A program made the translations under genes and the position numbers. A stretch of 64,000 nucleotides of DNA from Anaerolineae bacterium (GTDB lineage: Bacteria > Chloroflexota > Anaerolineae > CG2-30-64-16), in NCBI GenBank assembly GCA_034432655.1, contig DAOUBP010000162.1, positions 18,827 through 82,826 of the forward strand. The letters are read 5' to 3'. The notes under the pieces were generated by a model. That model worked only from the letters and a program-made list of their open reading frames with translations, had not been told where the DNA came from and did not search any database. Shown in pieces: positions 1-64,000 of this stretch. Every line of letters begins with the position of its first letter. Position 1 is the first letter of the stretch.

Positions 1-7
1 CTGCCTC

Positions 8-16
8 TGGTATAAT
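8..16 (+). promoter_or_regulatory. Extended -10 promoter element (TGgTATAAT) upstream of ruvB
   Basis: Exact TG-n-TATAAT about 45 nt before the ruvB ATG. Confidence 0.6.
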
Positions 17-60
17 TGTACAGAAACTATTTTCAGGCAGGAAAGCCGGGATAGAAAGAC

Positions 61-1086
61 ATGGAACGTACGATAGCGCCGCAAAGCCGGCCGGAAGAGA
101 TCGTCGTGGATGCCGCGCTGCGTCCGCGCACCCTGGCCGAGATGATCGGACAAGACCGCCTGCGCGAAAACCTGGAGATTTTGATCCGGGCCGCGCGGGC
201 GCGCCACGAGCCTTTGGACCATGTCCTGTTCTACGGCCCTCCCGGCCTGGGCAAAACGACGCTGGCCCATGTATTGGCCAATGAGATGGGCGTAGGGCTG
301 AAAGTCACAGCCGGCCCAGCCATTGAGCGCGCGGGCGACCTGGCTGCTATTCTTACCAACCTGCGCCAGGGCGACATCCTGTTCATTGATGAGGTGCACC
401 GTCTGGGCCGGGCAGTGGAAGAAGTGCTTTACCCGGCCATGGAAGACTTCGCGCTGGACATCGTGATCGGCAAGGGGCCTAGTGCGCGCAATATCCGGCT
501 GAAACTGCCGCGTTTCACTCTTATCGGTGCGACTACCCGCCTGGCGCTGATGACTGCACCGCTGCGCGCCCGGTTCGGCGCAGTATACCGCTTCGATTTC
601 TACGACCTGGCGGCTATGGAAGCCATCGTGGCCCGGGCCGCCAAACTGTTGCAGGTCCCGATCACGCCGGACGGCATCGCCGAGATCGCCCGGCGCGGCC
701 GCGGCACCCCACGCGTGGCGCTGCGGCTCTTGCGCCGGGCGCGTGACTATGCTCAGGTGAGAGGCGACGGGGCGATCACCGGTCAGGTCGCCGACGAAGC
801 GCTGGCACTGCTGGACATTGACCCGCTGGGGTTAGACGCGCTGGATCGCGGGGTGTTGCGCCGCATCATCCGCGACTTCCGCGGGGGGCCTGTCGGGTTG
901 GAGACCATCGCCGCGTCCCTCTCGGAGGAGCCGGACACCATTATGGACGTGGTGGAGCCATACCTGCTACAGCTCGGCTTCCTGGAACGTACCCCCCGTG
1001 GTCGCGTGGCCACCCGCCGGGCTTATGAGCACCTGGGCGAGCCCTACCCTGAAACCGGTGAGCAGCCGGCACTGTTTGACCAGTAG
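61..1086 (+). CDS. ruvB: Holliday junction branch migration helicase RuvB
   Basis: [12 protein letters not shown], Walker [45 protein letters not shown]. Confidence 0.98.
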
Positions 1087-1152
1087 AAAGCGAATTCCCA
1101 GAGGGACCGGGCCTCGCGGCGCAACTTGATCCCTTCGGGCACCAAATGATGT

Positions 1153-2361
1153 ATGAAAACCAGCGACTTCGATTACTATCTGCCCCCGGAACTGATTGCC
1201 CAGAGCCCGATCGAGCCGCGTGACGCATCCCGCCTCATGGTGGTGGATCGCAGCACCGGTACGATCACCCATCGCATCTTTCGCGACATCCTGGAATACC
1301 TGCGCCCCGGCGACCTGCTGGTGGGCAACGACAGCCGGGTGATCCCTGCCCGGCTACACGGGGTGAAGCCAACGGGCGGCACGGTGGAGATCTTTCTGCT
1401 GCGGCCGGCTCTTATCCCCCTCGGCCCCCCTGCTCCTGAACATCACCTTTCGTTTCAGGGGCAGGGAGGAGGTACAGAGAGCCTCTCCCCCTCTGACTCC
1501 GTTTCTTCTGCCGATGGAACTGCTGTCGGCAGAAGCGGGGCCCGGGGGGTGATGTGGGAATGCCTGGTCGGCGGCAAGGGGCTGCGACCTGGGGTACAGG
1601 TGCGCATCACCAGTCATGACGCAGGGCGCGCTATCACAGCCACCGTCCTGGCCGAAACCGAAGCGGGCGGCCGGATTGTGGCCTTCGATCCTCCGGTGGA
1701 CGAGTGGCTGTGGGACGTCGGCGAGGTGCCGTTGCCGCCCTACATTCATACGCCTCTGGCCGACCCTGAACGTTATCAGACGGTTTATAGCCGCATCGAG
1801 GGTTCCGTAGCCTCTTCCACTGCGGGGCTGCATTTTACGCCGGAGTTGTTGCTGGCAGCGCGCGCCAAAGGGGTCAATCTGGCGTTTGTCACCCTGCATA
1901 TCGGGTTGGACACCTTCCGGCCGGTTCAGGTAGAGGATATCGCACAGCACCAAATCCATCGGGAATGGGCTGAGCTGAGCGCGGAAACCGCACGGCTGGT
2001 CAACGAGACCACCCTGGCCGGCGGCCGGGTGATTGCGGTCGGCACCACTGTGGTGCGCACACTGGAAAGCGCGGCCAAGATCGCGCTGGGTTTCAAACCG
2101 TGCGACGAGATTCCGGCGGGCGTGGTCTGTGGATGGCAACGGGTGGCAGCATTTACCGGTGAGACCGACCTCTTCATCCGGCCCGGTCACGTTTTCCGGG
2201 CGGTGGACGCGCTGATCACCAACTTTCACCTGCCGCGATCCACGCTGCTGATGCTGGTCAGCGCGTTCGCGGGGAAAGCATTGATTGACCGGGCCTACGC
2301 CGAGGCGATCCGGGAGCGGTATCGTTTCTACAGTTTTGGGGATGCGATGCTGATCTTATAG
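1153..2361 (+). CDS. queA: S-adenosylmethionine:tRNA ribosyltransferase-isomerase, with ~45-aa in-frame insertion
   Basis: SDFDYYLPPELIAQ, VPLPPYI, YQTVYS, TAGLHFT, VGTTVVRTLES, TNFHLPRSTL, YRFYSFGDAMLI. Confidence 0.97.
   Translation: MKTSDFDYYLPPELIAQSPIEPRDASRLMVVDRSTGTITHRIFRDILEYLRPGDLLVGNDSRVIPARLHGVKPTGGTVEIFLLRPALIPLGPPAPEHHLSFQGQGGGTESLSPSDSVSSADGTAVGRSGARGVMWECLVGGKGLRPGVQVRITSHDAGRAITATVLAETEAGGRIVAFDPPVDEWLWDVGEVPLPPYIHTPLADPERYQTVYSRIEGSVASSTAGLHFTPELLLAARAKGVNLAFVTLHIGLDTFRPVQVEDIAQHQIHREWAELSAETARLVNETTLAGGRVIAVGTTVVRTLESAAKIALGFKPCDEIPAGVVCGWQRVAAFTGETDLFIRPGHVFRAVDALITNFHLPRSTLLMLVSAFAGKALIDRAYAEAIRERYRFYSFGDAMLIL
1412..1552. repeat. Palindromic miniature element inserted in frame in queA
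   Basis: Imperfect terminal inverted repeats (TATCCCCCTCGGCCCC ... GGGGCCCGGGGGGTGA) enclosing hairpins 1428-1440/1454-1466 and 1505-1514/1526-1535 (perfect 10 bp). Confidence 0.7.
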
Positions 2362-2447
2362 GCGCGTGATGCGACTCGGGCAAGCCCCGACGTCTACAGC
2401 CCTTGAACGCAATTTACGGTGTAAGCGACACCTCTCGTCGCGAGGCA

Positions 2448-3215
2448 TCATGCCAGGCCCAACGCCTTCGCCACCTCATCCGGCTTCCAGTCCACGATGA
2501 TCTGCCCCTTGATCTCAAAAGTGGGCGTGGTCTCATAACCCCGCGCCCAGCCGCGTACTTTGGCGGCTGCCGCCCGATCTTTGGAGATGTCCACTTCGAC
2601 GTAGGGGATGTTGCGCATCTGCAGCCAGGCGCGCGCCTGCCGGCAATCACCGCACCAGGGTGTGCAATAGAGGATGACATCGGCCGCGGAGCGCTCTGCA
2701 GGCGCGGCCGCAGCCGCAACGTGCTCGGCCTCTGCCAGTGCTGCCGCAGCTTCCGGCTCCAGCCCGGCCAGGACTTGGAAGAGCTCGTCGTTGTTGGGCT
2801 GATCGCTGATGTCGTGCACATCCACATAGCGGACGATCCCCTGCTTGTCTACGACGAAGATTGCGCGCTCGGTGAAACCCTCTCGTCGCAACACGCCATA
2901 GAGCTGGGCGACCTGGCCGTGGGGGAAGAAGTCAGAAAGCAGAGGATAAGTGATGCCGCCCAGGCTCTCCGCCCATGCCTTCAGACACGCCGTGCTGTCC
3001 ACGCTGAGGCCCAGAACCTGGGCCTTGATCCCTTCGAACCGGGCCAGAGCAGCCTGATACGAAGGGATCTGACTCGTTCAAACGGGGGTCCAGGCCAACG
3101 GGAAGAAAGCCAGCACGACGTTCGCCTTGCCGCGGTAGTCGCTCAAGGAGATTGTGCGGCCGTCGTGACTCTTCAGGGTAAAGTCTGGGGCAATGTCACC
3201 GACTTTTACCGGCAT
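2448..3215 (-). CDS. Selenocysteine-containing peroxiredoxin (AhpC/TSA) fused to a C-terminal glutaredoxin/NrdH-like domain
   Basis: Manual translation from ATG 3215 (RBS GGAGG): [19 protein letters not shown]...[20 protein letters not shown]... stays in frame with the 2448..3002 ORF; TGA is codon 46 at the peroxidatic Cys position; C-terminal YCTPWCGDC. Confidence 0.9.
3027..3069 (-). promoter_or_regulatory. Putative bacterial SECIS hairpin
   Basis: Perfect 10-bp stem GATCCCTTCG/CGAAGGGATC starting 8 nt 3' of the in-frame TGA (3078-3080). Confidence 0.65.
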
Positions 3216-3861
3216 TGTTTACCTCCGAAAAATGGACCAATTTGTGAGCCAACCAATCCCCGATCCCCGAGAGATCCTCGGTTGGCAAGTAATGGCCGGC
3301 GTTGGCATCGAACAGAATCCGGGCCCGGCCGGGGAATTCCTCATCCCCCTCCCAAAGCTGTACCGCGAGCGCCAGGCGAGGTAACGCCTGAAAACGGAAG
3401 AACGCATCTGGGGGCGCCAGGCCGCCGGCCGGCCCGGCGGTCAACACCGTGCCGCCGAGCGCGAGCGCGGCCTGGCGAAAGCCGGCCACGTCGTTCTCGA
3501 ACCGCTGTGCCAACAATGCCTCGGCATGGTTGGCGAACGCCTGGGCATAGAACATGCCGTCAGGCAGCTGCCGGAAGGCCAGCCAGCGGTCGGCCGGGGG
3601 TGTGCCGTCCGCCTTCAGCAGATAGTGCATCAGCACAATGGCAATGGTAACATGCGCTGGCTTCCCTGTGTCTTGCACCCACGCCTCGCCGGCCGGATGG
3701 GTGAGCAAGTGCAGCCGGCCGAAATAGGGAACCAGCACTCCCTCCGCTGTTAACGTGCAACCGGCCAGCGCAGCGCAACGCGCCGGATCGGCTGCGGCCC
3801 AATCGTCGCAAGCGCGGTCGTAAGCGAGTTGGAAACGGCGGTTAGAGTCGAGTTGGGGCAT
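3196..3861 (-). CDS. DUF3786-like protein
   Basis: [56 protein letters not shown] pattern; start could also be 3879. Confidence 0.75.
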
Positions 3862-3875
3862 GGGTATCGGCGTTC

Positions 3876-5087
3876 TCACAGCCTCGGGTTCGTATACTCG
3901 TTCCCGATCAACTCCCGTGCGATGATCATGCGCATAATGTTCATGCCGCCCTCGGCGCCGATGGAGTAGGAACGGACCCCGCGAATCCCCATCTCGATGG
4001 GGTACTCAGTCGTGTAGCCCATCGCGCCCAGCCAGTTAGCCACCTCGTTGAAGGTCTCAAATGCCATGATGGGCGCGCGCAGCTTGGCCATTGCACCATA
4101 CAAAGCGACGTCACGATGCTTGAATGTGCCCTTGCTGTACATCTCGTCCGCCATCCACGCGGCCTTATAAGTCAACAACCGTGCCGCCTCGATATCGGTA
4201 AAACGCTCGGCGGCCGGGAAGTTGATCCCCTGAAACGCAGCCAGTGGCTTACCGAACGCCTTGCGCTGGCGGATATACTCCACCCCCATCTGCAAGGCGG
4301 TCTCCGCGGCGCCGCAGCAGGTCGCGCCGATCAACGCGCGTGCATAAGTGTAGCCTTCCATCGCGTAGTAGAAACCGCGTCCGACCTCGCCGATCCGGTA
4401 GTGATCGGATAACGGCAGGTTCTCCATGTTGAACCCACCGGTGGAGATGCCGGTGCGGCCCCAGTTATGGATCAGCGTGGTGGTAATGTGCGGGTTATCT
4501 TTGATGGGCACGGCGAAGAAGGTGAAGCCCTTGTGGCCGGCCTCAGGGTCGGTGCGTACCAGCGTCATATACGCGCCGCCCATACGCAGCGATTCCTTGA
4601 TGCCGCTGATATACAGCTTCTCGCCGTTGAGCACCCAGTTGCCGTCCGCAGTGCGTTCGGCCCGGGAGCGCGTTGCGCCCTCGATATCGGAACCGCCGCT
4701 CGGCTCGGTGGACGCAATGCCCAGGAACGCTTTGCCGGCTGTCACTGCAGGCAAGATCTCTTCTTTGAGTGCCTCGCTGGCGTAGCGCTCAAAGACAAAG
4801 CCCCAACTGGCCTGCACCAGGTACATCACCGGGATCGCCAGGCTGATGTCGGCCCGGCCCAATTCCTCGGCCGCAATAGTAGCCATGGTCATGTTCATGC
4901 CCTGGCCGCCGTATTTCTCGGACACCGTCGGCGCCCACAGTCCCATGTCGGCCATCCCCTTGATGATCTCCTCAGGGATGTGATGGCCGCTGTCAATCTC
5001 GCGCACGCGCGGCGCGATCTTCTTTTGCGCAAAGTCGCGCACGGCCTTGCGCCACATCTGTTGCTCTTCGGTCCAACCGAAATCCAT
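3876..5087 (-). CDS. Acyl-CoA dehydrogenase family protein
   Basis: MDFGWTEEQQ, YGGQG, TEPSGGSD, LNGEKLYIS, RKAFGKPL, C-terminal AEGGMNIMRMIIAR. Confidence 0.92.
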   Translation of the reverse strand: MDFGWTEEQQMWRKAVRDFAQKKIAPRVREIDSGHHIPEEIIKGMADMGLWAPTVSEKYGGQGMNMTMATIAAEELGRADISLAIPVMYLVQASWGFVFERYASEALKEEILPAVTAGKAFLGIASTEPSGGSDIEGATRSRAERTADGNWVLNGEKLYISGIKESLRMGGAYMTLVRTDPEAGHKGFTFFAVPIKDNPHITTTLIHNWGRTGISTGGFNMENLPLSDHYRIGEVGRGFYYAMEGYTYARALIGATCCGAAETALQMGVEYIRQRKAFGKPLAAFQGINFPAAERFTDIEAARLLTYKAAWMADEMYSKGTFKHRDVALYGAMAKLRAPIMAFETFNEVANWLGAMGYTTEYPIEMGIRGVRSYSIGAEGGMNIMRMIIARELIGNEYTNPRL

Positions 5088-5106
5088 AACTTCCTCCTTG
5101 AAGTAA

Positions 5107-5167
5107 TCAATGATCAGGTGTCAAGGGTCAGAGGTCGGCCCTGGCTTCTGACCTCTGGCTCCTGTCT
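5107..5167. repeat. Degenerate head-to-head heptamer array
   Basis: TCAGGTG TCAAGGG TCAGAGG followed by complementary-type TGACCTC TGGCTCC units. Confidence 0.45.
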
Positions 5168-5582
5168 ATTCCTGCTCAGCTCCTTGTACCAACGCTTTCA
5201 CCAGGTCGCTGCTGGAGACGACGCCGGCCAGCTTATGCTCTTCGATGACGATGGCGTTCTGGATGCCGACACGCGCCATGAGTTGAGCCACAAAAGGCAA
5301 CCGCAGATTGGGATTCACCACGATCAGCGGCTTCACCATCACATCGGCCACACGAGTGCGCGTGGGAGGCAGCGATCTGGCGATCACGCGGTAGACCACC
5401 TCCTGAAAGGTGAGAATGCCGTAAGCATCATCTTCGTCGGCCCGATCCACAATGGCCACCTGGCAGTTGCACGCCACCATCTTCTCAACAGCTTCCTGAA
5501 CCGTGGCCAGAGGGGAAATGAGGATGAACTCACGGTTCATCACATCTCGCGCACGTAATGAATAGATCTGGTGGGTGTCCAT
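5166..5582 (-). CDS. CBS domain pair protein
   Basis: ARDVMNREF, ATVQEAVEKM, YGILT, VADVMVKP, LAGVVSSSDLV. Confidence 0.88.
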   Translation of the reverse strand: MDTHQIYSLRARDVMNREFILISPLATVQEAVEKMVACNCQVAIVDRADEDDAYGILTFQEVVYRVIARSLPPTRTRVADVMVKPLIVVNPNLRLPFVAQLMARVGIQNAIVIEEHKLAGVVSSSDLVKALVQGAEQE

Positions 5583-5763
5583 AAATCAGGCTCCTTGACC
5601 TGAGGTAACAGGTGATCGTTCGCGTGTACCGGCGTAGCTCTCATCCGCCATGGCCGGCTGTAGACGGCCTCAGTCTAGCACGAAGAGCCGATCTCGACAA
5701 CTTTTATTCACGAACTCAAACCGGACACTGTAACCTTCCCGGGACTTGTGCATCATAAAAATC

Positions 5764-5783
5764 GGCTTGTGAATAATCAAGCC
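5764..5783. promoter_or_regulatory. Palindromic candidate operator in a divergent promoter region
   Basis: GGCTTG-TGAATAAT-CAAGCC perfect 6-bp inverted repeat in the AT-rich gap between the CBS gene and prx. Confidence 0.35.
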
Positions 5784-5844
5784 AACATATTGACCGTTCG
5801 CCGTTGACTGAGAAGTTCTATCCTTACCAGGAGGTTGATCACAA

Positions 5845-6501
5845 ATGGAACCTACACAAGCCACACCTGTATCCCTGCCGCGCCTGAACGAGCCGGCACC
5901 CGCATTCGAGGCCGTCACCACACACGGCGTTATCCGCCTGGCGGACTACGAAGGCTCATGGTTGATCCTGTTCTCGCACCCGGCCGATTTCACACCGGTC
6001 TGCACCACCGAATTCATCGCTTTTGCCGAGATCTATCCCGAGTTGCAAAAGCGCGGGGTAGAGCTCCTCGGCCTGAGCATTGACAGCGTATACTCGCATA
6101 TCGCCTGGCTGCGCAACATCGAGGAAAAGATGGGGGTTAAGATCCCGTTCCCGATCATTGCAGACCTGGACAAAAAGGTCGCAACCCTCTACGGCATGAT
6201 CCAGCCAGGGGAGAGCAACACCGAGACTTCGCGCTGTGTCTTCATCATTGATCCCAAGGGCATCCTGCGCGCGATGATCTACTATCCGCTGAGCCTCGGC
6301 CGCAACATGCAGGAGATCCTGCGGGTCATTGACGGCCTGCAAACCGCCGACAAATATCAGGTGGCTATTCCTGCCAACTGGCATCCCGGTGACAAGGTGA
6401 TCGTCCCGCCGCCGAAGACGATGGAGATGGCCGAGGAACGCCTGGGGGCCGGTTACGAGTGTGTGGACTGGTACCTCTGCCGGAAGACGTTGGAAGGTTG
6501 A
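5845..6501 (+). CDS. Peroxiredoxin (Prx6/1-Cys-type family)
   Basis: FSHPADFTPVCTTEF, GLSIDS, FPIIAD, GRNMQEILR, PANWHPGD, C-terminal CVDWYLC. Confidence 0.95.
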   Translation: MEPTQATPVSLPRLNEPAPAFEAVTTHGVIRLADYEGSWLILFSHPADFTPVCTTEFIAFAEIYPELQKRGVELLGLSIDSVYSHIAWLRNIEEKMGVKIPFPIIADLDKKVATLYGMIQPGESNTETSRCVFIIDPKGILRAMIYYPLSLGRNMQEILRVIDGLQTADKYQVAIPANWHPGDKVIVPPPKTMEMAEERLGAGYECVDWYLCRKTLEG

Positions 6502-6505
6502 ACTG

Positions 6506-6733
6506 ATGGCCTGCGTCAATGCTGATGGCACCCTGACGAAGTCGGCACAAGCTGTCTTGGAGGCGCTGCGGGAACCTGCCACGCCGCCTGAGGTCGCCAT
6601 GAAAACGGGGTTCCCGCTTTATCGCATCCGCAGCAGCCTGCGTGAGTTGAAAGAGGCCGGCCTGCTGGATGAACAGCTCGACGGCCGCTATCATCTAACC
6701 GTTGCCGGGTTGGAACGGATCGGCGCGAAGTAG
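6506..6733 (+). CDS. Small winged-helix protein with N-terminal Cys (MACVNADG...)
   Basis: ATG at 6506 just after the prx stop; TPPEVAMKTGFPLYRIRSSLRELKEAGLL...GRYHLTVAG wHTH pattern. Confidence 0.8.
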   Translation: MACVNADGTLTKSAQAVLEALREPATPPEVAMKTGFPLYRIRSSLRELKEAGLLDEQLDGRYHLTVAGLERIGAK

Positions 6734-6763
6734 CCGCTCACATCCTGCAGGTTGTGAAGTCCG

Positions 6764-6812
6764 GAAGAAATGTTTCGGCGGACAGTTTTGCTATCCGCCG
6801 AAACATTTCTTC
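6764..6812. terminator. 19-bp perfect inverted repeat between convergent genes
   Basis: GAAGAAATGTTTCGGCGGA / TCCGCCGAAACATTTCTTC with 11-nt loop, between the wHTH gene and metF. Confidence 0.7.
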
Positions 6813-6835
6813 GGCCATCTGTTCAGCACGGTTTT

Positions 6836-7819
6836 TTACACCACCGGCCGCGGGTACAACCCCAGCATCTCGCACACCTGCGGCACGGCCGCCGGCCAGC
6901 TCACGGCCATGATGTGGAGGCCGCGCACGCCTTCGATCTCCCGCACCTGGTTGGCGATCTCGCAGCAGATGTCGAGCCCGGCCTTCTGCTGATCTTCCTT
7001 CGACTTCCCTTCCAGCCGCTTGATCACCCAATCCGGCACGTCCATGCCCGCCACTTCGTTCTTCATGTACTCGGCCGCGCGCAGCGAACGCACCGGCCCC
7101 ACCCCGGCCAGGATGACAACTTTCTCGTGCAGTCCCAGGTCCACCACCCGCTTCATGAACTCCCGGAACCGCTCGACGTTGAAGATCAGTTGCGTCTGGA
7201 TGAACTGCGCGCCCGCCACGATCTTCTTCGCCAGCCGATAGGGGCGGTATTCGTACGGCGGCGCAAACGGGTTTTCCACCGCGCCGATGAAAAAGTCGGG
7301 CGCGATCTTGGGGATCGGCTTGCCGTTCTCGAAAACTTGATTGTCGCGCATCATGCGTGCCATGCGGATCAAGTTGATCGAATCCATGTCGTACACCGGC
7401 TTGGCCTGCGGATGATCCCCCCAGATCGGATGGTCGCCGCTCAAGCATAGGATCGTGTTGATGCCGAAGACATACGCGCCCATCATGTCGCCCTGGATCC
7501 CCAGCCGGTTGCGATCGCGACAGGTGAACTGGACCACCGGCTCCATGCCGGCTTGCTTCAGCATGATGCCCACCGCCAGGCTGGAGACATGCACCATGGC
7601 CGATTGGTTATCGGTGACGTTGTACGCGTCGCCGTAGCCCTTCAGGGTCTTGATCTCGCGCTGGATCGCCTCCAGATTCGGGCCAACCGGTGGCGACACT
7701 TCGACGCACACCGGAAAATGCCCTGCCGCAATGACCTTTGCCAGATTGCTGCTCATCCCTTTCAACCCGGTTTGTACCGGAGCGGGTGCCGCAGGCGGAG
7801 TCAGTATAGGTGCGTTCAT
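6836..7819 (-). CDS. metF: Methylenetetrahydrofolate reductase, large subunit
   Basis: VEVSPP, YNVTDNQ, QFTCRDRNRLGIQGD, LCLSGDH, KKIVAGAQFIQTQ; start set at ATG 7819 overlapping the metV stop. Confidence 0.93.
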   Translation of the reverse strand: MNAPILTPPAAPAPVQTGLKGMSSNLAKVIAAGHFPVCVEVSPPVGPNLEAIQREIKTLKGYGDAYNVTDNQSAMVHVSSLAVGIMLKQAGMEPVVQFTCRDRNRLGIQGDMMGAYVFGINTILCLSGDHPIWGDHPQAKPVYDMDSINLIRMARMMRDNQVFENGKPIPKIAPDFFIGAVENPFAPPYEYRPYRLAKKIVAGAQFIQTQLIFNVERFREFMKRVVDLGLHEKVVILAGVGPVRSLRAAEYMKNEVAGMDVPDWVIKRLEGKSKEDQQKAGLDICCEIANQVREIEGVRGLHIMAVSWPAAVPQVCEMLGLYPRPVV

Positions 7820-8322
7820 TTGCCCTCCTGCGGAAGCACTTCGGTCGCATAGCGGATCGTCTTGTCCGAGCCGGTGGTGATCTGATCGCGGCCCAGAGCA
7901 TAGGTGACCCACGATGCCTGGCCTTTGAGCTGCCAGTCCACCGGCGGGTTCAGGCGCAAGATCTCGGCTGCATAGGGTGTCTTCTGGGCACGCTCGATGG
8001 CCTTGACCCATACGCAATCCATCTCCGGTTTGACCTCGCACTTGCCGTCAAGGCGCACGCCTCCGCACGGACCGTTGCGCAGGTTCTTGGGGCAGTTCAT
8101 CGGGCAGGTCATGCCGGTGTAATGCAACACGCACTGTGCGCAATCCTGGCAATTGAAAAGGGCCTTCTTCACGATTTCCTCCGGCACCTTGACAAGCCGT
8201 GAGGAGCGTTCCATGCCCAACTTCTCGAACAGTGGTTTGATCCGCCGCAAAGTCCACGCGGTCGCCTCCCACGCCCAAACAAGAGGGGTGGGGCGGTCTT
8301 GCCAAAAATCTCGTAACGCCAT
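7816..8322 (-). CDS. metV: MTHFR small Fe-S/Zn subunit MetV
   Basis: CQDCAQCVL...CPMNCPKNLRNGPCGG...CEV...CVW; directly upstream of metF. Confidence 0.88.
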   Translation of the reverse strand: MALRDFWQDRPTPLVWAWEATAWTLRRIKPLFEKLGMERSSRLVKVPEEIVKKALFNCQDCAQCVLHYTGMTCPMNCPKNLRNGPCGGVRLDGKCEVKPEMDCVWVKAIERAQKTPYAAEILRLNPPVDWQLKGQASWVTYALGRDQITTGSDKTIRYATEVLPQEGK

Positions 8323-8353
8323 GGTGGATTTCCTTCCGTTGAAGTGCTGAGTT

Positions 8354-8420
8354 GACGAATGACGAGTGACGAATGACGAACGACGAATGACGAACGACGA
8401 ATGACGAATGACGAAGGACG
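8354..8420. repeat. Tandem heptamer array (GACGAAT/C)n
   Basis: About 9 units GACGAAT/GACGAGT/GACGAAC/GACGAAG. Confidence 0.9.
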
Positions 8421-8442
8421 GTGGTTTACCCGATGGCACTCT

Positions 8443-8880
8443 TCAGGCCAGGTCGGCGCCGAAAGGATCGTGTTCTGGCTCGATCGTATACGTTACTTGC
8501 GCTTCACGCAGCCAGGGTTGCTCGGGAACGAGGGTCTTGCGCATGGTATGCAGTTTGGCGACCAGCAATTCGGCATGCTGATAGGCGGCTCGAAGCGCTG
8601 TTTTGTCTTGGATCAGCTTGCGGCGATTGATGATATGCTGACAGGCTACCGATTCAAGCACTGAACGGATCGCCAAACCCAAGAAGCGTGCCTGTTCGGC
8701 ATCAGTTTGACCGGTAGACCCTTCCGCAATGTTGAGCGCCACTGACGTTGCCGCTCTCGTAACCTGCGACTTGAGGTTGTATTCCTCGCTCTTGGGCAGT
8801 TGCGCAGCAATCTGATCTATCAGATCAATATACTCCAACGCCAACCGCCACACCTCAAGCTGCTCGAACTTGAATGGCAT
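8443..8880 (-). CDS. Four-helix-bundle protein (23S rRNA IVP / bAvd-like family)
   Basis: FEQLEVWRLAL, LPKSEEYNLKSQVTRAATSVALNIAEGS, RFLGLAIRSVLE. Confidence 0.92.
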   Translation of the reverse strand: MPFKFEQLEVWRLALEYIDLIDQIAAQLPKSEEYNLKSQVTRAATSVALNIAEGSTGQTDAEQARFLGLAIRSVLESVACQHIINRRKLIQDKTALRAAYQHAELLVAKLHTMRKTLVPEQPWLREAQVTYTIEPEHDPFGADLA

Positions 8881-8990
8881 CTTCGTCCCTCGCCCTTCGT
8901 CTTTCGTCTTTCGTCTTTCGTCCTTCGTCCTTCGTCTTTCGTCCTTCGTCCTTCGTCCCTCGTCCTTCGTCCCTCGTCCTTCGTCCCTCG
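8881..8990. repeat. Tandem heptamer array (TTCGTCC/T)n, inverted relative to the 8354-8420 array
   Basis: About 15 units CTTCGTC/TTTCGTC/CCTCGTC. Confidence 0.9.
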
Positions 8991-8991
8991 T

Positions 8992-9876
8992 CTACGCAAG
9001 GCCATGCTGCAGCTTGAACGCGCGCACCGTATTCGTCAGCAGCATGGCGATCGTCATCGGCCCCACGCCGCCGGGGACGGGGGTGATGTAACTTGCCACC
9101 TCGACCGCCTCGCTGAACGCGACGTCGCCCACCAGGCGGAACCCGCTCTTCTTGGTGGGATCGTCAATTCGATTGATGCCGACATCTATGACCACTGCGC
9201 CGGGCTTGATCCAGTCCCCGCGCACGTACTCAGGCCGGCCGATGGCTGCTACCACGATGTCTCCCCGCCGCACCTTGTCGGGTAGATCGCGCGTCTTGCT
9301 GTGGCAGACGGTGACCGTGGCGTCGGCGTTTTGCAGCAACGCTGCCACCGGCACACCCACGATGTTGCTGCGGCCCACCACCACCGCATCCTTCCCGGCG
9401 ATCTCGATGCCGGAGCGGACGAGCAGCTCGATGCAGCCGGCCGGCGTGCACGGGATGAACTGCGGCGTGCGTCCCTTCATGACCAGTTGGCCGATGTTCA
9501 TCGGATGGAATCCATCCACGTCCTTGTCCAGGCTGATCAGGTCAAGCACGCGCTGTTCGTTCAACCCTTTGGGCAAAGGCAGCTGCACCAGGATGCCGTT
9601 GACGGTCGGGTCGGCGTTGAGGGCGCGCACCAGGTCCTCCAGCTCCGCCTGGCTGATAGTCGCCGGCAGGCGATGGGTGATCGAACCCATGCCGGCCTCT
9701 TCACACGCCTTACCTTTAGAAGCCACATAGGTCTGCGAGGCCGGGTTGTCGCCCACCAGCACGGCCGCCAGGGTCGGCACCTGGCCGGTCAGCGCCTTGA
9801 GCCGGGCCGCTTCGGCCGCGGCCTCCTGGCGCACGGCTTCGGCGATGGCCTTGCCGTCAATAAGTTTCGCTGTCAT
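8992..9876 (-). CDS. folD: Bifunctional methylene-THF dehydrogenase/cyclohydrolase
   Basis: [59 protein letters not shown]. Confidence 0.98.
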
Positions 9877-9898
9877 GGATTGCTCCTTATGACCAGTT

Positions 9899-9968
9899 GT
9901 TGGGATGTTAGATATTGGATATTAGATGTTGGCGGTCACGCTAATACCTGATACCCAATACATACCCA
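9899..9968. repeat. Head-to-head heptamer array (ATATTRG)n ... (CYAATAC)n
   Basis: ATGTTAG ATATTGG ATATTAG ATGTTGG then CTAATAC CTGATAC CCAATAC. Confidence 0.7.
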
Positions 9969-9972
9969 TTTC

Positions 9973-10884
9973 CTAACACTCTTCACACTTTAGCAGGTAC
10001 TCATACGCGTTCAGCGCGGCTTTGGCGCCCTCACCGATGGCGATGACCACCTGCTCGGCCGGCAGATGCGTCACATCGCCGGCCGCGAACAGGCCAGGGA
10101 CGGTGGTCTCGCCGCCGCAGTTCACCACCACGCGGCCCTGTTCGTCCAGGTCGGCCAGCCCTCGTACCAGCTCGCTGTGAGGCCGCAAGCCCAACTCGAC
10201 GAAGATCACGTCCACATCCAGGACGCGTTGGGTCCCATCCGGCGCGCGCACCACCAGCTGCCGCGCGAAGGTGTCCCCTTCCACAGCTACCGGTTCCCAA
10301 TTTTCCAACAACTCCACATGCACCGCCGTCCGGACACGCCGGCCTAACGGTGTATCCAGATCACCGTGCGTCGGAGCTACCAGGTAAAGCCGGTCCACGA
10401 TCTGCATCAGTTCGCCCGCCCCGCGCAGGGCCATGGGGCCAGAACCTACCAGCGCCACCCGCTTGTCAATGTACAGCGGCGCGTAACTGACGGTGGAATA
10501 CGCCACCCCGCGCAGGAAATACCGATCGGCGCCGGGCACATTAAGACGAACGGCATCGGCGCCTGTGGCCAGGATGACGGTACGGCTCTCCAGCTGTTTG
10601 CCACTGGCAGTGGTGACCACAAAACCTTTGGCGGTCTTCTCTAGCCTGGTCACCTTCTCCAACATGCGGGTGAAATCCAGATACTCGATCTCGTTGCGAA
10701 AACGGCGCACCAGGTCGGCTCCGTTGACCACATTGTGCGTGTCCACTCCCTCGACGAGTAGGTGGGCATTGGCCTTGCCGCCCAGGTCAGGGCTGATCAG
10801 CATGCAATTCAGCCGTTTGCGGATGGCATACACGGCTGCAGTCAACCCTGCCGGTCCACCGCCGATGATGATAAGGTCGTACAT
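9973..10884 (-). CDS. Thioredoxin-reductase-like flavoprotein lacking the internal CxxC, with C-terminal CEEC
   Basis: IIGGGPAG and GLFAAGD FAD motifs; RGVAYSTVSY where TrxB has RGVSYCATCD; ends ...LLKCEEC. Confidence 0.85.
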   Translation of the reverse strand: MYDLIIIGGGPAGLTAAVYAIRKRLNCMLISPDLGGKANAHLLVEGVDTHNVVNGADLVRRFRNEIEYLDFTRMLEKVTRLEKTAKGFVVTTASGKQLESRTVILATGADAVRLNVPGADRYFLRGVAYSTVSYAPLYIDKRVALVGSGPMALRGAGELMQIVDRLYLVAPTHGDLDTPLGRRVRTAVHVELLENWEPVAVEGDTFARQLVVRAPDGTQRVLDVDVIFVELGLRPHSELVRGLADLDEQGRVVVNCGGETTVPGLFAAGDVTHLPAEQVVIAIGEGAKAALNAYEYLLKCEEC

Positions 10885-10898
10885 GGTGTGACTCCTTT

Positions 10899-12263
10899 CT
10901 ACTCCGCCGGTGGCTCGGCGATCAACCCTGTCTCCATCATCACTTCCGTCACCTTGCGCGAGCGCAGAATGATTTCCGCGGCATGTTTGAACAGGGTATC
11001 TTCATCAACTTGTAGCCGGGCGATGCCCTGTTCCTGGGCCTTCATGCCGACGGCTACTGCCTCCTGGGCGAACACCTCCCACTCGACCATCGTCGGCAGG
11101 ATGCAGCGCGGATCCATGCCGCCGTCAGGCGCAGCGGCCGCCAACGCCTTGGCAGCCGCAATGCACATTTCATCGGTGATGGTCCGGGCCCGTACATCCA
11201 GGGCCCCGCGGAAGATGCCGGGGAAGCCCAGTGAGTTATTGACCTGGTTCGGAAAATCGGAACGGCCGGTGGCCACGATGCGAGCGCCGGCTGCTTCGGC
11301 CTCCCACGGCCAGATCTCAGGCACCGGATTGGCGCAGGCGAACACGATGGCGTCATCGGCCATGGCGCTGACCCACTCCGGCAAGATGGTGCCTGGCCCT
11401 GGCTTGCTCAAAGCGATACAGACATCTGCCCCGACCAGCGCTTCCGCAATGCCACCTGTCCGGCCCTCCGCGTTGGTCATCTGGCACAGCCGCCATTTGT
11501 CCACGAACTCCGCGCGGCGCATGAAGATATCTTGCCGCTTAGCATGCAGGATGCCCTGGCTGTCCACCACCCGGCATTTCGCCGGATCCACCCCGGCCTT
11601 GAAGCACAATCGCGTAATGGCCACGTTAGAGGCGCCAGAGCCCACGAAAACAATCTGGGCCTCGTTGATCGGCTTGCCCACGATCTTCAAAGCGTTGAGC
11701 AGTCCGGCCAGCGTCACACAGGCGGTCCCTTGCTGATCGTCGTGCCACACCGGGATCTCAGCCTGCTCACGCAAGGTGTCAAGCACGCGGAAGCATTTAG
11801 GCTGCGCAATATCCTCCAAATTAACGCCGCCGAAGGACGGCTGCAGCAGCAGTACCGTGCGGATAATCTCGTCCGGGTCTTTGGTGTCCAACATAATCGG
11901 CACCGCATCCACGCCGCCCAGCCACTTGAACAGCATGGCCTTCCCTTCCATCACAGGCAGGCCTGCTTTCGGGCCGATGTCACCCAGGCCAAGCACCCGG
12001 GTACCGTCCGAGACCACAGCTACGGTGTTCCATTTGTTGGTATACTCGTAGACCAGCTCCGGATCTTTCTGAATGGCGCGGCACGGAGCCGCAACGCCGG
12101 GGGTGTACCAGATGGCGAAATCGTCCAACGAGCGGATGCATCCCTTGGGCACCGTCTCGATCTTGCCACGATAGAAGGGATGCAGCCTCAAGGCATCGGC
12201 CGAGGGCTTTTGCGCTTTGGCCAGCAGCTCCTGGACGTCAGGGACTTCTTTGACTTTGTCCAT
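10899..12263 (-). CDS. NAD(P)-dependent malic enzyme
   Basis: YTPGVA, VVSDGTRVLGLGDIG, PVMEGK, NLEDIAQP, HDDQQGT, FACANPVPE, GRSDFPNQVNN. Confidence 0.95.
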   Translation of the reverse strand: MDKVKEVPDVQELLAKAQKPSADALRLHPFYRGKIETVPKGCIRSLDDFAIWYTPGVAAPCRAIQKDPELVYEYTNKWNTVAVVSDGTRVLGLGDIGPKAGLPVMEGKAMLFKWLGGVDAVPIMLDTKDPDEIIRTVLLLQPSFGGVNLEDIAQPKCFRVLDTLREQAEIPVWHDDQQGTACVTLAGLLNALKIVGKPINEAQIVFVGSGASNVAITRLCFKAGVDPAKCRVVDSQGILHAKRQDIFMRRAEFVDKWRLCQMTNAEGRTGGIAEALVGADVCIALSKPGPGTILPEWVSAMADDAIVFACANPVPEIWPWEAEAAGARIVATGRSDFPNQVNNSLGFPGIFRGALDVRARTITDEMCIAAAKALAAAAPDGGMDPRCILPTMVEWEVFAQEAVAVGMKAQEQGIARLQVDEDTLFKHAAEIILRSRKVTEVMMETGLIAEPPAE

Positions 12264-12283
12264 CGTGCGCCTCCTTGCGCAGA

Positions 12284-12330
12284 CTGGAAGCTGGATACTG
12301 GAAGCTGGATGTTAGCTTCCAGCTTCCAGC
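12284..12330. repeat. Head-to-head heptamer array (CTGGAAG)n ... (CTTCCAG)n
   Basis: CTGGAAG CTGGATA CTGGAAG CTGGATG then CTTCCAG CTTCCAG. Confidence 0.75.
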
Positions 12331-12344
12331 CCCCAATTTTCGTC

Positions 12345-13256
12345 CTACACCCTCAGATACGAGTCCGCGTAGATCACTTTGTTCAGCAAGATTTGGACCG
12401 TCTTCCAGATGGCAACCTGATCGGGATCAGAGAAGTCCACCTTGTCGGGGCTGAGTTCCTCGCCGGCTGCCACCGCATCGTGCAGGGCCAGGACCAGGCG
12501 CCCCACCGGGGTGCTGTCGTCCCGCTGCTCCACGATGCGGATGAACTCCGCCAGTTTGCGATCCAGGGGGTCGGCGATCATCATGTTCAGCCCGGCACCC
12601 ATTAACATGACGCAGTAGACGCGGTTGATCAACGGTCGCATCTCGTTGGGCACTGCGTTGGAGACGTTGCTGAGGCCCACCTGCACCCCGGCCCCGGTCA
12701 CTTGCAGCGTGCGCACCGCTTCGATGCATTCCGGGACATACTCCTGGCAACCGCTGACGGTCAGCACCAGGGGATCAATGATCAGGTCCTCCAGCGGCAG
12801 GCCGACCTCCTCACAGCGCGGGATGAGGTACTCCAGCGCGATGTTCACCCGCTCTTCCGCGCTGACCGGGATGCCCTCGCTTTTCATGGTCAAAGCGATG
12901 AGCTTGGTGTTGTACTTCTTGGCCACCAGCGGCACCTTTTCCAGCCGTTCCGGCTCGGCCGAGGTGGAGTTGATGATGGGCTGCTGTTTGACGATCTCGC
13001 AGGCCGCTTCAATGGCCGCCAGGTTGGTGGTGTCCAGGCTGAGAGGCACATCCACCACCTCTTGCACCGCGCTGACCAGCCAGGGCAAGATCTCATGCCC
13101 TAATTTCTTCTGCGGGCCGATGTTCAGGTCAATGGCCCAGGCGCCCGCCTCGACCTGTTTTACGGCCAGGTCCTGGAAAAACTTGCGATCGCGATTCGCC
13201 AGGGCCTCCTTGACCCTGGGAGAAAGGATGTGGATATTCTCGCCGATGATTTTCAT
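12345..13256 (-). CDS. acsE: Methyl-THF:corrinoid Fe-S protein methyltransferase (pterin-binding TIM barrel)
   Basis: IIGENI, AIDLNIG, LSLDTTN, IINSTS, IIDPLVL, GLSNVS; inside the acs cluster. Confidence 0.88.
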   Translation of the reverse strand: MKIIGENIHILSPRVKEALANRDRKFFQDLAVKQVEAGAWAIDLNIGPQKKLGHEILPWLVSAVQEVVDVPLSLDTTNLAAIEAACEIVKQQPIINSTSAEPERLEKVPLVAKKYNTKLIALTMKSEGIPVSAEERVNIALEYLIPRCEEVGLPLEDLIIDPLVLTVSGCQEYVPECIEAVRTLQVTGAGVQVGLSNVSNAVPNEMRPLINRVYCVMLMGAGLNMMIADPLDRKLAEFIRIVEQRDDSTPVGRLVLALHDAVAAGEELSPDKVDFSDPDQVAIWKTVQILLNKVIYADSYLRV

Positions 13257-13286
13257 TGGTTTCCTCCCGTTGGATTAGGTGACGAA

Positions 13287-14075
13287 TCACCCGACATACT
13301 GCAGCGCCTCACGCGCTTCCTTGCGCACCACATAGGCGCGATCCCATTCATATCGCTCATCCTCGCCCAAGATACGGCGCAGGATGGCGCCCAGCTCCCA
13401 ACGCTCGCGCGCAGTCATATGGCCGTGCTTGGCCAGCTTGCCAAGGCTGCGCACCGCCTTGGCCCGGATGCCAGGGCTGGTGTCGGCCAGATTGCGGATC
13501 AACTGTTCCTGGAACCCAAGCCGGATCTCCTCAGGGAGCTGACCGGCCGGGATGGATTCCGCAAATTTGCCGATGGCGCGTGTGGCCGTATCGCGCAACT
13601 CCTGGTCAGGCGAACTGGCGGCCTCCAGAGCAATGTGCGCTGCCTTGACGATCTCCGGCGACTTGATCTTGCCCAGCGCATACAACAGGAAGGCACGGCA
13701 CGAGGGATCCGGACAGGTGGACTCATACTCGGCCAACAAAGGCGCGATAGCCTTGGCGCCCATCCAGCCCAGGGCCTGAGCGATCGCCATCTGGGCCTTG
13801 ACATCACCGGCCTCCAGGCTGGCGATCAGGCTGGGGATCACGGCCTCACCCAGGCTGGCCGTCACCATGATCGCCTCTTCGATAGCCGGTACATGCTCCG
13901 GATGATCCAGCGGATCAATGTAAAACAACGGCAGGATCAACTCGCAAAGACGTTGCGCATCTTCCGGGGTAGCCGTGGGCGTTGCCGCTTTCACCAGTGC
14001 CAGGCCTTGCAGCAACTCGGCCGGGTTGTGACTGGACAACAGCTCTCCTATCCGCCGATAGGTTTCCTCCTGCAT
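13287..14075 (-). CDS. HEAT-repeat protein
   Basis: Repeated AIAQALGWMG, LLYALGKI, ATRAIGKF, AVRSLGKL helical units. Confidence 0.8.
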   Translation of the reverse strand: MQEETYRRIGELLSSHNPAELLQGLALVKAATPTATPEDAQRLCELILPLFYIDPLDHPEHVPAIEEAIMVTASLGEAVIPSLIASLEAGDVKAQMAIAQALGWMGAKAIAPLLAEYESTCPDPSCRAFLLYALGKIKSPEIVKAAHIALEAASSPDQELRDTATRAIGKFAESIPAGQLPEEIRLGFQEQLIRNLADTSPGIRAKAVRSLGKLAKHGHMTARERWELGAILRRILGEDERYEWDRAYVVRKEAREALQYVG

Positions 14076-14099
14076 GCTTCTTCCTCCTCTTCGTCTCCT

Positions 14100-15128
14100 T
14101 CATGCTACCTTGAGCACTTTGGCGCCGCGTATTTTGCGGGCTTTCAGCTCCTGCAAGGCCTGATTTGCTTCTTCCAGGGCATACACTTGAACCTCGGGGA
14201 CGATTGGGATCTCGGCAGCGAGGGCCAGGAACTCAGAAACATCCTGGCGGGTCACATTAGCCACACTGACGATCTCTTTCTCCTGCCACAAATGAACCGG
14301 ATAATCCAGGTTCATGAGATAGTGTTTGTCCCCCTCCTCCTTGCGGATGGCGTTGATGACCAGGCGGCCGCCCGGGGCGAGGTTGCGGAGCGCCTCGACG
14401 ATCGGCTTCCAGACCGGCGTAGTGTCAATGATGGCATGCAACGGCCGGGGCGCCGTATCTGCGGTATCCCCCGCCCACACCGCCCCCAGCTCACGGGCAA
14501 ACGCCTGCTCGGCCGGGGTGCGGGTGAAGACAAAGACCTGGACGTCGGGGTAACGATGACGCACCATCTTCAACACCAGGTGGGCCGAAGCCCCAAAACC
14601 GGTCAATCCCAGATTCTGGCCGTTGCGCAACCCGCTCAACCGCACCGAACGGTAGCCGATAGCGCCGGCGCACAGCAAAGGTGCGGCCTGGACATCGGTG
14701 AAGACCGCCGGAATCGGCAGCGCAAAGGCGGCCGGCACGACCATCAACTCTGCATAGCCGCCGTGGGCATCGCGGCCGGTGGCCCGAAACTGCGGGCACA
14801 GGTTTTCCCGGCCGGAGGCACAAAACTCGCAGGCGCCGCAAGCAGAGTAAATCCAGGCTACCCCTACCCGGTCCCCTTCACGAAAGCCGGAGACGCCGGG
14901 CCCCAGCGCGGCCACACGGCCGACAACCTGGTGCCCCGGAATCACAGGCAAGACGGGCGGCGGTGTGCGGCCCTCGATCTCATCCAACTCGGTATGGCAC
15001 ACCCCGCAGGCCGCGACCCGCACCAGGATTTCGCCTGGTCCAGGGGTCGGGTCGGGCCACACCACGGGTTGCAGAGGTTGGGGCTCCTCTTCAAGCCGAC
15101 AAAGCCGGGTAAGCACCAGCGCGCGCAT
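14100..15128 (-). CDS. Zinc-dependent alcohol dehydrogenase family protein
   Basis: CGVCHTE, PGHQVVG, CGACEFCASGRENLC, LLCAGAIGY, GFGASAH. Confidence 0.93.
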   Translation of the reverse strand: MRALVLTRLCRLEEEPQPLQPVVWPDPTPGPGEILVRVAACGVCHTELDEIEGRTPPPVLPVIPGHQVVGRVAALGPGVSGFREGDRVGVAWIYSACGACEFCASGRENLCPQFRATGRDAHGGYAELMVVPAAFALPIPAVFTDVQAAPLLCAGAIGYRSVRLSGLRNGQNLGLTGFGASAHLVLKMVRHRYPDVQVFVFTRTPAEQAFARELGAVWAGDTADTAPRPLHAIIDTTPVWKPIVEALRNLAPGGRLVINAIRKEEGDKHYLMNLDYPVHLWQEKEIVSVANVTRQDVSEFLALAAEIPIVPEVQVYALEEANQALQELKARKIRGAKVLKVA

Positions 15129-15138
15129 CGCACCGTCC

Positions 15139-15900
15139 TTACGGGTCGTGATTTCCCAGCAATTTCCGGGCCACCTCGGCCACTGCCCTGCTGATGGGCG
15201 CATCCGCGGGCAGCTCGACCAGTGGCCGGCCCTGGCTATCGAACTCGGCTACCAGCGGATCATAGGGCAACACGGCCAGCAAAGGCACACCCAACGACTC
15301 AGCCCGGGCTTGTAACGATGCCGGCAGCTCGCCGCCCTGGACCCGGTTGATCACCAGATAGGTGTGGCGGACGTTGATCTCCAGCTCTTTGCTCAACGCG
15401 ACCATCGCCTCGGCGGCCGCCAGCCCTCGCAACGTGGGATCGCTGACCAGGAGGAGGTGATCCACGTCACGCGTGGTCCGCCGGCTGAGGTGCTCCATGC
15501 CGGCCTCATTGTCCATCACCACCCAGTCATAGCCGCGGTTGATGCCGTCAATAATGGTGCGCAACAAATGGTTGGCAGCGCAGTAGCAACCCTGTCCCTC
15601 CGGCCGGCCCATTGCTAACAGATCGAAATCATCACCTTCTTCCACCGCCATGCGGACCGCATAGCTGAGAAAATCTTGACGGGTTTGGCCGGGTTGGACC
15701 CCTTCGCGCGCATCCTCGCGGATGTCGCCCACGGTTTGCGTCAACGGCAACCCAAGCACCAGATGCAGGTTGCTGCTGGGGTCGGCGTCAATGGCCAGGA
15801 TTTTGCCCCCTTTGTGGCGCGCCAGATGGCGGATCATCAGCCCGGAAAGGGTTGTCTTCCCCGTCCCCCCTTTCCCGGCGATGGCGATCGTGGTTGTCAT
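15139..15900 (-). CDS. cooC: Ni-insertion ATPase CooC/AcsF
   Basis: AGKGGTGKTT, AIDADP, MGRPEGQGCYCAAN (CxC), DNEAGMEHLSR. Confidence 0.93.
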   Translation of the reverse strand: MTTTIAIAGKGGTGKTTLSGLMIRHLARHKGGKILAIDADPSSNLHLVLGLPLTQTVGDIREDAREGVQPGQTRQDFLSYAVRMAVEEGDDFDLLAMGRPEGQGCYCAANHLLRTIIDGINRGYDWVVMDNEAGMEHLSRRTTRDVDHLLLVSDPTLRGLAAAEAMVALSKELEINVRHTYLVINRVQGGELPASLQARAESLGVPLLAVLPYDPLVAEFDSQGRPLVELPADAPISRAVAEVARKLLGNHDP

Positions 15901-15913
15901 GCAAAACTCCGTA

Positions 15914-16495
15914 TTAGAAATTATCGGCTGGCCGCTTCAAAAAGTTAATGAGCACAATCATATCCAGCGTGTCGCCGTCGGGAGTCATAAACAGATCCTT
16001 CCAGACGAACTGCCGCTCGAACCCCTGCCGCTCAAAAGCGTGGATAACTTGCGGCCGGCTTTCGACGATCTCGGCGATGACCTGATGCAGGCCAAGTTTG
16101 CGGGCGACCTCCACCTGAGAACGGATCATGGCCGAGCCGATGCCACACCGCCGGTACTCTTTGGCGAGAAAGATGCGGATCTCGGCGACGTGCCGGGTGT
16201 AGCCCGATCCCAGATGCAAGGTGCTGTTACCGACGATTTGCTCACCCACCACGGCGACCAGTGGAAAGATGCGCGTGTAATCCGGCTGCTCGGCCCAGCG
16301 GGCAACGACCGTCTTGTCGGCCACGTTGCTGCGAAAGAACTGCAGTTCGTCATCCGGGAGCGAGCTGAACAAAGCCACCAACGAGTCGCGATCCTTGGGC
16401 ATCAACGGCCGCAGCAAGACGCGCAGCCCGTTGGGCAACGTAAGCAGATGCCGATAGGTGACAAGCTGTTCGACCGAAATGTTGGAGATAGCCAT
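15914..16495 (-). CDS. GNAT family N-acetyltransferase
   Basis: LLRPLMPKD, IFLAKEYRRCGIGSAM, IHAFERQGF. Confidence 0.85.
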   Translation of the reverse strand: MAISNISVEQLVTYRHLLTLPNGLRVLLRPLMPKDRDSLVALFSSLPDDELQFFRSNVADKTVVARWAEQPDYTRIFPLVAVVGEQIVGNSTLHLGSGYTRHVAEIRIFLAKEYRRCGIGSAMIRSQVEVARKLGLHQVIAEIVESRPQVIHAFERQGFERQFVWKDLFMTPDGDTLDMIVLINFLKRPADNF

Positions 16496-16512
16496 GAGCC
16501 CTCCTCCTTCCC

Positions 16513-18537
16513 TCAAGCACGCTGCGCCAGCATGGCCTGCACCGACGGGAACCGGCTCAGGTCAGTGTGGGGCAGGAACATGGCGGACATGAACGCATCG
16601 TAGAAAGAATTATCCGCCGACAGCTCCAGGTAGGTCATCATGCGCGCGACATCCACCAGGTGTGCCCGTACATCGCGGCGCAACAGCGCCATGTAGGCAC
16701 CCCGGATGGCCGTATTGCCCAGGAACTTGAAGCGATCCCAGGGGGAATGACTGCCGGGCGGCGGCGGCAGATCGGGCAACAGACCGATCTGCACCGCTTT
16801 CTCAACGTTGATGTACTGGCCGAAGGAGCCGCCGATCAACATCGTTGACACGTCAGCCAGGTCAACCCCCACGCTTTGCGCCATGACGTTGAACCCGGCA
16901 TAGATCGCCGCTTTGGCGCGCATCAGGTTGTCAATGTCCACTTTGGTAATGACGATGTCCTGGCCGGTGGCGGATTCCTCTCCCCAGACGACCACATATT
17001 CCGGGCCGTGTTGGCCCTCGCGGATGCGCGGGGAAGCGCCGATATTCAAGTTGCCGGCTTTGTCAATCACGCCCGTGACGAACATCTCGGCTAACAGGGA
17101 TAGCAGGCCCGAGCCACAGATGCCGCGCGGCTTTTCACCCGGCTTGCCGATCACCCGGTAAGTCGGCTCCAGGGTCTCGCTGTGGATCCATACCTCCTCA
17201 ATGGCGCCTACCGTGGCCCGCATGCCGTGCTGGACGCCGGCGCCTTCAAACGCGGGCCCGGCCGAACAGGCACAGCTGATCATCCAATCCGCGTTGCCCA
17301 GCACGGTTTCGCCGTTGGTGCCCACGTCTATGAACAGCGTCAGCTCCGGCGATTCGTCCATCCGGGCGCTCAAAACGCCGGCACTGATATCTGCACCGAC
17401 GTAGCTGGCCACCCCCGGCAGGCAATCCACAATCGCCTGCGGGTGCGCGGCCAGATGCAGCTCGCCGGCGGTCAAGGTGGGCGGGTGGTTAACCACCGGC
17501 ACATAGGGCGTCAGCCGGATGGACTCTGGCGGAACAGCCAGCAGTAAATGGATCATGGTGGTGTTGCCGGCGATCGTGAGTTTGAAAAGCTCCTCGGTGC
17601 TTACGCCGGCCTGCTTGCAGGTAGCTTTCAAGAGCCTGTTGATGGTGCCCACCACCAGGTCTTGCAGCTCGGCCAGATGGCCGGGCTTCTTGGCGTAGAT
17701 GATGCGCGAGATCACGTCCTCGCCGCGGGCAATTTGGCCGTTGTAGTCGCTGGCCTGGGCCAGCACCTCGCCGCTCTCCAGGTCCACCAGCCAGACGGTC
17801 ACCGTGGTGGTGCCGATATCTATCGCGGCGCCGAAGTTGCGATCTGTCCGGTTGCCGGGCAGCAAGGCCAGCAATTGCGGTGGGCCGTTGGGGCGATCCC
17901 ACGTGTCCAGGGAGACAACCGCGGTTACCTGCCACGGCTGGGCGGTATCGCGCCAGATTTCGGGGATCTCTTCTTCCTCCTGGGTATCAGTGTTGTTTTT
18001 GTCATCATCGGGAATGGCACGCAACACATGCGCCATGCTGCGCAACACGGGAAGACTGACCTGCGGAGCCGGCACGCCCAGCGCGTTGAGCGCCCGCACC
18101 ACCCGGGCCCAGTCGTCAGTCTGATCGGAGAGATCGGGCGGGTCCAGGTCCAGGAAGTAACGCCGGATGGGTTGATGCTGACGGGGGTTGTAGGCAAACG
18201 GCAGCTCCACCCGTGCAGCAGTTTTCTGCGTCACCAGACGGCGCTCGATCACCTCCTGCGGCGGCACGGTGACCCAGGCATCCCCCTCGATCACCGTCTG
18301 ACAGGCCAGGGCATAGCCCCTGGCCACATCCTCCGGCGAAAGACGGATCGTCGAACGTCGGCGGACAGCAGAGCGGCTATCATCAACGATCACAGCGCAA
18401 CGGCCGCAGCGGCCCTGTCCGCCGCAAGGTTGGTTGAGATCGAAGCCGGCCCGCACTGCGGCGTCTGCCAGTGTCGTCCCGCCGGGAACAGTGACAATGA
18501 CGTCGCCGGGGCTGAAATGAATCGTGTATGTGGTCAT
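16513..18537 (-). CDS. acsV: Reductive activator of corrinoid proteins (2Fe-2S + ASKHA/DUF4445; RACo)
   Basis: CGGQGRCGRC...LACQ 2Fe-2S, IDIGTTT, GEDVISRI, IDVGTNGE, AGPAFEG, GICGSG. Confidence 0.92.
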   Translation of the reverse strand: MTTYTIHFSPGDVIVTVPGGTTLADAAVRAGFDLNQPCGGQGRCGRCAVIVDDSRSAVRRRSTIRLSPEDVARGYALACQTVIEGDAWVTVPPQEVIERRLVTQKTAARVELPFAYNPRQHQPIRRYFLDLDPPDLSDQTDDWARVVRALNALGVPAPQVSLPVLRSMAHVLRAIPDDDKNNTDTQEEEEIPEIWRDTAQPWQVTAVVSLDTWDRPNGPPQLLALLPGNRTDRNFGAAIDIGTTTVTVWLVDLESGEVLAQASDYNGQIARGEDVISRIIYAKKPGHLAELQDLVVGTINRLLKATCKQAGVSTEELFKLTIAGNTTMIHLLLAVPPESIRLTPYVPVVNHPPTLTAGELHLAAHPQAIVDCLPGVASYVGADISAGVLSARMDESPELTLFIDVGTNGETVLGNADWMISCACSAGPAFEGAGVQHGMRATVGAIEEVWIHSETLEPTYRVIGKPGEKPRGICGSGLLSLLAEMFVTGVIDKAGNLNIGASPRIREGQHGPEYVVVWGEESATGQDIVITKVDIDNLMRAKAAIYAGFNVMAQSVGVDLADVSTMLIGGSFGQYINVEKAVQIGLLPDLPPPPGSHSPWDRFKFLGNTAIRGAYMALLRRDVRAHLVDVARMMTYLELSADNSFYDAFMSAMFLPHTDLSRFPSVQAMLAQRA

Positions 18538-18554
18538 GATCGGGTTTGTCACCA

Positions 18555-18589
18555 ACTGAAGGCTGGCCGGTTGAAGGTCAGCCTTCAGT
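18555..18589. other. 14-bp hairpin just upstream of the acsV start
   Basis: ACTGAAGGCTGGCC / GGTCAGCCTTCAGT (one non-Watson-Crick pair), 7-nt loop, no U-tract. Confidence 0.55.
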
Positions 18590-18683
18590 CGTTCACTCCT
18601 GATCCCTTTTGCGCTGTAGCATTACTTGCTCTGCGGCATTGGTGTCAAACACACAAATGTCAGGGCGCGGAACAAATTCCACG

Positions 18684-20132
18684 TTACGACTCTTCCGTCA
18701 GGAACTTATGGATGTCGGCTGCGGCGCGTTTGCCCGCCCCCATCGCGCTGATCACCGTTGCCGCGCCGGTGACCACATCGCCCCCGGCCCACACGCCCGG
18801 CTTGGCGGTGCGACCGGTCTCCGGGTCAGCCACCACCGTACCGTGGCGCGTCCGTTGCAGGTCCGGCGCCTCGTTGAAGACGACCGGGTTCGGGCTGGTG
18901 CCCAGGGCGAAGATCACGGTATCCATCGGCATCTCGAACTCCGACCCCTCGATCGGAATGGGGGAGCGGCGCCCCGAGGCATCCGGCTCGCCCAACGTCA
19001 TGCGGATGCAGCGCAACGCCCGCACATTGCCCTGTTCATCCCCCAGGATCGCCACCGGGTTGGTGAGGAAGTCGAAGATGATCCCTTCCTCCTCTGCATG
19101 GTGAAATTCTTCTTCGCGTGCCGGGACCTCGGTGCGCGAACGGCGATAGACGATGTGTACCTCATCGTCGGCCTGGCTCCCGTCGCGCGCCGCGCGCGCC
19201 ATCACCTGCAAACGCTTGGCGCTGCGTGCCGCATCCATCGCCACATTGCCGGCGCCGATCACCGCCACCCGATGGCCCACCTTCACCGGTGTGTCGTACT
19301 CCGGAAAGCGATAGCCTTTCATCAAGTTGACGCGGGTGAGGAATTCATTGGCGGACATGACACCGTTGAGGTTGATCCCAGGGATGCGCATGAAGCTGGG
19401 CAACCCTGCGCCGGTACCCAGAAACACGGCGTCGTATTCGCTAAGCAGCTCATCCAGAGTATAGGTATTGCCGATCACGTGATCTGTGCGGATCTCGATG
19501 CCCAGATAATCCACCGCCACCTTTAGCTCGGCCTGAATGATGCTCTTGGGCAGGCGGAACTCAGGGATGCCGTAGACCAGCACGCCACCGGGCAGATGCA
19601 GCGATTCAAAGATCACCACCTTATGGCCCAATTTGGCCAGGTCCACCGCGCAGGTAAGGCCGGCCGGGCCTGAACCTACCACGGCGATCTTGCGCCCTGT
19701 GGGCGGCGCAGGCTTCGGCGGGTTGGTTTGTTCGCGCAATGCGTAATCGCCCACGTACCGCTCCAGGCGGCCGATCGCCACCGGCTGGCCTTTCTTGCCC
19801 AGCACGCAATAGGCTTCGCATTGCGATTCCTGGGGGCAAACCCGACCGCAAATGGCAGGCAGGTTGTTCTTTTCCTTCATCACGTCCACGGCACCCACCA
19901 GGTCGCCCTCGCGGAGTTTGCGGATGAACTGAGGGATGAGCACCCCCACCGGACAGCCTTCGACGCAATGGGGTTTGGCGCACTGCAGACAGCGTTCGGC
20001 CTCCAGTTGCGCCAGCTCCCAGGTCAGGCCCAGCGCGACCTCCTCGAAGTTGCCGATGCGGACCTCTGGGGCCTGCTCCGGCATCTTCTGGCGCGGGATC
20101 TGCATGCGCTCGCGATTGGTCAGTTCAGCCAT
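18684..20132 (-). CDS. nfnB: NfnB (GltD-like large subunit of electron-bifurcating transhydrogenase)
   Basis: EAERCLQC...CVEGCPV, CGRVCPQESQCE, GSGPAG, YGIPEFRLPK, GAGNVAMD, AGGDVVTGAATV; coupled to nfnA. Confidence 0.9.
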   Translation of the reverse strand: MAELTNRERMQIPRQKMPEQAPEVRIGNFEEVALGLTWELAQLEAERCLQCAKPHCVEGCPVGVLIPQFIRKLREGDLVGAVDVMKEKNNLPAICGRVCPQESQCEAYCVLGKKGQPVAIGRLERYVGDYALREQTNPPKPAPPTGRKIAVVGSGPAGLTCAVDLAKLGHKVVIFESLHLPGGVLVYGIPEFRLPKSIIQAELKVAVDYLGIEIRTDHVIGNTYTLDELLSEYDAVFLGTGAGLPSFMRIPGINLNGVMSANEFLTRVNLMKGYRFPEYDTPVKVGHRVAVIGAGNVAMDAARSAKRLQVMARAARDGSQADDEVHIVYRRSRTEVPAREEEFHHAEEEGIIFDFLTNPVAILGDEQGNVRALRCIRMTLGEPDASGRRSPIPIEGSEFEMPMDTVIFALGTSPNPVVFNEAPDLQRTRHGTVVADPETGRTAKPGVWAGGDVVTGAATVISAMGAGKRAAADIHKFLTEES

Positions 20133-21034
20133 CAGCGACCTCCGACCACAGCAGATTCTTCTAGCGCCTGGACCGCGGCGTCAAGCTGGCATTGGTGCCC
20201 GGCGCTCTGCTGGCGCTGCCAACGTTCGACGGCCAACCGCTCCTCGTTGCGGTAGAACTGGATGCGTGCCAGCAGGTTGTTCCAGTCCACCAGATGGCCA
20301 TCGAACTCCGGGCCGTCTACGCAGACGAACTTTGCGCCATCGGTCATCGCTACTCGACAACCGCCACACATTCCTGTCCCGTCCACCATGATGGTGTTCA
20401 GGCTCACGATGGTGGGCACGTGAAACGGCTGTGTGGTCAAAGAGACGAATTTCATCATGATTGTCGGCCCGATGGCCCACACCTTAGCGATCTGGCCCGC
20501 GCGCACCTCCAGGAGCTCCTTCAGCGGCTCGGTGACCAGCGCTTTGCGACCGTGGGAGCCGTCGTCAGTGCACACGATCAGCTCGTCGGAGACCGCGGCC
20601 ATCTTGTCTTCCCAAAAGAGCAACTCTTTCGTGCGCGCTCCGATGATCGAGATCACGTGATTCCCGGCCGCCTTCAGGTCGCGGGCGATCGGGTACATGG
20701 GCGCAATCCCCACCCCGCCGGCCACGCACACCACCGTGCCGTAGTCCTTGATCTCGGTGGGATGGCCCAGGGGCCCGGCCACCGAGTAGAACGCATCACC
20801 CGGGACCATCCGCCCCATCTGCATGGTGGACTTACCCACTTCCTGGAAGATCAGGGTGATGGTGCCGGTCTGCGGGTTGTGGTCAGCAATGGTGAGGGGG
20901 ATGCGCTCGCCGTGTTCGTCGGCGATCACGATGACAAACTGCCCAGCTCTGGCCTTACGCGCCACGTGCGGCGCTTCGACCACCATCAGCTTCGTCACGT
21001 CGCTGAGCGTTTGTTTCTCGAGAATCTTATACAT
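20132..21034 (-). CDS. nfnA: NfnA (PyrK-like FAD/2Fe-2S small subunit)
   Basis: AGQFVIV, ERIPLTI, GPLGHP, GGVGIAP, MVDGTGMCGGCRV, FVCVDGPEFDG. Confidence 0.9.
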   Translation of the reverse strand: MYKILEKQTLSDVTKLMVVEAPHVARKARAGQFVIVIADEHGERIPLTIADHNPQTGTITLIFQEVGKSTMQMGRMVPGDAFYSVAGPLGHPTEIKDYGTVVCVAGGVGIAPMYPIARDLKAAGNHVISIIGARTKELLFWEDKMAAVSDELIVCTDDGSHGRKALVTEPLKELLEVRAGQIAKVWAIGPTIMMKFVSLTTQPFHVPTIVSLNTIMVDGTGMCGGCRVAMTDGAKFVCVDGPEFDGHLVDWNNLLARIQFYRNEERLAVERWQRQQSAGHQCQLDAAVQALEESAVVGGR

Positions 21035-21086
21035 GGGTGATTGCTCCTCGTTCGAGTTGCCGGCCCGACAACGAGACCGACCATTG

Positions 21087-21113
21087 TCCAGCACCCAGCT
21101 TCCAGCTTCCAAC
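21087..21113. repeat. Short heptamer array (TCCAGCT)n
   Basis: TCCAGCA CCCAGCT TCCAGCT TCCAACT; same class as the 12284-12330 array. Confidence 0.55.
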
Positions 21114-22481
21114 TCACCACGCCGTCTTGAGATAACGCGGCAGGTCCACGGCCTCGCGCGGCCCTACCTTGATCTGCCAGCCGGGCAACTCCTCCTCAAG
21201 CTCACCCATCAACACCGCCACGTGCCCCGGGATCACCACCTTGCGATGGTTGACCTTTTCGGCGATGCCGGTGTTCTTCACCGTCTTGGCGATCTTCTCT
21301 GCGTCGAACTTGCCGGCTGCCCAGGCCGTGAGCACGCTCATACCTTCGGCATCGGCCACCAGGAGCCAGCCGGGCAGGCCGGACGACTCCACCTCGTTGG
21401 CTACTGCAAAGTAGGTGATGGAGAAGTTGGTGGTGACCATCACCGGTGCGTCAGGGCCGGGCTTGTTAATCTCGTAGATACCGGGGTCTACCTGGATCGG
21501 CTTCTGCGGGTCCGTAAAGATGTTCTTGCGCAGCACCAGCAGCGGATAGATGGTCGCCGGGTCGAATCGGCTCAACACGACGAAGCCGGCATATTTGGCG
21601 ATATGCTCGCCTGCCAGCAACGCCTCCATGGCCGGATCGGAGGTGCCCAGGTAAGGGAAGGTGATGATGGGATAGCCCACCGGCCGGAAGGTCTTCTTGC
21701 GCGCCAGGCGGCTGAGCTGGGTGAGCATGTTCAACGAGCCGCCAAAGCTGCGCACGGCCGGATCCAGCACCAGGTCTTCCACGCCGGCAGCCACCAGCTT
21801 CTCGGTCAATTCGGCCAGCTCGGCCACGGTGGCGCCTCGGACGGCCAACGGTGCCTTGGCCTCCTTAGCCAGTTTGGCCATCGCTTCCCAGTTGCCGGCC
21901 GTGGCTGCACAAAGCAGCGGTGTGACCCCGGCGGTCTTCGCCAGGCCGGCGGCCATGACGGCCGGGTCGTCGGCCACTAACACCAGCGGCACTGTGGCAG
22001 CCTCGCGCACAGCGGCGACCGCGGCAGCGAACTGCTCCGCATTGCCGGAGGCTGCTTCCACAGCCAAGCCGTCTAAGACCAATGAAACGCCGACATAGGT
22101 CACCGCGTAGTCAGCCACAGACCTGGCAAGAGCTTTGATCTCAGCCGGCGGCAAAGTGTCTGGCACGCGCACCAAGAGCGCCGTGGGATTGTAGAAGGTC
22201 TTTTCATGCCGGAAGAGCACGATCTCGTTACCGACCTTAACCTGCCGGCCATCGGCCGAGAGGGTGATCAGGCGCACCGGCGGCGCCGCCGCTGCCGAAA
22301 GCTTTGCCCGCGCTTCATCGCTGACATAAGGGCATGCGGCGAGTTCTGCCTGTTTGGCGGCCAGCTTCATCGCAAAGGCCAGACAGGTAGGAAAGCCACA
22401 CTCCTTGCAGTTCGCCTTGGGATGTGGTGGCTTCAACCCGCCGGGGAGCAGTTTATAGATGTCGAGACCAGAAAGAGCCAT
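21114..22481 (-). CDS. acsC: Corrinoid Fe-S protein large (gamma) subunit
   Basis: NCKECGFPTCLAFA...CPY, FRHEKTFYNP, IFTDPQKP, TTNFSITY, SVLTAWAAGKF. Confidence 0.96.
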   Translation of the reverse strand: MALSGLDIYKLLPGGLKPPHPKANCKECGFPTCLAFAMKLAAKQAELAACPYVSDEARAKLSAAAAPPVRLITLSADGRQVKVGNEIVLFRHEKTFYNPTALLVRVPDTLPPAEIKALARSVADYAVTYVGVSLVLDGLAVEAASGNAEQFAAAVAAVREAATVPLVLVADDPAVMAAGLAKTAGVTPLLCAATAGNWEAMAKLAKEAKAPLAVRGATVAELAELTEKLVAAGVEDLVLDPAVRSFGGSLNMLTQLSRLARKKTFRPVGYPIITFPYLGTSDPAMEALLAGEHIAKYAGFVVLSRFDPATIYPLLVLRKNIFTDPQKPIQVDPGIYEINKPGPDAPVMVTTNFSITYFAVANEVESSGLPGWLLVADAEGMSVLTAWAAGKFDAEKIAKTVKNTGIAEKVNHRKVVIPGHVAVLMGELEEELPGWQIKVGPREAVDLPRYLKTAW

Positions 22482-22503
22482 GATGTCCTCCCAAACGCTA
22501 TGT

Positions 22504-23475
22504 TTATCCCGCCATGAGCTCGGCGATCATCTTTTTCACCCGAGCCACAGCCTGCGGGTGGCGCATCACCACGATGTCAGCGCCGGACTGGATCAGGGCC
22601 GCGGCGGTCAGGGCCTCCCAGTTGATCGCGCGTTCAACCCAATCGCCCCAAGCAGCCGGAACGCCATCGCCTGCGCGGGCTTCCTTAGTGCGCCACGCCT
22701 CTTCACCGGGGGTGACGATCATCGGTTGCTGGGTCATGCCGTCGCCCTGCAAAGCTGCCAGCCGCAGACGTTCCATGACGCTGTAGCCGTACTCGATACC
22801 GTAGCCCAACGCGCCGGTGGTCGGGTCGGTGATGATGCGATCCAGGGGCATCCCCATATCGTGGATCAAAATCGTGAGCTGTTTGGACAGGTTGACATCC
22901 ATGGGCGTCTTGGCCGTGACCAGATGGCCGTTGGCCAGTGCGGCCGCCACAATGGTGCGGTAGTTCTTGTCCTCGCACGCGCCGAGGGCCAGCCGTTCGC
23001 CAGCGCCCTCTTCTGCACAGGCCACCAGGATTTCGTTGTCCAACTCAGCCTGGCCGGGGCCCAGTACGATCAAGGGCAGGCCGGTTGCGCCCAAGACGGC
23101 GCGCAAAACCTGACGCGCTACAGCGCCGGTCATCCGATTGCCGGCCGCGTCCACCGTTGCAAAACGCAACGCGATCAGGTCGGCGCCGGCGTCCTCGGCT
23201 GCGCGGGCCCAGGCCGCCGGATCATCCAACACGGCGCCCCAGGCCGATGTCAAGGGAGCCGGCCACTCCTCGTTTGGGTTGCGATTCCACACCTCAACCG
23301 CCACCCGCGGCGGATTGCCGGTCGAACCCTCGAACGATAAAAACGGCAGGGTGGTATGCCCCCCCACTTGCACGACCGCGCGCCGTGTGCCGCCGTCGGC
23401 CGCGGTCGCGCCTAAAGTGACCAGGCGGATACTGCCTGCCCACTTCTCGACAGGAACTTCAACAGTTACAGGCAT
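22504..23475 (-). CDS. acsD: Corrinoid Fe-S protein small (delta) subunit
   Basis: VGGHTTLPF, CEDKNY, TPMDVNLSKQL, DPTTGALGYGIEYGYSVMERLR, SGADIVVMRHP. Confidence 0.95.
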   Translation of the reverse strand: MPVTVEVPVEKWAGSIRLVTLGATAADGGTRRAVVQVGGHTTLPFLSFEGSTGNPPRVAVEVWNRNPNEEWPAPLTSAWGAVLDDPAAWARAAEDAGADLIALRFATVDAAGNRMTGAVARQVLRAVLGATGLPLIVLGPGQAELDNEILVACAEEGAGERLALGACEDKNYRTIVAAALANGHLVTAKTPMDVNLSKQLTILIHDMGMPLDRIITDPTTGALGYGIEYGYSVMERLRLAALQGDGMTQQPMIVTPGEEAWRTKEARAGDGVPAAWGDWVERAINWEALTAAALIQSGADIVVMRHPQAVARVKKMIAELMAG

Positions 23476-23496
23476 GACGGTGAACCTCCTTTGCGT

Positions 23497-23640
23497 TGCG
23501 TATTACGTACTGCGTACTGCGTATTGCGTGCTGCGTATTTCGTATTGGAAACTACGCCTTTATTGTCTGCTGGATTTCCCTGCTCCTGCTTTCTAGCTCC
23601 CCACTTTCCCAGCTTGTTTTCTGGTTTGCCTCGCTTCCTT
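23497..23640. repeat. Heptamer array (TGCGTAY)n followed by a degenerate pyrimidine-rich 7-periodic tract
   Basis: TGCGTAT TACGTAC TGCGTAC TGCGTAT TGCGTGC TGCGTAT TTCGTAT (23497-23547), then a CT-rich tract 23575-23640. Confidence 0.75.
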
Positions 23641-23643
23641 GTC

Positions 23644-24459
23644 TCACCAATAGCGCTCCACATGAATCTGTCCCGCTTCTCGTTTGGTGTTTTCCTTGAA
23701 GCCTTCCTGCTGGAGCATGGCCACCGCACTGTCAATCATCGCTGGACTGCCGCACAGGAAGATGTGCGTGTTTTCGGGCGTGGGCTTGAACCCCCATGCC
23801 TGTTCGATAACCCCGCGCTGCCACAAGTCCTGCACATAGCCTGTGTGGCCTGTCCAGGGAGTCGGCTCGCCTTGTGGCCGACTGATGACCGGGACATAAG
23901 CGAAGTTGCGACATAAATGCTGCAGTGTCATCAACTCAGAACGATACCCCAGATCCCACGAATGGCGTGCGCCGTGCAATACTGCGAAGCGGCGAGCACC
24001 ACCGCACACCAAGTGAGTGGTCAGCATGCTCATGTACGGCGCCAGGCCGGTGCCGGTGGCGATCATTACCACATTTTGATCTTCGGGCACCTGGTCGAAG
24101 GTGAACATGCCGGTAATCTTCGGGGAAAGCCAAAGCCGGTCGCCGATATTCAACGCAAACAGCCGCGGGGTCAACGCACCGGTGGTCACCAGCGCGATAT
24201 AAAACTCCAGATATTCTTTGAGGAGCGAAGACGAAGCGATGGAATAGGCCCGCCGGATGAGCTTGTGCGGGTCAGGCGGAGTTTCATCCGGCTCGGCCAG
24301 GGCGCAGCGCGGGGCGGAACCCGGCAGGCCCAGGACGGCGAACTGGCCGGGGATGAAATCGGGAAGCTGCCAGCCATCAGGTGCTACGCGCAGGATGATC
24401 AACCAAGGGGATATCTCGGTACGTAGAGTAACAACAGCGTTCAAAACAGGTTCAGGCAC
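23644..24459 (-). CDS. fpr: Ferredoxin/flavodoxin-NADP+ reductase (Fpr-type FNR)
   Basis: FIPGQFAVLGL, RRAYSIAS, GALTPRL, IATGTGLAPY, HGARHSWDLGY, FLCGSPAMI, ends ERYW. Confidence 0.88.
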   Translation of the reverse strand: MPEPVLNAVVTLRTEISPWLIILRVAPDGWQLPDFIPGQFAVLGLPGSAPRCALAEPDETPPDPHKLIRRAYSIASSSLLKEYLEFYIALVTTGALTPRLFALNIGDRLWLSPKITGMFTFDQVPEDQNVVMIATGTGLAPYMSMLTTHLVCGGARRFAVLHGARHSWDLGYRSELMTLQHLCRNFAYVPVISRPQGEPTPWTGHTGYVQDLWQRGVIEQAWGFKPTPENTHIFLCGSPAMIDSAVAMLQQEGFKENTKREAGQIHVERYW

Positions 24460-24513
24460 GGGGCTGCTCCTTCAACCAATCTGACTGTGATGTAGCGACT
24501 GAAAGCCAGCCCA

Positions 24514-24544
24514 ATTATACCTCATTGTGATCCAAATCCCACAA
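24514..24544 (-). promoter_or_regulatory. Candidate internal promoter (-10 TATAAT) with adjacent palindrome TTGTG-N10-CACAA
   Basis: Minus-strand TATAAT at 24514-24519; TTGTGATCCAAATCCCACAA at 24525-24544. Confidence 0.45.
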
Positions 24545-24546
24545 GG

Positions 24547-25044
24547 TCACCGTTTTCCCGCCAGACCGTAGCGCTGACGAAACAGATCCATCGGCGTCGG
24601 CCGCGCAGCGTGCATCCCTTGATGCCGGATGTATTCGGGCCCTGCCAGCGCCCTGACCACATCGCGCAGGCTGAGCATGGACGCCGGCCAGGAGCGGCCA
24701 CCGGCATGATGCATGAAAAAGATGTGATCAACGTTCATGTCGGCCATCAGTTGCACGATTGCCGTCAGCGGCAAGTCGGCCGCGGCCTCGGGCACGTGCT
24801 CCGCCATGACGTCAGCGGCAGCAAGGGGGGAAGCACCGGCGGGCAGCGTCGCCAGGCGGACGTAGCCCTGGGCCAGCATCTGCTCGTTGACCCAACCGCG
24901 CGCATCCCCATCATCGTCCAGCACCACCACCGCTGTCCAACCATGCTCCACCATCTGTGCTGCCAGCCGGTCAAGCGGTTCTGTCGGCTTGCAAGTGGGC
25001 ACGCCGATGCGCATCACGTCACGAACAAGGAGAGGGGAAGACAT
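24547..25044 (-). CDS. CBS domain pair protein
   Basis: VRDVMRIGVPTC, VVVLDDDG, ADVMAEHVP, MLSLRDVVRAL. Confidence 0.82.
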   Translation of the reverse strand: MSSPLLVRDVMRIGVPTCKPTEPLDRLAAQMVEHGWTAVVVLDDDGDARGWVNEQMLAQGYVRLATLPAGASPLAAADVMAEHVPEAAADLPLTAIVQLMADMNVDHIFFMHHAGGRSWPASMLSLRDVVRALAGPEYIRHQGMHAARPTPMDLFRQRYGLAGKR

Positions 25045-25061
25045 GGGCAACATATCATTGC

Positions 25062-25144
25062 GACAAACGACGAAAGACGAAAGACGAAAGACGAAAGACG
25101 AAAGACCAAACCGTCCTTCGTCCTTCGTCGTTCGTCCTTTGTCA
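25062..25144. repeat. Head-to-head heptamer arrays (GACGAAA)n-(TTCGTCC)n with no enclosed gene
   Basis: GACGAAA x5 plus variants, then TTCGTCC TTCGTCG TTCGTCC TTTGTCA. Confidence 0.9.
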
Positions 25145-25148
25145 TTGA

Positions 25149-27428
25149 TTAGAAAATCGGATCCATCATCAACGCCGGATGGCCGACCGCTTCCAGATGG
25201 GCCAACAGCCCGTCCACATCGGTGCAGATCGTCTCATCGGCGATCTTGCTGATCAGGTCGGGATCGCCTTCCCGCTCGGCCACCTTCTGGAGTTCCTCGG
25301 CCATGGTCTGCTTCAGGATGCTGGACATCCAGACGACGCGCTTGAAGCCGCCGTCGGCCGAGATGAACTTGGGGCTGGTCAGGTAATACTTGCCCACGCC
25401 CATCACGCCCGGGGTCTGCAGGCCGCCGCCGGCCATGCCGGCCAGGGTCGAGAACGTCATGCCGGCCGGGGTCATGCTGGGATCTTCGCGGCTCACCACC
25501 ATCACGCCGTTGGCTTCAGGGATCAGCATCACGATGCACTCGAAGCAACCGCAGGCCGTCATCGGGCTGGTCATGATGGAGTACATGGCCACCTCTTGCA
25601 CGGTGCCGTTCGACTTCTGTTGGGCGATCTCGTTGAGGCCGGCGTAGATGCCTTTCTCGCGGTCAATCACCATCCCTTTGCGCACCGGCTGGTTCGGCCC
25701 GGTCGGATTAATCTGGTAGGACGCGGCGCAGTCCAGGTAGTTGTATGCGCCACACAGGCCCAGCCGCTGTGGGCTGACCAGACACACATGGGTCGGCGCG
25801 AAGGACTGGCACAGCGTGCAGGTGTAGAACTCCTCCACCGCTTCATCGGTCAGGTCGGCCAGGCGGCGATTACGGTAGTCGTAGGCCTCACGCGCCTTCT
25901 GCAGCCACTCGGCATGCAGCGCCGGGTCGGTGATGAGCTTGACCTGTACCTTGTCCACAATTGCGCCGAAATCCGCCATGAAGCGAGCGTGCAGAATATC
26001 GCCGAAGTGTTTGAGGGTAAAGCCCTTGTCGGCCGCCGCCTTGCTGATCCGGATCCAGGTGATGTCGCGCTGACCGATGTGCTGGATGCCGCTGGCCCCG
26101 TTGATGAAGTAGTGGATTTGGCGTTCCAGCACCGGCTCGAAGTCCTTCTGCATCTTCCGGCCGGCCACTTCCACCAGGATGCCCAGGTCCATGGCGCCGC
26201 CCACCGGCACATCTTCGAAACCGGGGCCGATCACCTCGATCTTGCCGTCCTCCACCTGATCCATGTCCACCATGCGCAGGTACTCGAACGCGCGGCTGTA
26301 CTTACCGCCGAACTCGACGCGCATGTCGGCCTTGCGCACTACTTCGCCCTCAAACGCGGAACCGTAAGGCACCGGGATCGGTACTTCGGTCAGCTTGATC
26401 TTGACCCCGCGGGTCTCGATGCACTTCTGGACCAGCTTCTCGGCCCGCTCCAGATCGTCCTTGCCTTCGATCTCGTTGAATGGCATGGAGATGACATGCT
26501 CATAGGTGGTGACGCCGGTAGGCAAGATCTGCGGGATGCGGGTATCAGCGATGACCGGGAAGCCGTAGTTGATGGCGCCGGCCGCGGCCGCATACTTCAG
26601 ATCATCCACTTCGCCCAGCGCCAACACAAACGCGAACACGCGCGCCCGGTTGTACAAGAGGATTTCCTTGGCCTGGCCGCCTTTCAGGCCGCCGAAAGTC
26701 AGCGCAGAACGGGTGGCGAAGCCGATGGGGTAAATGGCCGAGAGGGTGTCCAGGCCGAACGGCACGATGTACGTGTCATAGCCCATCTCCACGCCCTCTT
26801 CCATCAGCTGATGGATCACCGAGCGGCCGTTCACGTTGCCGCACAGGAAGATCAGGATGTTACGCCGCTGCAGCTCGCGCACAATCTTGACCGCCACCTC
26901 GTTGCTCTTGGCGCAGCCGACGATGGCTGCGAAGCCCGGCATGCGGCCATCTACCAGCTGGATGCCCCAAGCGCGCAGCTGGACGTCATCAATCGGGCCG
27001 TTCAACCGGCCATTGCCGTCCCCTGCTTCGCCATCAGGGCTGGTGAAGCTGCCGCCCGTCATGCGCAAACCGGGCAGCCGGCCCGGTTCCTCGCCATACA
27101 CAAAGCGGATCGCCTCGATGGTCTCGGCGGCCAGCAACGTCGCAATGCCACAGTCCAACGTCTCGCCCAGATAGGGGGTCCAGCATTGGGTGGTGGGCAC
27201 GGGATGCAGCAAGTCCCTGGCGTGCTCCAAGACGGGCTTCAGTTGACCCAGCTTGCTGACTTCGCGGCCGGTCAGGCCCAGAATGGTCGGCAGGTAATAG
27301 GCAGTGTTCGGAAAAGCGACCGGGGTTTCGGGACCTTTTTCACGGAGCGCCTTTTCCAACAGCGCCTCAGCCTCGGCCACAATCAAGTTTGCGCCGCGGA
27401 TGGCACGGGTAGCGATGTAACGTGACAT
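25149..27428 (-). CDS. acsB: Acetyl-CoA synthase (bacterial-type, A-cluster)
   Basis: FPNTAYYLP, ERQIHYFIN, YTCTLCQSFAPTHVC, GLCGA, MTACGCFEC. Confidence 0.97.
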   Translation of the reverse strand: MSRYIATRAIRGANLIVAEAEALLEKALREKGPETPVAFPNTAYYLPTILGLTGREVSKLGQLKPVLEHARDLLHPVPTTQCWTPYLGETLDCGIATLLAAETIEAIRFVYGEEPGRLPGLRMTGGSFTSPDGEAGDGNGRLNGPIDDVQLRAWGIQLVDGRMPGFAAIVGCAKSNEVAVKIVRELQRRNILIFLCGNVNGRSVIHQLMEEGVEMGYDTYIVPFGLDTLSAIYPIGFATRSALTFGGLKGGQAKEILLYNRARVFAFVLALGEVDDLKYAAAAGAINYGFPVIADTRIPQILPTGVTTYEHVISMPFNEIEGKDDLERAEKLVQKCIETRGVKIKLTEVPIPVPYGSAFEGEVVRKADMRVEFGGKYSRAFEYLRMVDMDQVEDGKIEVIGPGFEDVPVGGAMDLGILVEVAGRKMQKDFEPVLERQIHYFINGASGIQHIGQRDITWIRISKAAADKGFTLKHFGDILHARFMADFGAIVDKVQVKLITDPALHAEWLQKAREAYDYRNRRLADLTDEAVEEFYTCTLCQSFAPTHVCLVSPQRLGLCGAYNYLDCAASYQINPTGPNQPVRKGMVIDREKGIYAGLNEIAQQKSNGTVQEVAMYSIMTSPMTACGCFECIVMLIPEANGVMVVSREDPSMTPAGMTFSTLAGMAGGGLQTPGVMGVGKYYLTSPKFISADGGFKRVVWMSSILKQTMAEELQKVAEREGDPDLISKIADETICTDVDGLLAHLEAVGHPALMMDPIF

Positions 27429-27464
27429 GTAAAATGCCTCCCTTGCTTGCTACAACATCTAGCT

Positions 27465-27535
27465 TACTGCGTATTGCGTGCTGCGTACTCTCCTGAAACC
27501 TGACGACGATCGCGCAACACGCAATACGCAGTACG
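27465..27535. repeat. Head-to-head heptamer array (TGCGTAY)n ... (RTACGCA)n
   Basis: TACTGCG TATTGCG TGCTGCG then CGCGCAA CACGCAA TACGCAG. Confidence 0.75.
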
Positions 27536-29524
27536 TTATCCGTACAACTCCGCCATCTGCTCTTCCAGCGGCTCCTCCAGGAATACCTGGATCGGCACAT
27601 CGCCGGAGGCACCGAAACGAGAAGGATCATAAGGCGGCAGCTTGAGCGCAGCGCGTTTCTTGTCAATGTGTTCCAGTGTGCGGCGGACGATCTCATCCGC
27701 TTCGGTTACAAACTCCAGCTTGCCACCGAAGCGCTCTTCCCACTCCTGGGACAGGATATGGGAAACCGTATCGGAGAACTCCACCGGATTGCGCACGCCC
27801 ATGATCACATATGCCCCGGAGCCGACACAGTAAGTCGCAATGGCCAACGCTTTCTCGCTCATCCATTCGGGTGCCAGGCCCACGGCGGGGATGTCACTGA
27901 TGTCATCGCCCAGGCCCCCTTCCGTGGCCATCTGGCTCAATACCGTGAGGATGCGGCTGTTATCCACGCAGGAACCCAGGTGCAGCACGGGCGGGATGCC
28001 GATGGCCTCGCACACCTCGCGCAGGCCAGGCCCGACCTTTTCAGGATCGAGAGCGGTCGAGCCCTTAAGATAACCGTATTTGCCCGCCGCAATCGCGCCG
28101 CAGCCGGTGCTGACCACCAGCACGTCGTTCTTCAACAGCTGCGTCACCACGTCCATATGGACCTGGTCCTGGGTCAATGCCGGGTTGTTGCAGCCCACAT
28201 CGGCGGCCACCCCGCGGATGCGGCCGGCTGCAATGGCATCGTTCAGCGGCCGGAAGGAGGCGCGGTAACTGCCGCCCTGCATGTAGGCCAGATACTCGTG
28301 GCTGAAACCGGGCACCACATCCTCGTAGATGTTCTGGGGGATGCGCGTCTCCCCGCGGTTGACATAGTTGTCGCAGGCACGGCGCACGATACTCTTGGCA
28401 ATATCCAGCGCCCGGTGTTCGTCGAACTCAATATGCGTTGCGCCGGTGATCCTGACCTTGGGGCTAGTGGTGATGATCTCGGTGTGGAAGTGCTTCGCCA
28501 CATCGGTCAACGATTGCATAATGCACTGCACATCCACCACCATTGCCTCTACCGCGCCCGTGAGGATGGCCAGCTCCTGATTGAGGAAGTTGCCGGCCGA
28601 GGGGATCCCCTGGCGCATCATCACTTCGTTGGAGGTGCAGCAGATGCCGGCCAGGTTGATGCCTTTGGCCCCTTTGCTCTTCGCATATTCCAGCAGCTCT
28701 GGATCCTGGACAGCCGCCACGATCATCTCACTGAGGGTGGGCTCATGGCCGTGGACGATGATGTTCACCTCATCATCCTTCAAGCATCCCAGGTTCACCC
28801 GGCCTACCTTTGGGCTGGGTGTGCCGAACAGGATATCGGAGATATCGGTGGCCCACATCGAGCCGCCCCAACCATCGGCCAATGCCGTGCGCACCGCGGC
28901 CAACAGGATATGGCTGGCGTCCTGGTCATCGCCCATGTGGGTGCGATGGAGGATCTCTACCACTTCGCGGTCAATGCCGCGGGGGACCACCTTCTGATCG
29001 CGCCAGATCTTCTGGCGTTTCGGCGGTGCGATCGAGATATAGCTCAGCTCCCCGCGCTGTTGGCCGAACTCGCTGATGGCCTTATTCGCAACATCCAGGG
29101 CGATCTCCTTGATCGTGCGGCCCTTGGTGGGGATGTTGTGTTTGGCAGCCACAGCGAGAAGCTTGGCCTCATCGCGGATCTCATAACCCTGTGCTTCGCC
29201 CTTGGCCACGGCCTGGAGCGTAAAAGCCAGATCGCGGCCGTGATCTGAGTGAGCCGCCGCGCCGGCCGCAATGGCACGCGCCAGGTTACGTGCGGCGATG
29301 GTCTCCAGGGTGGCGCCGCAAATGCCTACCTGTCCGTCCTTGGTGATACGGCAGGGCCCCATATAGCAGTTCTTGCAGCACACGCCCGCCTGTCCACTGC
29401 CGATAGTGCAGGGCTTATGCTCCGCCGCACGACTGAACGAGGTCGGGATGCCCATCGCGGTCGCAAAATCCAAGACATAGCACGCGGCGGGGTCAATCGT
29501 CGGAACGATCTTTTGCTTAGCCAT
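27536..29524 (-). CDS. cooS: Anaerobic Ni-CO dehydrogenase catalytic subunit (CooS/AcsA)
   Basis: CCKNCYMGPC (B cluster); C-cluster ligand motifs HGHEP, ICCTSNE, DVQC, GCNN, TGCG, GSCVD; MSEKA. Confidence 0.97.
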   Translation of the reverse strand: MAKQKIVPTIDPAACYVLDFATAMGIPTSFSRAAEHKPCTIGSGQAGVCCKNCYMGPCRITKDGQVGICGATLETIAARNLARAIAAGAAAHSDHGRDLAFTLQAVAKGEAQGYEIRDEAKLLAVAAKHNIPTKGRTIKEIALDVANKAISEFGQQRGELSYISIAPPKRQKIWRDQKVVPRGIDREVVEILHRTHMGDDQDASHILLAAVRTALADGWGGSMWATDISDILFGTPSPKVGRVNLGCLKDDEVNIIVHGHEPTLSEMIVAAVQDPELLEYAKSKGAKGINLAGICCTSNEVMMRQGIPSAGNFLNQELAILTGAVEAMVVDVQCIMQSLTDVAKHFHTEIITTSPKVRITGATHIEFDEHRALDIAKSIVRRACDNYVNRGETRIPQNIYEDVVPGFSHEYLAYMQGGSYRASFRPLNDAIAAGRIRGVAADVGCNNPALTQDQVHMDVVTQLLKNDVLVVSTGCGAIAAGKYGYLKGSTALDPEKVGPGLREVCEAIGIPPVLHLGSCVDNSRILTVLSQMATEGGLGDDISDIPAVGLAPEWMSEKALAIATYCVGSGAYVIMGVRNPVEFSDTVSHILSQEWEERFGGKLEFVTEADEIVRRTLEHIDKKRAALKLPPYDPSRFGASGDVPIQVFLEEPLEEQMAELYG

Positions 29525-29537
29525 AACTCAGCCTCCT

Positions 29538-30158
29538 TTATGATTTCTTGGCATCCCGCGGGTCAGTGCGGGTCTGGCGGAACCCCAAGCGATCCCATGC
29601 CGGATCTTTGCGGCCATCCTGCACAGGCACGGGCTGGGCGATCACCCCGCTGCCATCTGTGGCAACAGGATAGCCGGCCTCCTCCAGGGCCGCCATGAGG
29701 GCGCCAGGACTGACGACTGCCGGATCGTACGAAATGACAACCATACGGAAGGCGGAGCTGGCAATGACGTCTTGGACCCCGGGTGTGTTGGTCAGGACGT
29801 CTCGCACCTTCAGCGTGTGGTGATCTGCCCATAGGTTTGGCACATTGAATTGAACTTTTTCGACCACAGACCTGCCTCCTTGGGGTGAACTGAGATAGCG
29901 GACTGATTCGGGCGCCGCAGACCCCGGCGCAGCTTGTGCAATTGCCAGGATCTCGCGGCGATGCTCAAGATAGATTTGGCAAAAATCGCATGAAACGTGC
30001 AGGGGTGCACAACAACAGGCTTCCCCTCGACACTGCTCCCAACACGACAAACCGGAGTCGAGCAACAGACACTCGGCACAGGTGAATGACCAGCCGTCAT
30101 GCTTGCCGTTGCCTGTCTGGTGTAACAGGTCCTGCCTGATTTGCCAACACGTCCGCAC
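29538..30158 (-). CDS. Cys-rich (two CW motifs) domain in frame with a His-type HMA-like domain; alternative GTG start at 29867 gives the HMA domain alone
   Basis: HMA fold pattern VQFNVPNLWADHHTLKVRDVL...PGVQDVIAS...ISYDP...LEEAGY; RBS GGAGG 7 nt before GTG 29867; N-terminal 60 aa hold 10 Cys. Confidence 0.65.
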   Translation of the reverse strand: MRTCWQIRQDLLHQTGNGKHDGWSFTCAECLLLDSGLSCWEQCRGEACCCAPLHVSCDFCQIYLEHRREILAIAQAAPGSAAPESVRYLSSPQGGRSVVEKVQFNVPNLWADHHTLKVRDVLTNTPGVQDVIASSAFRMVVISYDPAVVSPGALMAALEEAGYPVATDGSGVIAQPVPVQDGRKDPAWDRLGFRQTRTDPRDAKKS

Positions 30159-30297
30159 AGGGAGAAACCCTTTCTAACAACAATCAGGCTCAGAAATGGC
30201 CTGAGCTATCTCCTGCGGCGAACATCACGAAGTTTGCCATGATCTCGCCTTACATACTATGATGCCCATCATGCTCAAGCATACAAAACACAGAAAT

Positions 30298-30339
30298 AAA
30301 AAAAACGCCTGCCCGCGCAAAAACGCCCGGGCAGGCGTT
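30298..30339 (-). terminator. Intrinsic terminator upstream of the CODH/ACS operon
   Basis: 12-bp stem AACGCCTGCCCG/CGGGCAGGCGTT; minus-strand T8 tract (first two T pair in the stem). Confidence 0.85.
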
Positions 30340-30342
30340 CGT

Positions 30343-30405
30343 CACCTGTCGTTGGTGCAGGCCGCCATCAGCCTGCTGCTTGGATATGACGAATGTAATA
30401 TATCA
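30343..30405 (-). promoter_or_regulatory. Extended -10 box plus two tandem hairpins (candidate ANTAR-type leader)
   Basis: TGaTATATT at 30405-30397; hairpin GCAGGCT-GATGGC-GGCCTGC (30376-30357); hairpin CACC-AACGACA-GGTG (30357-30343). Confidence 0.55.
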
Positions 30406-30448
30406 GAAGACGACAGAGTGCACTATGATCGGCGTCAGGTTTGGCCGG

Positions 30449-31027
30449 TCATAACAGCTGATCCGCCAGCACGATGGCCTGCGCCACCTCGGCCAGCTTA
30501 CGATTGGTATCCTGGCTCTGACGTTGAAGCCGACGGAACGCTTCCTCTTCGGTCAGGTTGAGACGGCGCATCAAGATGCCTTTGGCCCGCTCGATCACCT
30601 TGCGCGCCTCCAATGCCTCGCGCAGGTCGGCCACCTCTTGCCGCAGAGCTTGAAATTCACGAAAACGCGCCAGGGCCAGGGTGATAGCCGGCAACAGATC
30701 CTCCTCGGCCACGGGTTTCATCAGATAGGCCGAGACGTTGGCGCGGGCGGCCCGTTCTACCAGCTGTGATTCACTGTACGCGGTCAAGAGGATGATGGGG
30801 ATGGGCCGCATTTGCGTGATCTGCTCGGCCGCCTCGATCCCATCCATGACGGGCATCTTAATGTCGAGGATGGCCAGGTCCGGTTGTGTCTGTCGCGCCA
30901 GAGCCACCGCTTCTGCGCCCGTGGTCGCTTCAGCAACCACCTGGTGGCCCAACGCCGTCAACTGGGCTCGCAGGCTGAGCAGGCGGATGCTCTCGTCATC
31001 AGCGATCAAAATGCGCAGTGGCTGCAT
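30449..31027 (-). CDS. Response regulator with REC + ANTAR RNA-binding domain (PdtaR/EutV-like)
   Basis: ILIADDE, PDLAILDIKMPVMDG, YLMKP; EARKVIERAKGILM...EEEAFRRLQRQSQDTNRKL. Confidence 0.96.
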   Translation of the reverse strand: MQPLRILIADDESIRLLSLRAQLTALGHQVVAEATTGAEAVALARQTQPDLAILDIKMPVMDGIEAAEQITQMRPIPIILLTAYSESQLVERAARANVSAYLMKPVAEEDLLPAITLALARFREFQALRQEVADLREALEARKVIERAKGILMRRLNLTEEEAFRRLQRQSQDTNRKLAEVAQAIVLADQLL

Positions 31028-31030
31028 CGT

Positions 31031-32212
31031 CTACTTGTAAAAGACCAGGGTGACCTGACTGCCGCCGTTTTTCCCGGGCTCGAAGCGCAACGTGCCGGCC
31101 AGATCTTTTTCCACCAGAGTACGCACGATCTGCAGGCCCAGCCCGCGCGTGCGGCCGATGTCGAAATCGGAAGGCAGCCCCCGGCCGTTGTCGCTGACCG
31201 TCACCGTCACCTGGGGGCCCTCCTGTGCCAGGCGGATTTCCAGCCGGCCGTGCTGTCCCACAAAACTGAAGGCGTGCTCCAATGCGTTGGAGATCAGCTC
31301 GTTCATCACCAGGGCCAGGGCCGTAGCCTGCTTGGATGGCAGGTAGATCGGCGGCCCCTCAATGATGGCTTCCACGCGTTGGTCCGGCCGCACCAGGTGG
31401 CGCAGCGAGATGTCGCATACCTGGCGAGCCAGCTCGGTGATATCGGTCAGCCGGATGTTCTCTGCCGAAAGGAGTTGATGCACTGCTCCGATGCTTTTGA
31501 TGCGCGTAATACTGTCGCGTAGGCTCTTGCGCGCAGCAGGGCTGGGGCTGGCCGACATCTCCAGGCTCAAGAGGTCTGCCACGGTCTGCAAGTTGTTCTT
31601 AATGCGATGGTGCATTTCCTGGAGCAATGTGGTCAGCGCCTCAGCCTGACGCGCCTCCTCACGTAGCCGCATGTTCTCCAGCGCAATGCCCATCTGCGCA
31701 GCTACGGAGCGCAACAGTGCCATGTCGCCCTCACTGAACGGCGCGCCCTGGCGATTGGCGACGTGCAGCACCCCCAGGGCGCGCTCTTTTGCCAACAACG
31801 GCACTGCGGCACATGCATAGCCCCGGTAACGACGGCAGCCGTGCTGGAGCACTTCGGCCGCCTGCTCTGCGCCCAATGCGGTAAAAGGATCGCCCGCGAC
31901 GGCAACCAGGTCGCAGGCGCAGAACTCGGCCGCTTCCGACGCACTGCCTGGGGCCCCAGGCAGCGGCTCCCCTTCAGCTGCAGCCAGGACCAGGCGGCCG
32001 GCGGCCGCATCCCATAAGTAAATGCGGCCGCTTGCCAGTTTCAAAACCGGCAACACCTGCTTCAGCGCCTGCGAGAGGGCCTCCTGCTCGGTCAGTGCCT
32101 GGTTAATCGCTGCGGCGACCGCGTAGAGGGCCGCCAGCTCACGCGTCCGTCGCTGATCTTCAGCCGACGTATTGATCTGCTGCGCGTTGACCTCTGAGAC
32201 TCCGATCCCCAT
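31031..32212 (-). CDS. GAF-domain sensor histidine kinase, HisKA_2 type (PdtaS/EutW-like)
   Basis: GAF segment (AVPLLAKERALGVLHVA), QEMHHRIKNNLQ, ELISNALEHAF, VSDNGRGLP, GLGLQIV. Confidence 0.94.
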   Translation of the reverse strand: MGIGVSEVNAQQINTSAEDQRRTRELAALYAVAAAINQALTEQEALSQALKQVLPVLKLASGRIYLWDAAAGRLVLAAAEGEPLPGAPGSASEAAEFCACDLVAVAGDPFTALGAEQAAEVLQHGCRRYRGYACAAVPLLAKERALGVLHVANRQGAPFSEGDMALLRSVAAQMGIALENMRLREEARQAEALTTLLQEMHHRIKNNLQTVADLLSLEMSASPSPAARKSLRDSITRIKSIGAVHQLLSAENIRLTDITELARQVCDISLRHLVRPDQRVEAIIEGPPIYLPSKQATALALVMNELISNALEHAFSFVGQHGRLEIRLAQEGPQVTVTVSDNGRGLPSDFDIGRTRGLGLQIVRTLVEKDLAGTLRFEPGKNGGSQVTLVFYK

Positions 32213-32221
32213 TCCGTGTGA

Positions 32222-32416
32222 TCACTTCTGCTCGCCGGCCGCCCCCTCAACCTTCTCTTCCTTTTTCTCGGATTTGTCAGGCTCGCGCGAAGCCTCGCGA
32301 AACTCACGAATGCTCCGGCCAATTGCGCCGCCGATCTCAGGTAGCCGGCCCACACCGAACACGATGAGAACGATCACCAACAAGATGAGCCATTCCCAGC
32401 CGCCAAGATTAAACAT
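32222..32416 (-). CDS. tatA: Twin-arginine translocase TatA/E subunit
   Basis: LGGWEWLILLVIVLIVFGVGRLPEIGGAIGRSIREFR. Confidence 0.93.
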   Translation of the reverse strand: MFNLGGWEWLILLVIVLIVFGVGRLPEIGGAIGRSIREFREASREPDKSEKKEEKVEGAAGEQK

Positions 32417-32430
32417 CTTCTTCACGCTCC

Positions 32431-33978
32431 TCACTTGGATGATTTTCTACGCTGCGTTTGCAGCAATGCTGCCGCTTCAAACCCGAGCGTAACCAACCGC
32501 TGCATGAAAGGCACCTCCTCCGGCGGTCGGTCGCGCAGCTGAGCAGCTGCCAGCCGGGCCAGGGCGGCTGCCTTGGGGTCACGAGCCACTGCCAGCCAGA
32601 GCGCCATCCGTTCCAGGCGGCTCTGATAGGCAGTGGCCATTTCGGGCCCAAACCGCTGTCTCAGAAATTGCGTCATGACGGCCGCACGGTCGTGGCCTTG
32701 TCCCACAAAAGGCACGGCTTCTTCGGCCAGCGCAGCCCACCAGCTCCAAAAGGCAGGGTGGTTCACCAAAGCTGCGGTGGCATCAGGCTCCGCCTCGGCT
32801 TGCCGTCCGGGAACCTCGGCGGCCGTTTCCGGTGCTGATGCCGTCTGACCCGAAACGGCCAGCCACAACGGCAGGTTCAACAGACGATAAGGCACCGGTG
32901 TGGGCGTCGCACTGGCCCAGTTCAACGCCAGCGCCTCCTGCAGAAACTGCTGCCCAATCGCCAGGGGCGCTTCCAACAAGAGCAGCCCATCATGCTGCTG
33001 ATCAAAGGCCACCTGATGCAATGTGCCGACCGGCTGCTCACCGGGCAGGTCTGTTACCGCCATGCTCAGGGAACCTGACGCCGCACTGACGCCTTTGCCT
33101 TCCTCCAGCAGGAGGCTGATCAACAGGGCGCGTTCTTCGGCCGGTACACGGCCGACAAACCAAAGAAGCTGCGCACCGGTGCCATCTACCGGCGAGACCA
33201 AAGCCCGCCATTCACGGCCAGGCACGAACCAGGGCCGATCCATGGTGTCGGCCTCGTCGGCGAGGCTTACACCGCTCAGAGCCAGCTTACGGACCCCGCG
33301 CTCGGCCAGTGACGCCAGGGAAGGCGGCAACGTCTTCGCCAGGGCGGCCAGCGCACGCGCCGCCGCAGGGGAGCGGATGCGCCCCAGATGCTCCAAAGCA
33401 CTGCGGGCCAGCCTGGCATCGGAACCCTGGGCCAACATCCGCAACAAAGTGATCAAAGCCCCGGTGACCGGCGCAGCAGGCACGGCTTGCAGCAGCAAAT
33501 GCGGCACATCCGGCGGCTGCTCTTCCAGCTGTGCCAGGTATTCGAGGATGCTCAGCGGCTCTTGCGCCATGGTCCTGGCCAACTCATCCAACGAGCGCAG
33601 GGCAGTCGCCTCCGGGCTCTCCAGGCTGTCCAACAACGCCTCGTCGGGAGGTTCGTTGAAGTAACGGTCCAGGATGATCAGGGCGGTCAGGCGGGCCTGC
33701 GGGCTGCGTTCACGCGCGCGGGCGGCCGCCCGCAGCGCCGCAAGCACCTGGGCGCGCGGCAGCCGAAGCGCCACCTGTCCCAAACCGCCGCGCAGCTGCG
33801 GATCGTCGGTGTCCAGCGCGGCGATCAGCGCGGCCAGCGCGACGTTGCCATGCTGCGCGATAGCGTTTGCGCGCTCGGCCAGCTGGCCAGGGTCTGTGAT
33901 GGCAGCCAGCTCCGCGATCGCAGCGTCCACAGCACGTCGCTCGGCCAGGCCGGTCAAAATCTTCGCTTCCGAACTCAT
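32431..33978 (-). CDS. Hypothetical helical protein (HEAT-like N-terminus)
   Basis: Long Ala/Leu-rich ORF co-oriented with tatA; no family motif recognised. Confidence 0.7.
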   Translation of the reverse strand: MSSEAKILTGLAERRAVDAAIAELAAITDPGQLAERANAIAQHGNVALAALIAALDTDDPQLRGGLGQVALRLPRAQVLAALRAAARARERSPQARLTALIILDRYFNEPPDEALLDSLESPEATALRSLDELARTMAQEPLSILEYLAQLEEQPPDVPHLLLQAVPAAPVTGALITLLRMLAQGSDARLARSALEHLGRIRSPAAARALAALAKTLPPSLASLAERGVRKLALSGVSLADEADTMDRPWFVPGREWRALVSPVDGTGAQLLWFVGRVPAEERALLISLLLEEGKGVSAASGSLSMAVTDLPGEQPVGTLHQVAFDQQHDGLLLLEAPLAIGQQFLQEALALNWASATPTPVPYRLLNLPLWLAVSGQTASAPETAAEVPGRQAEAEPDATAALVNHPAFWSWWAALAEEAVPFVGQGHDRAAVMTQFLRQRFGPEMATAYQSRLERMALWLAVARDPKAAALARLAAAQLRDRPPEEVPFMQRLVTLGFEAAALLQTQRRKSSK

Positions 33979-33987
33979 TGTAGTAAA

Positions 33988-33996
33988 ATTATAGCA
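33988..33996 (-). promoter_or_regulatory. Extended -10 element TGcTATAAT
   Basis: Exact match 9 nt upstream of ATG 33978, suggesting a near-leaderless transcript. Confidence 0.6.
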
Positions 33997-34061
33997 CACA
34001 AGCCGGCCCACAAGAAACAGGCGCCAAGCGCGCCGATCAGACAGGAGAACAAGAGCCCGTC

Positions 34062-34622
34062 ATGGACATAGAACCGACCGCCCTTCCCGACGTCTTGATC
34101 ATCACCCCTACCGTGTTTCATGATCCGCGCGGCTTTTTCTTCGAAAGCTACAATCAAGAAGTCTGGCGCGCCCGCGGCATCCACACAATCTTTGTCCAGG
34201 ATAACCACTCCAAATCGGTCAAGGGCACGCTGCGCGGCCTGCACTTCCAATTGCCCCCTGCGGCCCAGGTTAAGCTGGTGCGCGTGGTGCGTGGTGTCAT
34301 CTGGGACGTGGCTGTGGACCTCCGCGTCGGATCACCCACCTTTGGCCGTTGGGTAGGGGTTGAACTGAGCGCGGACAACTTTCGGCAGCTCTATATCCCG
34401 ACCGGTTTTGCTCACGGTTTCTGTGTGCTCAGCGACGAAGCCGAGGTGCTCTACAAGACCAGCGCCGTGTACAACCGCCAGCTCGAACGCGGCATCATCT
34501 GGAACGACCCGCAACTGGCCATCGCCTGGCCCGTGGCCGACCCGTTGCTCTCCGAGCGCGATCGCCGCGCGCCTTCCCTGGCCGAGTACCTGGCCGAACG
34601 GCCCTTCGTTTTCGAGACTTGA
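34062..34622 (+). CDS. rfbC: dTDP-4-dehydrorhamnose 3,5-epimerase
   Basis: DPRGFFFESY, FVQDNHSKS, LRGLHFQ, KLVRV, DVAVDLR, PTGFAHGF. Confidence 0.96.
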   Translation: MDIEPTALPDVLIITPTVFHDPRGFFFESYNQEVWRARGIHTIFVQDNHSKSVKGTLRGLHFQLPPAAQVKLVRVVRGVIWDVAVDLRVGSPTFGRWVGVELSADNFRQLYIPTGFAHGFCVLSDEAEVLYKTSAVYNRQLERGIIWNDPQLAIAWPVADPLLSERDRRAPSLAEYLAERPFVFET

Positions 34623-34638
34623 ATAGTTTCGGCTCTCG

Positions 34639-34647
34639 TGCTATAGT
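34639..34647 (+). promoter_or_regulatory. Extended -10 element TGcTATAGT
   Basis: Upstream of the GMC oxidoreductase gene. Confidence 0.4.
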
Positions 34648-34688
34648 GGACATGTCGCGCCGCGGCATGAGCACACGGGAGGTGCACA

Positions 34689-36305
34689 ATGACAGCAGTG
34701 ATGGATGATACAACTTTCGACTACATTGTGATCGGCTCGGGCTTCGGTGGCAGTGTTTCTGCCATGCGGCTGGCAGAGAAAGGCTACCGGGTGCTGGTGT
34801 TGGAACAGGGCAAGCGTTATCGCGACGAGGACTTTGCCACCACTAACTGGCAGATCTGGAAGTACCTCTGGCTCCCGCCGCTGCGGTGTTACGGCATCTT
34901 AGAGCTCACTCCGTTTCGCAATGTGGTGGTATTGCACGGCAACGGTGTGGGGGGTGGCAGCCTCGGCTATGCGAATGTGCTGACCGAACCCGACCCCAAA
35001 CTGTTCGACGCGCCCGCCTGGCGGCATCTGGCGGACTGGCAACGCATCCTCCGCCCTCACTACGAAACCGCCAAGCGCATGCTGGGAGTTACTACCAACC
35101 CGTGCCTGTGGCCGGCCGATCACATCATGAAAGAGATTGCCGCAGGACTCGGGCGGCCCGAAGACTGGCACCCCACTTCGGTCGGTGTCTTCTTCGGCCC
35201 CGAGGGCGTAGAAGTGCCCGACCCCTACTTCGGCGGGCAGGGGCCGGCACGGCGCGGCTGTACCCACTGCGGTGCCTGCATGGTGGGTTGTCGCTATAAC
35301 GCCAAGAACACCCTGGTGAAGAACTATCTGTATTTTGCCGAGAAATGGGGTGCCGAGGTGCGCGCCGAGGCTCAAGTGACCGAAATCCGGCCGCTGGGGG
35401 CCAATCAGCCGGACGGTGCGCGCTACGAAGTAATTTATCGCAAAACTACCAATCCTCTGGCCCCACGCCGTAGCGTACGCGGCCGCAACGTGATCCTGGC
35501 GGCCGGCGTGATCGGCACATTGCGCCTGCTCTTCCGCTGCCGGGACATCCTGCGCACGCTGCCCCACATCTCGCCGCGGCTGGGCGACATGGTGCGCACC
35601 AACAGCGAATCGCTGACCGGTGTCATTGATCGGGATGCGGAATTCGACTTCTCCAAAGGTATCGCCATCACCTCGATCCTCCGTGCCGATGAGGTGACCT
35701 ATGTGGAACCGGTGCGCTACCCGGCCGGCTCATCGCTGATGCGTTTTCTAGCCGGCCCGATGATCGAGGCGGGGAACAATGTGGTCGAGCGGTTTGCCAA
35801 GGTGCTGGGCAAGACATTCCGTTACCCGGCCGATAGCTTCAGGCTGGCACTGAAACCCGGTTGGGCCAACCGCACCACCATCCTGCTCACCATGCAGACC
35901 AAAGACACGCACATGCGCGTGCGCTTGGGCCGCCACCTGCTCACTCTCGGCCGGCGTGGTCTGGTCTCCCGGCTTGACGATGGGCAACAAGAGATGGGAC
36001 AGGTGGCACAGGCCCATGAACTGACCTATGCCTTTGCCGACAAGATCAAAGGTGTCCCGGCTGCCTCCATCACCGAATCCCTTTTCAATGTGCCCATGAC
36101 AGCACACATCCTGGGCGGTACGCCGATAGGACGAAACGCTGAGGAAGGGGTCGTCGGCCTCGATTTTCAGGTACACAACTATCCTGGCCTGTACGTAATA
36201 GACAATTCGGTCATGCCGGCCAATCCGGGGGTGAACCCAAGCCTTACCACCACAGCGCTGGCAGAATACGCCATGAGCCATGTGCCGCCGCGTTCGGGGC
36301 GGTAA
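34689..36305 (+). CDS. GMC oxidoreductase, cholesterol-oxidase (ChoD)-like
   Basis: IGSGFGGSV, GVGGGSLGYAN, CTHCGACMVGC, KNTLVKNYL, TAHILGG, NPGVNPSLT. Confidence 0.9.
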   Translation: MTAVMDDTTFDYIVIGSGFGGSVSAMRLAEKGYRVLVLEQGKRYRDEDFATTNWQIWKYLWLPPLRCYGILELTPFRNVVVLHGNGVGGGSLGYANVLTEPDPKLFDAPAWRHLADWQRILRPHYETAKRMLGVTTNPCLWPADHIMKEIAAGLGRPEDWHPTSVGVFFGPEGVEVPDPYFGGQGPARRGCTHCGACMVGCRYNAKNTLVKNYLYFAEKWGAEVRAEAQVTEIRPLGANQPDGARYEVIYRKTTNPLAPRRSVRGRNVILAAGVIGTLRLLFRCRDILRTLPHISPRLGDMVRTNSESLTGVIDRDAEFDFSKGIAITSILRADEVTYVEPVRYPAGSSLMRFLAGPMIEAGNNVVERFAKVLGKTFRYPADSFRLALKPGWANRTTILLTMQTKDTHMRVRLGRHLLTLGRRGLVSRLDDGQQEMGQVAQAHELTYAFADKIKGVPAASITESLFNVPMTAHILGGTPIGRNAEEGVVGLDFQVHNYPGLYVIDNSVMPANPGVNPSLTTTALAEYAMSHVPPRSGR

Positions 36306-36402
36306 GAAAAGTCGACGGCCAGACCGGGATGGACGGCAGGCCACTTGACAAAGAACCGTTGCTCCATTATGCTTTTCGCCAATTGAATTCAGGGAGCATG
36401 GT

Positions 36403-36915
36403 ATGGCATATCCGGTTGTTGAGTTGGATCCCGTCACCCACATCACTGCGGGCGCGCTGGGCAGGCCGGGCCACCGCACCTTTTTTATCCAGGCCGAACG
36501 CGGGCTGGATCGCGTAACGCTGCTTTGTGAAAAGGAGCAGGTGCTGGCGCTGGCCGAGGCCATTGATGAGATGCTCGAAAATCTGGAAGAGGAGTTCGGC
36601 CTGGCACGTCACGAGGGGCTCAAGGTGGACGACGTCGCCATGAGCATCAAAGAGCCGGTGGACCCGCTGTTCCGCGTGGGGGCGATGGGCCTGGGCTATG
36701 ACGCGAACCGCGATCGCATCCTGCTGGTAGCCCAGGAAGTGCTGGATGAAGAAGCCGAAGCGGATCCGCGGGAGGCCCGTTTCTACGCCACCCGCGCTCA
36801 GATGCAGGCGCTCAGCATTTACGCCCGCGGCGTGGTGGAAAAGGGGCGCACCCCCGATCAGGTGGTGCTCCAGGCCGAGGCGTATGTGCGTCGGAATGGA
36901 CATGGAGACGGATAG
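36403..36915 (+). CDS. DUF3090-like protein
   Basis: HITAGALGRPGHRTFFIQA, EKEQV, EPVDPLFRVG, LGYD, VEKGR, RRNGH. Confidence 0.8.
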   Translation: MAYPVVELDPVTHITAGALGRPGHRTFFIQAERGLDRVTLLCEKEQVLALAEAIDEMLENLEEEFGLARHEGLKVDDVAMSIKEPVDPLFRVGAMGLGYDANRDRILLVAQEVLDEEAEADPREARFYATRAQMQALSIYARGVVEKGRTPDQVVLQAEAYVRRNGHGDG

Positions 36916-36941
36916 ACACCGGACAGGCCGACAAAGCATGG

Positions 36942-36975
36942 ACGGCTCGCCCGAGTTGGGTGGGCCGTTTTATTT
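36942..36975 (+). terminator. Intrinsic terminator
   Basis: ACGGCTCGCCC/GGGTGGGCCGT stem (with G-U pairs) followed by TTTATTT. Confidence 0.6.
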
Positions 36976-37065
36976 GGCGCAGGTTTCGGCAATCGTCCGC
37001 TCCCCTACGTTTCCCCGCGCCACTCTATGATACATTCTGGTACACAGAGTCATAAGTCACGCCAT

Positions 37066-37128
37066 TACGCAATACGCAGTACGCAATACGCAGTACGCAG
37101 TACGCAATACGCAGTACGCAGTACGCAA
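37066..37128. repeat. Tandem heptamer array (TACGCAR)9
   Basis: Nine units TACGCAA/TACGCAG. Confidence 0.92.
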
Positions 37129-37142
37129 TCCCGGAGCCATCC

Positions 37143-39284
<2,142 letters not shown>

Positions 39285-39312
39285 TCGGGCGCAGTATTTT
39301 CAAGTGTGAAAG

Positions 39313-41187
39313 TTACCGGTGTGCCGGGCTGATCGTTATGACGTGCTGGCGCCGCTCAAGACCATGCCGATAGATCAGCCGCTGCCGCCCCCGGTCTTGT
39401 TCGAACGTCCCGTCGCTCACCGCAACCCGGTAGCCGTCAGGATACTGCAACGCTGGCACGAAGATCTCGGTGGGTGCAACGACTTGCGGGTCATGCCGAA
39501 ACTCGAACGTGAAGGTGCGACGTTTCAGGTCGAATGCCATGCGCAGCGGTTCACCGGCAACTGCCAGCGGGTAGGGCCGCACTACTGCCTGCAAGGCACG
39601 GCCGCCGGAGTTGATGTCGGCAGGGTCATCCTGTTGATCGCGACTGAAGATCGAGAAGTCCTCCCCATTCCAACCGTCGCCGTGGGCATTGGTGTTGTCA
39701 GCCGTGTAGTTCCACAGGGTGCAACTTAACAGGTTTTCTTCCACAGAACGGAAGCTGCGATCCAAAGCCCTGATCTGTGCGCCGAAGTCGCCTGTGTCAT
39801 AGGCCTTTTTGTCATCCAGGTCGAACGGGATGCCGAACTCTCCCAACAGGACCGGCATCCCGGCTCCTTCCGCCTCACGCCTGAGATCTGCGAGTTGTGC
39901 TGTAAACGACCTGCGGATAGGGCCGGGCAGGAAAATCGGTTTCCGGGTACGAACATCAACCGCCAGGAAGGGGCTGAAGTGCTTGGTCATCAGCACATAG
40001 GCGTCGTACCAGTGCGGCGCGTAGACGAAGCCTTGCGCGGAGTCGTGCCATGAGGGCAGCGAAGTGCCCGGAGGGGGTTCCAGGAAGATCACTGCTCTGG
40101 GATCAACGGCATGAATGGCTCGGGCAAAACGTTCCGCAAAGGGCCGGTAGTAATCTCTGCCGAAATCTACCGGCCGCCCTGCCACCTGGCAGAAATGGTC
40201 GGGGCGAACCAGACGCGGCCGGCCAGCAGCATCCAGATCCCATACGCCGTTCTGACGCCAGATGCAGTCGTGGCCGTCCTGCCAAACGCGTTGCCTGTTC
40301 TTGTTCAGCAAACGCGTCCCCTTCCGCTGGATGCTGAGGAGGCCTAGCTCCCAAACGCCCACTTCCTGCGCCATGCCAGCGCCGAGCAGCATCCCCTGAA
40401 AGGGGGTGGGGCAGGCGCCGAGCAGCACGGGGCCGCCCGGGGCATTCAAATCGCGGCAGCCGATGTAGCCGGGCAACGGCTCGTTCATGGTATCATAGCC
40501 GACCACGTTGGGGAGGTCTGCCAGACGCAGCGCCACCTGTTGGATCGCTGCGATATAATGCCGCTGCAGGAATTCCTGGACCGGCTCACCGGCCACCCTG
40601 GTCTCTGGCGCAAAGTCGTTCCCGCCGAAGAACAGGGTGAACATCGTGGCCGCAGCCAGCTTCCCCCCGTTGGTCGGCCAGATCATCTTGGGAAAAGGGT
40701 CGCCGTGGGTTGCGTGCACGATGGCGGCGCCGGTCTCCGCAAAACGGGTGATGTCGAACCCGACAGCTTCCAGCGTCCAACCGGGCGCGCCGTCACCGCC
40801 GGTAAAGCGGCTCCAAACATCTTGATGGGGATCAATGAAGAGGTCAATGCCGTGCTCGGCGGCCTTCTTCACAACTGCACGTACATAATCGAGATACGCT
40901 TCGTCGTAAAGGCCCGGCCCGGCGTGCTCAATGGCCTCCCAGGTGACCAGGAAACGCAAAAAGGTGAACCCCCAAGCGGCCAGGCGGCCAAGGTGCTCAT
41001 CGGCCTCGGCCAGCGGAAACGGCCGGCCGACGAACGAGACGTCTCGATGCGCGAAGAAACCCTCGCGGCGATGGGTCGCGCCGTCCGGCCGGCTGGGGAC
41101 TTTGCTGCTGCCGCCCAGGTTGACCCCGCGCAACATAAGGGTGCGGCCATATTCGTCTCGAAAATGGGGACCAGTAATGCGGATCAT
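39313..41187 (-). CDS. GH5 glycoside hydrolase (endoglycoceramidase/steryl-beta-glucosidase-like)
   Basis: LRGVNLGG, TWEAIEH, DPHQDVWSR, GYDTMNEP (acid/base), LLGEFG (nucleophile), WNYTADN; start could be 41217. Confidence 0.88.
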   Translation of the reverse strand: MIRITGPHFRDEYGRTLMLRGVNLGGSSKVPSRPDGATHRREGFFAHRDVSFVGRPFPLAEADEHLGRLAAWGFTFLRFLVTWEAIEHAGPGLYDEAYLDYVRAVVKKAAEHGIDLFIDPHQDVWSRFTGGDGAPGWTLEAVGFDITRFAETGAAIVHATHGDPFPKMIWPTNGGKLAAATMFTLFFGGNDFAPETRVAGEPVQEFLQRHYIAAIQQVALRLADLPNVVGYDTMNEPLPGYIGCRDLNAPGGPVLLGACPTPFQGMLLGAGMAQEVGVWELGLLSIQRKGTRLLNKNRQRVWQDGHDCIWRQNGVWDLDAAGRPRLVRPDHFCQVAGRPVDFGRDYYRPFAERFARAIHAVDPRAVIFLEPPPGTSLPSWHDSAQGFVYAPHWYDAYVLMTKHFSPFLAVDVRTRKPIFLPGPIRRSFTAQLADLRREAEGAGMPVLLGEFGIPFDLDDKKAYDTGDFGAQIRALDRSFRSVEENLLSCTLWNYTADNTNAHGDGWNGEDFSIFSRDQQDDPADINSGGRALQAVVRPYPLAVAGEPLRMAFDLKRRTFTFEFRHDPQVVAPTEIFVPALQYPDGYRVAVSDGTFEQDRGRQRLIYRHGLERRQHVITISPAHR

Positions 41188-41415
41188 GTCCGTTTCTGGG
41201 GTACGGCCTCCAGCCATGCGTCATCTCGACATCGGTCACGCCGTCATAAACGGATAGACCTTTTTGGGCCGCAACGATTCATTCGTACATTATTCTAGCA
41301 TCCTTTGCGGGTCGCAGCAACCCTGGCCCATCCAGTGGGGGTGCATTTTGCGTTGTGGGCAAGAAGTGGTAGAGCGTCCAGAACTGAAACACATCCCATC
41401 CAGAAAGGATGCACT

Positions 41416-42285
41416 ATGATCGTCGTCCTGGGCGACATTGCAGTAGACATCATCAGCATCTTGCGCACGCCCCTGTTGCGTGGCAGTGACGCGCCGGCAA
41501 CCGTGCAGTTGATGCCCGGGGGGTCCGGGGCCAACGTTGCCGTGTGGCTGGCGCGCCTGGGCCAGCCGGTCACCTTCATCGGCCGCGTTGGGGATGACCT
41601 TTTCGGCGCCTGGCTACGTGCGGATCTGCGCGCTGAAGGGGTTGAACCGGTGCTGATCACCGATCCGGCGCGGGGCACCGGCGTGATTCAGGTGTTGGTG
41701 GAACCGGACGGCGAACGGACCATGGTGCCCGATCGCGGGGCCAATGCCTGTTGGCAACCTGAAGAAATCCCCCTGGAGGTCATCGCCAGCGCTGAACTGT
41801 TGCACGTGGTCGGCTACATGCTGTTGGACGAGGAGAGCCGGCCCGGCGCGCTGGCCGCCATGGCGCACGCGCGCACCCACGGCGTGCCGGTCAGCCTTGA
41901 CCCCAGTTCACACGGGCCGCTGGCTCGCCTGGGGGTTTCTGGCTTCTGGGAACTGGTCGGTCGCCCCGACATCCTGCTGCCCAACCGCGGCGAAGCGCGT
42001 GCGCTGACAGGCTGCACTGCGCCGGAAGAGATGTTGGCAGCGCTCCGGGGCTGGGCGGACGTGGTCGCCATCAAACTGGACCGGGAAGGGTGTCTGGCCG
42101 CCGCGGGGAGCGAAGTTGTGCGGGTGCCGGCCGCAGAAACACACGTCGTGAACGCGACCGGCGCCGGCGATGCTTTCAACGCCGGCTTTTTAGCCGCCTG
42201 GCTGACAGGGTTGGGCCTGGCGGCCGCGTGCCGCGCCGGGGTCAGGCTGGGCACGTTGGCCGTGACACTGCCGGGTTCGCGGTAG
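41416..42285 (+). CDS. PfkB family carbohydrate kinase
   Basis: GGSGANVA, GRVGDD, PNRGEA, NATGAGDAFNAGF. Confidence 0.92.
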   Translation: MIVVLGDIAVDIISILRTPLLRGSDAPATVQLMPGGSGANVAVWLARLGQPVTFIGRVGDDLFGAWLRADLRAEGVEPVLITDPARGTGVIQVLVEPDGERTMVPDRGANACWQPEEIPLEVIASAELLHVVGYMLLDEESRPGALAAMAHARTHGVPVSLDPSSHGPLARLGVSGFWELVGRPDILLPNRGEARALTGCTAPEEMLAALRGWADVVAIKLDREGCLAAAGSEVVRVPAAETHVVNATGAGDAFNAGFLAAWLTGLGLAAACRAGVRLGTLAVTLPGSR

Positions 42286-42322
42286 AAACCGTGTGACGGC
42301 GCTGCAAGCTGGCAAACGCAGG

Positions 42323-43171
42323 TCAGGTCCGGATCAACCCCCGCAGCACCCGCAAATTCTCCACATCTTCGTGCATATCCTCGCTCTTGGGCGTCTCCAG
42401 GATCATGGGAACTTGCGCCAAACGCGGATCGTTGAGGAAAAAGCCAAACGCGGATAGCCCAAGCTCGCCGGTGCCGATGTGATCATGGCGGTCAACCCGG
42501 GAGCCGAGCGGCTTTTTGGCATCGTTGAAATGGATGCATTTCAAGCGGTCTAATCCCAGCAACCGGTCAAACTCGGCCATGGTCGCCGCATAAGCCTCCG
42601 GCGTCCGAATATCATAGCCGGCCACAAAGATGTGACAGGTGTCCAGACAAAAACCGATCCGTTCCGGTTCGCGCACCCCTTCGACCATCATCCTCAGCTG
42701 ATCGAAAGTGTAACCCAACACGGTGCCCTGACCGGCCGTTGTCTCCAGCAGCGTCAACGTCTTGTAGCCAGAGGTAGCAGCGTGGGCGCGATCCAGCCCG
42801 GCCACGATGCGGGCGATGCCGGCCTCCTCGCCGCTGTCCATGTGCGCGCCGGGATGGAGCACCACGCCCAGGATGCCGAGCTGCTCAGCGCGGGTTAGTT
42901 CGTCAATCAGCGCGTTGACCGACTTCTCCCACAGCGCATCGTCGGGAGAGCCCAGGTTGAGCAGGTAGGCTGCATGAGAAACCACCGGGCTGATGCCGGT
43001 TTCTGCCTGTGCCCGAAACCAGCGTTCAATCTCCTCCGGCGAGGCAGGTTTCTGCTCCCAGCGGTTCTGGTTCTTGGTGAAAATCTGCATGGTGTTGATG
43101 CCGATCGAACGCGCGCGTTCAAAAGCCAGGCTGAGACCGCCCGCAACAGACATATGTGCGCCAAGAAGCAT
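42323..43171 (-). CDS. nfo: Endonuclease IV
   Basis: GAHMSVAGG, HAAYLLNL, HPG, LETTAGQG, CLDTCH, HFND, DRHDHIG, ILETP. Confidence 0.96.
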   Translation of the reverse strand: MLLGAHMSVAGGLSLAFERARSIGINTMQIFTKNQNRWEQKPASPEEIERWFRAQAETGISPVVSHAAYLLNLGSPDDALWEKSVNALIDELTRAEQLGILGVVLHPGAHMDSGEEAGIARIVAGLDRAHAATSGYKTLTLLETTAGQGTVLGYTFDQLRMMVEGVREPERIGFCLDTCHIFVAGYDIRTPEAYAATMAEFDRLLGLDRLKCIHFNDAKKPLGSRVDRHDHIGTGELGLSAFGFFLNDPRLAQVPMILETPKSEDMHEDVENLRVLRGLIRT

Positions 43172-43208
43172 GTGGGTTCTCCGTGAATGTGCTGAGTAGC
43201 GCGTGCTG

Positions 43209-43763
43209 TCAATCATCTGCCGCTAACGTGAATTGCTGCACGCCGGCTGCCCGGTCCTCAACGCGGCCCATAACAAACAGCAGGGAAGACAAACGGTTCA
43301 AATAGCGCAAAGGCACATCGTCTCGCACCTCGGCCTCATGCGTCAAACGGGCCACCAGGCGCTCGGCGCGGCGGACCACGGTGCGCGCGATCTCAAGCGC
43401 TGCGCCACTGACGCTGTCGCCGGGTACGATGAACGCTTTGGGCATTTCCACCTCGGCGCCCAGTACATCAGTAACCTGCTCCAGCCAGGCAACCCGCTCC
43501 TCGGCCAGCCAGGGGGGGCGGGTGGCCGTCTCGGGCAGGGTGGCCAGGTCGGCCATCAAATTGTAGAGGTCGCGCTGCACGGTCAGGATGAGCTCGCGTA
43601 CGCGCGGATCGTGCACTTGTGCCCGTGCCAGGCCCAGAAAGGCCGAGGCCTCGTCCACGGTCCCGTAAGCCTCGGGGCGCAGCGCGTACTTAGGCACGCG
43701 CTCCCGGCCCAACACGCCCGTGTAACCATCATCGCCGGATTTGGTATACCATTTGATATCCAT
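43209..43763 (-). CDS. pduO: Cob(I)alamin adenosyltransferase, PduO type
   Basis: YTKSGDDGYT, EAYGTVDE, ARTVVRRAER, YLNRLSSLLF. Confidence 0.93.
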   Translation of the reverse strand: MDIKWYTKSGDDGYTGVLGRERVPKYALRPEAYGTVDEASAFLGLARAQVHDPRVRELILTVQRDLYNLMADLATLPETATRPPWLAEERVAWLEQVTDVLGAEVEMPKAFIVPGDSVSGAALEIARTVVRRAERLVARLTHEAEVRDDVPLRYLNRLSSLLFVMGRVEDRAAGVQQFTLAADD

Positions 43764-43773
43764 GTCACCTCAA

Positions 43774-43852
43774 GGAATTGGGAATGGCGAATGGCCGTCA
43801 TTCGTTGATTCAAGATTCGCCAATTCGCTGATTCGAGATTCGCCGCTTCGCC
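43774..43852. repeat. Head-to-head degenerate heptamer array (GAATGG..)/(..ATTCG)
   Basis: GGAATTG GGAATGG CGAATGG followed by repeated ATTCG-containing ~7-nt units. Confidence 0.6.
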
Positions 43853-44290
43853 CTACTTCACGCCAACGCCGAATTGATACACCAGCCTGCCGCCCAGCCA
43901 ACCAGAAACCAGCACCAAGAGCACCACCGCCGACAAAAGGACCAGATAGCCCCAGCGGACGCTGTGGTTGCTGTGCAGCAATTGCCTGTTGCGCAACGGC
44001 CAGTACAACGCCAGGCCAATGGCCACTGCCAACAGGATGCCCGCTGTGATATGCTGGTTGATTAACGCGAGAACTGCTGCTTCTTGCGGCGCGCCGGACT
44101 GATCAATCAACCCGGTGAGAGCGGCTGCCAGCGTACCCAGTCCGCCTAACAGCAAGCTGAGTTGTCCATAGCTGAACCAGCGCTCCTGACGCCTGAGAAG
44201 GCCGATCGCGGCGAACAGAGCCCCGACCAAAGACAGGGCAATGGGGAAATGCACCACGCGCGGGTGAAGAGGAGTCAGCCAGTCCCACAT
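43853..44290 (-). CDS. DUF2231-like membrane protein
   Basis: PLHPRVVHFPIAL, four hydrophobic segments, GWLGGRLVY. Confidence 0.8.
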   Translation of the reverse strand: MWDWLTPLHPRVVHFPIALSLVGALFAAIGLLRRQERWFSYGQLSLLLGGLGTLAAALTGLIDQSGAPQEAAVLALINQHITAGILLAVAIGLALYWPLRNRQLLHSNHSVRWGYLVLLSAVVLLVLVSGWLGGRLVYQFGVGVK

Positions 44291-44303
44291 ATGGCCAGTC
44301 GCC

Positions 44304-45068
44304 TCAGTCCGCTACGACCATCGTCGCCAGGCCGATGGGCCCATATCTGGCCGCCATCAACCGCTCGGCGAAGTGTTTGCCCCGCGGGAGCCCGCCCACG
44401 CGCATTTGATGTGCCACCACCGGCACATCGTAGAACACCCGATGATGTTCTGCGTGCCAGCCGCGGCCATCCCAGGTAAGGATTGCGTACGCGGCCCGCG
44501 GGTCGCCGTCCATCGACAGCCCTGCGCTGGCCACATCCACCAGCCAACGCCCTCGCCAGCGACGCACAAACGGCACGTGCACATGGCCGAACGCTAAGAC
44601 CTCCCAATCGGGTTCGCCGCGTTCCAACAACAAAAGGTCCAGCTCATCCTCCGGCATTTTCGGGACGATGGCGCGTTCCAGGTCCCAGGGATTGGCGTGT
44701 ACGATCAACAGGTCATGCCCGGGTGCTGGCGAAATGCGATGTGCAAAGGGTAGATTGGCCAGATATGCCGTCCGTGCGGGGCCCAGCTGTTCACACATCC
44801 AGGTGAGATGGGCGGAAAAACGTTCCTCGTTCTTGCCGGGTGGCGTCTCGTGCGCCGCTCGTCGGAAAAACGCGTCGGTGTTGCCCTGAAGCACCACGGC
44901 CTCCAAATCTCGCACCCGATCCACCACTTCCGCCGGCCAGGGGCCCGACCAAACCAGGTCGCCCGCCACGATTACTTGATCAAACGGACCTTGCCTGGCC
45001 ATATCGGCCAGCACTGCTTCGAGTGCCACGAGGTTGCCGTGGATATCGGACAACAACGCCACACGCAT
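44304..45068 (-). CDS. Metallophosphoesterase (calcineurin-like)
   Basis: LSDIHGN, AGDLV, QGNTD, VHAN, FGHVH. Confidence 0.9.
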   Translation of the reverse strand: MRVALLSDIHGNLVALEAVLADMARQGPFDQVIVAGDLVWSGPWPAEVVDRVRDLEAVVLQGNTDAFFRRAAHETPPGKNEERFSAHLTWMCEQLGPARTAYLANLPFAHRISPAPGHDLLIVHANPWDLERAIVPKMPEDELDLLLLERGEPDWEVLAFGHVHVPFVRRWRGRWLVDVASAGLSMDGDPRAAYAILTWDGRGWHAEHHRVFYDVPVVAHQMRVGGLPRGKHFAERLMAARYGPIGLATMVVAD

Positions 45069-45108
45069 CTTTGCGCTCCTTCCCCGTGGATAGGAAAACA
45101 GATTGCGC

Positions 45109-45954
45109 TTACTTGCGGATCAACGCTGCGCCCAGCGCTCCTGGCCCGGCATGGGCAGCAAAAGCAGGGCCGGCCTCCACCACGATGATCTCGTTAACTG
45201 CCTGGTTGGCCGCAGAAGAAATCCGACTCACCAGATCGGAAACTGCATCACAACCGCGCGTGTAAGCCGCGGCCAGTGCAGCCACGGGCAACCGGCTGCG
45301 CACCTCGTCCTCCAGCTTTTGCAGCGCATTGCGGGTGGAGCGGGTGATGGTCACCAGACGAAATTCGCCGTTGCACATCTCCAGCACCGGCTTGACGCGC
45401 AACATGCGCGCCGCCCGATCAATCAACGGGATGATACGATCCAGGCGGCCGCCGCGGCGCACCCACTCCAACGTGTCCAGCACGAAGATGATCGAGGTGC
45501 GCTCGCGCAAATTTTCGACCACTTGTTGGATGAAATCGGCGCTCCGGCCGGCCAGCGCCTCCTTCGCCGCAGTCAATACCTGCAAACCCATCCCCAGGGA
45601 GAAGGAACCGGTGTCCAATACCCGTACTCGCTCCCCGAAATCCTGGGCGGCTAACAAGGCGGCGTTATAGGTTCCGCTGTGTTTGCCGGGCAACGTCATG
45701 CAGATCACATCATAGCCCGCAGCCACCAGCTTCTGAAAAACTCGATAGAAGGTGCCGGGCGCGGGGGAAGAGGTGCCGGGCGCCTGGTCCGAGCTGCTGG
45801 CCCGCTGCCAGAACTCCTCGTTGGTCAGGGTATCGCTGGCGATCATCTCCTGCCCAAACCGCACGAGGACCGGGACGATGGTGATCTGATATTGATCTGC
45901 CAGGGCTGGGGGCAGATCACATCCGCTATCCGCAACGATACGCACGCTTCTCAT
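45109..45954 (-). CDS. DegV family fatty-acid-binding protein
   Basis: IVADSGCDLP, TSSPAPG, SGTYNAA, DTLEWVRRGGR, AHAGPGALG. Confidence 0.92.
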   Translation of the reverse strand: MRSVRIVADSGCDLPPALADQYQITIVPVLVRFGQEMIASDTLTNEEFWQRASSSDQAPGTSSPAPGTFYRVFQKLVAAGYDVICMTLPGKHSGTYNAALLAAQDFGERVRVLDTGSFSLGMGLQVLTAAKEALAGRSADFIQQVVENLRERTSIIFVLDTLEWVRRGGRLDRIIPLIDRAARMLRVKPVLEMCNGEFRLVTITRSTRNALQKLEDEVRSRLPVAALAAAYTRGCDAVSDLVSRISSAANQAVNEIIVVEAGPAFAAHAGPGALGAALIRK

Positions 45955-46174
45955 GGCTCCTCCAAGAGTGTATGATGAAAATAAGGGAACGATGGCGGCA
46001 GCAGCCTTGACAACCAGGCGCACAGGCTGGAGCACAAGTATCGTTGCAACCTTATACTTTGCTCAATTATACCACCGGTCGCAGTAAGCGCAATCACAGT
46101 AGGGCAACTCCTTGCGGAGTTGGGCCACTGTTACTGCACCCGGCCCAAAAGACGTTGCCGCCAGGCACACTTTA

Positions 46175-46183
46175 TGTTACAAT
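46175..46183 (+). promoter_or_regulatory. Extended -10 element TGtTACAAT
   Basis: Upstream of the 46224-48309 plus-strand gene run. Confidence 0.45.
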
Positions 46184-46223
46184 CTCGCCTGTCGGATGAG
46201 GTGGAGCATCAGGGAGGTGAATC

Positions 46224-46586
46224 ATGCGGCCCAAGATCGAAGAGACCTGGTTCGGCAGCATCACGGTTGAAGGAAGGCGTTACGAGCACGACATCATCAT
46301 TCGCCTTAGCGGAAAGGTGCGCAAGCGCAACAAGCAACTTTCCAAAGCCGTCTACGGCACCTCGCATACTCTCAGCCTGGCCGAGATCAAAGACTTGCAC
46401 CGCAAGAAAGCGGAACGGATCATCATCGGCACAGGGCAGGAGGGCCAGGTGCATCTGTCGCCCGAGGCTGCCGAATTCCTGAAAGAGAAAGGTTGCCAGG
46501 TTGACCTCTGGCCGACCCCCGAAGCCATCAAACACTGGAACAAAGCAGAGGGCAAGGTGCTGGGCCTGTTCCACGTCACCTGCTGA
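46224..46586 (+). CDS. Mth938-like (DUF498) protein
   Basis: FGSITVEG, IIIGTGQEG, TPEAIKHWN, GLFHVTC. Confidence 0.85.
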   Translation: MRPKIEETWFGSITVEGRRYEHDIIIRLSGKVRKRNKQLSKAVYGTSHTLSLAEIKDLHRKKAERIIIGTGQEGQVHLSPEAAEFLKEKGCQVDLWPTPEAIKHWNKAEGKVLGLFHVTC

Positions 46587-46604
46587 GGCTAAAGGAGCAC
46601 AAGG

Positions 46605-47513
46605 ATGACCATTGCCATCATCGTGCACGGCGGAGCCTGGGACATTCCCCCGGCTTTGCACGCCGATCACGAGGCCGGCTGCCGTGCAGCAGCCCGGGCC
46701 GGTTGGGAAGTCCTGGCGCGCGGCGGTTCGGCCCTGGATGCCGTGGAGGTCGCCGTGCGCGTGATGGAGGACGACCCTGTTTTCGATGCAGGCTATGGCT
46801 CCCACCTCAACGCAGACGGCCTGGTCGAGCTCGACGCGGGGATGATGGACGGCCGTACCCTGATGGCCGGGGCCGTGGCTGCCGTCAAGCGCGTGGCCAA
46901 CCCTATCAGCCTGGCGCGCCGCGTGCTTCATGATAGCCCGCACGTGTTCCTGGTCGGGGAAGGCGCGGAGCGGTTCGCGTCTGCAGTGGGCCTGCCGCTG
47001 TGTGATCCGGCTGACCTGGTGGTGGAACGGGAACGCCTGCTGTGGGAAGAGCGAAGAAACACACAGCAAGAAGGGCGTTCGGCCTTCGGCGGCAGCGATA
47101 CGGTGGGCGCGGTGGCCATGGATGCGGACGGCAACCTGGCCGTGGGCAATTCGACCGGTGGCACCTTTTTCAAGCATCCGGGCCGGGTGGGTGACACACC
47201 CATCATCGGTTGTGGGCTATATGCCGACAACACGCTCGGCGCAGCTGCCTGCACCGGGTGGGGCGAACAGATCATGAAGACAGTGTTGGCCAAGACCACG
47301 GTAGATCAGATTGCTTTGCTGGGCAATGCTTCGACGGCAGCCAACGTCGCCATCGCCTATTTTCGCCACCGCGTCGGTGGCCTGGGCGGCGTCATCTGCA
47401 TCTCACCGGACGGACAGGTTGGCCTGGCGCACAGCACACCCTACCTGGCCTATGCGTATCGCACGGCAGACCTGCCCGAAATGGTGAGCGGCCTCAAGGT
47501 CAACGGTGGGTAG
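46605..47513 (+). CDS. Isoaspartyl peptidase / plant-type L-asparaginase
   Basis: IIVHGGA, ELDAGMMDG, DTVGAVA (Thr nucleophile), STGG, GRVGDTP, TGWGE. Confidence 0.92.
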   Translation: MTIAIIVHGGAWDIPPALHADHEAGCRAAARAGWEVLARGGSALDAVEVAVRVMEDDPVFDAGYGSHLNADGLVELDAGMMDGRTLMAGAVAAVKRVANPISLARRVLHDSPHVFLVGEGAERFASAVGLPLCDPADLVVERERLLWEERRNTQQEGRSAFGGSDTVGAVAMDADGNLAVGNSTGGTFFKHPGRVGDTPIIGCGLYADNTLGAAACTGWGEQIMKTVLAKTTVDQIALLGNASTAANVAIAYFRHRVGGLGGVICISPDGQVGLAHSTPYLAYAYRTADLPEMVSGLKVNGG

Positions 47514-47519
47514 TCAGCT

Positions 47520-47795
47520 ATGGATCAGAAACGGGTGAAAGTCGTGATTAGCGGCCGGGTGCAGGGGGTAGGGTTCCGGGCCAGTTGCCAGCGCCAGGCT
47601 GTGGCGTTGGGCCTCACGGGGTGGGTGCGCAACCGTTGGGACGGCACAGTGGAGGCGCTTTTCGAAGGGCCGGCCGAGGCGGTGGATGCCATGTTGGCCT
47701 GGTGCCACCAGGGGCCGCCGGCGGCATATGTGACCGGGGTTGAAGTTACTATCCCCCCGGATGCGCCACCGGAGCGTTGGTTCCGGATCCGCTAA
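47520..47795 (+). CDS. acyP: Acylphosphatase
   Basis: [25 protein letters not shown]. Confidence 0.95.
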
Positions 47796-47817
47796 CACAC
47801 CACGAAAGAGACCGGAC

Positions 47818-48309
47818 GTGTCCGACCCTATCCCTGTCATTATCTACACCGACGGCGCGTGCGCGGGCAATCCGGGCCCGGGCGGTTGGGCTGCTATCTT
47901 GCGCTATGGCCCGCATGAGAAGGTGCTGCAGGGCGGCGCATCATTGACCACCAACAACCGCATGGAGCTGCGCGCGGCGATTGCCGCGTTCCAGGCACTG
48001 ACCAGGCCGTGCACGGTGGAGTTCTATACCGATTCGGAGTATCTGCAAAAGGGCATCACCGAATGGCTGCCGACCTGGTTGCGCAACGGCTGGCGCACAA
48101 AGCGCAGGAAGCCCGTGAAGAACCAGGATTTGTGGCGGGCCCTATCGGCCGCCATTCAGCCGCATCGGGTAACCTGGCATTGGGTGCGCGGCCATGCGGG
48201 GGATGAATACAACGAACGGGCCGACCGCCTGGCCCTGCAGGCGCTTGACACCATCGGTGTGAAGGGCAAACCGGATCTGGAGGGAGCAGACGCTGCCTTA
48301 CCGGTCTAA
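47818..48309 (+). CDS. rnhA: Ribonuclease HI
   Basis: [46 protein letters not shown]; GTG start 47818. Confidence 0.95.
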
Positions 48310-48379
48310 AGGGGCAGGCCAGCCACAGATAACCGGCGGCCGGTCTTTTGTAGCTGAAGAAACAAGGACACCCCACTGA

Positions 48380-49450
48380 ATGACGCTCATTCTTGCCATC
48401 GAGACCTCCTGCGATGAGACCGCGGCGGCAGTGATCGAAGACGGGCATCGCATCCGATCCAACGTCGTTGCGTCGCAGATCGAACTCCACCGCCCCTACG
48501 GCGGTGTCTTCCCAGAGATCGCATCGCGCCAGCACATTTTTGACATCGTGCCGGTGGTCACGCAGGCGATGACCGACGCCGCGGCCACATGGGACGACCT
48601 GACAGCTGTGGCAGCGACGCGCGGGCCGGGACTGGCCGGCTCGTTGCTGGTGGGCGTTAACGCGGCCAAGGCTATCGCCTGGAGCCGAGGACTGCCGATC
48701 TGCGCCGTGAACCATCTGGAGGGACATCTTTACTCCAACTGGCTGGACGAAGGCGGCAAGATCGGGCCCGAAACTATTACCCGGCCCAGCCTGCCTGCGC
48801 TCGACGCCGAGGGCCAGGCCTTCCCTTTGCTGGTGCTGATCGTCTCAGGTGGGCACACGGAGCTGATCCTGATGGTGGGCCACGGCCGCTATCGGAGGCT
48901 GGGGGCAACCCTGGACGACGCAGCCGGTGAGGCGTTCGACAAAGTGGCACGGCTGTTGGGGCTGGGCTATCCCGGTGGTCCGGCCATCCAGAAAGCTGCT
49001 GAGGGGGGCAACCCGGCCGCCTTCCCCTTCCCGCGCGGGTTGAGCAACTACGCCATTCAGCCGGAGCATCGGTACAACTTTAGTTTCAGCGGTTTGAAGA
49101 CGGCTGTCCTGCGCCAGGTGCGCGAGCTGGGCGCGCCTTTGCCCGTCGCCGATCTGGCGGCCAGCTTCCAGGCAGCCGTAGTGGACGTGTTGGTAAGCAA
49201 GACTGCAGACGCAGCACTGGCTTTCGGTGTAAAGCGCGTTTGTGTTTGCGGCGGAGTGGCGGCCAACAGCGCGCTGCGGGCTGCCATAGCCGAACGTTTG
49301 CCGGTGCCTGTCTCCATCCCACCCCTTTTCTTGTGCACCGACAACGCCGCCATGATCGGCTCGGCTGCGCACTATCGCCTGTTGAGCGAAGGGCCTGCCA
49401 CGCTGGATTTCGATGTGGAGCCGGATCTGGGTTTGATGGCAGAGGGGTGA
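48380..49450 (+). CDS. tsaD: tRNA N6-adenosine threonylcarbamoyltransferase
   Basis: [55 protein letters not shown]. Confidence 0.97.
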
Positions 49451-49526
49451 GGTAAGGGCCGGTACAACGGAACTCTTGAAGGACTTAAGGGATAACGCGA
49501 GAAACCGTAGAACTGGGGAGCGGCGA

Positions 49527-50060
49527 ATGGCATCTGTTTTGACGACTGAGCGGTTAATTCTGCGGCCTTGTCTCGAGGGCGAAGCGAAGCTGGCCGATGA
49601 GTTCACCCGGGCGGCGCGCCCAGGCGATGCTTTTGATCCAGGTGCGGTGCTGGCCCGTGGCCGGGGCGCAGGCCCTGCCCATACCTTTTTAGCCCGGGAC
49701 GTGCAGAACAACGACAGAACTCTGGTCATCACTTTGAAAGACACGGGACTGCCCATCGGCCAGGCCGGTTTGCGGCCGCGCATCCTGCCCTGGCAGCCCT
49801 ATGCCACCGCTGAGGTCGAGCTGCACTGCACACTGGAGCCTGGCTACTGGGACGCCGGCTATGCCGAGGAAGCGTGTCGCGCTTTGCTACGCCTCGCCTT
49901 TGGCGAGATGAACCTTCTGCGGCTGGTGGCCATCGTCGAACCGGACGATCAGCGCACCGAAAGCCTGCTGACACGGCTGGGGTTCATCCTCGCCCCTGCC
50001 CCGGATCCGTGGTTGCCCGCACGCATCGGTGTCCTGGTCAACCCGGCCTGTCACGCCTGA
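49527..50060 (+). CDS. GNAT (RimJ/RimL-like) acetyltransferase
   Basis: LTTERLILRP, PGYWDAGYAEEA, SLLTRLGF. Confidence 0.75.
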   Translation: MASVLTTERLILRPCLEGEAKLADEFTRAARPGDAFDPGAVLARGRGAGPAHTFLARDVQNNDRTLVITLKDTGLPIGQAGLRPRILPWQPYATAEVELHCTLEPGYWDAGYAEEACRALLRLAFGEMNLLRLVAIVEPDDQRTESLLTRLGFILAPAPDPWLPARIGVLVNPACHA

Positions 50061-50072
50061 TTCGCTGCTTCG

Positions 50073-50483
50073 CTACACTTCCTTCCATACCTTCCCCAGA
50101 CTCTCCCCGTACACCTTCAACTCCCACTCGTTGAAGTATCCGAACGGCGTGACCCATACCTGGTACCCGGTAGCGCGCAGGCGGTCGGCCAGCTCGGCGA
50201 TGAAGGCGCCGGCGAACTCAGGCGTGGCGTTCTCGCCCCCCAGATGGGTGAATGAATGGAGCACCACCCGCTTCAAGTCCCGTTTGTTGGCCAGCCATTT
50301 GATGTTCTTCAGCGTCTTGCGGAAGACCTCATCCCGGTTTGCCGCATCCCTGGCCTCCACCTGCATGAAGATCACGGCCGCGTCGGTCACTTCGTCCTCC
50401 ACTGCCACATCTTCAACCTCCACCAGGGTCTTAGAATAAGACTTCCACCAAAAACGCTGGGCCAGGAACATCAACAGTCGCAT
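50073..50483 (-). CDS. Free-standing archaeal-type threonyl-tRNA synthetase editing domain
   Basis: MRLLMF, AAVIFMQVE, VVLHSFTHL, TPFGYF. Confidence 0.82.
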   Translation of the reverse strand: MRLLMFLAQRFWWKSYSKTLVEVEDVAVEDEVTDAAVIFMQVEARDAANRDEVFRKTLKNIKWLANKRDLKRVVLHSFTHLGGENATPEFAGAFIAELADRLRATGYQVWVTPFGYFNEWELKVYGESLGKVWKEV

Positions 50484-50554
50484 ATTTGTCCTCCTGATTT
50501 ATGCATAGTACAATAAAATCACAAAAACGCCACAACCTGACAGGAGCGTGCCAA

Positions 50555-52297
50555 ATGACCGAAGACCAGGATGGAGTGCCTGCTGAAATCGCGTCCCTGG
50601 TAGATTTGCTTTGCTGGCGGGCGACCGAACAGCCCGCGCGGCAAGCAGCCGCCTTCCTGGATGATGAAAGTGATCTGGTAGGCCGTCTCAGTTACGCCGA
50701 ACTGGATCGCAAAGCCCGTACCATCGGGGCATTGTTACAAGAACATAACCTGGCAGGCGAACGGGCCCTGATGTTGTACAGCCCTGGCCTTGATTTTGTG
50801 GCCGCGTTCTTCGGCTGTCTTTATGGGGGCACCATCGCCGTGCCGGCATATCCGCCCCGGCCGCGCACCCTGAGCCGCCTGCTCAATATTGTCAAAGATG
50901 CCCGGCCCGCTGTCATCCTGGCCTCTCGCGATGTGCGCGAGCTCATTGAACCGATGTTGACCGAAGCGGAAGGCTTCCCCAGGCTGCCGTGGCTCACCAC
51001 GGATGACCTGCCGGACACCCTGAGCGAAGTCTGGCATCACCCCGGAGCGACCCGTACCAGCCTGGCTTTCCTGCAATACACCTCCGGCTCCACCACCACA
51101 CCGCGTGGGGTGATGGTAAGCCACGGCAATCTGCTGCACAACCTGAGCCTGATCCGGGCAGGCTTCGAGACTACCCATGCAGATAGCGGCGTGATCTGGT
51201 TGCCTTTGTACCATGACATGGGGCTGATCGGCGGTGTATTGCAGCCGATCTTCGCGGGCCTGCCTGTCACCTTGATGTCGCCGCTGACCTTTCTGCAGCG
51301 GCCGTTCCGCTGGCTGGAGGCCATCACCAAGACCCGTGCCACCATCAGCGGGGGCCCGAACTTCGCCTACGACCTGTGCGTGCGCAAAATCACTGCCGAA
51401 CAGCGTGCCAGGCTCGATCTCAGCCGCTGGGAAATCGCTTTTAGCGGCGCAGAACCGGTGCGCGGCGAGACTATTGAGCGTTTCACGCGCACTTTTGCGG
51501 AATGCGGCTTTCAACCCACCGCCTGGTTGCCGTGCTACGGGCTGGCGGAGGCCACCTTGTTCGTAACCGGCGTCCAAAGGGCCACGGGGCCACGTTTTCT
51601 CACCGTCTCAACCCTGGCTCTGGAGGCGCACAAAGTTGTGCCGGTGGCGGACGACGGGCCTGGCGGCCGGAGGTTTGTCAGTTGCGGTTTCCCTCGAGGT
51701 GACCTTAAGGTCGCGATCGTAGACCCCGAGTCTGCGACATTGGCCCCGCCTGATGCTGTCGGCGAAATCTGGATATCAGGCCCCAGTGTCGCCGGTGGCT
51801 ACTGGGGACAGCCGCAAGAGAGCGATCGGGTATTTCGCGCTCAAGTTGTCGGCGCTGAAGATGCCAGGACCTGGCTGCGGACCGGCGACCTGGGCTTCCT
51901 GCACAACGGTGAACTGTTCATCGCCGGTCGCATCAAAGATTTGATCATCATTGACGGTCGCAACCACTACCCCCAAGACATCGAGCTGACGGTGGAGGGC
52001 AGTCATCCGGCGATCCAGCTTAGTGGCGTGGCTGCCTTCTCGGTGGACAGCGCAGACACTGAGAGGCTGGTGATCGTCGCAGAAATCGCACGTGAACACG
52101 TGCCCGGCCGGCCCGGCGCTGCGCCGTTGGCCGAAATCGCTCGCGCGGTGCGAAGGGCTGTATCTGAACAACATGCCGTTCAAATCAGCGACCTGGTCTT
52201 GATCAGGCCGGGCACCGTGCCCAAGACCACCAGCGGCAAAATCCAGCGCCATGCGGCTCGCGCGGCATATCTGGCCGGGACATTGAGCCGGGTCTGA
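50555..52297 (+). CDS. Fatty acyl-AMP ligase (FAAL)
   Basis: FLQYTSGSTTTPRGV, WLPLYHDMGLIG, GPNFAY, GAEPV, CYGLAEATL, LRTGDLG, GRNHYPQDIE, PKTTSGKIQR. Confidence 0.92.
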   Translation: MTEDQDGVPAEIASLVDLLCWRATEQPARQAAAFLDDESDLVGRLSYAELDRKARTIGALLQEHNLAGERALMLYSPGLDFVAAFFGCLYGGTIAVPAYPPRPRTLSRLLNIVKDARPAVILASRDVRELIEPMLTEAEGFPRLPWLTTDDLPDTLSEVWHHPGATRTSLAFLQYTSGSTTTPRGVMVSHGNLLHNLSLIRAGFETTHADSGVIWLPLYHDMGLIGGVLQPIFAGLPVTLMSPLTFLQRPFRWLEAITKTRATISGGPNFAYDLCVRKITAEQRARLDLSRWEIAFSGAEPVRGETIERFTRTFAECGFQPTAWLPCYGLAEATLFVTGVQRATGPRFLTVSTLALEAHKVVPVADDGPGGRRFVSCGFPRGDLKVAIVDPESATLAPPDAVGEIWISGPSVAGGYWGQPQESDRVFRAQVVGAEDARTWLRTGDLGFLHNGELFIAGRIKDLIIIDGRNHYPQDIELTVEGSHPAIQLSGVAAFSVDSADTERLVIVAEIAREHVPGRPGAAPLAEIARAVRRAVSEQHAVQISDLVLIRPGTVPKTTSGKIQRHAARAAYLAGTLSRV

Positions 52298-52301
52298 GCC
52301 G

Positions 52302-53159
52302 TCAGCGTGTTGTTTTTACCCACATGCTCGCCCCATCGCTGATCACCTCGACCCGGCCGTGTTGATCGGTGCGCAGCACCTGAACCTCGGCCAGACGTTC
52401 CAGCACGGCCGGGTGTGGGTGACCGAAGGAGTTCTCCCGCCCGACCGAGATCACGGCCAGCCGCGGCTGCACGGCGGCAACAAACGCGGCCGAGGTGGAC
52501 CCGTTGCTGCCGTGATGCCCCACTTTCAACACATCGGCGCGCAGCGGCAAACCCGCCGCAATGAGGGCCTCCTCTGCTTCACGCTCGGCATCGCCTGTCA
52601 ACAACAAGCTGAAGCGGCCGTAATCCAGCCGCAACACAATCGCGTTGTTGTTGTCGTCCGAGGCTGTGCCGGTCAAAAGCTGTGGCCCAGGATGCAGCAC
52701 CGTGAGCAGCACGTTCCCCGCCGGCAAGCGCATTCCGCGACGGGCGTAGGCGCGCGGGATGTCACGCGCGCGCAGTCGTTCCAGCCAGGGTGCCGCCTCG
52801 GGCGCACTATCCGATTGGGGCACATCCAGCACTTGAGCCACGCGATAGCGATCCAGTAACGAGATCAACCCGGTGATGTGATCGCCGTCGGGATGGGTCA
52901 GCACCACCAGATCCAGGCTGCGGTCCCAAAAGGGCAGCACCGTGCCGAGCTCATTGAGCAAGGCGGTGGGGCTGGGCCCGCCATCCACCAGGATCTGGCG
53001 GCCATCGGGCGCCACGATCAAAATCGCGTCCCCCTGGCCCACGTCCAGAAAGTAGACGTGTAGCTTGCCATCGGGCAGCCCGCGCGTCCCCAGCCAGACG
53101 ATCGCCGCCAGCAGGGCCAACAGCGCCACCCACCGCCAACCGGAGAAAAGTCCTTTCAT
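52302..53159 (-). CDS. ComEC/Rec2-type metallo-beta-lactamase-fold protein, standalone with N-terminal membrane anchor
   Basis: FLDVGQGDAI, VDGGP, THPDGDHITG, LLTGDAE, KVGHHGS, FGHPHP. Confidence 0.9.
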   Translation of the reverse strand: MKGLFSGWRWVALLALLAAIVWLGTRGLPDGKLHVYFLDVGQGDAILIVAPDGRQILVDGGPSPTALLNELGTVLPFWDRSLDLVVLTHPDGDHITGLISLLDRYRVAQVLDVPQSDSAPEAAPWLERLRARDIPRAYARRGMRLPAGNVLLTVLHPGPQLLTGTASDDNNNAIVLRLDYGRFSLLLTGDAEREAEEALIAAGLPLRADVLKVGHHGSNGSTSAAFVAAVQPRLAVISVGRENSFGHPHPAVLERLAEVQVLRTDQHGRVEVISDGASMWVKTTR

Positions 53160-53228
53160 TTCCCCTTTCCCGTCCCCCGGTTTATACTACGCCCGGCACG
53201 TGACACCTGTCAAACAATGGAGTGTAAC

Positions 53229-54053
53229 ATGAAAATCCTGGTTGCAGCTGACATGGAGGGCATCACCGGGGTGGTTCACAGCGATCAGACCAACCCCAGC
53301 CATGCCGAATACGGTCGTTTTCGCGAGCTGATGACGGCCGACGTCAACGCGGCTGTGCGCGGCGCGTTCGACGCAGGCGCCGACGAAGTGGTCGTCAGCG
53401 ACGGGCACTGGGACAACCGCAACATCCTGATCGAACGGTTGGATTCCCGGGCCAGGCTAAATGCAGGCGGCCCCCGGCCGTTTGCGATGGTGGAAGGCAT
53501 TAACAGCGGTGTAGATGGCGTGTTTTTCATCGGCTATCATGCGCGCGTCGGCACGACAAATGCGATCCTGGATCACACGTGGTCCACACAGCGGGTCGCC
53601 GGCCTGTGGTTGAACGGCCAGGAGATAGGGGAGATCGGCCTGAACGCGGCTGTTTGCGGCCATTTCGGCGCGCCGGTGCTGATGATCTCAGGGGATCAAA
53701 GCGCCTGCGCCGAAGCGGTTGCGCTGTTGGGCCAGGTGGAGACCGCAGTAGTCAAACGCGCCACAGGCCGCACTTCGGCCGAGTGCCTGCCGCCCGAGAT
53801 CACCGGCCGGTTGATCCAGGAGGCAGCGACGCGGGCCGTGCGCCGTCTGGTTGCCGGAGAAGCGCCTGCTCCGCTGCAGCTGGCACTGCCCGTCACCGTC
53901 ACCGTTGAATTCGGACGCTCCGAGATGGCGGACGCTGCTGCGCTTATGCCCGGCGCAGAGCGGCTGGAGGGCAAACGAGTACAGTTCATCGCCCGGGATA
54001 TGTTGGAGGCCTACCGGGCCTTCCGGGCGTTGGTGGGGCTGGCGAACGCCTGA
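53229..54053 (+). CDS. dppA: D-aminopeptidase (M55, DppA family)
   Basis: ADMEGITG, DGHWDNRN, FIGYHA, LDHTW, GEIGLNA, SGD. Confidence 0.9.
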   Translation: MKILVAADMEGITGVVHSDQTNPSHAEYGRFRELMTADVNAAVRGAFDAGADEVVVSDGHWDNRNILIERLDSRARLNAGGPRPFAMVEGINSGVDGVFFIGYHARVGTTNAILDHTWSTQRVAGLWLNGQEIGEIGLNAAVCGHFGAPVLMISGDQSACAEAVALLGQVETAVVKRATGRTSAECLPPEITGRLIQEAATRAVRRLVAGEAPAPLQLALPVTVTVEFGRSEMADAAALMPGAERLEGKRVQFIARDMLEAYRAFRALVGLANA

Positions 54054-54060
54054 CTGTCCG

Positions 54061-54624
54061 ATGCGCATCGTTGACCTTGACCCCGACGATACATCCCTGG
54101 TGCGCCAGGCAGCCGAGTTGCTGGTGATCGGCTTCCGCGAGCACTGGCCCAAGGCCTGGCCGGACATGCAGGCCGCCCTGGCCGAAGTGCGCGAGATGCT
54201 GGCGCCCGAGAACATCTGCCGCGCCGCCATTGACGACCAGGGCGTGTTGCTGGGCTGGATCGGCGGCCTGCCCGGCTACGGCGGCAACGTGTGGGAGCTG
54301 CATCCGCTGGTAGTGCGCCCCGACCGCCAGCGCCAGGGGATCGGTCGGGCGCTGGTGGCCGACCTGGAGGCGCAAGTCGCCGCGCGCGGGGCCCTCACCC
54401 TCTGGGTCGCCACCGACGACGAGGACGACATGACTTCGTTGGCCGGGATTGACCTGTACGACGACCTTTTGGGCCACCTGGCAGCCATCCGCGACCTCAA
54501 AGGCCATCCGTTTCGCTTCTACCAAAAGTGCGGCTTCGTTATCGCGGGCGTGGTGCCCGATGCCAACGGGCCGGGCAAGCCGGATATTCTGATGGCGAAA
54601 CGGGTACGGCGGTCAAGCGACTGA
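54061..54624 (+). CDS. GNAT acetyltransferase, AAC(6')-Ia/Ii-like
   Basis: GWIGGLPGYGGNVWELHPLVV, GIGRALV, TDDE, HPFRFYQKCGF, VVPDANGPGKPDILMAK. Confidence 0.85.
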   Translation: MRIVDLDPDDTSLVRQAAELLVIGFREHWPKAWPDMQAALAEVREMLAPENICRAAIDDQGVLLGWIGGLPGYGGNVWELHPLVVRPDRQRQGIGRALVADLEAQVAARGALTLWVATDDEDDMTSLAGIDLYDDLLGHLAAIRDLKGHPFRFYQKCGFVIAGVVPDANGPGKPDILMAKRVRRSSD

Positions 54625-54631
54625 TGTGCCT

Positions 54632-56890
54632 TCATCGCAGGCGCTCGCGGCCCAGCCGCCGCAGCCACAGCCGCGCCCCGTCTGTAACTACCTCGACGAT
54701 GGCGTCGGCCGGGACGCGCGTGGCGCCGCGCTGAGCTAACAGCTCGGCCACGTCCGGCGGGTAGGCCGTCTCCTCGGGCCAGAGGATGATCTGGGGCGCG
54801 GCCGCGGCCAGGAACCCGGCTGTGGGCCAGGTGCCGGTGTCCGGGCCGGGCGCTTTGAGCAGGGTGACGCGCAGATCGGTACCGTCTTGCAGCAGTTCGG
54901 CTTGCGTCGTGACCGTGAGCGCGGCCGGCCACAGAACACGTAATTGCCCGTATTCCAGCGCCAGGGCCGGCTGCTCGCCCTCACCCAGGCGGGTCAACGT
55001 CACGCCTTCGGCCAGGCGGATACCCGTGCCGGGCTCAAGTTGCGCCGGGTCAACGCTGATCCCGGCCGGCCACAAGCTGGCGCCAGCCGGGCCGATGGCT
55101 GCGTCCACCCTGCGTTGCGGCCCACGCAATAACGGTTGGGCCGCGCCGGCCAGCCCCTCGGCGTCCCCCCGGCCATCCCAGAGCCATACCTGTTTGCCAT
55201 CGGGCGTCACCACCAACGTTGCTTCACCGCCTTCGACCGGCACGAAGAACAGATGCAGCCGGCCATCAGGCAGCGCCTGCCACGCTGTTAGACCCAGCCA
55301 GACGGGCACGATCAATGCCGTGGCCCCAAGCAAAGCTCGACGGGCGGGCACTGTCGTCCAGCCGCGCCGGTACGCCAACTGCCAACACATCCCGCCGATC
55401 AAGGCTGCCAGATAGACCAGTGCCGCCACGCGACCCACAGCGCCAGTCCCCACCGACGCCAGCGGCACCGCCGCGGTCAGCCGCACCACTGCGGTCGTGT
55501 AAGTCAGAAACAGCCAGGGGATCACCGCCAGGACACGCCCCAGCGGCTCCCACAGCAACCCAAAGACCAGCGTCGCCATACCGCCGGTCATGATGGGTGG
55601 CTGCGCGGGCAAGATCAGGAAATTGGTGACCAGGGAGATCAATGAAAGCCGGCCGAAGTGATAGACGATGATGGGCAGCGTCAACACTTGCGCTGCCAAC
55701 GTCACGATCAGCGCATCGTTCAGCAGGCCCATGACCTGCCGGAGCCGTTCCCTTGTCAGCCGGCGGGCCAGCACGCCTTGCATCTGCTGAGCGATGGGCC
55801 GGGTGAAGAGTACCAGCCCTAACGTGGCTGCAAAGCTGAGCTGAAAGCCGACATCCCAAAGAATCAAAGGGTTCCAGGCCAACATCGCCAGCGCCGAGGC
55901 GCAGAGCGAGACATAGGCCGTGCTCTGTCGGCCCAGGTAAACGGCAAAGATGTAAAGAATGCCCATGATGCCGGCGCGCAAGGCGGCCGCGTCAGCGCCC
56001 ACCAGCAGGACATAGAGCGCAATGCCCAACGCGGCCGGAAAAACCGCCCGCCGTCTGCCCAACAGCCGGCTCAGCGCAGCCATCAGCACGCCCGAGAGCA
56101 GCGCAATGTTGCTGCCGGAAATTACGATCACGTGCGATGTGCCGGTAGCCACGAAGGCTGCGTCCACGTCGGGTGCGATGCCGCTCTCGATGCCCAGCAA
56201 CATGCCGTTGGCCAACGCAGCTGCCGGTTCGGGCAACACCCGGTTCAACAGCGCAGAGCCCTGTGCCTTCAACCGGAACAGCAGATGCCAGAAAAGCTGA
56301 CCCTCCCCCTCTCCGATCTTCTCCAACCGGCTGCGGCGCATCAGGCTGTAGATCCCGCGCCGGGCCAGGTGGGTGCGATAGTCGAAATCGTCCAACACGG
56401 GCGGCGTCTGAAGGTTACCTGTGGCACGCAAGCGGTCACCGTAGCTGAACTCGGGAAAACGACGGGCCTGGACCAACACATCGCCTTGCACCGCGTACGC
56501 CCGGCCGTCCAGCGTCAGCTTCTCCGCGCGCAGCCGGTAGTAGGTTTGCACGTCGCGCACGTCGGGATAGCCGATCACCACCCCTTCGACGGTAACCCGG
56601 GCCGGATGTGCCTCATCGCCGTTGAAAAAAGCCACATGGGCAGGGGTGGGACAGGCAGCCAACGCGTAAGCATGATAACGCCAGGCGGCAAGAAGGAGGA
56701 AGAAGACAGCTAACGCGATTAACCGTTGGCGGGGTTGTTTGCGCGTGGCGAAAACGGCCACCATGCTCCAGGCTGTGAGCAGCATCCACGGCCAGCCGGC
56801 CGTAGAGCAACTCAAAAGATGGGCCCGCCAGAGCCAATGTGCCAGCAGGATCCCGCCCGCCCAGGCGATGGTCAGGTAGACCAGCAACAC
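54632..56890 (-). CDS. comEC: Competence protein ComEC/Rec2 with a decayed C-terminal MBL domain
   Basis: OB-like DUF4131 region, ATGTSHVIVISGSN, ALRAGIMG, DVGFQLSFAAT, multiple TM segments; GTG start with GGAGG RBS. Confidence 0.88.
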   Translation of the reverse strand: MLLVYLTIAWAGGILLAHWLWRAHLLSCSTAGWPWMLLTAWSMVAVFATRKQPRQRLIALAVFFLLLAAWRYHAYALAACPTPAHVAFFNGDEAHPARVTVEGVVIGYPDVRDVQTYYRLRAEKLTLDGRAYAVQGDVLVQARRFPEFSYGDRLRATGNLQTPPVLDDFDYRTHLARRGIYSLMRRSRLEKIGEGEGQLFWHLLFRLKAQGSALLNRVLPEPAAALANGMLLGIESGIAPDVDAAFVATGTSHVIVISGSNIALLSGVLMAALSRLLGRRRAVFPAALGIALYVLLVGADAAALRAGIMGILYIFAVYLGRQSTAYVSLCASALAMLAWNPLILWDVGFQLSFAATLGLVLFTRPIAQQMQGVLARRLTRERLRQVMGLLNDALIVTLAAQVLTLPIIVYHFGRLSLISLVTNFLILPAQPPIMTGGMATLVFGLLWEPLGRVLAVIPWLFLTYTTAVVRLTAAVPLASVGTGAVGRVAALVYLAALIGGMCWQLAYRRGWTTVPARRALLGATALIVPVWLGLTAWQALPDGRLHLFFVPVEGGEATLVVTPDGKQVWLWDGRGDAEGLAGAAQPLLRGPQRRVDAAIGPAGASLWPAGISVDPAQLEPGTGIRLAEGVTLTRLGEGEQPALALEYGQLRVLWPAALTVTTQAELLQDGTDLRVTLLKAPGPDTGTWPTAGFLAAAAPQIILWPEETAYPPDVAELLAQRGATRVPADAIVEVVTDGARLWLRRLGRERLR

Positions 56891-57050
56891 AGCGCCCCCT
56901 CCCGACGCGCGCGGATTTCGACGGGGCAAGGGGGGACCGACACGGCAGAATCGGCATGCCCGGCTCGATGGCATCATTTTCGCGCACCCGGCAGCCTTTG
57001 CGCAAATGCGCCGGGCCCGGGCGAAAGCGTTTTCAAAATCGTCGAAGCGC

Positions 57051-57059
57051 TGGTATACT
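57051..57059 (+). promoter_or_regulatory. Extended -10 element TGgTATACT
   Basis: About 30 nt upstream of ATG 57091. Confidence 0.45.
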
Positions 57060-57090
57060 TGAATTGCACGGCTATACGGAGGTTCTGCTT

Positions 57091-59433
57091 ATGCGCACAC
57101 GGGACGAGTCGCTCTATATCCCTAAGATGCATCGTATTCATATGATCCTGGGGCAATACCCCATCCTGGGCGAGGTGATCCGCGAACGGATGCGCCAGGA
57201 GCTGTTTCGGCGGGGCGTGATCAGCAAAGAGCGCTTCGAGGCAGAAGCGCGCGAAAAAGCCGTTCAATCGCAAATACGCGAAGGTATTATCAACCCCTAT
57301 CAGGAAGAATCGGCCGAGGTGTGGGAACGGCGCTTGGCGAAAGTGCGGGACAATCTGACGGAGTTCTATTGGGCCTACAACCTGAGCGTACAACTGTTCG
57401 AGGAGATCGTCCGCCAGGTGTTGAATCAGCGCCCCACGGCCGAGCAGGTGTTGAGCCTCAATCCGGAAATGGCCTCCATGGAGATCTTGTTCCAGCAGCT
57501 GGAACGCTTTGAAAGGCTGCCAACGGAGGAAAAAGCCAAAGCCCAACACCATATTCAAGAGACCAAGGTGGTGCTCATCAAGGCGTTGATCAGCGACGAA
57601 CTGGAATTTGTGCGGGTTGCCAAAGAATACCTCACGCTGCAGGACCTCAAGTGGATTCGCGACCACCGCATCGGCCGCGGCAAGATCGGGGGCAAAGCGG
57701 CTGGCCTGGTGCTGGCCTGGAAGGTCCTGGCTTCGACGTTGAGCCGGTTTTGCGACACCTGCCAGCAGATCAACCTGGTCATGCCTGAGACCTACTTTGT
57801 GGGCGCTGATGTAAGCTATGATTTCATGGCCATGAACGATCTGGTCGGCTACTTGAACCAGAAGTATAAGCCGGCGGACCAAATCGAACGGGATTATCCG
57901 GAGCTGCAGGCTGCTTATGCCCGGGGACGCTTTCCGGAGGAAATCCTGGACGAGTTTCGGGAATTGCTGGGCCATCTGGGCAATCAACCGCTGATCGTGC
58001 GCTCGTCCAGCTTGTTGGAAGACAACTTCGGCACATCCTTTGCCGGTATGTACGAAAGCGTTTTTTGTCCCAACCAGGGCACACCCGAGGAGAACCTGGA
58101 GGCCCTCACCCAGGCGATCATCAGAGTCTATGCCAGCATCTACAACCCGAACGTGTTGCTCTATCGCAAACAACATGCCGTTTTAGATTTCGATGAGCGC
58201 ATGGCGGTTATCATCCAGGTGGTGCAGGGAACGCGCTATCGCGACTATTATTTCCCCCCTGTGGCAGGGGTGGCTTACAGCCGCAATCCGTACCTCTGGA
58301 ACCCCAAACTGCGGCGGGAGGACGGCTTTGCCCGGCTGGTTGTGGGTCTGGGCACGCGTTCAGTAGATCGCGGCGGTGAGGACTATCCCAGGTTGGTTGC
58401 GTTGAGTCATCCGGCATTACGGCCGGAAAAGACCGCCAAGGAAATCCGACACTATTCTCAGTACTACATGGATGTCATCAATCTGGCTGCCAACCGCTTT
58501 GTGACGCAGCCGATCCATGAGGTTCTGGCCGGCGACTACCCGGGTTTGCGGATGCTGGCCTCTGTGCTCAGAGACGATGAGCTCAGCCCCATGGTCACGA
58601 CCGATCGCAGTCTGGACCCACGGTCGCTGGTGGTTACCCTGGATGGCTTGTTGACGCAAACATCCTTTGCCGCCGATCTGCGCACCGTGCTCAAAGCGCT
58701 TGAGGTCGCTTACAACCATCCGGTAGATGTCGAATTCACGGTGAGCCTGGCCACCGATTACCCGCCGCGCGTCAACCTGCATCTGCTACAATGCCGGCCG
58801 CAGATCAATCCCCTGGATACAGAGAAGATCAGTTTGCCGCAGAATCTGCCCCAGGCCGACATCATCTTCGGCACCAACAAGCTGGTGCCCACAGGCGCAG
58901 TGCGTGGGATAACTTACATCGTTTACTTTGACCCGGAGAAGTATGCCCTGGCCACTCCCAGCCAGAAACTGGAGCTGGCGCGGCTGGTGAGCCGGCTCAA
59001 CCAACGTCTAGAGGGTCAACGATTCATCCTGATGGGACCAGGCCGCTGGGGCAGCTCGAATCCCGATCTTGGCCTCAAAGTCAACTACTCGGACTTCTAC
59101 AACACCCGGGCGCTGGTCGAGATCGCCTGGCCGGGCAGACAGATGACGCCGACCCTCTCCTACGGCACGCACTTCTTCCAAGACCTGGTCGAATCGCGCA
59201 TTTTCCCCCTGGCGATCTATCCCGGCCAGCCGGATAATCCGTTCAACAGCGCGTTCTTCACCTCGGCATTGAACGCGTTACCGGCGTTGTTGCCCGCGGA
59301 CGCTGGTTGGGCAGACTTCGTGAAAGTGATCAACGTGCCGGCCACCACCGGCGGCCGGGTTTTGGACCTGGTCATGAGCGGCGATGAAGGCCGTGCACTA
59401 GCTTACCTGACCAGCCCACGCTCGCAAAGCTAG
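57091..59433 (+). CDS. PEP/pyruvate-binding (PPDK_N ATP-grasp) domain protein without a phosphocarrier domain
   Basis: GKIGGKAAGL, IVRSSSLLEDNFGTSFAGMYES, DERMAVIIQ, LGTRSVDR, LLQCRP, GPGRWGS, GTHFFQDL. Confidence 0.85.
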   Translation: MRTRDESLYIPKMHRIHMILGQYPILGEVIRERMRQELFRRGVISKERFEAEAREKAVQSQIREGIINPYQEESAEVWERRLAKVRDNLTEFYWAYNLSVQLFEEIVRQVLNQRPTAEQVLSLNPEMASMEILFQQLERFERLPTEEKAKAQHHIQETKVVLIKALISDELEFVRVAKEYLTLQDLKWIRDHRIGRGKIGGKAAGLVLAWKVLASTLSRFCDTCQQINLVMPETYFVGADVSYDFMAMNDLVGYLNQKYKPADQIERDYPELQAAYARGRFPEEILDEFRELLGHLGNQPLIVRSSSLLEDNFGTSFAGMYESVFCPNQGTPEENLEALTQAIIRVYASIYNPNVLLYRKQHAVLDFDERMAVIIQVVQGTRYRDYYFPPVAGVAYSRNPYLWNPKLRREDGFARLVVGLGTRSVDRGGEDYPRLVALSHPALRPEKTAKEIRHYSQYYMDVINLAANRFVTQPIHEVLAGDYPGLRMLASVLRDDELSPMVTTDRSLDPRSLVVTLDGLLTQTSFAADLRTVLKALEVAYNHPVDVEFTVSLATDYPPRVNLHLLQCRPQINPLDTEKISLPQNLPQADIIFGTNKLVPTGAVRGITYIVYFDPEKYALATPSQKLELARLVSRLNQRLEGQRFILMGPGRWGSSNPDLGLKVNYSDFYNTRALVEIAWPGRQMTPTLSYGTHFFQDLVESRIFPLAIYPGQPDNPFNSAFFTSALNALPALLPADAGWADFVKVINVPATTGGRVLDLVMSGDEGRALAYLTSPRSQS

Positions 59434-59444
59434 GGGAGAACCAC

Positions 59445-60725
59445 ATGGGAAACTGCCTGGACCTGACCCTGGACGCCATTGCCCACGGTGGCGAGGCGAT
59501 TGGCCATCACACAGGCAAGACGGTTTTTGTGCCGTATGCCATCCCGGGCGAGCGCGTTCGCGTCGAAATCGTGGAAGAAAAGGCGCGCTGGGCGCGTGGC
59601 CGGTTGGTTGAAGTGCTTGTCTCCAGCAGCGATCGGATAGCCCCGCCCTGCCCCTACTTCGGCCCAGGCCAGTGCGGCGGTTGCCAATGGCAACACATCG
59701 CCTACCCACGACAGGCGGAGCTGAAACAAGCCATTGTAGCCGATCAGCTGCGCCGCCTGGGCCGGATCAGCGACCCACCGGTGGCCGACATCGTCGCGTT
59801 GGCCGATCCGGCGGCACCCGAAGACGCCCCTCGCTTTCTGGCGTATGGTTATCGCAACCATGTGCAGTTTGCCCTGACGTCGGACGGACAAACCGGGTTC
59901 CGACGCACGGCCAGCCACGATGTCCTGCCAGTAGCGCGTTGCCTGCTCCTGCACGACTTGCTCGACGAACTGCACAGCGCTCTGGAGCTTGCAGATTTTC
60001 CGCTCCAGGAGATCAGCCTGCGGGCCGGGATCAACACCGGCGAGACTCTGATCCTCCTGGTCGGCGTCACAGAAGAACAACCCGAACTGGAGCTTAACCT
60101 GTCCGCAGCGGTCGCGCTGCGCACCTCGCGCGGCCTCCAACCGTTGATCGGCCATCCCTGGCTGACCGAGGAGGTGCTGGGGCGACGTTACCGCGTCTCG
60201 GCCGAAAGTTTTTTCCAGGTGAACACGGTGGGGGCTGCTGCGTTGGTAGAGCTGGTGACCGCTTATGCGGACGTGCGGCCGGGAGACGTGGTCCTGGACG
60301 CCTATTGCGGTGTGGGCCTGTTCTCCCTGCCGCTAGCCGACAGGGCAGGCAAGCTGATCGGCGTGGAAGAGGCGCCTTCGGCTTGCGATGACTTCGCGTT
60401 CAACGCGCGCGACCTGGACAACGTCGAACTGCATGAAGGGCCGGTCGAGGCGGTGTTGCCTGCACTGCAAACAGCAGGACAGCATATAGACGTGGCAGTG
60501 ATGGATCCGCCCCGCGCGGGAGCCGGGCAGGAAGTAATCACCCAACTGGCAGCACTGGCGCCCCGGCGTATTGTGTACGTCTCTTGTGATCCTGCTACCC
60601 TGGCGCGCGATGCCGTTCACCTATCGCAGGCAGGTTTCCACCTGGTTGAAACGCAGCCGGTTGATCTCTTCCCGCAGACGTTTCATGTGGAGACAATCGC
60701 CCTGTGGGAAAGTTTGGCCACGTGA
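59445..60725 (+). CDS. rlmD: RlmD/TrmA-family RNA (uracil-5)-methyltransferase
   Basis: TRAM domain, CPYFGPGQCGGCQWQH, FFQVN, DAYCGVG, DPPRAG, YVSCDPATLARD. Confidence 0.9.
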   Translation: MGNCLDLTLDAIAHGGEAIGHHTGKTVFVPYAIPGERVRVEIVEEKARWARGRLVEVLVSSSDRIAPPCPYFGPGQCGGCQWQHIAYPRQAELKQAIVADQLRRLGRISDPPVADIVALADPAAPEDAPRFLAYGYRNHVQFALTSDGQTGFRRTASHDVLPVARCLLLHDLLDELHSALELADFPLQEISLRAGINTGETLILLVGVTEEQPELELNLSAAVALRTSRGLQPLIGHPWLTEEVLGRRYRVSAESFFQVNTVGAAALVELVTAYADVRPGDVVLDAYCGVGLFSLPLADRAGKLIGVEEAPSACDDFAFNARDLDNVELHEGPVEAVLPALQTAGQHIDVAVMDPPRAGAGQEVITQLAALAPRRIVYVSCDPATLARDAVHLSQAGFHLVETQPVDLFPQTFHVETIALWESLAT

Positions 60726-60733
60726 GACGGCTG

Positions 60734-60742
60734 TGCTACAAT
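60734..60742 (+). promoter_or_regulatory. Extended -10 element TGcTACAAT
   Basis: Upstream of the Wzc-like gene. Confidence 0.45.
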
Positions 60743-60806
60743 TGAACCCAAGCTGGTGGGATGACGACGGATCATGCCATCAGGGGTCTGTTTTGTGGAG
60801 CAGAGG

Positions 60807-62429
60807 ATGGAACTACGTCAGTATGTTGCGCTAATCAGAAAATGGCTCTGGCTGATTGTCCTGTGTACTGTGGTGGCAGCCGCGGCGGCCTACGTGGTCA
60901 GTCGCAACAGCCAGAAAATATACCAGGCCTCGGCCACGTTGATGGTCAACCAGGCCGCGAATCCTTCCGGTTCTACCGCTTACTCGGACATTTTGACCAG
61001 TGAACGCCTGGCACGCACTTACGCCAACCTGCTGACCAGCCGTCCGGTGCTCGAAGAGACGGCTAACCGGCTGGGCATCCCGGCCCGCGGCCTGGAACGC
61101 AGCATCAACGTCACACCGGTACGTGATACGCAGCTCCTGACGATTAAAGTCGAGGGGGCTGATCCGGCCCTGGCGGCGGCGATCGCCAACACCTTGCCAC
61201 AAGTTTTCATCGAACAAAATCGCGAGTGGCAGTTGGGGCGGGTCCTTGAAGCACGCGCCACGCTGGAAGAAGAGATCAACAATACACTGAACGATATCGC
61301 CCGCACTCAACAGGAGCTGAAAGCGGCGACCGATGACGCCACGCGCACCCGCCTGGAAACCAGCCTGGCGCAGTATCGCACCACCTATTCCAGTTTGGTG
61401 GCCAGCTATCAGCAGGCTAAGTTGACAGAGAGTCAATCCATCAACAATATCGTCATCGCCGAGCCGGCCACTGTCCCGGTTGTCCCCATTCGACCGCGCA
61501 CTACCACCAACACGCTGCTGGCCGCAGTGGTCGGTGTGATGATCGCGTTGGGCGCTGCGTTTCTGATCGAGTACCTGGACGACACGGTAAAGACGCCGGA
61601 CGACATCAACCGGGTCAGCGGCCTCTCGACCCTGGGCGCGATCGCGCGGTTGAAGGATACTGGTGGCGCCCGTCAGCTGATCGCCTGGCTGCGCACAAAA
61701 GCCCCTGAGACAGAAGCCTATCGCACCCTGCGCACCAATATCCAGTTTTCTAGCGTGGATAAACCGATCCGTACATTGCTGGTCACCAGCTCAAGCCCTG
61801 GGGAAGGCAAAAGCACCACCACTGCCAACCTTGCAGTGGTGCTCGCGCAAACCGGACAGCGTGTGGTCGTGGTGGATACAGACTTGCGCCGGCCTGTACA
61901 GCATAAAATATTCGGCGTACCGAACAACACCGGCCTGACCACAGCATTGCTGAACGGCGATAGCATCCACCTGGACGGCCATCTGCAGCCCACGGAGATC
62001 GAGAACCTGCAAGTACTGACCAGCGGCCCTATTCCGCCCAACCCATCCGAACTCCTTGGCTCGCACCGCATGTCGAGGCTGATCGAGACCCTCTCCCAAC
62101 AGGCCGACATCATCCTCTTCGACAGCCCGCCGGTGCTGGCCGTCACCGACGCCGCCGTCCTGGGACGCCAGGTGGATGGTGTGCTGCTGGTGGCAGATGC
62201 CGGGACGACCCGGGAACATGCCCTGGCCAATGCCGCAGAGGAATTACGCAAGACGGGCGCCAATGTCTTGGGCGTCGCTCTAAACCGGCTGGATGCTCGT
62301 CGCGGCGGTTATTATTACTATTACTACTATTACTACACCGATGAGAGCGGCGAACGCCGACGTCGCTCGGACGTCGAAAACGTCAACCTGTCCAGGTTGA
62401 GGCTGCCCTGGCAGCGTAAGGCCGCTTGA
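60807..62429 (+). CDS. Polysaccharide co-polymerase / BY-kinase fusion (Wzc/CpsCD-like)
   Basis: Two TM segments; EAYRTLRTN, TSSSPGEGKST, VDTDLRRP, FDSPP; Tyr cluster GGYYYYYYYYY. Confidence 0.93.
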   Translation: MELRQYVALIRKWLWLIVLCTVVAAAAAYVVSRNSQKIYQASATLMVNQAANPSGSTAYSDILTSERLARTYANLLTSRPVLEETANRLGIPARGLERSINVTPVRDTQLLTIKVEGADPALAAAIANTLPQVFIEQNREWQLGRVLEARATLEEEINNTLNDIARTQQELKAATDDATRTRLETSLAQYRTTYSSLVASYQQAKLTESQSINNIVIAEPATVPVVPIRPRTTTNTLLAAVVGVMIALGAAFLIEYLDDTVKTPDDINRVSGLSTLGAIARLKDTGGARQLIAWLRTKAPETEAYRTLRTNIQFSSVDKPIRTLLVTSSSPGEGKSTTTANLAVVLAQTGQRVVVVDTDLRRPVQHKIFGVPNNTGLTTALLNGDSIHLDGHLQPTEIENLQVLTSGPIPPNPSELLGSHRMSRLIETLSQQADIILFDSPPVLAVTDAAVLGRQVDGVLLVADAGTTREHALANAAEELRKTGANVLGVALNRLDARRGGYYYYYYYYYTDESGERRRRSDVENVNLSRLRLPWQRKAA

Positions 62430-62444
62430 GCAATACGTTCATCG

Positions 62445-62474
62445 GGGGCTGCCAGGCTGAGTTCTGGCAGCCCC
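62445..62474 (+). terminator. GC-rich hairpin after the Wzc-like gene
   Basis: GGGGCTGCCAG/CTGGCAGCCCC 11-bp stem; no U-tract. Confidence 0.45.
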
Positions 62475-62484
62475 ACAACTCTCT

Positions 62485-63594
62485 ATGGCCTTCTCAATCT
62501 ATCGCCTGCTGGCTATCACCGTCAAAGAATTGCGCCACATCACGCGCGATGTACGCATCTTCTTTTTAGTTACACTCTCGCCGGCTTTCCTGCTCCTTGT
62601 ACTGGCGAACATCTTTGCCCTGGATGCCGGCAATGCCACGGTGGCATGGCTGGATTACGATCGCACCCCCACCTCCCGCGCTTATCGGGCCGCGATCACC
62701 GCCGACGGCACCTTCCGCATTACCGAAATCGTCGAGACCTATCAGGCGGTCGAAACAGCCCTGGCGCAAGGCCGGGTGGATGTGGCGCTGATCATCCCTG
62801 CCGGCTTCGAGGCCGATCTGCTGCGCGGCGTCCGGCCGGCCGTGTTGCAGGCAACGGCCGACGGCACGGATGCCATCATCGCTTCGCAGTTTCTGGGCAA
62901 CCTTTCGGCGCGCACTGCGGCCTTCGGTGCGACGCTGACCGGGACATCTGGGCGCCTGGAGGCGCGCAGGAGAGCCTGGTACAACGGCGAGCTGAAGTCG
63001 CTTTGGAGTATGGTGCCAGGCCTGGTGGCCATTGTGTTGATCCTGCCGTCTCTGGCGTTGACGTTGGCGGTGACCCGCGAAGGAGAGGTCGGCACGCTCG
63101 AAGCGTTGATTGCCTCGCCGGTACGCGGGACCGAGTTCCTGTTGGGCAAGCTGATAGCTTACATCCTCAGCGGTGTGGTCAGCGCAGGGCTGACAGTCGC
63201 CGCGGCCATCGCCTGGTTTGGCGTGCCGTTCCGCGGCAGCCTGCCGCTATTCTTGCTGTTAACCGTGGATTTTTTCCTGGCCTGTATGGGGGTCAGCCTG
63301 TTGATCGCCCAGTTCGTCCCTAGCCAACAGACCGCCATGCTGATGGTGCTCTTCGTCTTCTTTGTGCCGGCCTTCTTCGTCTCCGGATTGATTCAACCGG
63401 TGAACTCCGACTCAACGGCTTCGCTTGCCGTCTCTTACGCGCTGCCCTCCACCCATTTCATCGCTATTGCGCGCGCCCTCTTTCTGAAAGGCACTGCGCT
63501 GGACGGCCTGACCTTCCACGCCGGCATGTTGGCCCTCACCGGCGCTGTGGGGACGTTGGCCAGCCTGGCCGTCTTCCGTAAACGCATCGGTTGA
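62485..63594 (+). CDS. ABC-2 type transporter permease
   Basis: KELRHITRD, DGTDA, WYNGEL, TREGEVGTLEAL, PSTHFI. Confidence 0.9.
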   Translation: MAFSIYRLLAITVKELRHITRDVRIFFLVTLSPAFLLLVLANIFALDAGNATVAWLDYDRTPTSRAYRAAITADGTFRITEIVETYQAVETALAQGRVDVALIIPAGFEADLLRGVRPAVLQATADGTDAIIASQFLGNLSARTAAFGATLTGTSGRLEARRRAWYNGELKSLWSMVPGLVAIVLILPSLALTLAVTREGEVGTLEALIASPVRGTEFLLGKLIAYILSGVVSAGLTVAAAIAWFGVPFRGSLPLFLLLTVDFFLACMGVSLLIAQFVPSQQTAMLMVLFVFFVPAFFVSGLIQPVNSDSTASLAVSYALPSTHFIAIARALFLKGTALDGLTFHAGMLALTGAVGTLASLAVFRKRIG

Positions 63595-63600
63595 GGACAT

Positions 63601-64000
63601 ATGTGGCACCGCATCTGGAGCCTGGCGACCAAAGAATTCCTCCAGCTGACGCGCGATCGGCTGATGGTCACTTTTTTGATCCTGTTGCCCGTGTTGCAGC
63701 TGGTGCTGTTGGCGCAGGCAACAGGCCAGGGCGTGCGCAGGCTGTCGCTGGCTGTGGCCGACCTGGATCAAACAGCGCTCAGCCGCAATTTGATCCAGGC
63801 GTTCGACAACGCGCCGGAGCTGACATGGCGTTACGCGCCGGCCGACACAAAAGCTCTGACTGCCCTGGTCGAAGAGGGCAGGGTCGTAGCAGGCGTGGTC
63901 ATCCCATCCGGTTTCGGCGCCGCATTAATGGCCGGCAAGGCTGTGCCTCCCTTGCAAGTGCTGGTAGACGGCAGCAACACAGTGACCGCGGCAACCGCAC
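63601..64000 (+). CDS. ABC-2 type transporter permease (truncated by window end)
   Basis: MWHRIWSLATKEFLQLTRDRL..., VADLDQTALSR, VDGSN; open to the end of the window. Confidence 0.85.
   Translation, partial: MWHRIWSLATKEFLQLTRDRLMVTFLILLPVLQLVLLAQATGQGVRRLSLAVADLDQTALSRNLIQAFDNAPELTWRYAPADTKALTALVEEGRVVAGVVIPSGFGAALMAGKAVPPLQVLVDGSNTVTAATA

Follow-up and report, generated by a model that had tools for sequence, protein, structure and literature searches.

A four-helix-bundle gene bracketed by inverted heptamer arrays between folD and metV of an Anaerolineae bacterium: a candidate intervening sequence-type cassette

This study concerns a 64,000-nt stretch of DNA (the window) from an Anaerolineae bacterium, in which a gene for a four-helix-bundle (4HB) protein lies between folD and metV, all three on the minus strand, and is bracketed by two tandem heptamer arrays (Table 1). 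Using Tandem Repeats Finder (TRF) on the window, we found that the 3' arm is a TGACGAA array (period 7, 9.7 copies, score 108) and the 5' arm a CTTCGTC array (period 7, 16.0 copies, score 161); an earlier note made from the sequence alone had counted approximately 9 and 15 units, which was right. The two arrays are inverted repeats (67 nt at 87% complementarity and 73 nt at 81%) separated by approximately 500 nt, and the 3' arm is complementary to the 5' arm at six of seven positions per unit, as the note had also described. A scan with GACGAANGACGAANGACGAA, allowing at most two mismatches, gave 30 matches in the window compared with 0.00 expected from 100 dinucleotide shuffles, and all 30 are confined to the two arms and one extra site, the gene-less hairpin in Table 1. 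The 5' arm begins on the last base of the folD TAG stop codon (8992-8994), which overlaps the first heptamer, runs right up to the ATG of the 4HB gene and contains Shine-Dalgarno-like motifs (AAGGA/GAGGGA). The native spacer upstream of metV is homologous to the short spacer of L085, a two-heptamer allele (…ACGAAGGAAATCAGCC ATG). At the borders, an AAGGA-type microhomology shared by the 5' arm and the ribosome-binding site of metV is the sole direct repeat, and it fits deletion equally with insertion. As for the hallmarks of an insertion sequence or MITE, the cassette, whose arms are the inverted arrays, contains no transposase gene. A search of 7500-10000 against Rfam matched no family, rRNA included, and the element sits at the folD-metV junction and not in a helix of an rRNA gene. 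The architecture recurs in MAGs of independent origin, in contigs from metagenomes and in a complete Xanthomonas chromosome, and we therefore rejected an assembly artefact.

Table 1. Features of the folD-metV region and the gene-less hairpin of the window
Feature	Position	Strand	Description or evidence
folD, bifunctional methylene-THF dehydrogenase/cyclohydrolase, upstream host gene	8992..9876	-	PF02882, PF00763, NF010785
5' arm (sense)	8881..8992	-	16 heptamers GACGAAG/GACGAGG/GACGAAA; TRF, sequence, pattern scan
4HB gene, 145 aa	8443..8880	-	Stop codon 8443-8445; PF05635, TIGR02436
Unique 22-nt spacer, 4HB stop codon to 3' arm	8421..8442	-	Sequence
3' arm (sense)	8353..8420	-	9.7 heptamers TTCGTCA/TTCGTCG; TRF, inverted repeats, RNA fold
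Native spacer upstream of metV, with metV ribosome-binding site GGAAGGAA	8323..8352	-	Sequence, allele comparison
metV-like small subunit, downstream host gene	7816..8322	-	PF12225/DUF5981; orthologous loci with gene calls
metF-like MTHFR gene, after the metV-like gene	6836 to about 7800		Gene calls in orthologous loci
Gene-less hairpin of the cassette's heptamer family	25062..25143		GACGAAA x6, 2-nt gap, CGTCCTT x4.6

The 145-aa protein matches PF05635 (23S_rRNA_IVP; 1.3e-22, 80.4 bits, cut-off 33.8) and TIGR02436 ("four helix bundle protein"; 2.2e-23, 82.6 bits, cut-off 24), and these are its sole Pfam and NCBIfam matches, with none to a HUH/Y1 transposase. The domain comprises residues 1-117 and is followed by a 28-residue tail that is predicted to be disordered. 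The polar residues E32, Q39, R42, S46, N50, E53, S73 and E76 show no or almost no variation across phyla, and R42, S46, N50 and E53 make up the conserved R-x3-S-x3-N-x2-E motif. Pfam and NCBIfam searches revealed no motif of a nuclease, recombinase or polymerase in the protein; tblastn against plasmids and phages returned no match, and neither did searches of PADLOC and PHROGs, so a defence or phage role is unsupported. The protein matches PDB 2GSC at 2.2e-10, and its AF2 model consists of four helices (pLDDT 85.9). In Foldseek, the model has a TM score of 0.88-0.91 to 2GSC, and 2GSC and 2RLD rank ahead of the Avd structures 8UB7 and 4DWL (TM 0.78-0.86, E 0.07-0.36); the structural kinship to Avd stated in the earlier note is thus supported, with Avd behind 2GSC and 2RLD. 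Like 2GSC, Avd forms a pentameric ring, and it functions as part of an RNA-protein complex. PF05635 is also the Pfam family matched by Avd-like proteins, which, with the similarity of fold, would suit a gene for the accessory protein (Avd) of a diversity-generating retroelement (DGR). However, neither the window nor three orthologous loci whose gene calls were annotated with Pfam has a reverse transcriptase next to the gene, no template/variable repeats lie near it, its neighbours are folD, metV, metF, a pyridine-nucleotide oxidoreductase gene and a malic enzyme gene, and there were no phage matches. Moreover, the non-DGR proteins 2GSC and 2RLD are much closer structurally, sequence identity to Avd is 7-9%, and the 4HB protein is acidic to neutral (median pI 6.05) and not basic. 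We therefore reject this explanation for the folD-metV locus, where it has hardly any likelihood.

Folding of the minus-strand RNA of 8335-9005 gave a minimum-energy structure (-268.4 kcal/mol, z = -6.15; 0/20 shuffles fold as well) in which both arrays pair and the whole ORF is looped out, the same stem between folD and metV that the earlier note had proposed. The stem consists of approximately ten 6-bp helices with single mismatches between them, the seventh position of each unit being mostly a purine-purine mismatch in the window copy. Across loci, the stem mismatches comprise 207 G:T and 176 A:C (p = 0.35); as this excess is not significant, selection on the sense RNA is not separable from symmetry at the DNA level. 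As an anecdotal observation, better pairing in the sense RNA is seen for the gene-less hairpin at 25.1 kb and for a few octamer loci of low GC content. The RNAduplex energy of the 150-nt flanks did not discriminate as a statistic, since GC-rich control flanks are also very negative, and it was replaced by ungapped complementarity and unit matching. A promoter and terminator scan found no such site in the arms or the spacers between folD and metV; the single promoter-like match, at 8657-8630 on the minus strand (9 of 12), falls within the 4HB ORF and is no more than shuffled sequence yields. Both flanking genes are co-oriented at 63/70 4HB loci compared with 32/58 like-for-like controls (p = 1e-5), which together with the outcome of the scan favours dependence on host transcription, whereas a cruder greedy gene caller, which recovered only 32 of the 4HB genes, gave a weaker and non-significant co-orientation (22/32 versus 123/229).

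Among relatives, the folD-metV spacer exists as occupied, two-heptamer and gene-less-hairpin alleles and also as truly empty ones. Two-heptamer spacers such as that of L085 may be deletion scars. The seven occupied alleles are orthologous and all keep the GACGAAG unit (7/7), while dS among them is 0.23-2.9 and exceeds 0.98 in 9/10 pairs. This saturation, together with the orthology of the occupied alleles, argues that the insertion is old. The length of the arrays differs between orthologous copies, consistent with slippage. As judged from these sequences, what is documented is an ancient insertion followed by later loss and not recent movement. Mobility of the cassette, as proposed in the earlier note, thus draws little support from these alleles. 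dN/dS among the folD-metV alleles is 0.04-0.14, indicating strong purifying selection on the protein, which a purely selfish, insulated insertion leaves unexplained.

Intervening sequences (IVS) with an S23p/PF05635 ORF are present in the 23S rRNA genes of Coxiella burnetii, Leptospira and Brucella (Warrier et al. 2016, PMC4990558). In the Coxiella IVS, two to three tandem GACAGAT heptamers precede the start of S23p within a 28-bp stem that is cut by RNase III; the heptamer copy number differs between strains, and the ORF is reported to be decaying and is probably untranslated (PMC4990558). As in these IVS, the folD-metV element carries a gene for a PF05635-family protein in the loop of terminal inverted repeats with a stem of approximately 28 bp or more, its 5' arm consists, like that of Coxiella, of tandem heptamers starting with GAC and holds a purine-rich ribosome-binding region, and the element would rely on host transcription; the proposal of an IVS-like architecture in the earlier note therefore agrees with both the stem-forming arms and the heptamer-containing stem of Coxiella. 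Unlike these IVS, the folD-metV element lies between protein genes of an operon and not in an rRNA helix, its arrays are much longer (16 and 9.7 units), its ORF is under strong purifying selection while that of Coxiella is reported to be decaying, and RNase III cleavage, demonstrated for the Coxiella IVS, is a step that we infer here by analogy.

We suggest that the element is an IVS-type cassette, co-transcribed with the host operon, in which the two arms pair into a long dsRNA stem that RNase III probably processes; by our own estimate, this reading has an even chance of being correct. According to this model, a PF05635/TIGR02436 gene bracketed by inverted arrays (GACGAAR upstream and YTTCGTC-type downstream) would have inserted long ago into the folD-metV spacer of the Wood-Ljungdahl operon and would be transcribed within the host-operon RNA. 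The arms would pair to give a long, imperfect dsRNA stem that starts at the upstream gene's stop codon and ends shortly ahead of the downstream ribosome-binding site, and host RNase III would cut this stem as in the experimentally studied Coxiella 23S IVS, thereby freeing the 4HB message and sparing the host transcript from disruption. Because the purine-rich arm carries the 4HB ribosome-binding site, pairing of the arms would also sequester this site. Our guess is that the 4HB protein acts on or binds these repeats.

The design is not particular to folD-metV. In 80 loci gathered by similarity to the 145-aa protein, and thus a biased sample of the family, 76 were usable and came from several phyla. 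Other family members have such flanks, a point that the earlier note had proposed to check: tandem arrays with 7- or 8-nt units are present on at least one side in 68/76 loci (by TRF, both sides in 39 and a single side in 29), and the remaining 8 have none. Xcc0516 of Xanthomonas has such flanks too. The median arm length is about 29-30 nt (~4 units), against the 28-bp stem of the Coxiella IVS. Arm complementarity without gaps is above the 99th percentile of control genes in 45/76 loci. An additional, divergent PF05635 gene (L026:5301-5858) came to light in a blind search for pairs of arrays with a spacing of 300-700 nt. Altogether, 4HB genes within inverted 7-/8-nt arrays form a cross-phylum class in which the units vary and the arms stay complementary. 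We found no publication linking 4HB genes with such repeat arrays outside rRNA. The PF05635/TIGR02436 family is very numerous (5,079 cluster representatives at 50% identity), and many genomes hold several 4HB paralogues, each with its own repeat unit. 4HB genes also occur in odd places, for example inside cas operons.

Could the association be fortuitous, with genomes rich in slippage-prone intergenic heptamers and the 4HB gene there by chance? In all sequence examined, tandem repeats most often have a period of 7, heptamer arrays of the window also stand alone in 5' leaders and even inside coding regions, and the literature ascribes bacterial heptamer over-representation to polymerase slippage. 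Against this, arrays are 8.5-fold denser near 4HB genes than elsewhere (1.59/kb versus 0.19/kb), and in 33 of the 39 pairs the upstream and downstream units are reverse complements of each other to within 1 nt, while far fewer pairs match in shuffled pairings (mean 6.9, maximum 15 over 1000 shuffles). In addition, the polarity is constant (purine-rich unit upstream in 37/39 pairs), and the pattern holds in Chloroflexota, Bacteroidota, Melainabacteria, Elusimicrobia, Nitrospirota, Xanthomonas and the Coxiella IVS, with the period shifting from 7 to 8 between groups. A chance association is therefore very improbable.

Heptamers dispersed in bacterial genomes have been described as GGGAATC in Xanthomonas and GGGGA(C/T)T in Nostoc (Rehm et al. 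2015, PMC4692102), as heptanucleotide repeats in Calothrix (to the extent cited in PMC4692102), as TAACTGA in Beggiatoaceae (PMC4679880) and as GGGACCG x4 elements in Geobacter metallireducens (PMC2700814). Like the arrays described here, they are intergenic arrays of approximately four or more units, often convergent pairs capable of forming stem-loops and often inside operons, and their length and sequence vary between close relatives; unlike the folD-metV arrays, which enclose a gene, they are treated in those papers as G-quadruplex-forming or regulatory and are unconnected with 4HB genes. In Xanthomonas, it is clear that the repeat whose inverted copies enclose the gene is at the same time dispersed genome-wide. 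Orthologues of the solved family member Xcc0516 lie between accB and accC and are flanked by GGGAATC x4 upstream and NATTCCC x4 downstream (z = -7.1 for the fold of the cassette RNA), and GGGAATC is the unit of about 186 dispersed sites, 70 of them inverted pairs. The array beside XCC0516 was entered without an inverted partner in the supplement of Rehm et al. (PMC4692102).

Gene-less hairpins of the same kind occur in the window and in the folD-metV spacers of relatives, as intergenic and often convergent arrays of at least three heptamers. The only hairpin within the 64-kb window that shares the cassette's unit lies between a CBS-domain gene and the acetyl-CoA synthase beta gene (-50.4 kcal/mol, z -7.6) and looks like the cassette stem minus the gene; hairpins with the unit of the 4HB flanks are also present in L001, L005 and L007, in each case in the same genome. 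The flank unit is shared with other arrays of the same locus in 14/48 pairs, versus 4.8 +/- 1.9 expected, the pairs not being independent. These hairpins encourage the inference, already drawn in the earlier note, that the 4HB protein may target or generate heptamer arrays.

The resemblance is to REPIN/RAYT systems, in which RAYT transposase genes are reportedly flanked by REP sequences: a gene is bracketed there by an inverted short repeat that is also dispersed as intergenic gene-less hairpins, as in Xanthomonas and perhaps in the Anaerolineae genome. RAYTs are REP-associated tyrosine transposases (HUH/Y1) with known chemistry, and REPs are single palindromic units, not tandem arrays. By extension, the 4HB protein would create, spread or maintain heptamer hairpins at the DNA level, and the RNA stem would be a by-product. 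The same-unit hairpins, the unit sharing and the dispersed Xanthomonas repeat all favour such a DNA system, and so do the hairpins of unrelated units in the folD-metV spacer of close relatives, which imply that hairpins arise or arrive quickly. Nevertheless, we regard it as rather unlikely: the protein has none of the catalytic motifs and no defence or phage family match, it is acidic to neutral, genomes often hold several 4HB paralogues with a unit each, the unit-sharing statistic is driven by few loci (L005 alone accounts for 6 of the 14 pairs), and the occupied alleles are ancient, with recent copies not in evidence.

It is also conceivable that the arrays are binding sites, with a ring-shaped 4HB pentamer bound to tandem RNA or DNA units at one unit per subunit and without a need for RNase III; the protein would then autoregulate its translation and also govern how neighbouring cistrons are expressed or how stable they are. 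The modal array has about 4-5 units, 2GSC contains five chains and is a homopentamer (Lin et al. 2006, as far as quoted in PMC4990558), and the related Avd works in an RNA-protein complex (8UB7). Moreover, the sequence of the unit, beyond the complementarity of the arms, is kept across orthologues despite saturated synonymous sites, and the polar residues conserved across phyla point to a specific binding surface. However, the 4HB protein is not basic, the same conserved residues go with very different units from copy to copy, which argues against sequence-specific recognition, and concerted evolution together with selection on the stem could conserve the unit without a protein. We consider a binding-site function alone to be distinctly unlikely.

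A broader reading, which we hold to be possible though doubtful, is that PF05635 4HB proteins are dedicated partners of the 7-/8-nt tandem arrays over-represented in many bacterial genomes. Each 4HB gene would then sit in a copy of the hairpin served by its protein, the protein would help to create, copy or stabilise hairpins, and the 23S rRNA IVS would be the special case of a cassette that landed in an rRNA gene. One possibility, by analogy to Avd, is that the protein partners a polymerase by which both 3' ends of a break are extended with short templated units, which would yield the observed inverted symmetry with the G/purine-rich unit first.

Three unexplained observations would merge, namely the stem-enclosed 23S IVS, which carry a conserved ORF of unknown function in some 23S rRNA genes, the numerous 4HB genes and the over-represented heptamers. 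The design of the rRNA IVS is also found in ordinary operons across phyla, with arms built from the same kind of repeat as the dispersed heptamers and, in Xanthomonas, from the very same repeat. Because Xcc0516 lies between accB and accC in Xanthomonas campestris, the function of the family is testable in a cultured organism. A cassette of this type could also pass for a genuine member of an operon, the 23S_rRNA_IVP genes reported as "CRISPR-associated" being a case in point. Finally, many homologues sit on contigs of approximately 1 kb, and the arrays therefore probably break metagenome assemblies.

On the minus (sense) strand, the order is folD, an arm of 16 heptamers, the gene for the four-helix-bundle (4HB) protein, an arm of 9.7 heptamers, a metV-like gene and a metF-like gene. 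Tandem Repeats Finder (TRF) reads the two arms, in forward-strand letters, as CTTCGTC and TGACGAA units, and together they form an inverted repeat (67 nt, 87% complementarity, separation ~500 nt). The pattern GACGAAN x3 with at most two mismatches has 30 matches in the window versus 0.00 expected from shuffles, confined to both arms and one other site (25062-25143). All three approaches agree with the earlier note, which had described two heptamer arrays around the gene. Its proposal of a stem with the ORF in the loop is matched by the predicted fold of the sense RNA of 8335-9005 (-268.4 kcal/mol, z = -6.15), in which the arms pair in about ten 6-bp helices with single mismatches between them. 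A sequence scan detected no promoter- or terminator-like sites in the arms or spacers; its sole promoter-like match (8657-8630, minus strand, 9/12) lies within the 4HB ORF, and shuffles give as much. No Rfam family matches the cassette region.

Features of the window and alleles of the folD-metV junction (Lnnn, genomic loci of relatives)
Feature	Position or loci	Strand	Description
folD	8992-9876	minus	Stop codon overlaps first heptamer
5' arm	8881-8992	minus	16 heptamers; extends to 4HB ATG
4HB gene	8443-8880	minus	145 aa; PF05635, 1.3e-22; TIGR02436 'four helix bundle protein', 2.2e-23
3' arm	8353-8420	minus	9.7 heptamers (TRF)
metV-like gene	7816-8322	minus	PF12225
metF-like gene	after metV-like gene	minus	
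Solo array	23496-23547		TACGCAA-type units x7.4; precedes CdhD-like gene 22504-23475(-)
Gene-less hairpin	25062-25143		GACGAAA x6 then CGTCCTT x4.6; between CBS-domain gene and acetyl-CoA synthase (ACS) beta-subunit gene
Gene-less heptamer hairpin	27465-27535		TACTGCG/CGCAATA arms, loop ~24 nt; RNA fold z = -5.0
Solo array	37066-37127		TACGCAG/TACGCAA x8.9; precedes DUF255 thioredoxin-like gene 37143-39284(+)
Tandem 8-mer + 7-mer arrays	38524-38599		AGCGAATC, CGCATCA; within DUF255/thioredoxin-like coding region
23-nt/8-nt tandem repeat	43800-43852		GATTCGCC-type; spacer between cobalamin adenosyltransferase and DUF2231 membrane protein genes
Occupied allele	window, L001, L081, L087, L125, L144, L145, L146		4HB gene + GACGAAG-type arms
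Truly empty allele	L098, L099, L101, L122, L124		Spacer 9-23 nt, no repeats
Two-heptamer allele	L085, L102 (L103 identical)		Only two GACGAAG units; spacer 26-42 nt
Gene-less hairpin, other unit	L082, L084, L088, L095, L104-L106		TTGCGTA/ACACGCA, TAGGTAT/ATACCTA, TAGGGAT/ATCCCTA, GACGAGT/ACTCGTT, TTGCGTA/ACACGAA
Plain GC hairpin	L090-L092		No heptamers

The cassette design is recurrent and not a local accident. We analyzed relatives of the window protein at 80 genomic loci, 76 of which were usable for flank analysis; most loci are from Chloroflexota (55-85% identity to the window protein), and the remainder (33-50% identity) are from Bacteroidota, Melainabacteria, Elusimicrobia/Endomicrobia, Nitrospirota and further groups. 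TRF found 7-/8-nt arrays on both sides of the 4HB gene in 39/76 loci, on one side in 29/76 and on neither in 8/76, so that 68/76 have an array on at least one side, where the earlier note had proposed to test family members for flanking inverted heptamers; degenerate arrays missed by TRF were also evident when flanks were read directly. Units are 7 nt long in the Chloroflexota group and mostly 8 nt long in the Melainabacteria/Elusimicrobia group, and their sequence varies by locus (e.g., GACGAAG, GACGGAG, GACGACT, GACGATG, GACCAAG, GAGATTG, GCAGCTAA and GATGCAAA). Nevertheless, the arms covary: in 33/39 pairs, reverse-complementing the downstream unit gives the upstream unit to within 1 base, compared with 6.9 pairs on average and 15 at most among 1000 shuffled pairings, and the upstream unit is the purine-rich one in 37/39 pairs. 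In 45/76 loci, ungapped complementarity between the two 200-nt flanks is above the 99th percentile for control genes drawn from these loci, and period-7/8 arrays have a density of 1.59/kb up to 260 nt from a 4HB gene versus 0.19/kb in the remaining sequence (8.5-fold). A blind search outside known 4HB genes, for inverted arrays paired at a distance of 300-700 nt, returned two cases: one (GAGATTG/CCAATCT, L026:5301-5858) surrounds a divergent PF05635 gene missed by the similarity search, and the other lies within a long coding region. A chance association of arrays with 4HB genes is, thus, very unlikely.

Where several 4HB genes share a locus, each has its own unit. Three such genes lie within 3-4 kb in a Caldilineales MAG (L026:2133-5858; GGACGAT, AGGACGA and GAGATTG, one per gene) and in a Balneolaceae MAG (L051:52-2940). 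In L004, L005, L007, L029 and L051, an extra purine-rich array directly follows the 4HB stop codon and precedes the pyrimidine-rich array; this allows alternative structures, because the 3' arm has two possible partners, the adjacent array (giving a small hairpin) or the distant 5' arm (enclosing the ORF). In L028, L030 and L033, the order upstream of the 4HB start is a purine-rich array, a terminator-like hairpin with a T-run, a TATAAT-like box and a pyrimidine-rich array, and these cassettes may have a promoter of their own. In L067, a cassette with GAAGATTA octamers (3880-3940) begins right behind an apparent tRNA gene 3' end (…GGTTCAATTCCACCCGTTGCCA) and a T-run, and a second copy with an identical upstream unit lies 3.9 kb away. 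In a list of 120 matches to the window protein, close homologues are mostly on contigs of only ~0.5-4 kb. As this suggests that short-read assemblies break at the flanking arrays, 4HB genes and their flanks may be under-represented in MAGs.

To survey the folD-metV junction independently of the 4HB gene, we took the metV-like protein as the anchor of a metagenome scan and mapped folD, 4HB, metV and metF in each of 63 loci. The junction has a presence/absence polymorphism, including the empty alleles that the earlier note had suggested looking for, in five loci. The closest relative by FolD identity (L082, 90%) has a spacer of the gene-less hairpin type that does not fold as a single hairpin (z = -2.8); the RNA folds of the L084, L088 and L095 hairpins and of the two gene-less hairpins in the window are strong (z = -5 to -7.7). 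MetV is a short protein, and its neighbor-joining tree gives no more than a rough guide; in it, occupied alleles are scattered among those that are empty or have a hairpin, and L085 is nested among occupied alleles. The L085 spacer corresponds to an occupied allele minus the stretch between an AAGGA of the 5' arm and the AAGGA of the metV ribosome-binding site; the simplest reading is that it is a scar left by a deletion.

The 4HB protein is under selection, with dN/dS of 0.04-0.14 among five full-length orthologous folD-metV alleles. Synonymous sites are largely at saturation: dS is 0.99-2.9 in 9/10 allele pairs, the closest pair giving 0.23. Together, these values show that the protein is functional and that the insertion is old and vertically inherited within the clade. 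Despite this divergence, the GACGAAG/xTTCGTC unit is retained in 7/7 occupied alleles, which selection on the stem, concerted evolution or sequence-specific recognition would explain. Copy number varies from ~4-16 upstream and ~4-10 downstream, with the window copy at the long end; slippage would explain these changes. G:U and A:C mismatches in the stems show no asymmetry, and selection on sense RNA is, therefore, inseparable from selection on symmetric DNA at the sequence level.

Cassettes lie within operons. Neighbors on both sides are co-oriented with the 4HB gene in 63/70 loci versus 32/58 control genes by the same method (p = 1e-5); with a cruder gene caller, the difference was not significant (22/32 versus 123/229). 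When flanks were read, the upstream stop codon was often within or just ahead of the first unit (TGACG…, TAGACG…), and the downstream gene started close behind the 3' arm. This habit fits with published reports of 23S_rRNA_IVP genes within cas operons, e.g., between cmr3 and cmr2.

Two family members come from studied organisms. [quoted passage not shown] The median arm in the sampled 4HB loci is ~29-30 nt, or about four units. The nearest PDB relative of the window protein is Xcc0516 (2GSC; sequence, 2.2e-10; fold, TM 0.88-0.91). In Xanthomonas, its orthologues lie between accB and accC in the same orientation, preceded by GGGAATC GGGAGTG GAGAATC GGGAATC and followed by CATTCCC CATTCTC GACTCCC TATTCCC; a predicted RNA stem of four 6-bp helices (z = -7.1) begins at the accB stop codon and ends at the accC start codon. 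Rehm et al. (2015, PMC4692102) reported GGGAATC at ~186 X. campestris sites, of which 70 are in convergent pairs. The array next to XCC0516 appears in their supplementary table, marked as lacking an inverted partner, and the paper makes no mention of the 4HB family.

By analogy to Coxiella, we propose that transcription of the host operon would read through the cassette, that the arms would form a long imperfect dsRNA stem and that RNase III would cut it, freeing the 4HB message and leaving the folD and metVF messages intact. Pairing would also mask ribosome-binding motifs borne by the purine-rich arm. We give this scheme as a whole about an even chance. The cassette would work like a 23S rRNA IVS, yet it is not one because it lies outside any rRNA gene. 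In kind, its arms match the dispersed heptamer repeats described for Xanthomonas, Nostoc, Geobacter and Beggiatoaceae. We regard it as an IVS-type cassette in mRNA operons, and a link between such cassettes and bacterial heptamer repeats is probable. In the literature outside subscription journals, we found no paper tying non-rRNA 4HB genes to flanking inverted heptamer/octamer arrays; subscription journals may hold an earlier description.

The RNase III scheme does not account for the strong conservation of the 4HB protein. E32, Q39, R42, S46, N50, E53, S73 and E76 are (nearly) invariant across phyla, which points to a specific conserved site. Two readings, both compatible with the RNase III scheme, give the protein a part: it may act on the repeats at the DNA level by a REPIN/RAYT-like logic, which we consider unlikely, or the arrays may be binding sites for a 4HB pentamer, which we regard as slightly less likely still. 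The sampled family members are acidic to neutral (median pI 6.05), unlike Avd, the accessory protein of diversity-generating retroelements (DGRs). The AF2 model of the window protein (pLDDT 85.9) has helices at 3-27, 30-55, 60-86 and 94-117 and a disordered tail. As the earlier note had held, the fold resembles that of Avd: the next meaningful structural hits after 2GSC and 2RLD are chains of Avd from the DGR ribonucleoprotein (8UB7/4DWL; TM 0.78-0.86, E 0.07-0.36), and a review also states the homology of PF05635 proteins and Avd. Membership of the cassette in a DGR was rejected for this locus, because no reverse transcriptase adjoins the 4HB gene in the window or in orthologous loci. The PF05635-type family is large, with 5,079 cluster representatives at E <= 1e-3; PADLOC, PHROG, phage and plasmid searches with the 4HB protein gave no match.

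Window positions 6800-29600 hold a Wood-Ljungdahl set (metF-like, metV-like, folD, CdhD-like, ACS beta subunit and CODH), with heptamer hairpins in the spacers of its operons; in L145, formate-THF ligase adjoins metF. The hairpin at 25062-25143 belongs to the heptamer family of the cassette, and its sense (minus) RNA forms 19 consecutive pairs with G:U wobbles, where the opposite strand would have A:C mismatches. The hairpin at 27465-27535 separates the genes for the ACS beta subunit and CODH (Prismane family). The two solo arrays have no nearby inverted partner and lie directly before start codons, with TACGCAR as the unit on the sense strand of the downstream gene. The arrays at 38524-38599 are translated as a short low-complexity insert; comparably, GACGAAG and TCGTCCT arrays lie within a 1051-aa ORF in a relative (L044:5191-5604). 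Read on the opposite strand, the repeat unit at 43800-43852 is the 8-mer at 38524-38572.

Follow-up and report, generated by a model that had tools for sequence, protein, structure and literature searches.

ANTAR proteins can act as antiterminators of metabolic operons, by a mechanism whose layout is that of the RNA leader described here (PMC3369931, PMC8934654). In the EutW/EutV system of Enterococcus faecalis, known from the eutP, eutG, eutS and eutA leaders, a REC-ANTAR two-component regulator is encoded beside its target. The leaders carry a pair of small hairpins whose conserved loops resemble each other, with G at position 4, and which a short linker keeps at a fixed distance; the second hairpin shares sequence with the 5' arm of an intrinsic terminator, and transcription terminates by default. 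Loop position 1 matters as well: A1 mutants lose EutV function, and the ANTAR consensus requires A1 (PMC3369931). In NasR-nasF and AmiR-amiE an ANTAR protein also blocks the leader terminator of a metabolic operon through two hairpins, whose loops carry A1 and G4, and the signal is sensed directly (NIT domain) or via a partner, AmiC (PMC7496416, PMC12591593). For actinobacteria, the reported action of PdtaR-type RNAs is mainly at the level of translation (PMC8164766, bioRxiv 660928).

The locus that we compare with these systems lies on the minus strand of the window, by which we mean the whole 64-kb stretch of DNA that was analysed, and belongs to a lineage of uncultured Chloroflexota. Its genes follow one another in the order tatA, GAF histidine kinase, REC-ANTAR regulator, a 290-nt spacer, a Cys-rich HMA-like gene (orf206), CODH and ACS, the last two (25149..29524) heading the enzymes of a Wood-Ljungdahl cluster, which runs on to about 6836 (Table 1). 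Pfam searches agree with the initial annotation on this arrangement, in which regulator, kinase and tatA lie upstream of the spacer and CODH and ACS downstream of it. Little is known of how the Wood-Ljungdahl pathway is regulated beyond a handful of model acetogens, and next to nothing for uncultured Chloroflexota. In a full-text search of the literature, no paper linked ANTAR regulators to CODH/ACS, and control of the ANTAR type is not previously described for this pathway.

The spacer encodes a leader that, judged from its sequence, is a probable ANTAR-type attenuator with variant loops, to which the neighbouring regulator is predicted to bind. Taken as a whole, our best explanation, a leader transcribed from promoter A, a switch between hairpin P2' and the terminator, and the ANTAR regulator as candidate operator, has in our estimate a probability of about 0.5. 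The initial annotation had proposed that a GAF kinase and an ANTAR regulator gate Wood-Ljungdahl expression at the RNA level; a conserved leader and a second hairpin, P2', that fits the ANTAR scheme speak for this proposal, while the second hairpin drawn at first (P2) and the A1 of the consensus fell away. Unlike the EutW/EutV leaders, this one has G1 instead of A1, an invariant U.G closing pair and a P2' loop of 7 nt; its target is CODH/ACS and not ethanolamine utilisation; and it has a CRP/FNR-like site at the promoter and, in the window, a second promoter-like module past the terminator. It also differs from the NasR and AmiR systems in its signal input, here a kinase and a receiver domain.

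Table 1 Positions and properties of the features of the locus in the window
Feature	Position	Strand	Description and evidence
tatA	32222..32434	(-)	opens the tatA-kinase-regulator unit; Pfam TatA_B_E, 2.5e-19
Histidine kinase	31031..32212	(-)	soluble, GAF + HisKA_2 + HATPase_c, PdtaS-like; Pfam, 6 orthologues aligned
REC-ANTAR response regulator	30449..31027	(-)	PdtaR/EutV type; Pfam Response_reg + ANTAR
Palindrome 1	30423..30439	(-)	CCTGACGCCGATCATAG; TGA-N6-TCA, CRP/FNR-like; TGA/TCAT columns invariant in 13 loci
Extended -10, promoter A	30405-30397	(-)	TGATATATT; predicted transcription start near 30390
Hairpin P1	30357..30376	(-)	GCAGGC / loop UGAUGGCG / GCCUGC
P1-P2' linker	30349..30356	(-)	ACCAACGA; sequence variable, length constant
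Hairpin P2' (candidate antiterminator)	30332..30348	(-)	CAGGU / GACGAAC / GCCUG
Intrinsic terminator	30296..30339	(-)	12-bp stem (30339-30328 with 30315-30304; arms AACGCCUGCCCG/CGGGCAGGCGUU), 12-nt loop, U8 tract (30303-30296)
Palindrome 2	30257..30273	(-)	CATGATGGGCATCATAG; perfect; downstream of the terminator
Extended -10, putative promoter B	30231..30239	(-)	TGGCAAACT; 29.5-nt spacing from palindrome 2
orf206	29538..30158	(-)	first operon gene; Cys-rich N-terminus + HMA-like domain
acsA (CODH)	27536-29524	(-)	Pfam Prismane, 1.4e-159
acsB (ACS)	25149-27428	(-)	ACS_CODH_B_C/CdhC

Anatomy and conservation of the RNA leader

The 106-nt leader folds with an energy of -53.4 kcal/mol (z = -5.98), a value that 0 of 200 shuffles equalled, and the complete element (palindrome, -10, P1, linker, P2' and terminator) is present ahead of the same operon in 13 unique loci, namely the window and 12 other metagenomic ones. 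Both P1 and the 12-bp terminator with its U-tract, as drawn in the initial annotation, are kept in the 12 other loci and covary there: 100% of the alignment cells pair in P1 and 98.5% in the terminator, and changes on both sides affect 3 pairs of P1 and 5 pairs of the terminator, values reached by 0 of 500 shuffles. The P1 stem carries a compensatory G-C to A-U change in L166, and it is wholly different in L001, a locus with a related element in a related MAG. The loop of P1 is conserved as U-G-A-Y-G-N-N-G; the GAUGGC hexaloop first proposed exists if the U.G pair closes, and the loop otherwise has 8 nt. Downstream of the terminator, 143 nt lead to orf206, whose start codon, GTG at 30158, is fixed by the conserved N-terminus (M)RxCWQIRQ; the distance had been put at about 140 nt.

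The conserved second hairpin is P2', with the consensus CAGGU-GRYGAAC-GCCUG. It is invariant and pairable in all 13 loci and, lacking variation, has no covariation support; its CAGGU and loop positions G1, G4 and A5 are invariant while the neighbouring linker varies in sequence. That linker measures 8 nt in 12 of the 13 loci, 9 nt in L161 and 12 nt in L001, within the 2-25 nt that separate the two small tandem hairpins of ANTAR targets, and the P2' loop has 7 nt (8 in L161). The 3' arm of P2' and the 5' arm of the terminator have GCCUG (30336-30332) in common, and the two structures are mutually exclusive. In line with this, RNAalifold returns P1 and P2' on a shortened alignment and P1 and the terminator on the full one; the minimum free energy structure of the nascent transcript is P1 plus P2' in L169, L161 and L166, and that of the full-length transcript is the terminator, favoured by 8-15 kcal/mol.

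Several other pairings were considered. The P2 of the initial annotation (CACC-AACGACA-GGUG) can form in the window but is not conserved: its 5' arm lies in the variable linker, 86% of the cells pair, no compensatory changes are seen, and the A1 and G4 of its loop are lost in relatives (CGGCACA in L081). The competing AACGCC/GGCGUU hairpin suggested alongside it needs the window's own terminator loop and is absent in the other loci. The complementarity noted between the 5' arm of P1 and GCCUGC of the terminator is real, but pairing between them is disfavoured because L166 has changed P1 to GCAGAC/GUCUGC and kept GCCUGC in the terminator. An outer stem, UUCGUCA/UGACGAA (30393-30387 with 30344-30338), which is the minimum free energy structure of the shortened window transcript, is absent in relatives and was rejected. 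A simple terminator scanner missed the real terminator because the loop is 12 nt long; it gave a weaker site at 30206-30188 that was no better than chance.

With L001 included, loop position 1 is G in 14 of 14 P1 and 14 of 14 P2' loops, where the ANTAR consensus has A, and all 28 loops have G at position 4, as in ANTAR targets. Both hairpins invariably close with a U.G pair, after which the loops read G-R-Y-G; ViennaRNA zips them further, to 4-5 nt. An alternative register, GGUG-AACGCC-UGCC, would supply both A1 and G4 in 10 of the 13 loci; the window, L161 and L166 cannot adopt it.

A leader whose two small hairpins have conserved loops (A-Y-G-N on full zipping), with a superficial likeness to mini-ykkC, and which stands ahead of a nickel enzyme could also suggest a riboswitch for a small ligand, such as the two-hairpin guanidine-II type, or a metal sensor such as NiCo. 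We regard this as very improbable: the loops do not read ACGR, the RNA lacks a multi-helix junction in which a ligand pocket could form, and neither NiCo nor mini-ykkC is among the Rfam matches of three leaders up to E = 10, all of which are unrelated and low-scoring. At E = 0.001 no family matched these three leaders, and a scan of the window with Rfam 15 gave no match at the gathering score, so that the comparison with riboswitch and ANTAR models, NiCo included, that had been suggested assigns the leader to no Rfam family. Attenuation by a leader peptide has still less to commend it and was rejected. In the window an 8-codon frame runs from an AUG in the P1 loop (30368-30366) to the UGA within CAGGUGA, and several relatives keep a UGA in frame; however, the AUG is ACG in 5 of the 13 loci, the frame is broken in L161 and L165, a Shine-Dalgarno sequence is absent, and the start codon would sit within a stable hairpin loop.

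Promoter-like modules on either side of the terminator

The extended -10 named in the initial annotation is present upstream of P1, and it recurs at the homologous position in the 12 other loci as TGGCATACT, TGACATACT or TGGCATATT. Palindrome 1 is centred 29.5 nt ahead of the hexamer, that is at about -41.5, and the only invariant columns of the promoter are those of the palindrome and positions 2 (A) and 6 (T) of the hexamer. A TGA-N6-TCA palindrome near -41.5 of a sigma-70-type -10 is the geometry of class II CRP/FNR promoters, and both this module and the one past the terminator have it. From its sequence, palindrome 1 is probably bound by a CRP/FNR-like factor; among the roughly 50 ORFs of the window that were scanned, none is a CRP/FNR-family gene. 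CODH (coo) genes under CooA- or RcoM-type control likewise stand behind a palindrome, which lies some 40 nt before the start as in class II CRP/FNR promoters; unlike the arrangement proposed here, such control acts on initiation only, with no leader terminator, and we take the half-site here, ATGAC...GTCAT, not to be the CooA site.

Module B, formed by palindrome 2 and its own extended -10, lies between the terminator and orf206 in the window, L161 and L166, and it bears on a simpler reading in which the terminator is constitutive: it would mark the 3' end of two transcripts, the tatA-kinase-regulator mRNA and a stand-alone small RNA (about 95 nt) from promoter A, and the operon of the window would start from promoter B. 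Palindrome 2, the sole zero-mismatch match within the 64-kb window, stands at the same 29.5-nt distance from TGGCAAACT and is kept in L161 and L166, while palindrome 1 is degenerate in the window; there is, moreover, no terminator between the stop codon of the regulator and the leader. Against this, 14-20 nt separate the terminator from the Shine-Dalgarno sequence and start codon in six compact loci (L167, L168, L169, L172, L178 and L180), which leaves no room for a second promoter, so that expression of the operon in these loci requires the terminator to be overcome. The leader also stays with the operon where genes have been inserted between it and the regulator (L081, L161 and L164) and in loci without a regulator close by (L168, L169 and L181), which contradicts the idea that it merely terminates the tatA-kinase-regulator mRNA. 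A constitutive terminator would, in addition, leave the invariant CAGGU-GRYGA segment unexplained, and we consider this reading quite unlikely. An operon promoter past the terminator, which the initial annotation had named as a refuting outcome, thus has a promoter-like candidate in the window and no space in six relatives; if promoter B is active, the P2'/terminator switch could gate only part of the transcription of the window's operon.

The regulator, its kinase and the possible operator of the proposed switch

The regulator joins REC and ANTAR domains and is of the PdtaR type, with full-length similarity to its best solved relative, Rv1626 (PDB; 4.2e-47 over residues 3-185), the regulator of the PdtaS/PdtaR pair (Rv3220c/Rv1626) of Mycobacterium tuberculosis (PMC12132213); EutV in the PDB is likewise matched over the full length (1e-39). 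Of the residues with which EutV contacts RNA, Met172, Arg168 and Arg175 correspond to Gln, Gln and Asn. Actinobacterial PdtaR, unlike the regulator here, has Met at the position equivalent to Met172; Gln is frequent there among the homologues sampled from Chloroflexota, Armatimonadota, Planctomycetota and other phyla. The kinase is soluble and of the GAF + HisKA_2 type with GAF cysteines, as is PdtaS (PMC12132213), and the cysteines form a CxC...C...C cluster conserved in 5 of 7 orthologues. Kinases of the PdtaS type show constitutive activity, which Cu or NO inhibits by way of GAF cysteines. Unlike PdtaS, it has no PAS domain detectable with Pfam, and no solved PdtaS domain matched it at E <= 1e-5; the kinase and regulator genes, unlinked in M. 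tuberculosis, are adjacent here.

A regulator gene lies within 4 kb upstream in 9 of the 13 leader-bearing loci versus 0 of 33 leaderless CODH loci, an association that is confounded because all 13 loci share ancestry (one clade, CODH 79-87% identical) and could reflect inherited gene order. The same P2'/terminator switch might then be operated by another RNA-binding protein, a small RNA or polymerase pausing, the adjacency of the regulator being inherited. Such an operator would be in keeping with the single clade, with the four of 13 leader loci in which no regulator was found in the 2-5 kb of upstream sequence examined, with loops that lack the consensus A1 and with a regulator that lacks the Met172 'plug' of EutV. 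We nevertheless consider it unlikely, since the layout is specifically that of ANTAR targets, G4, which is invariant, is the one base that EutV contacts specifically in its structure with RNA (PMC8934654), and the surroundings of the leader loci hold no other conserved gene for an RNA-binding protein. The related element in L001 points the same way, as it couples the loop motif to a homologous kinase and regulator at a different operon. That element lies ahead of a Rieske/cytochrome b operon, and 5 kb away from it are the genes of a kinase and of a regulator 71% identical to the window's. It consists, in order, of a perfect TTGACA-17-TATAAT promoter, the hairpin GACAC-UGAUGAGG-GUGUC and GGUGGAGACCGCC, which overlaps a different terminator.

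With the ANTAR regulator as the candidate operator, the switch would work as follows. Transcription from promoter A, together with read-through from the tatA-kinase-regulator genes, would produce a leader of about 95 nt in which P1 forms first and P2' second. Once the distal arm has been made, the 12-bp terminator would displace the weaker P2' and polymerase would stop at the U-tract, termination being the default. An RNA-binding protein that recognised both loops, which are alike in having G-R-Y-G after the U.G closing pair, would stabilise P2' and keep GCCUG from the terminator, letting polymerase read into orf206, CODH and ACS. The likeliest such protein is the phosphorylated REC-ANTAR regulator encoded just upstream, which the Cys-rich GAF kinase would control. 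The switch would gate all transcription of the operon in the six compact relatives and part of it in the window, L161 and L166, where module B is present. Together with the CRP/FNR-like site, it would place a costly, oxygen-sensitive nickel complex under two layers of control, at initiation and, through the candidate attenuator, at elongation.

More tentatively, a Gln-type branch of PdtaR-like regulators may read a shifted code, G1/G4 with the U.G pair and G-R-Y-G. Such a branch may directly control carbon fixation or acetogenesis (CODH/ACS) in this Chloroflexota lineage and a Rieske/cytochrome b complex in a relative, the four-cysteine GAF kinase receiving a signal that could be redox state, a metal or a gas; we lean against this wider scheme at present. 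The RNA targets and signals of PdtaS/PdtaR-type systems are still debated; if our reading is right, the leader would be a clear case of a natural target on which they act by antitermination. The ANTAR recognition code would then be wider than the consensus, and motif searches that insist on A1 would overlook targets of this kind. The motif that is conserved is short and lends itself to in vitro tests with three purified components.

Counting against the best explanation, no additional dual hairpins came out of a generic search around 78 other regulator homologues and in the rest of the window. Model R2 and a generic descriptor of U.G-closed GRYG loops, applied to the window and the regulator loci, recovered the training sites and otherwise chance matches only, which were 3-bp stems inside genes; a 7-bp match in L061 was set aside, as it lies inside a glutamate synthase gene. 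The leader is absent from the more distant CODH loci L082-L160, and in a genome scan with the regulator CODH adjoined it at 0 of 80 loci, which makes the pairing lineage-specific. Upstream of the kinase, tatA holds the same position in L081, L161, L165, L166, L172, L178 and L180.

The orf206-CODH-ACS leader and its distribution

The 290-nt spacer between the REC-ANTAR regulator and orf206, the first operon gene, holds the extended -10 (TGATATATT; promoter A), the first leader hairpin P1 (GCAGGC-UGAUGGCG-GCCUGC) and the 12-bp terminator with its U8 tract that the initial annotation had placed there, and the GTG start lies 143 nt past the terminator, again as it had proposed. The predicted folding energy of the 106-nt leader is -53.4 kcal/mol, whereas shuffled versions give -33.0 ± 3.4 (z = -5.98). 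The leader matched no Rfam family, and a simple terminator scan missed its terminator because the loop is 12 nt long. The best-supported reading of these sequences is that the leader is a promoter-proximal, ANTAR-type attenuator that the adjacent PdtaR-like regulator probably operates, in a manner like that of the EutV, NasR and AmiR systems; we put the probability of a regulated terminator at about 0.8. Our literature search found no paper connecting either CODH/ACS or the Wood-Ljungdahl pathway with ANTAR regulators, the known targets in reviews being amide, nitrate and ethanolamine, plus Rv1626 (PMC12591593).

Features of the leader region and flanking genes, in order of transcription (all on the minus strand)
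Feature	Coordinates	Remarks
526-aa ORF	32431-34011	first in the listed gene order
tatA	32222-32434	
Kinase	31031-32212	GAF/HisKA_2/HATPase
Regulator	30449-31027	REC-ANTAR
Palindrome 1	30439-30423	TGA-N6-TCA
Extended -10, promoter A	30405-30397	
P1	30376-30357	
P2'	30348-30332	redrawn second hairpin
Terminator	30339-30304	12 bp
U8 tract	30303-30296	
Palindrome 2	30273-30257	TGA-N6-TCA
-10, putative promoter B	30239-30231	
16-codon ORF	30190-30240	
7-bp hairpin	30206-30188	
orf206	29538-30158	206 aa, Cys-rich, weak HMA match; GTG start at 30158
CODH	27536-29524	
ACS	25149-27428	

Beyond ACS, genes for a CBS protein, corrinoid protein subunits, RACo, CooC, a pterin-binding methyltransferase, FolD and MTHFR extend to ~6836, and the set is a complete Wood-Ljungdahl cluster; the named relatives are Chloroflexota MAGs. 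When the regulator was used as query, a genome scan returned 80 loci from many phyla, the closest matches being 71% and 70% identical, and none of the 80 had CODH beside the regulator. A metagenome scan with CODH yielded one syntenic locus, L081, which retains the leader core but has a ~500 bp HNH/DUF433-like insert between the regulator stop codon and the leader. Homologues of orf206 and their contigs raised the set to 13 distinct loci, window included. The same leader element lies directly 5' of orf206-CODH-ACS in all 13, and the regulator (81-86% identical) is found no more than 4 kb upstream of it in nine. An opposite-strand MFS gene stands between the two in L161, toxin-antitoxin-type genes intervene upstream of the leader in L164 and L167, and the neighbours are unrelated in L168, L169 and L181. 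Since the leader is constant at the operon while the position of the regulator varies, it is part of the CODH/ACS operon and not just the 3' end of the regulator mRNA. The regulator was absent from all 33 leaderless CODH loci whose upstream sequence spans 3.5 kb or more; its association with the leader is real, and could reflect shared ancestry, as the loci form a single clade (CODH 79-87% identical).

The spacer between regulator and leader is an insertion hotspot (L081 3470-3970, L164 1789-3354, L167 1169-1750, L161 2287-3570) that has received HNH/DUF433 fragments, DUF433-PIN, HicA, DUF2283 and DUF4160/DUF2442 genes and an MFS transporter gene. In every syntenic locus tatA lies directly 5' of the kinase/regulator pair, and in the distant locus L002 it follows just 3' of the regulator (6878-7060), a hint that linkage between tatA and PdtaSR is conserved. 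In L178 (2888-3079) and L180 (2331-2522) gene calling places a 63-aa ORF between kinase and regulator that is lacking in the window. The CODH and ACS genes are broken into several pieces in the ENA contigs L180 (4940-6761) and L181 (5727-10091), for which assembly indels are a likelier cause than real pseudogenes. Within the clade orf206, named 'CopZ' by JGI, is invariably the first CODH/ACS operon gene; its Cys-rich N-terminus (CWQIRQ...CAEC...C...C...CCC...C..C) precedes a C-terminal HMA-like domain without a CxxC motif, and the protein may serve the nickel enzymes as a metallochaperone or sensor.

Pairing in P1, P2' and the terminator

Alignment A3, comprising 12 leaders and checked by hand, served to assess the structures. 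All cells pair in P1, which shows a single compensatory change, G-C to A-U in L166, and two G.U pairs, and 98.5% pair in the terminator, with both-side changes in five pairs; none of 500 shuffles reached these values, and slid controls dropped to 24-47% paired. The second hairpin of the initial annotation, P2 with an ACC/GGU core, was not borne out as the conserved element, having a variable 5' arm, 86% of cells paired and no compensation. Directly 3' of a variable 8-nt linker, CAGGU-G-R-Y-G-A-N-N-GCCUG, with invariant arms, forms instead the hairpin P2'; its 3' arm, GCCUG, doubles as the core of the terminator 5' arm. RNAalifold returned P1 and P2' when the alignment ended before the terminator 3' arm, and P1 and the terminator when it was complete. 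In L169, L161 and L166 the nascent transcript likewise has P1 and P2' as its minimum free energy fold (P2' alone, -5 to -8 kcal/mol), and the full-length RNA has the terminator, favoured by 8-15 kcal/mol; in the truncated window RNA a local outer stem, not conserved in relatives, competes. As P2' never varies, covariation speaks neither for nor against it, and the case for it is drawn from its invariance beside a variable linker, the constant linker length and its relation to the terminator. That P2' serves as the antiterminator appears reasonably likely.

Loop sequences, regulator and kinase

An invariant U.G pair closes both P1 and P2', and both loops begin G-R-Y-G (GAYGNN in P1, GRYGAAC in P2'), positions 1 and 4 being G in 28 of 28 loops, L001 counted. 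Published ANTAR targets are paired hexaloop hairpins with A1 and G4, a 2-25 nt linker and a P2 overlapping the terminator (PMC3369931, PMC8164766), and G4 is the sole base-specific contact in the EutV-RNA structure (PMC8934654). The leader thus agrees with this scheme in layout and G4, but its loops carry G in place of A1, so that the leader is not classifiable as a canonical target, and the P2' loop is 1 nt too long. Ten of the 13 loci could adopt a canonical AACGCC hexaloop register (GGUG/UGCC); the window sequence does not permit it.

A search with a covariance model built from the leaders gave one outside match (31 bits, E ~3e-8), in L001, the Chloroflexota MAG with the closest regulator homologue of the genome collection (71%); a dual-hairpin model scored it at 46.7 bits, L001 being already in that model's training set. 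A perfect TTGACA-17-TATAAT promoter is followed there by GACAC-UGAUGAGG-GUGUC, in which a different stem bears the same loop, and then by GGUGGAGACCGCC, which overlaps an unrelated 17-bp terminator at its base. This leader (9166-9276, minus strand; UGAUGNNG hairpin loop) precedes the genes of a Rieske/cytochrome b/multihaem cytochrome c operon, and a homologous kinase/regulator pair is 5 kb away. L001 is a single case, and its second hairpin is less well defined, but it points to the loop motif, and not the CODH context, as what would be recognised.

Over its whole length the regulator aligns with Rv1626/PdtaR (4e-47) and with EutV (1e-39). The EutV RNA contacts Y164, R168, M172, N173, R175 and R177 correspond to F, Q, Q, D, N and K, and the orthologues and L001 match the window protein at all but the fourth and sixth positions of this set. 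EutV Met172 has been proposed as a determinant of loop size (PMC8934654); actinobacterial PdtaR homologues retain it, whereas the window regulator has Gln, a change that would be compatible with a shifted loop preference. We give the neighbouring regulator an even chance of being the factor that binds the leader.

The kinase contains GAF, HisKA_2 and HATPase domains, and no PAS domain was detected in it. Its GAF domain has a CxC...C...C cluster kept in most orthologues. In PdtaS, a constitutively active kinase, Cu or NO inhibits activity by way of GAF cysteines (PMC12132213); by analogy, the kinase here could plausibly respond to a redox, metal or gas signal. The four-Cys cluster (CxC, GCR, ACAAVP) is present in L161, L165, L166 and L178 and lost in L172 (1586-2977) and L180 (852-2243), whose kinases have instead a hydrophobic N-terminal extension of ~70 residues.

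Palindromes and putative promoters

The sole invariant columns 5' of P1 are those of a palindrome, TGA...TCAT (consensus aaACATGACnnGCGTCATTG), and A2 and T6 of a hexamer, CATACT, TATATT or CATATT, mostly with TGn ahead. The centre of palindrome 1 lies 29.5 nt ahead of the hexamer in the window, at about -41.5, which argues for both the -10 and the transcription start near 30390 suggested earlier. Positions near -41.5 are the class II site of CRP/FNR-family activators; a scan of about 50 window ORFs found no CRP/FNR gene.

Past the terminator lies a perfect palindrome 2 (CATGATGGGCATCATAG), the only zero-mismatch match in 64 kb, accompanied by TGGCAAACT at the same 29.5-nt spacing, and this module B is kept in L161 and L166. 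If it were an active promoter, part of the window's operon transcription would bypass the switch. In six other loci a Shine-Dalgarno sequence and the conserved (M)RxCWQIRQ start come only 14-20 nt past the terminator, and any expression there therefore requires overcoming it. The two palindrome/extended -10 modules look like a tandem duplication of a putative CRP/FNR-type promoter module.

A 16-codon ORF (MANFVMFAAGDSSGHF) that begins within the putative promoter B -10 and stops in a 7-bp hairpin is probably spurious; the terminator scanner scored that hairpin no better than chance. Where palindrome 2 would be, L081 carries a short repeat-like element, GTCATTGCGAGGAGCG...CGAAGCAATCC (4128-4165), that looks like a miniature insertion.
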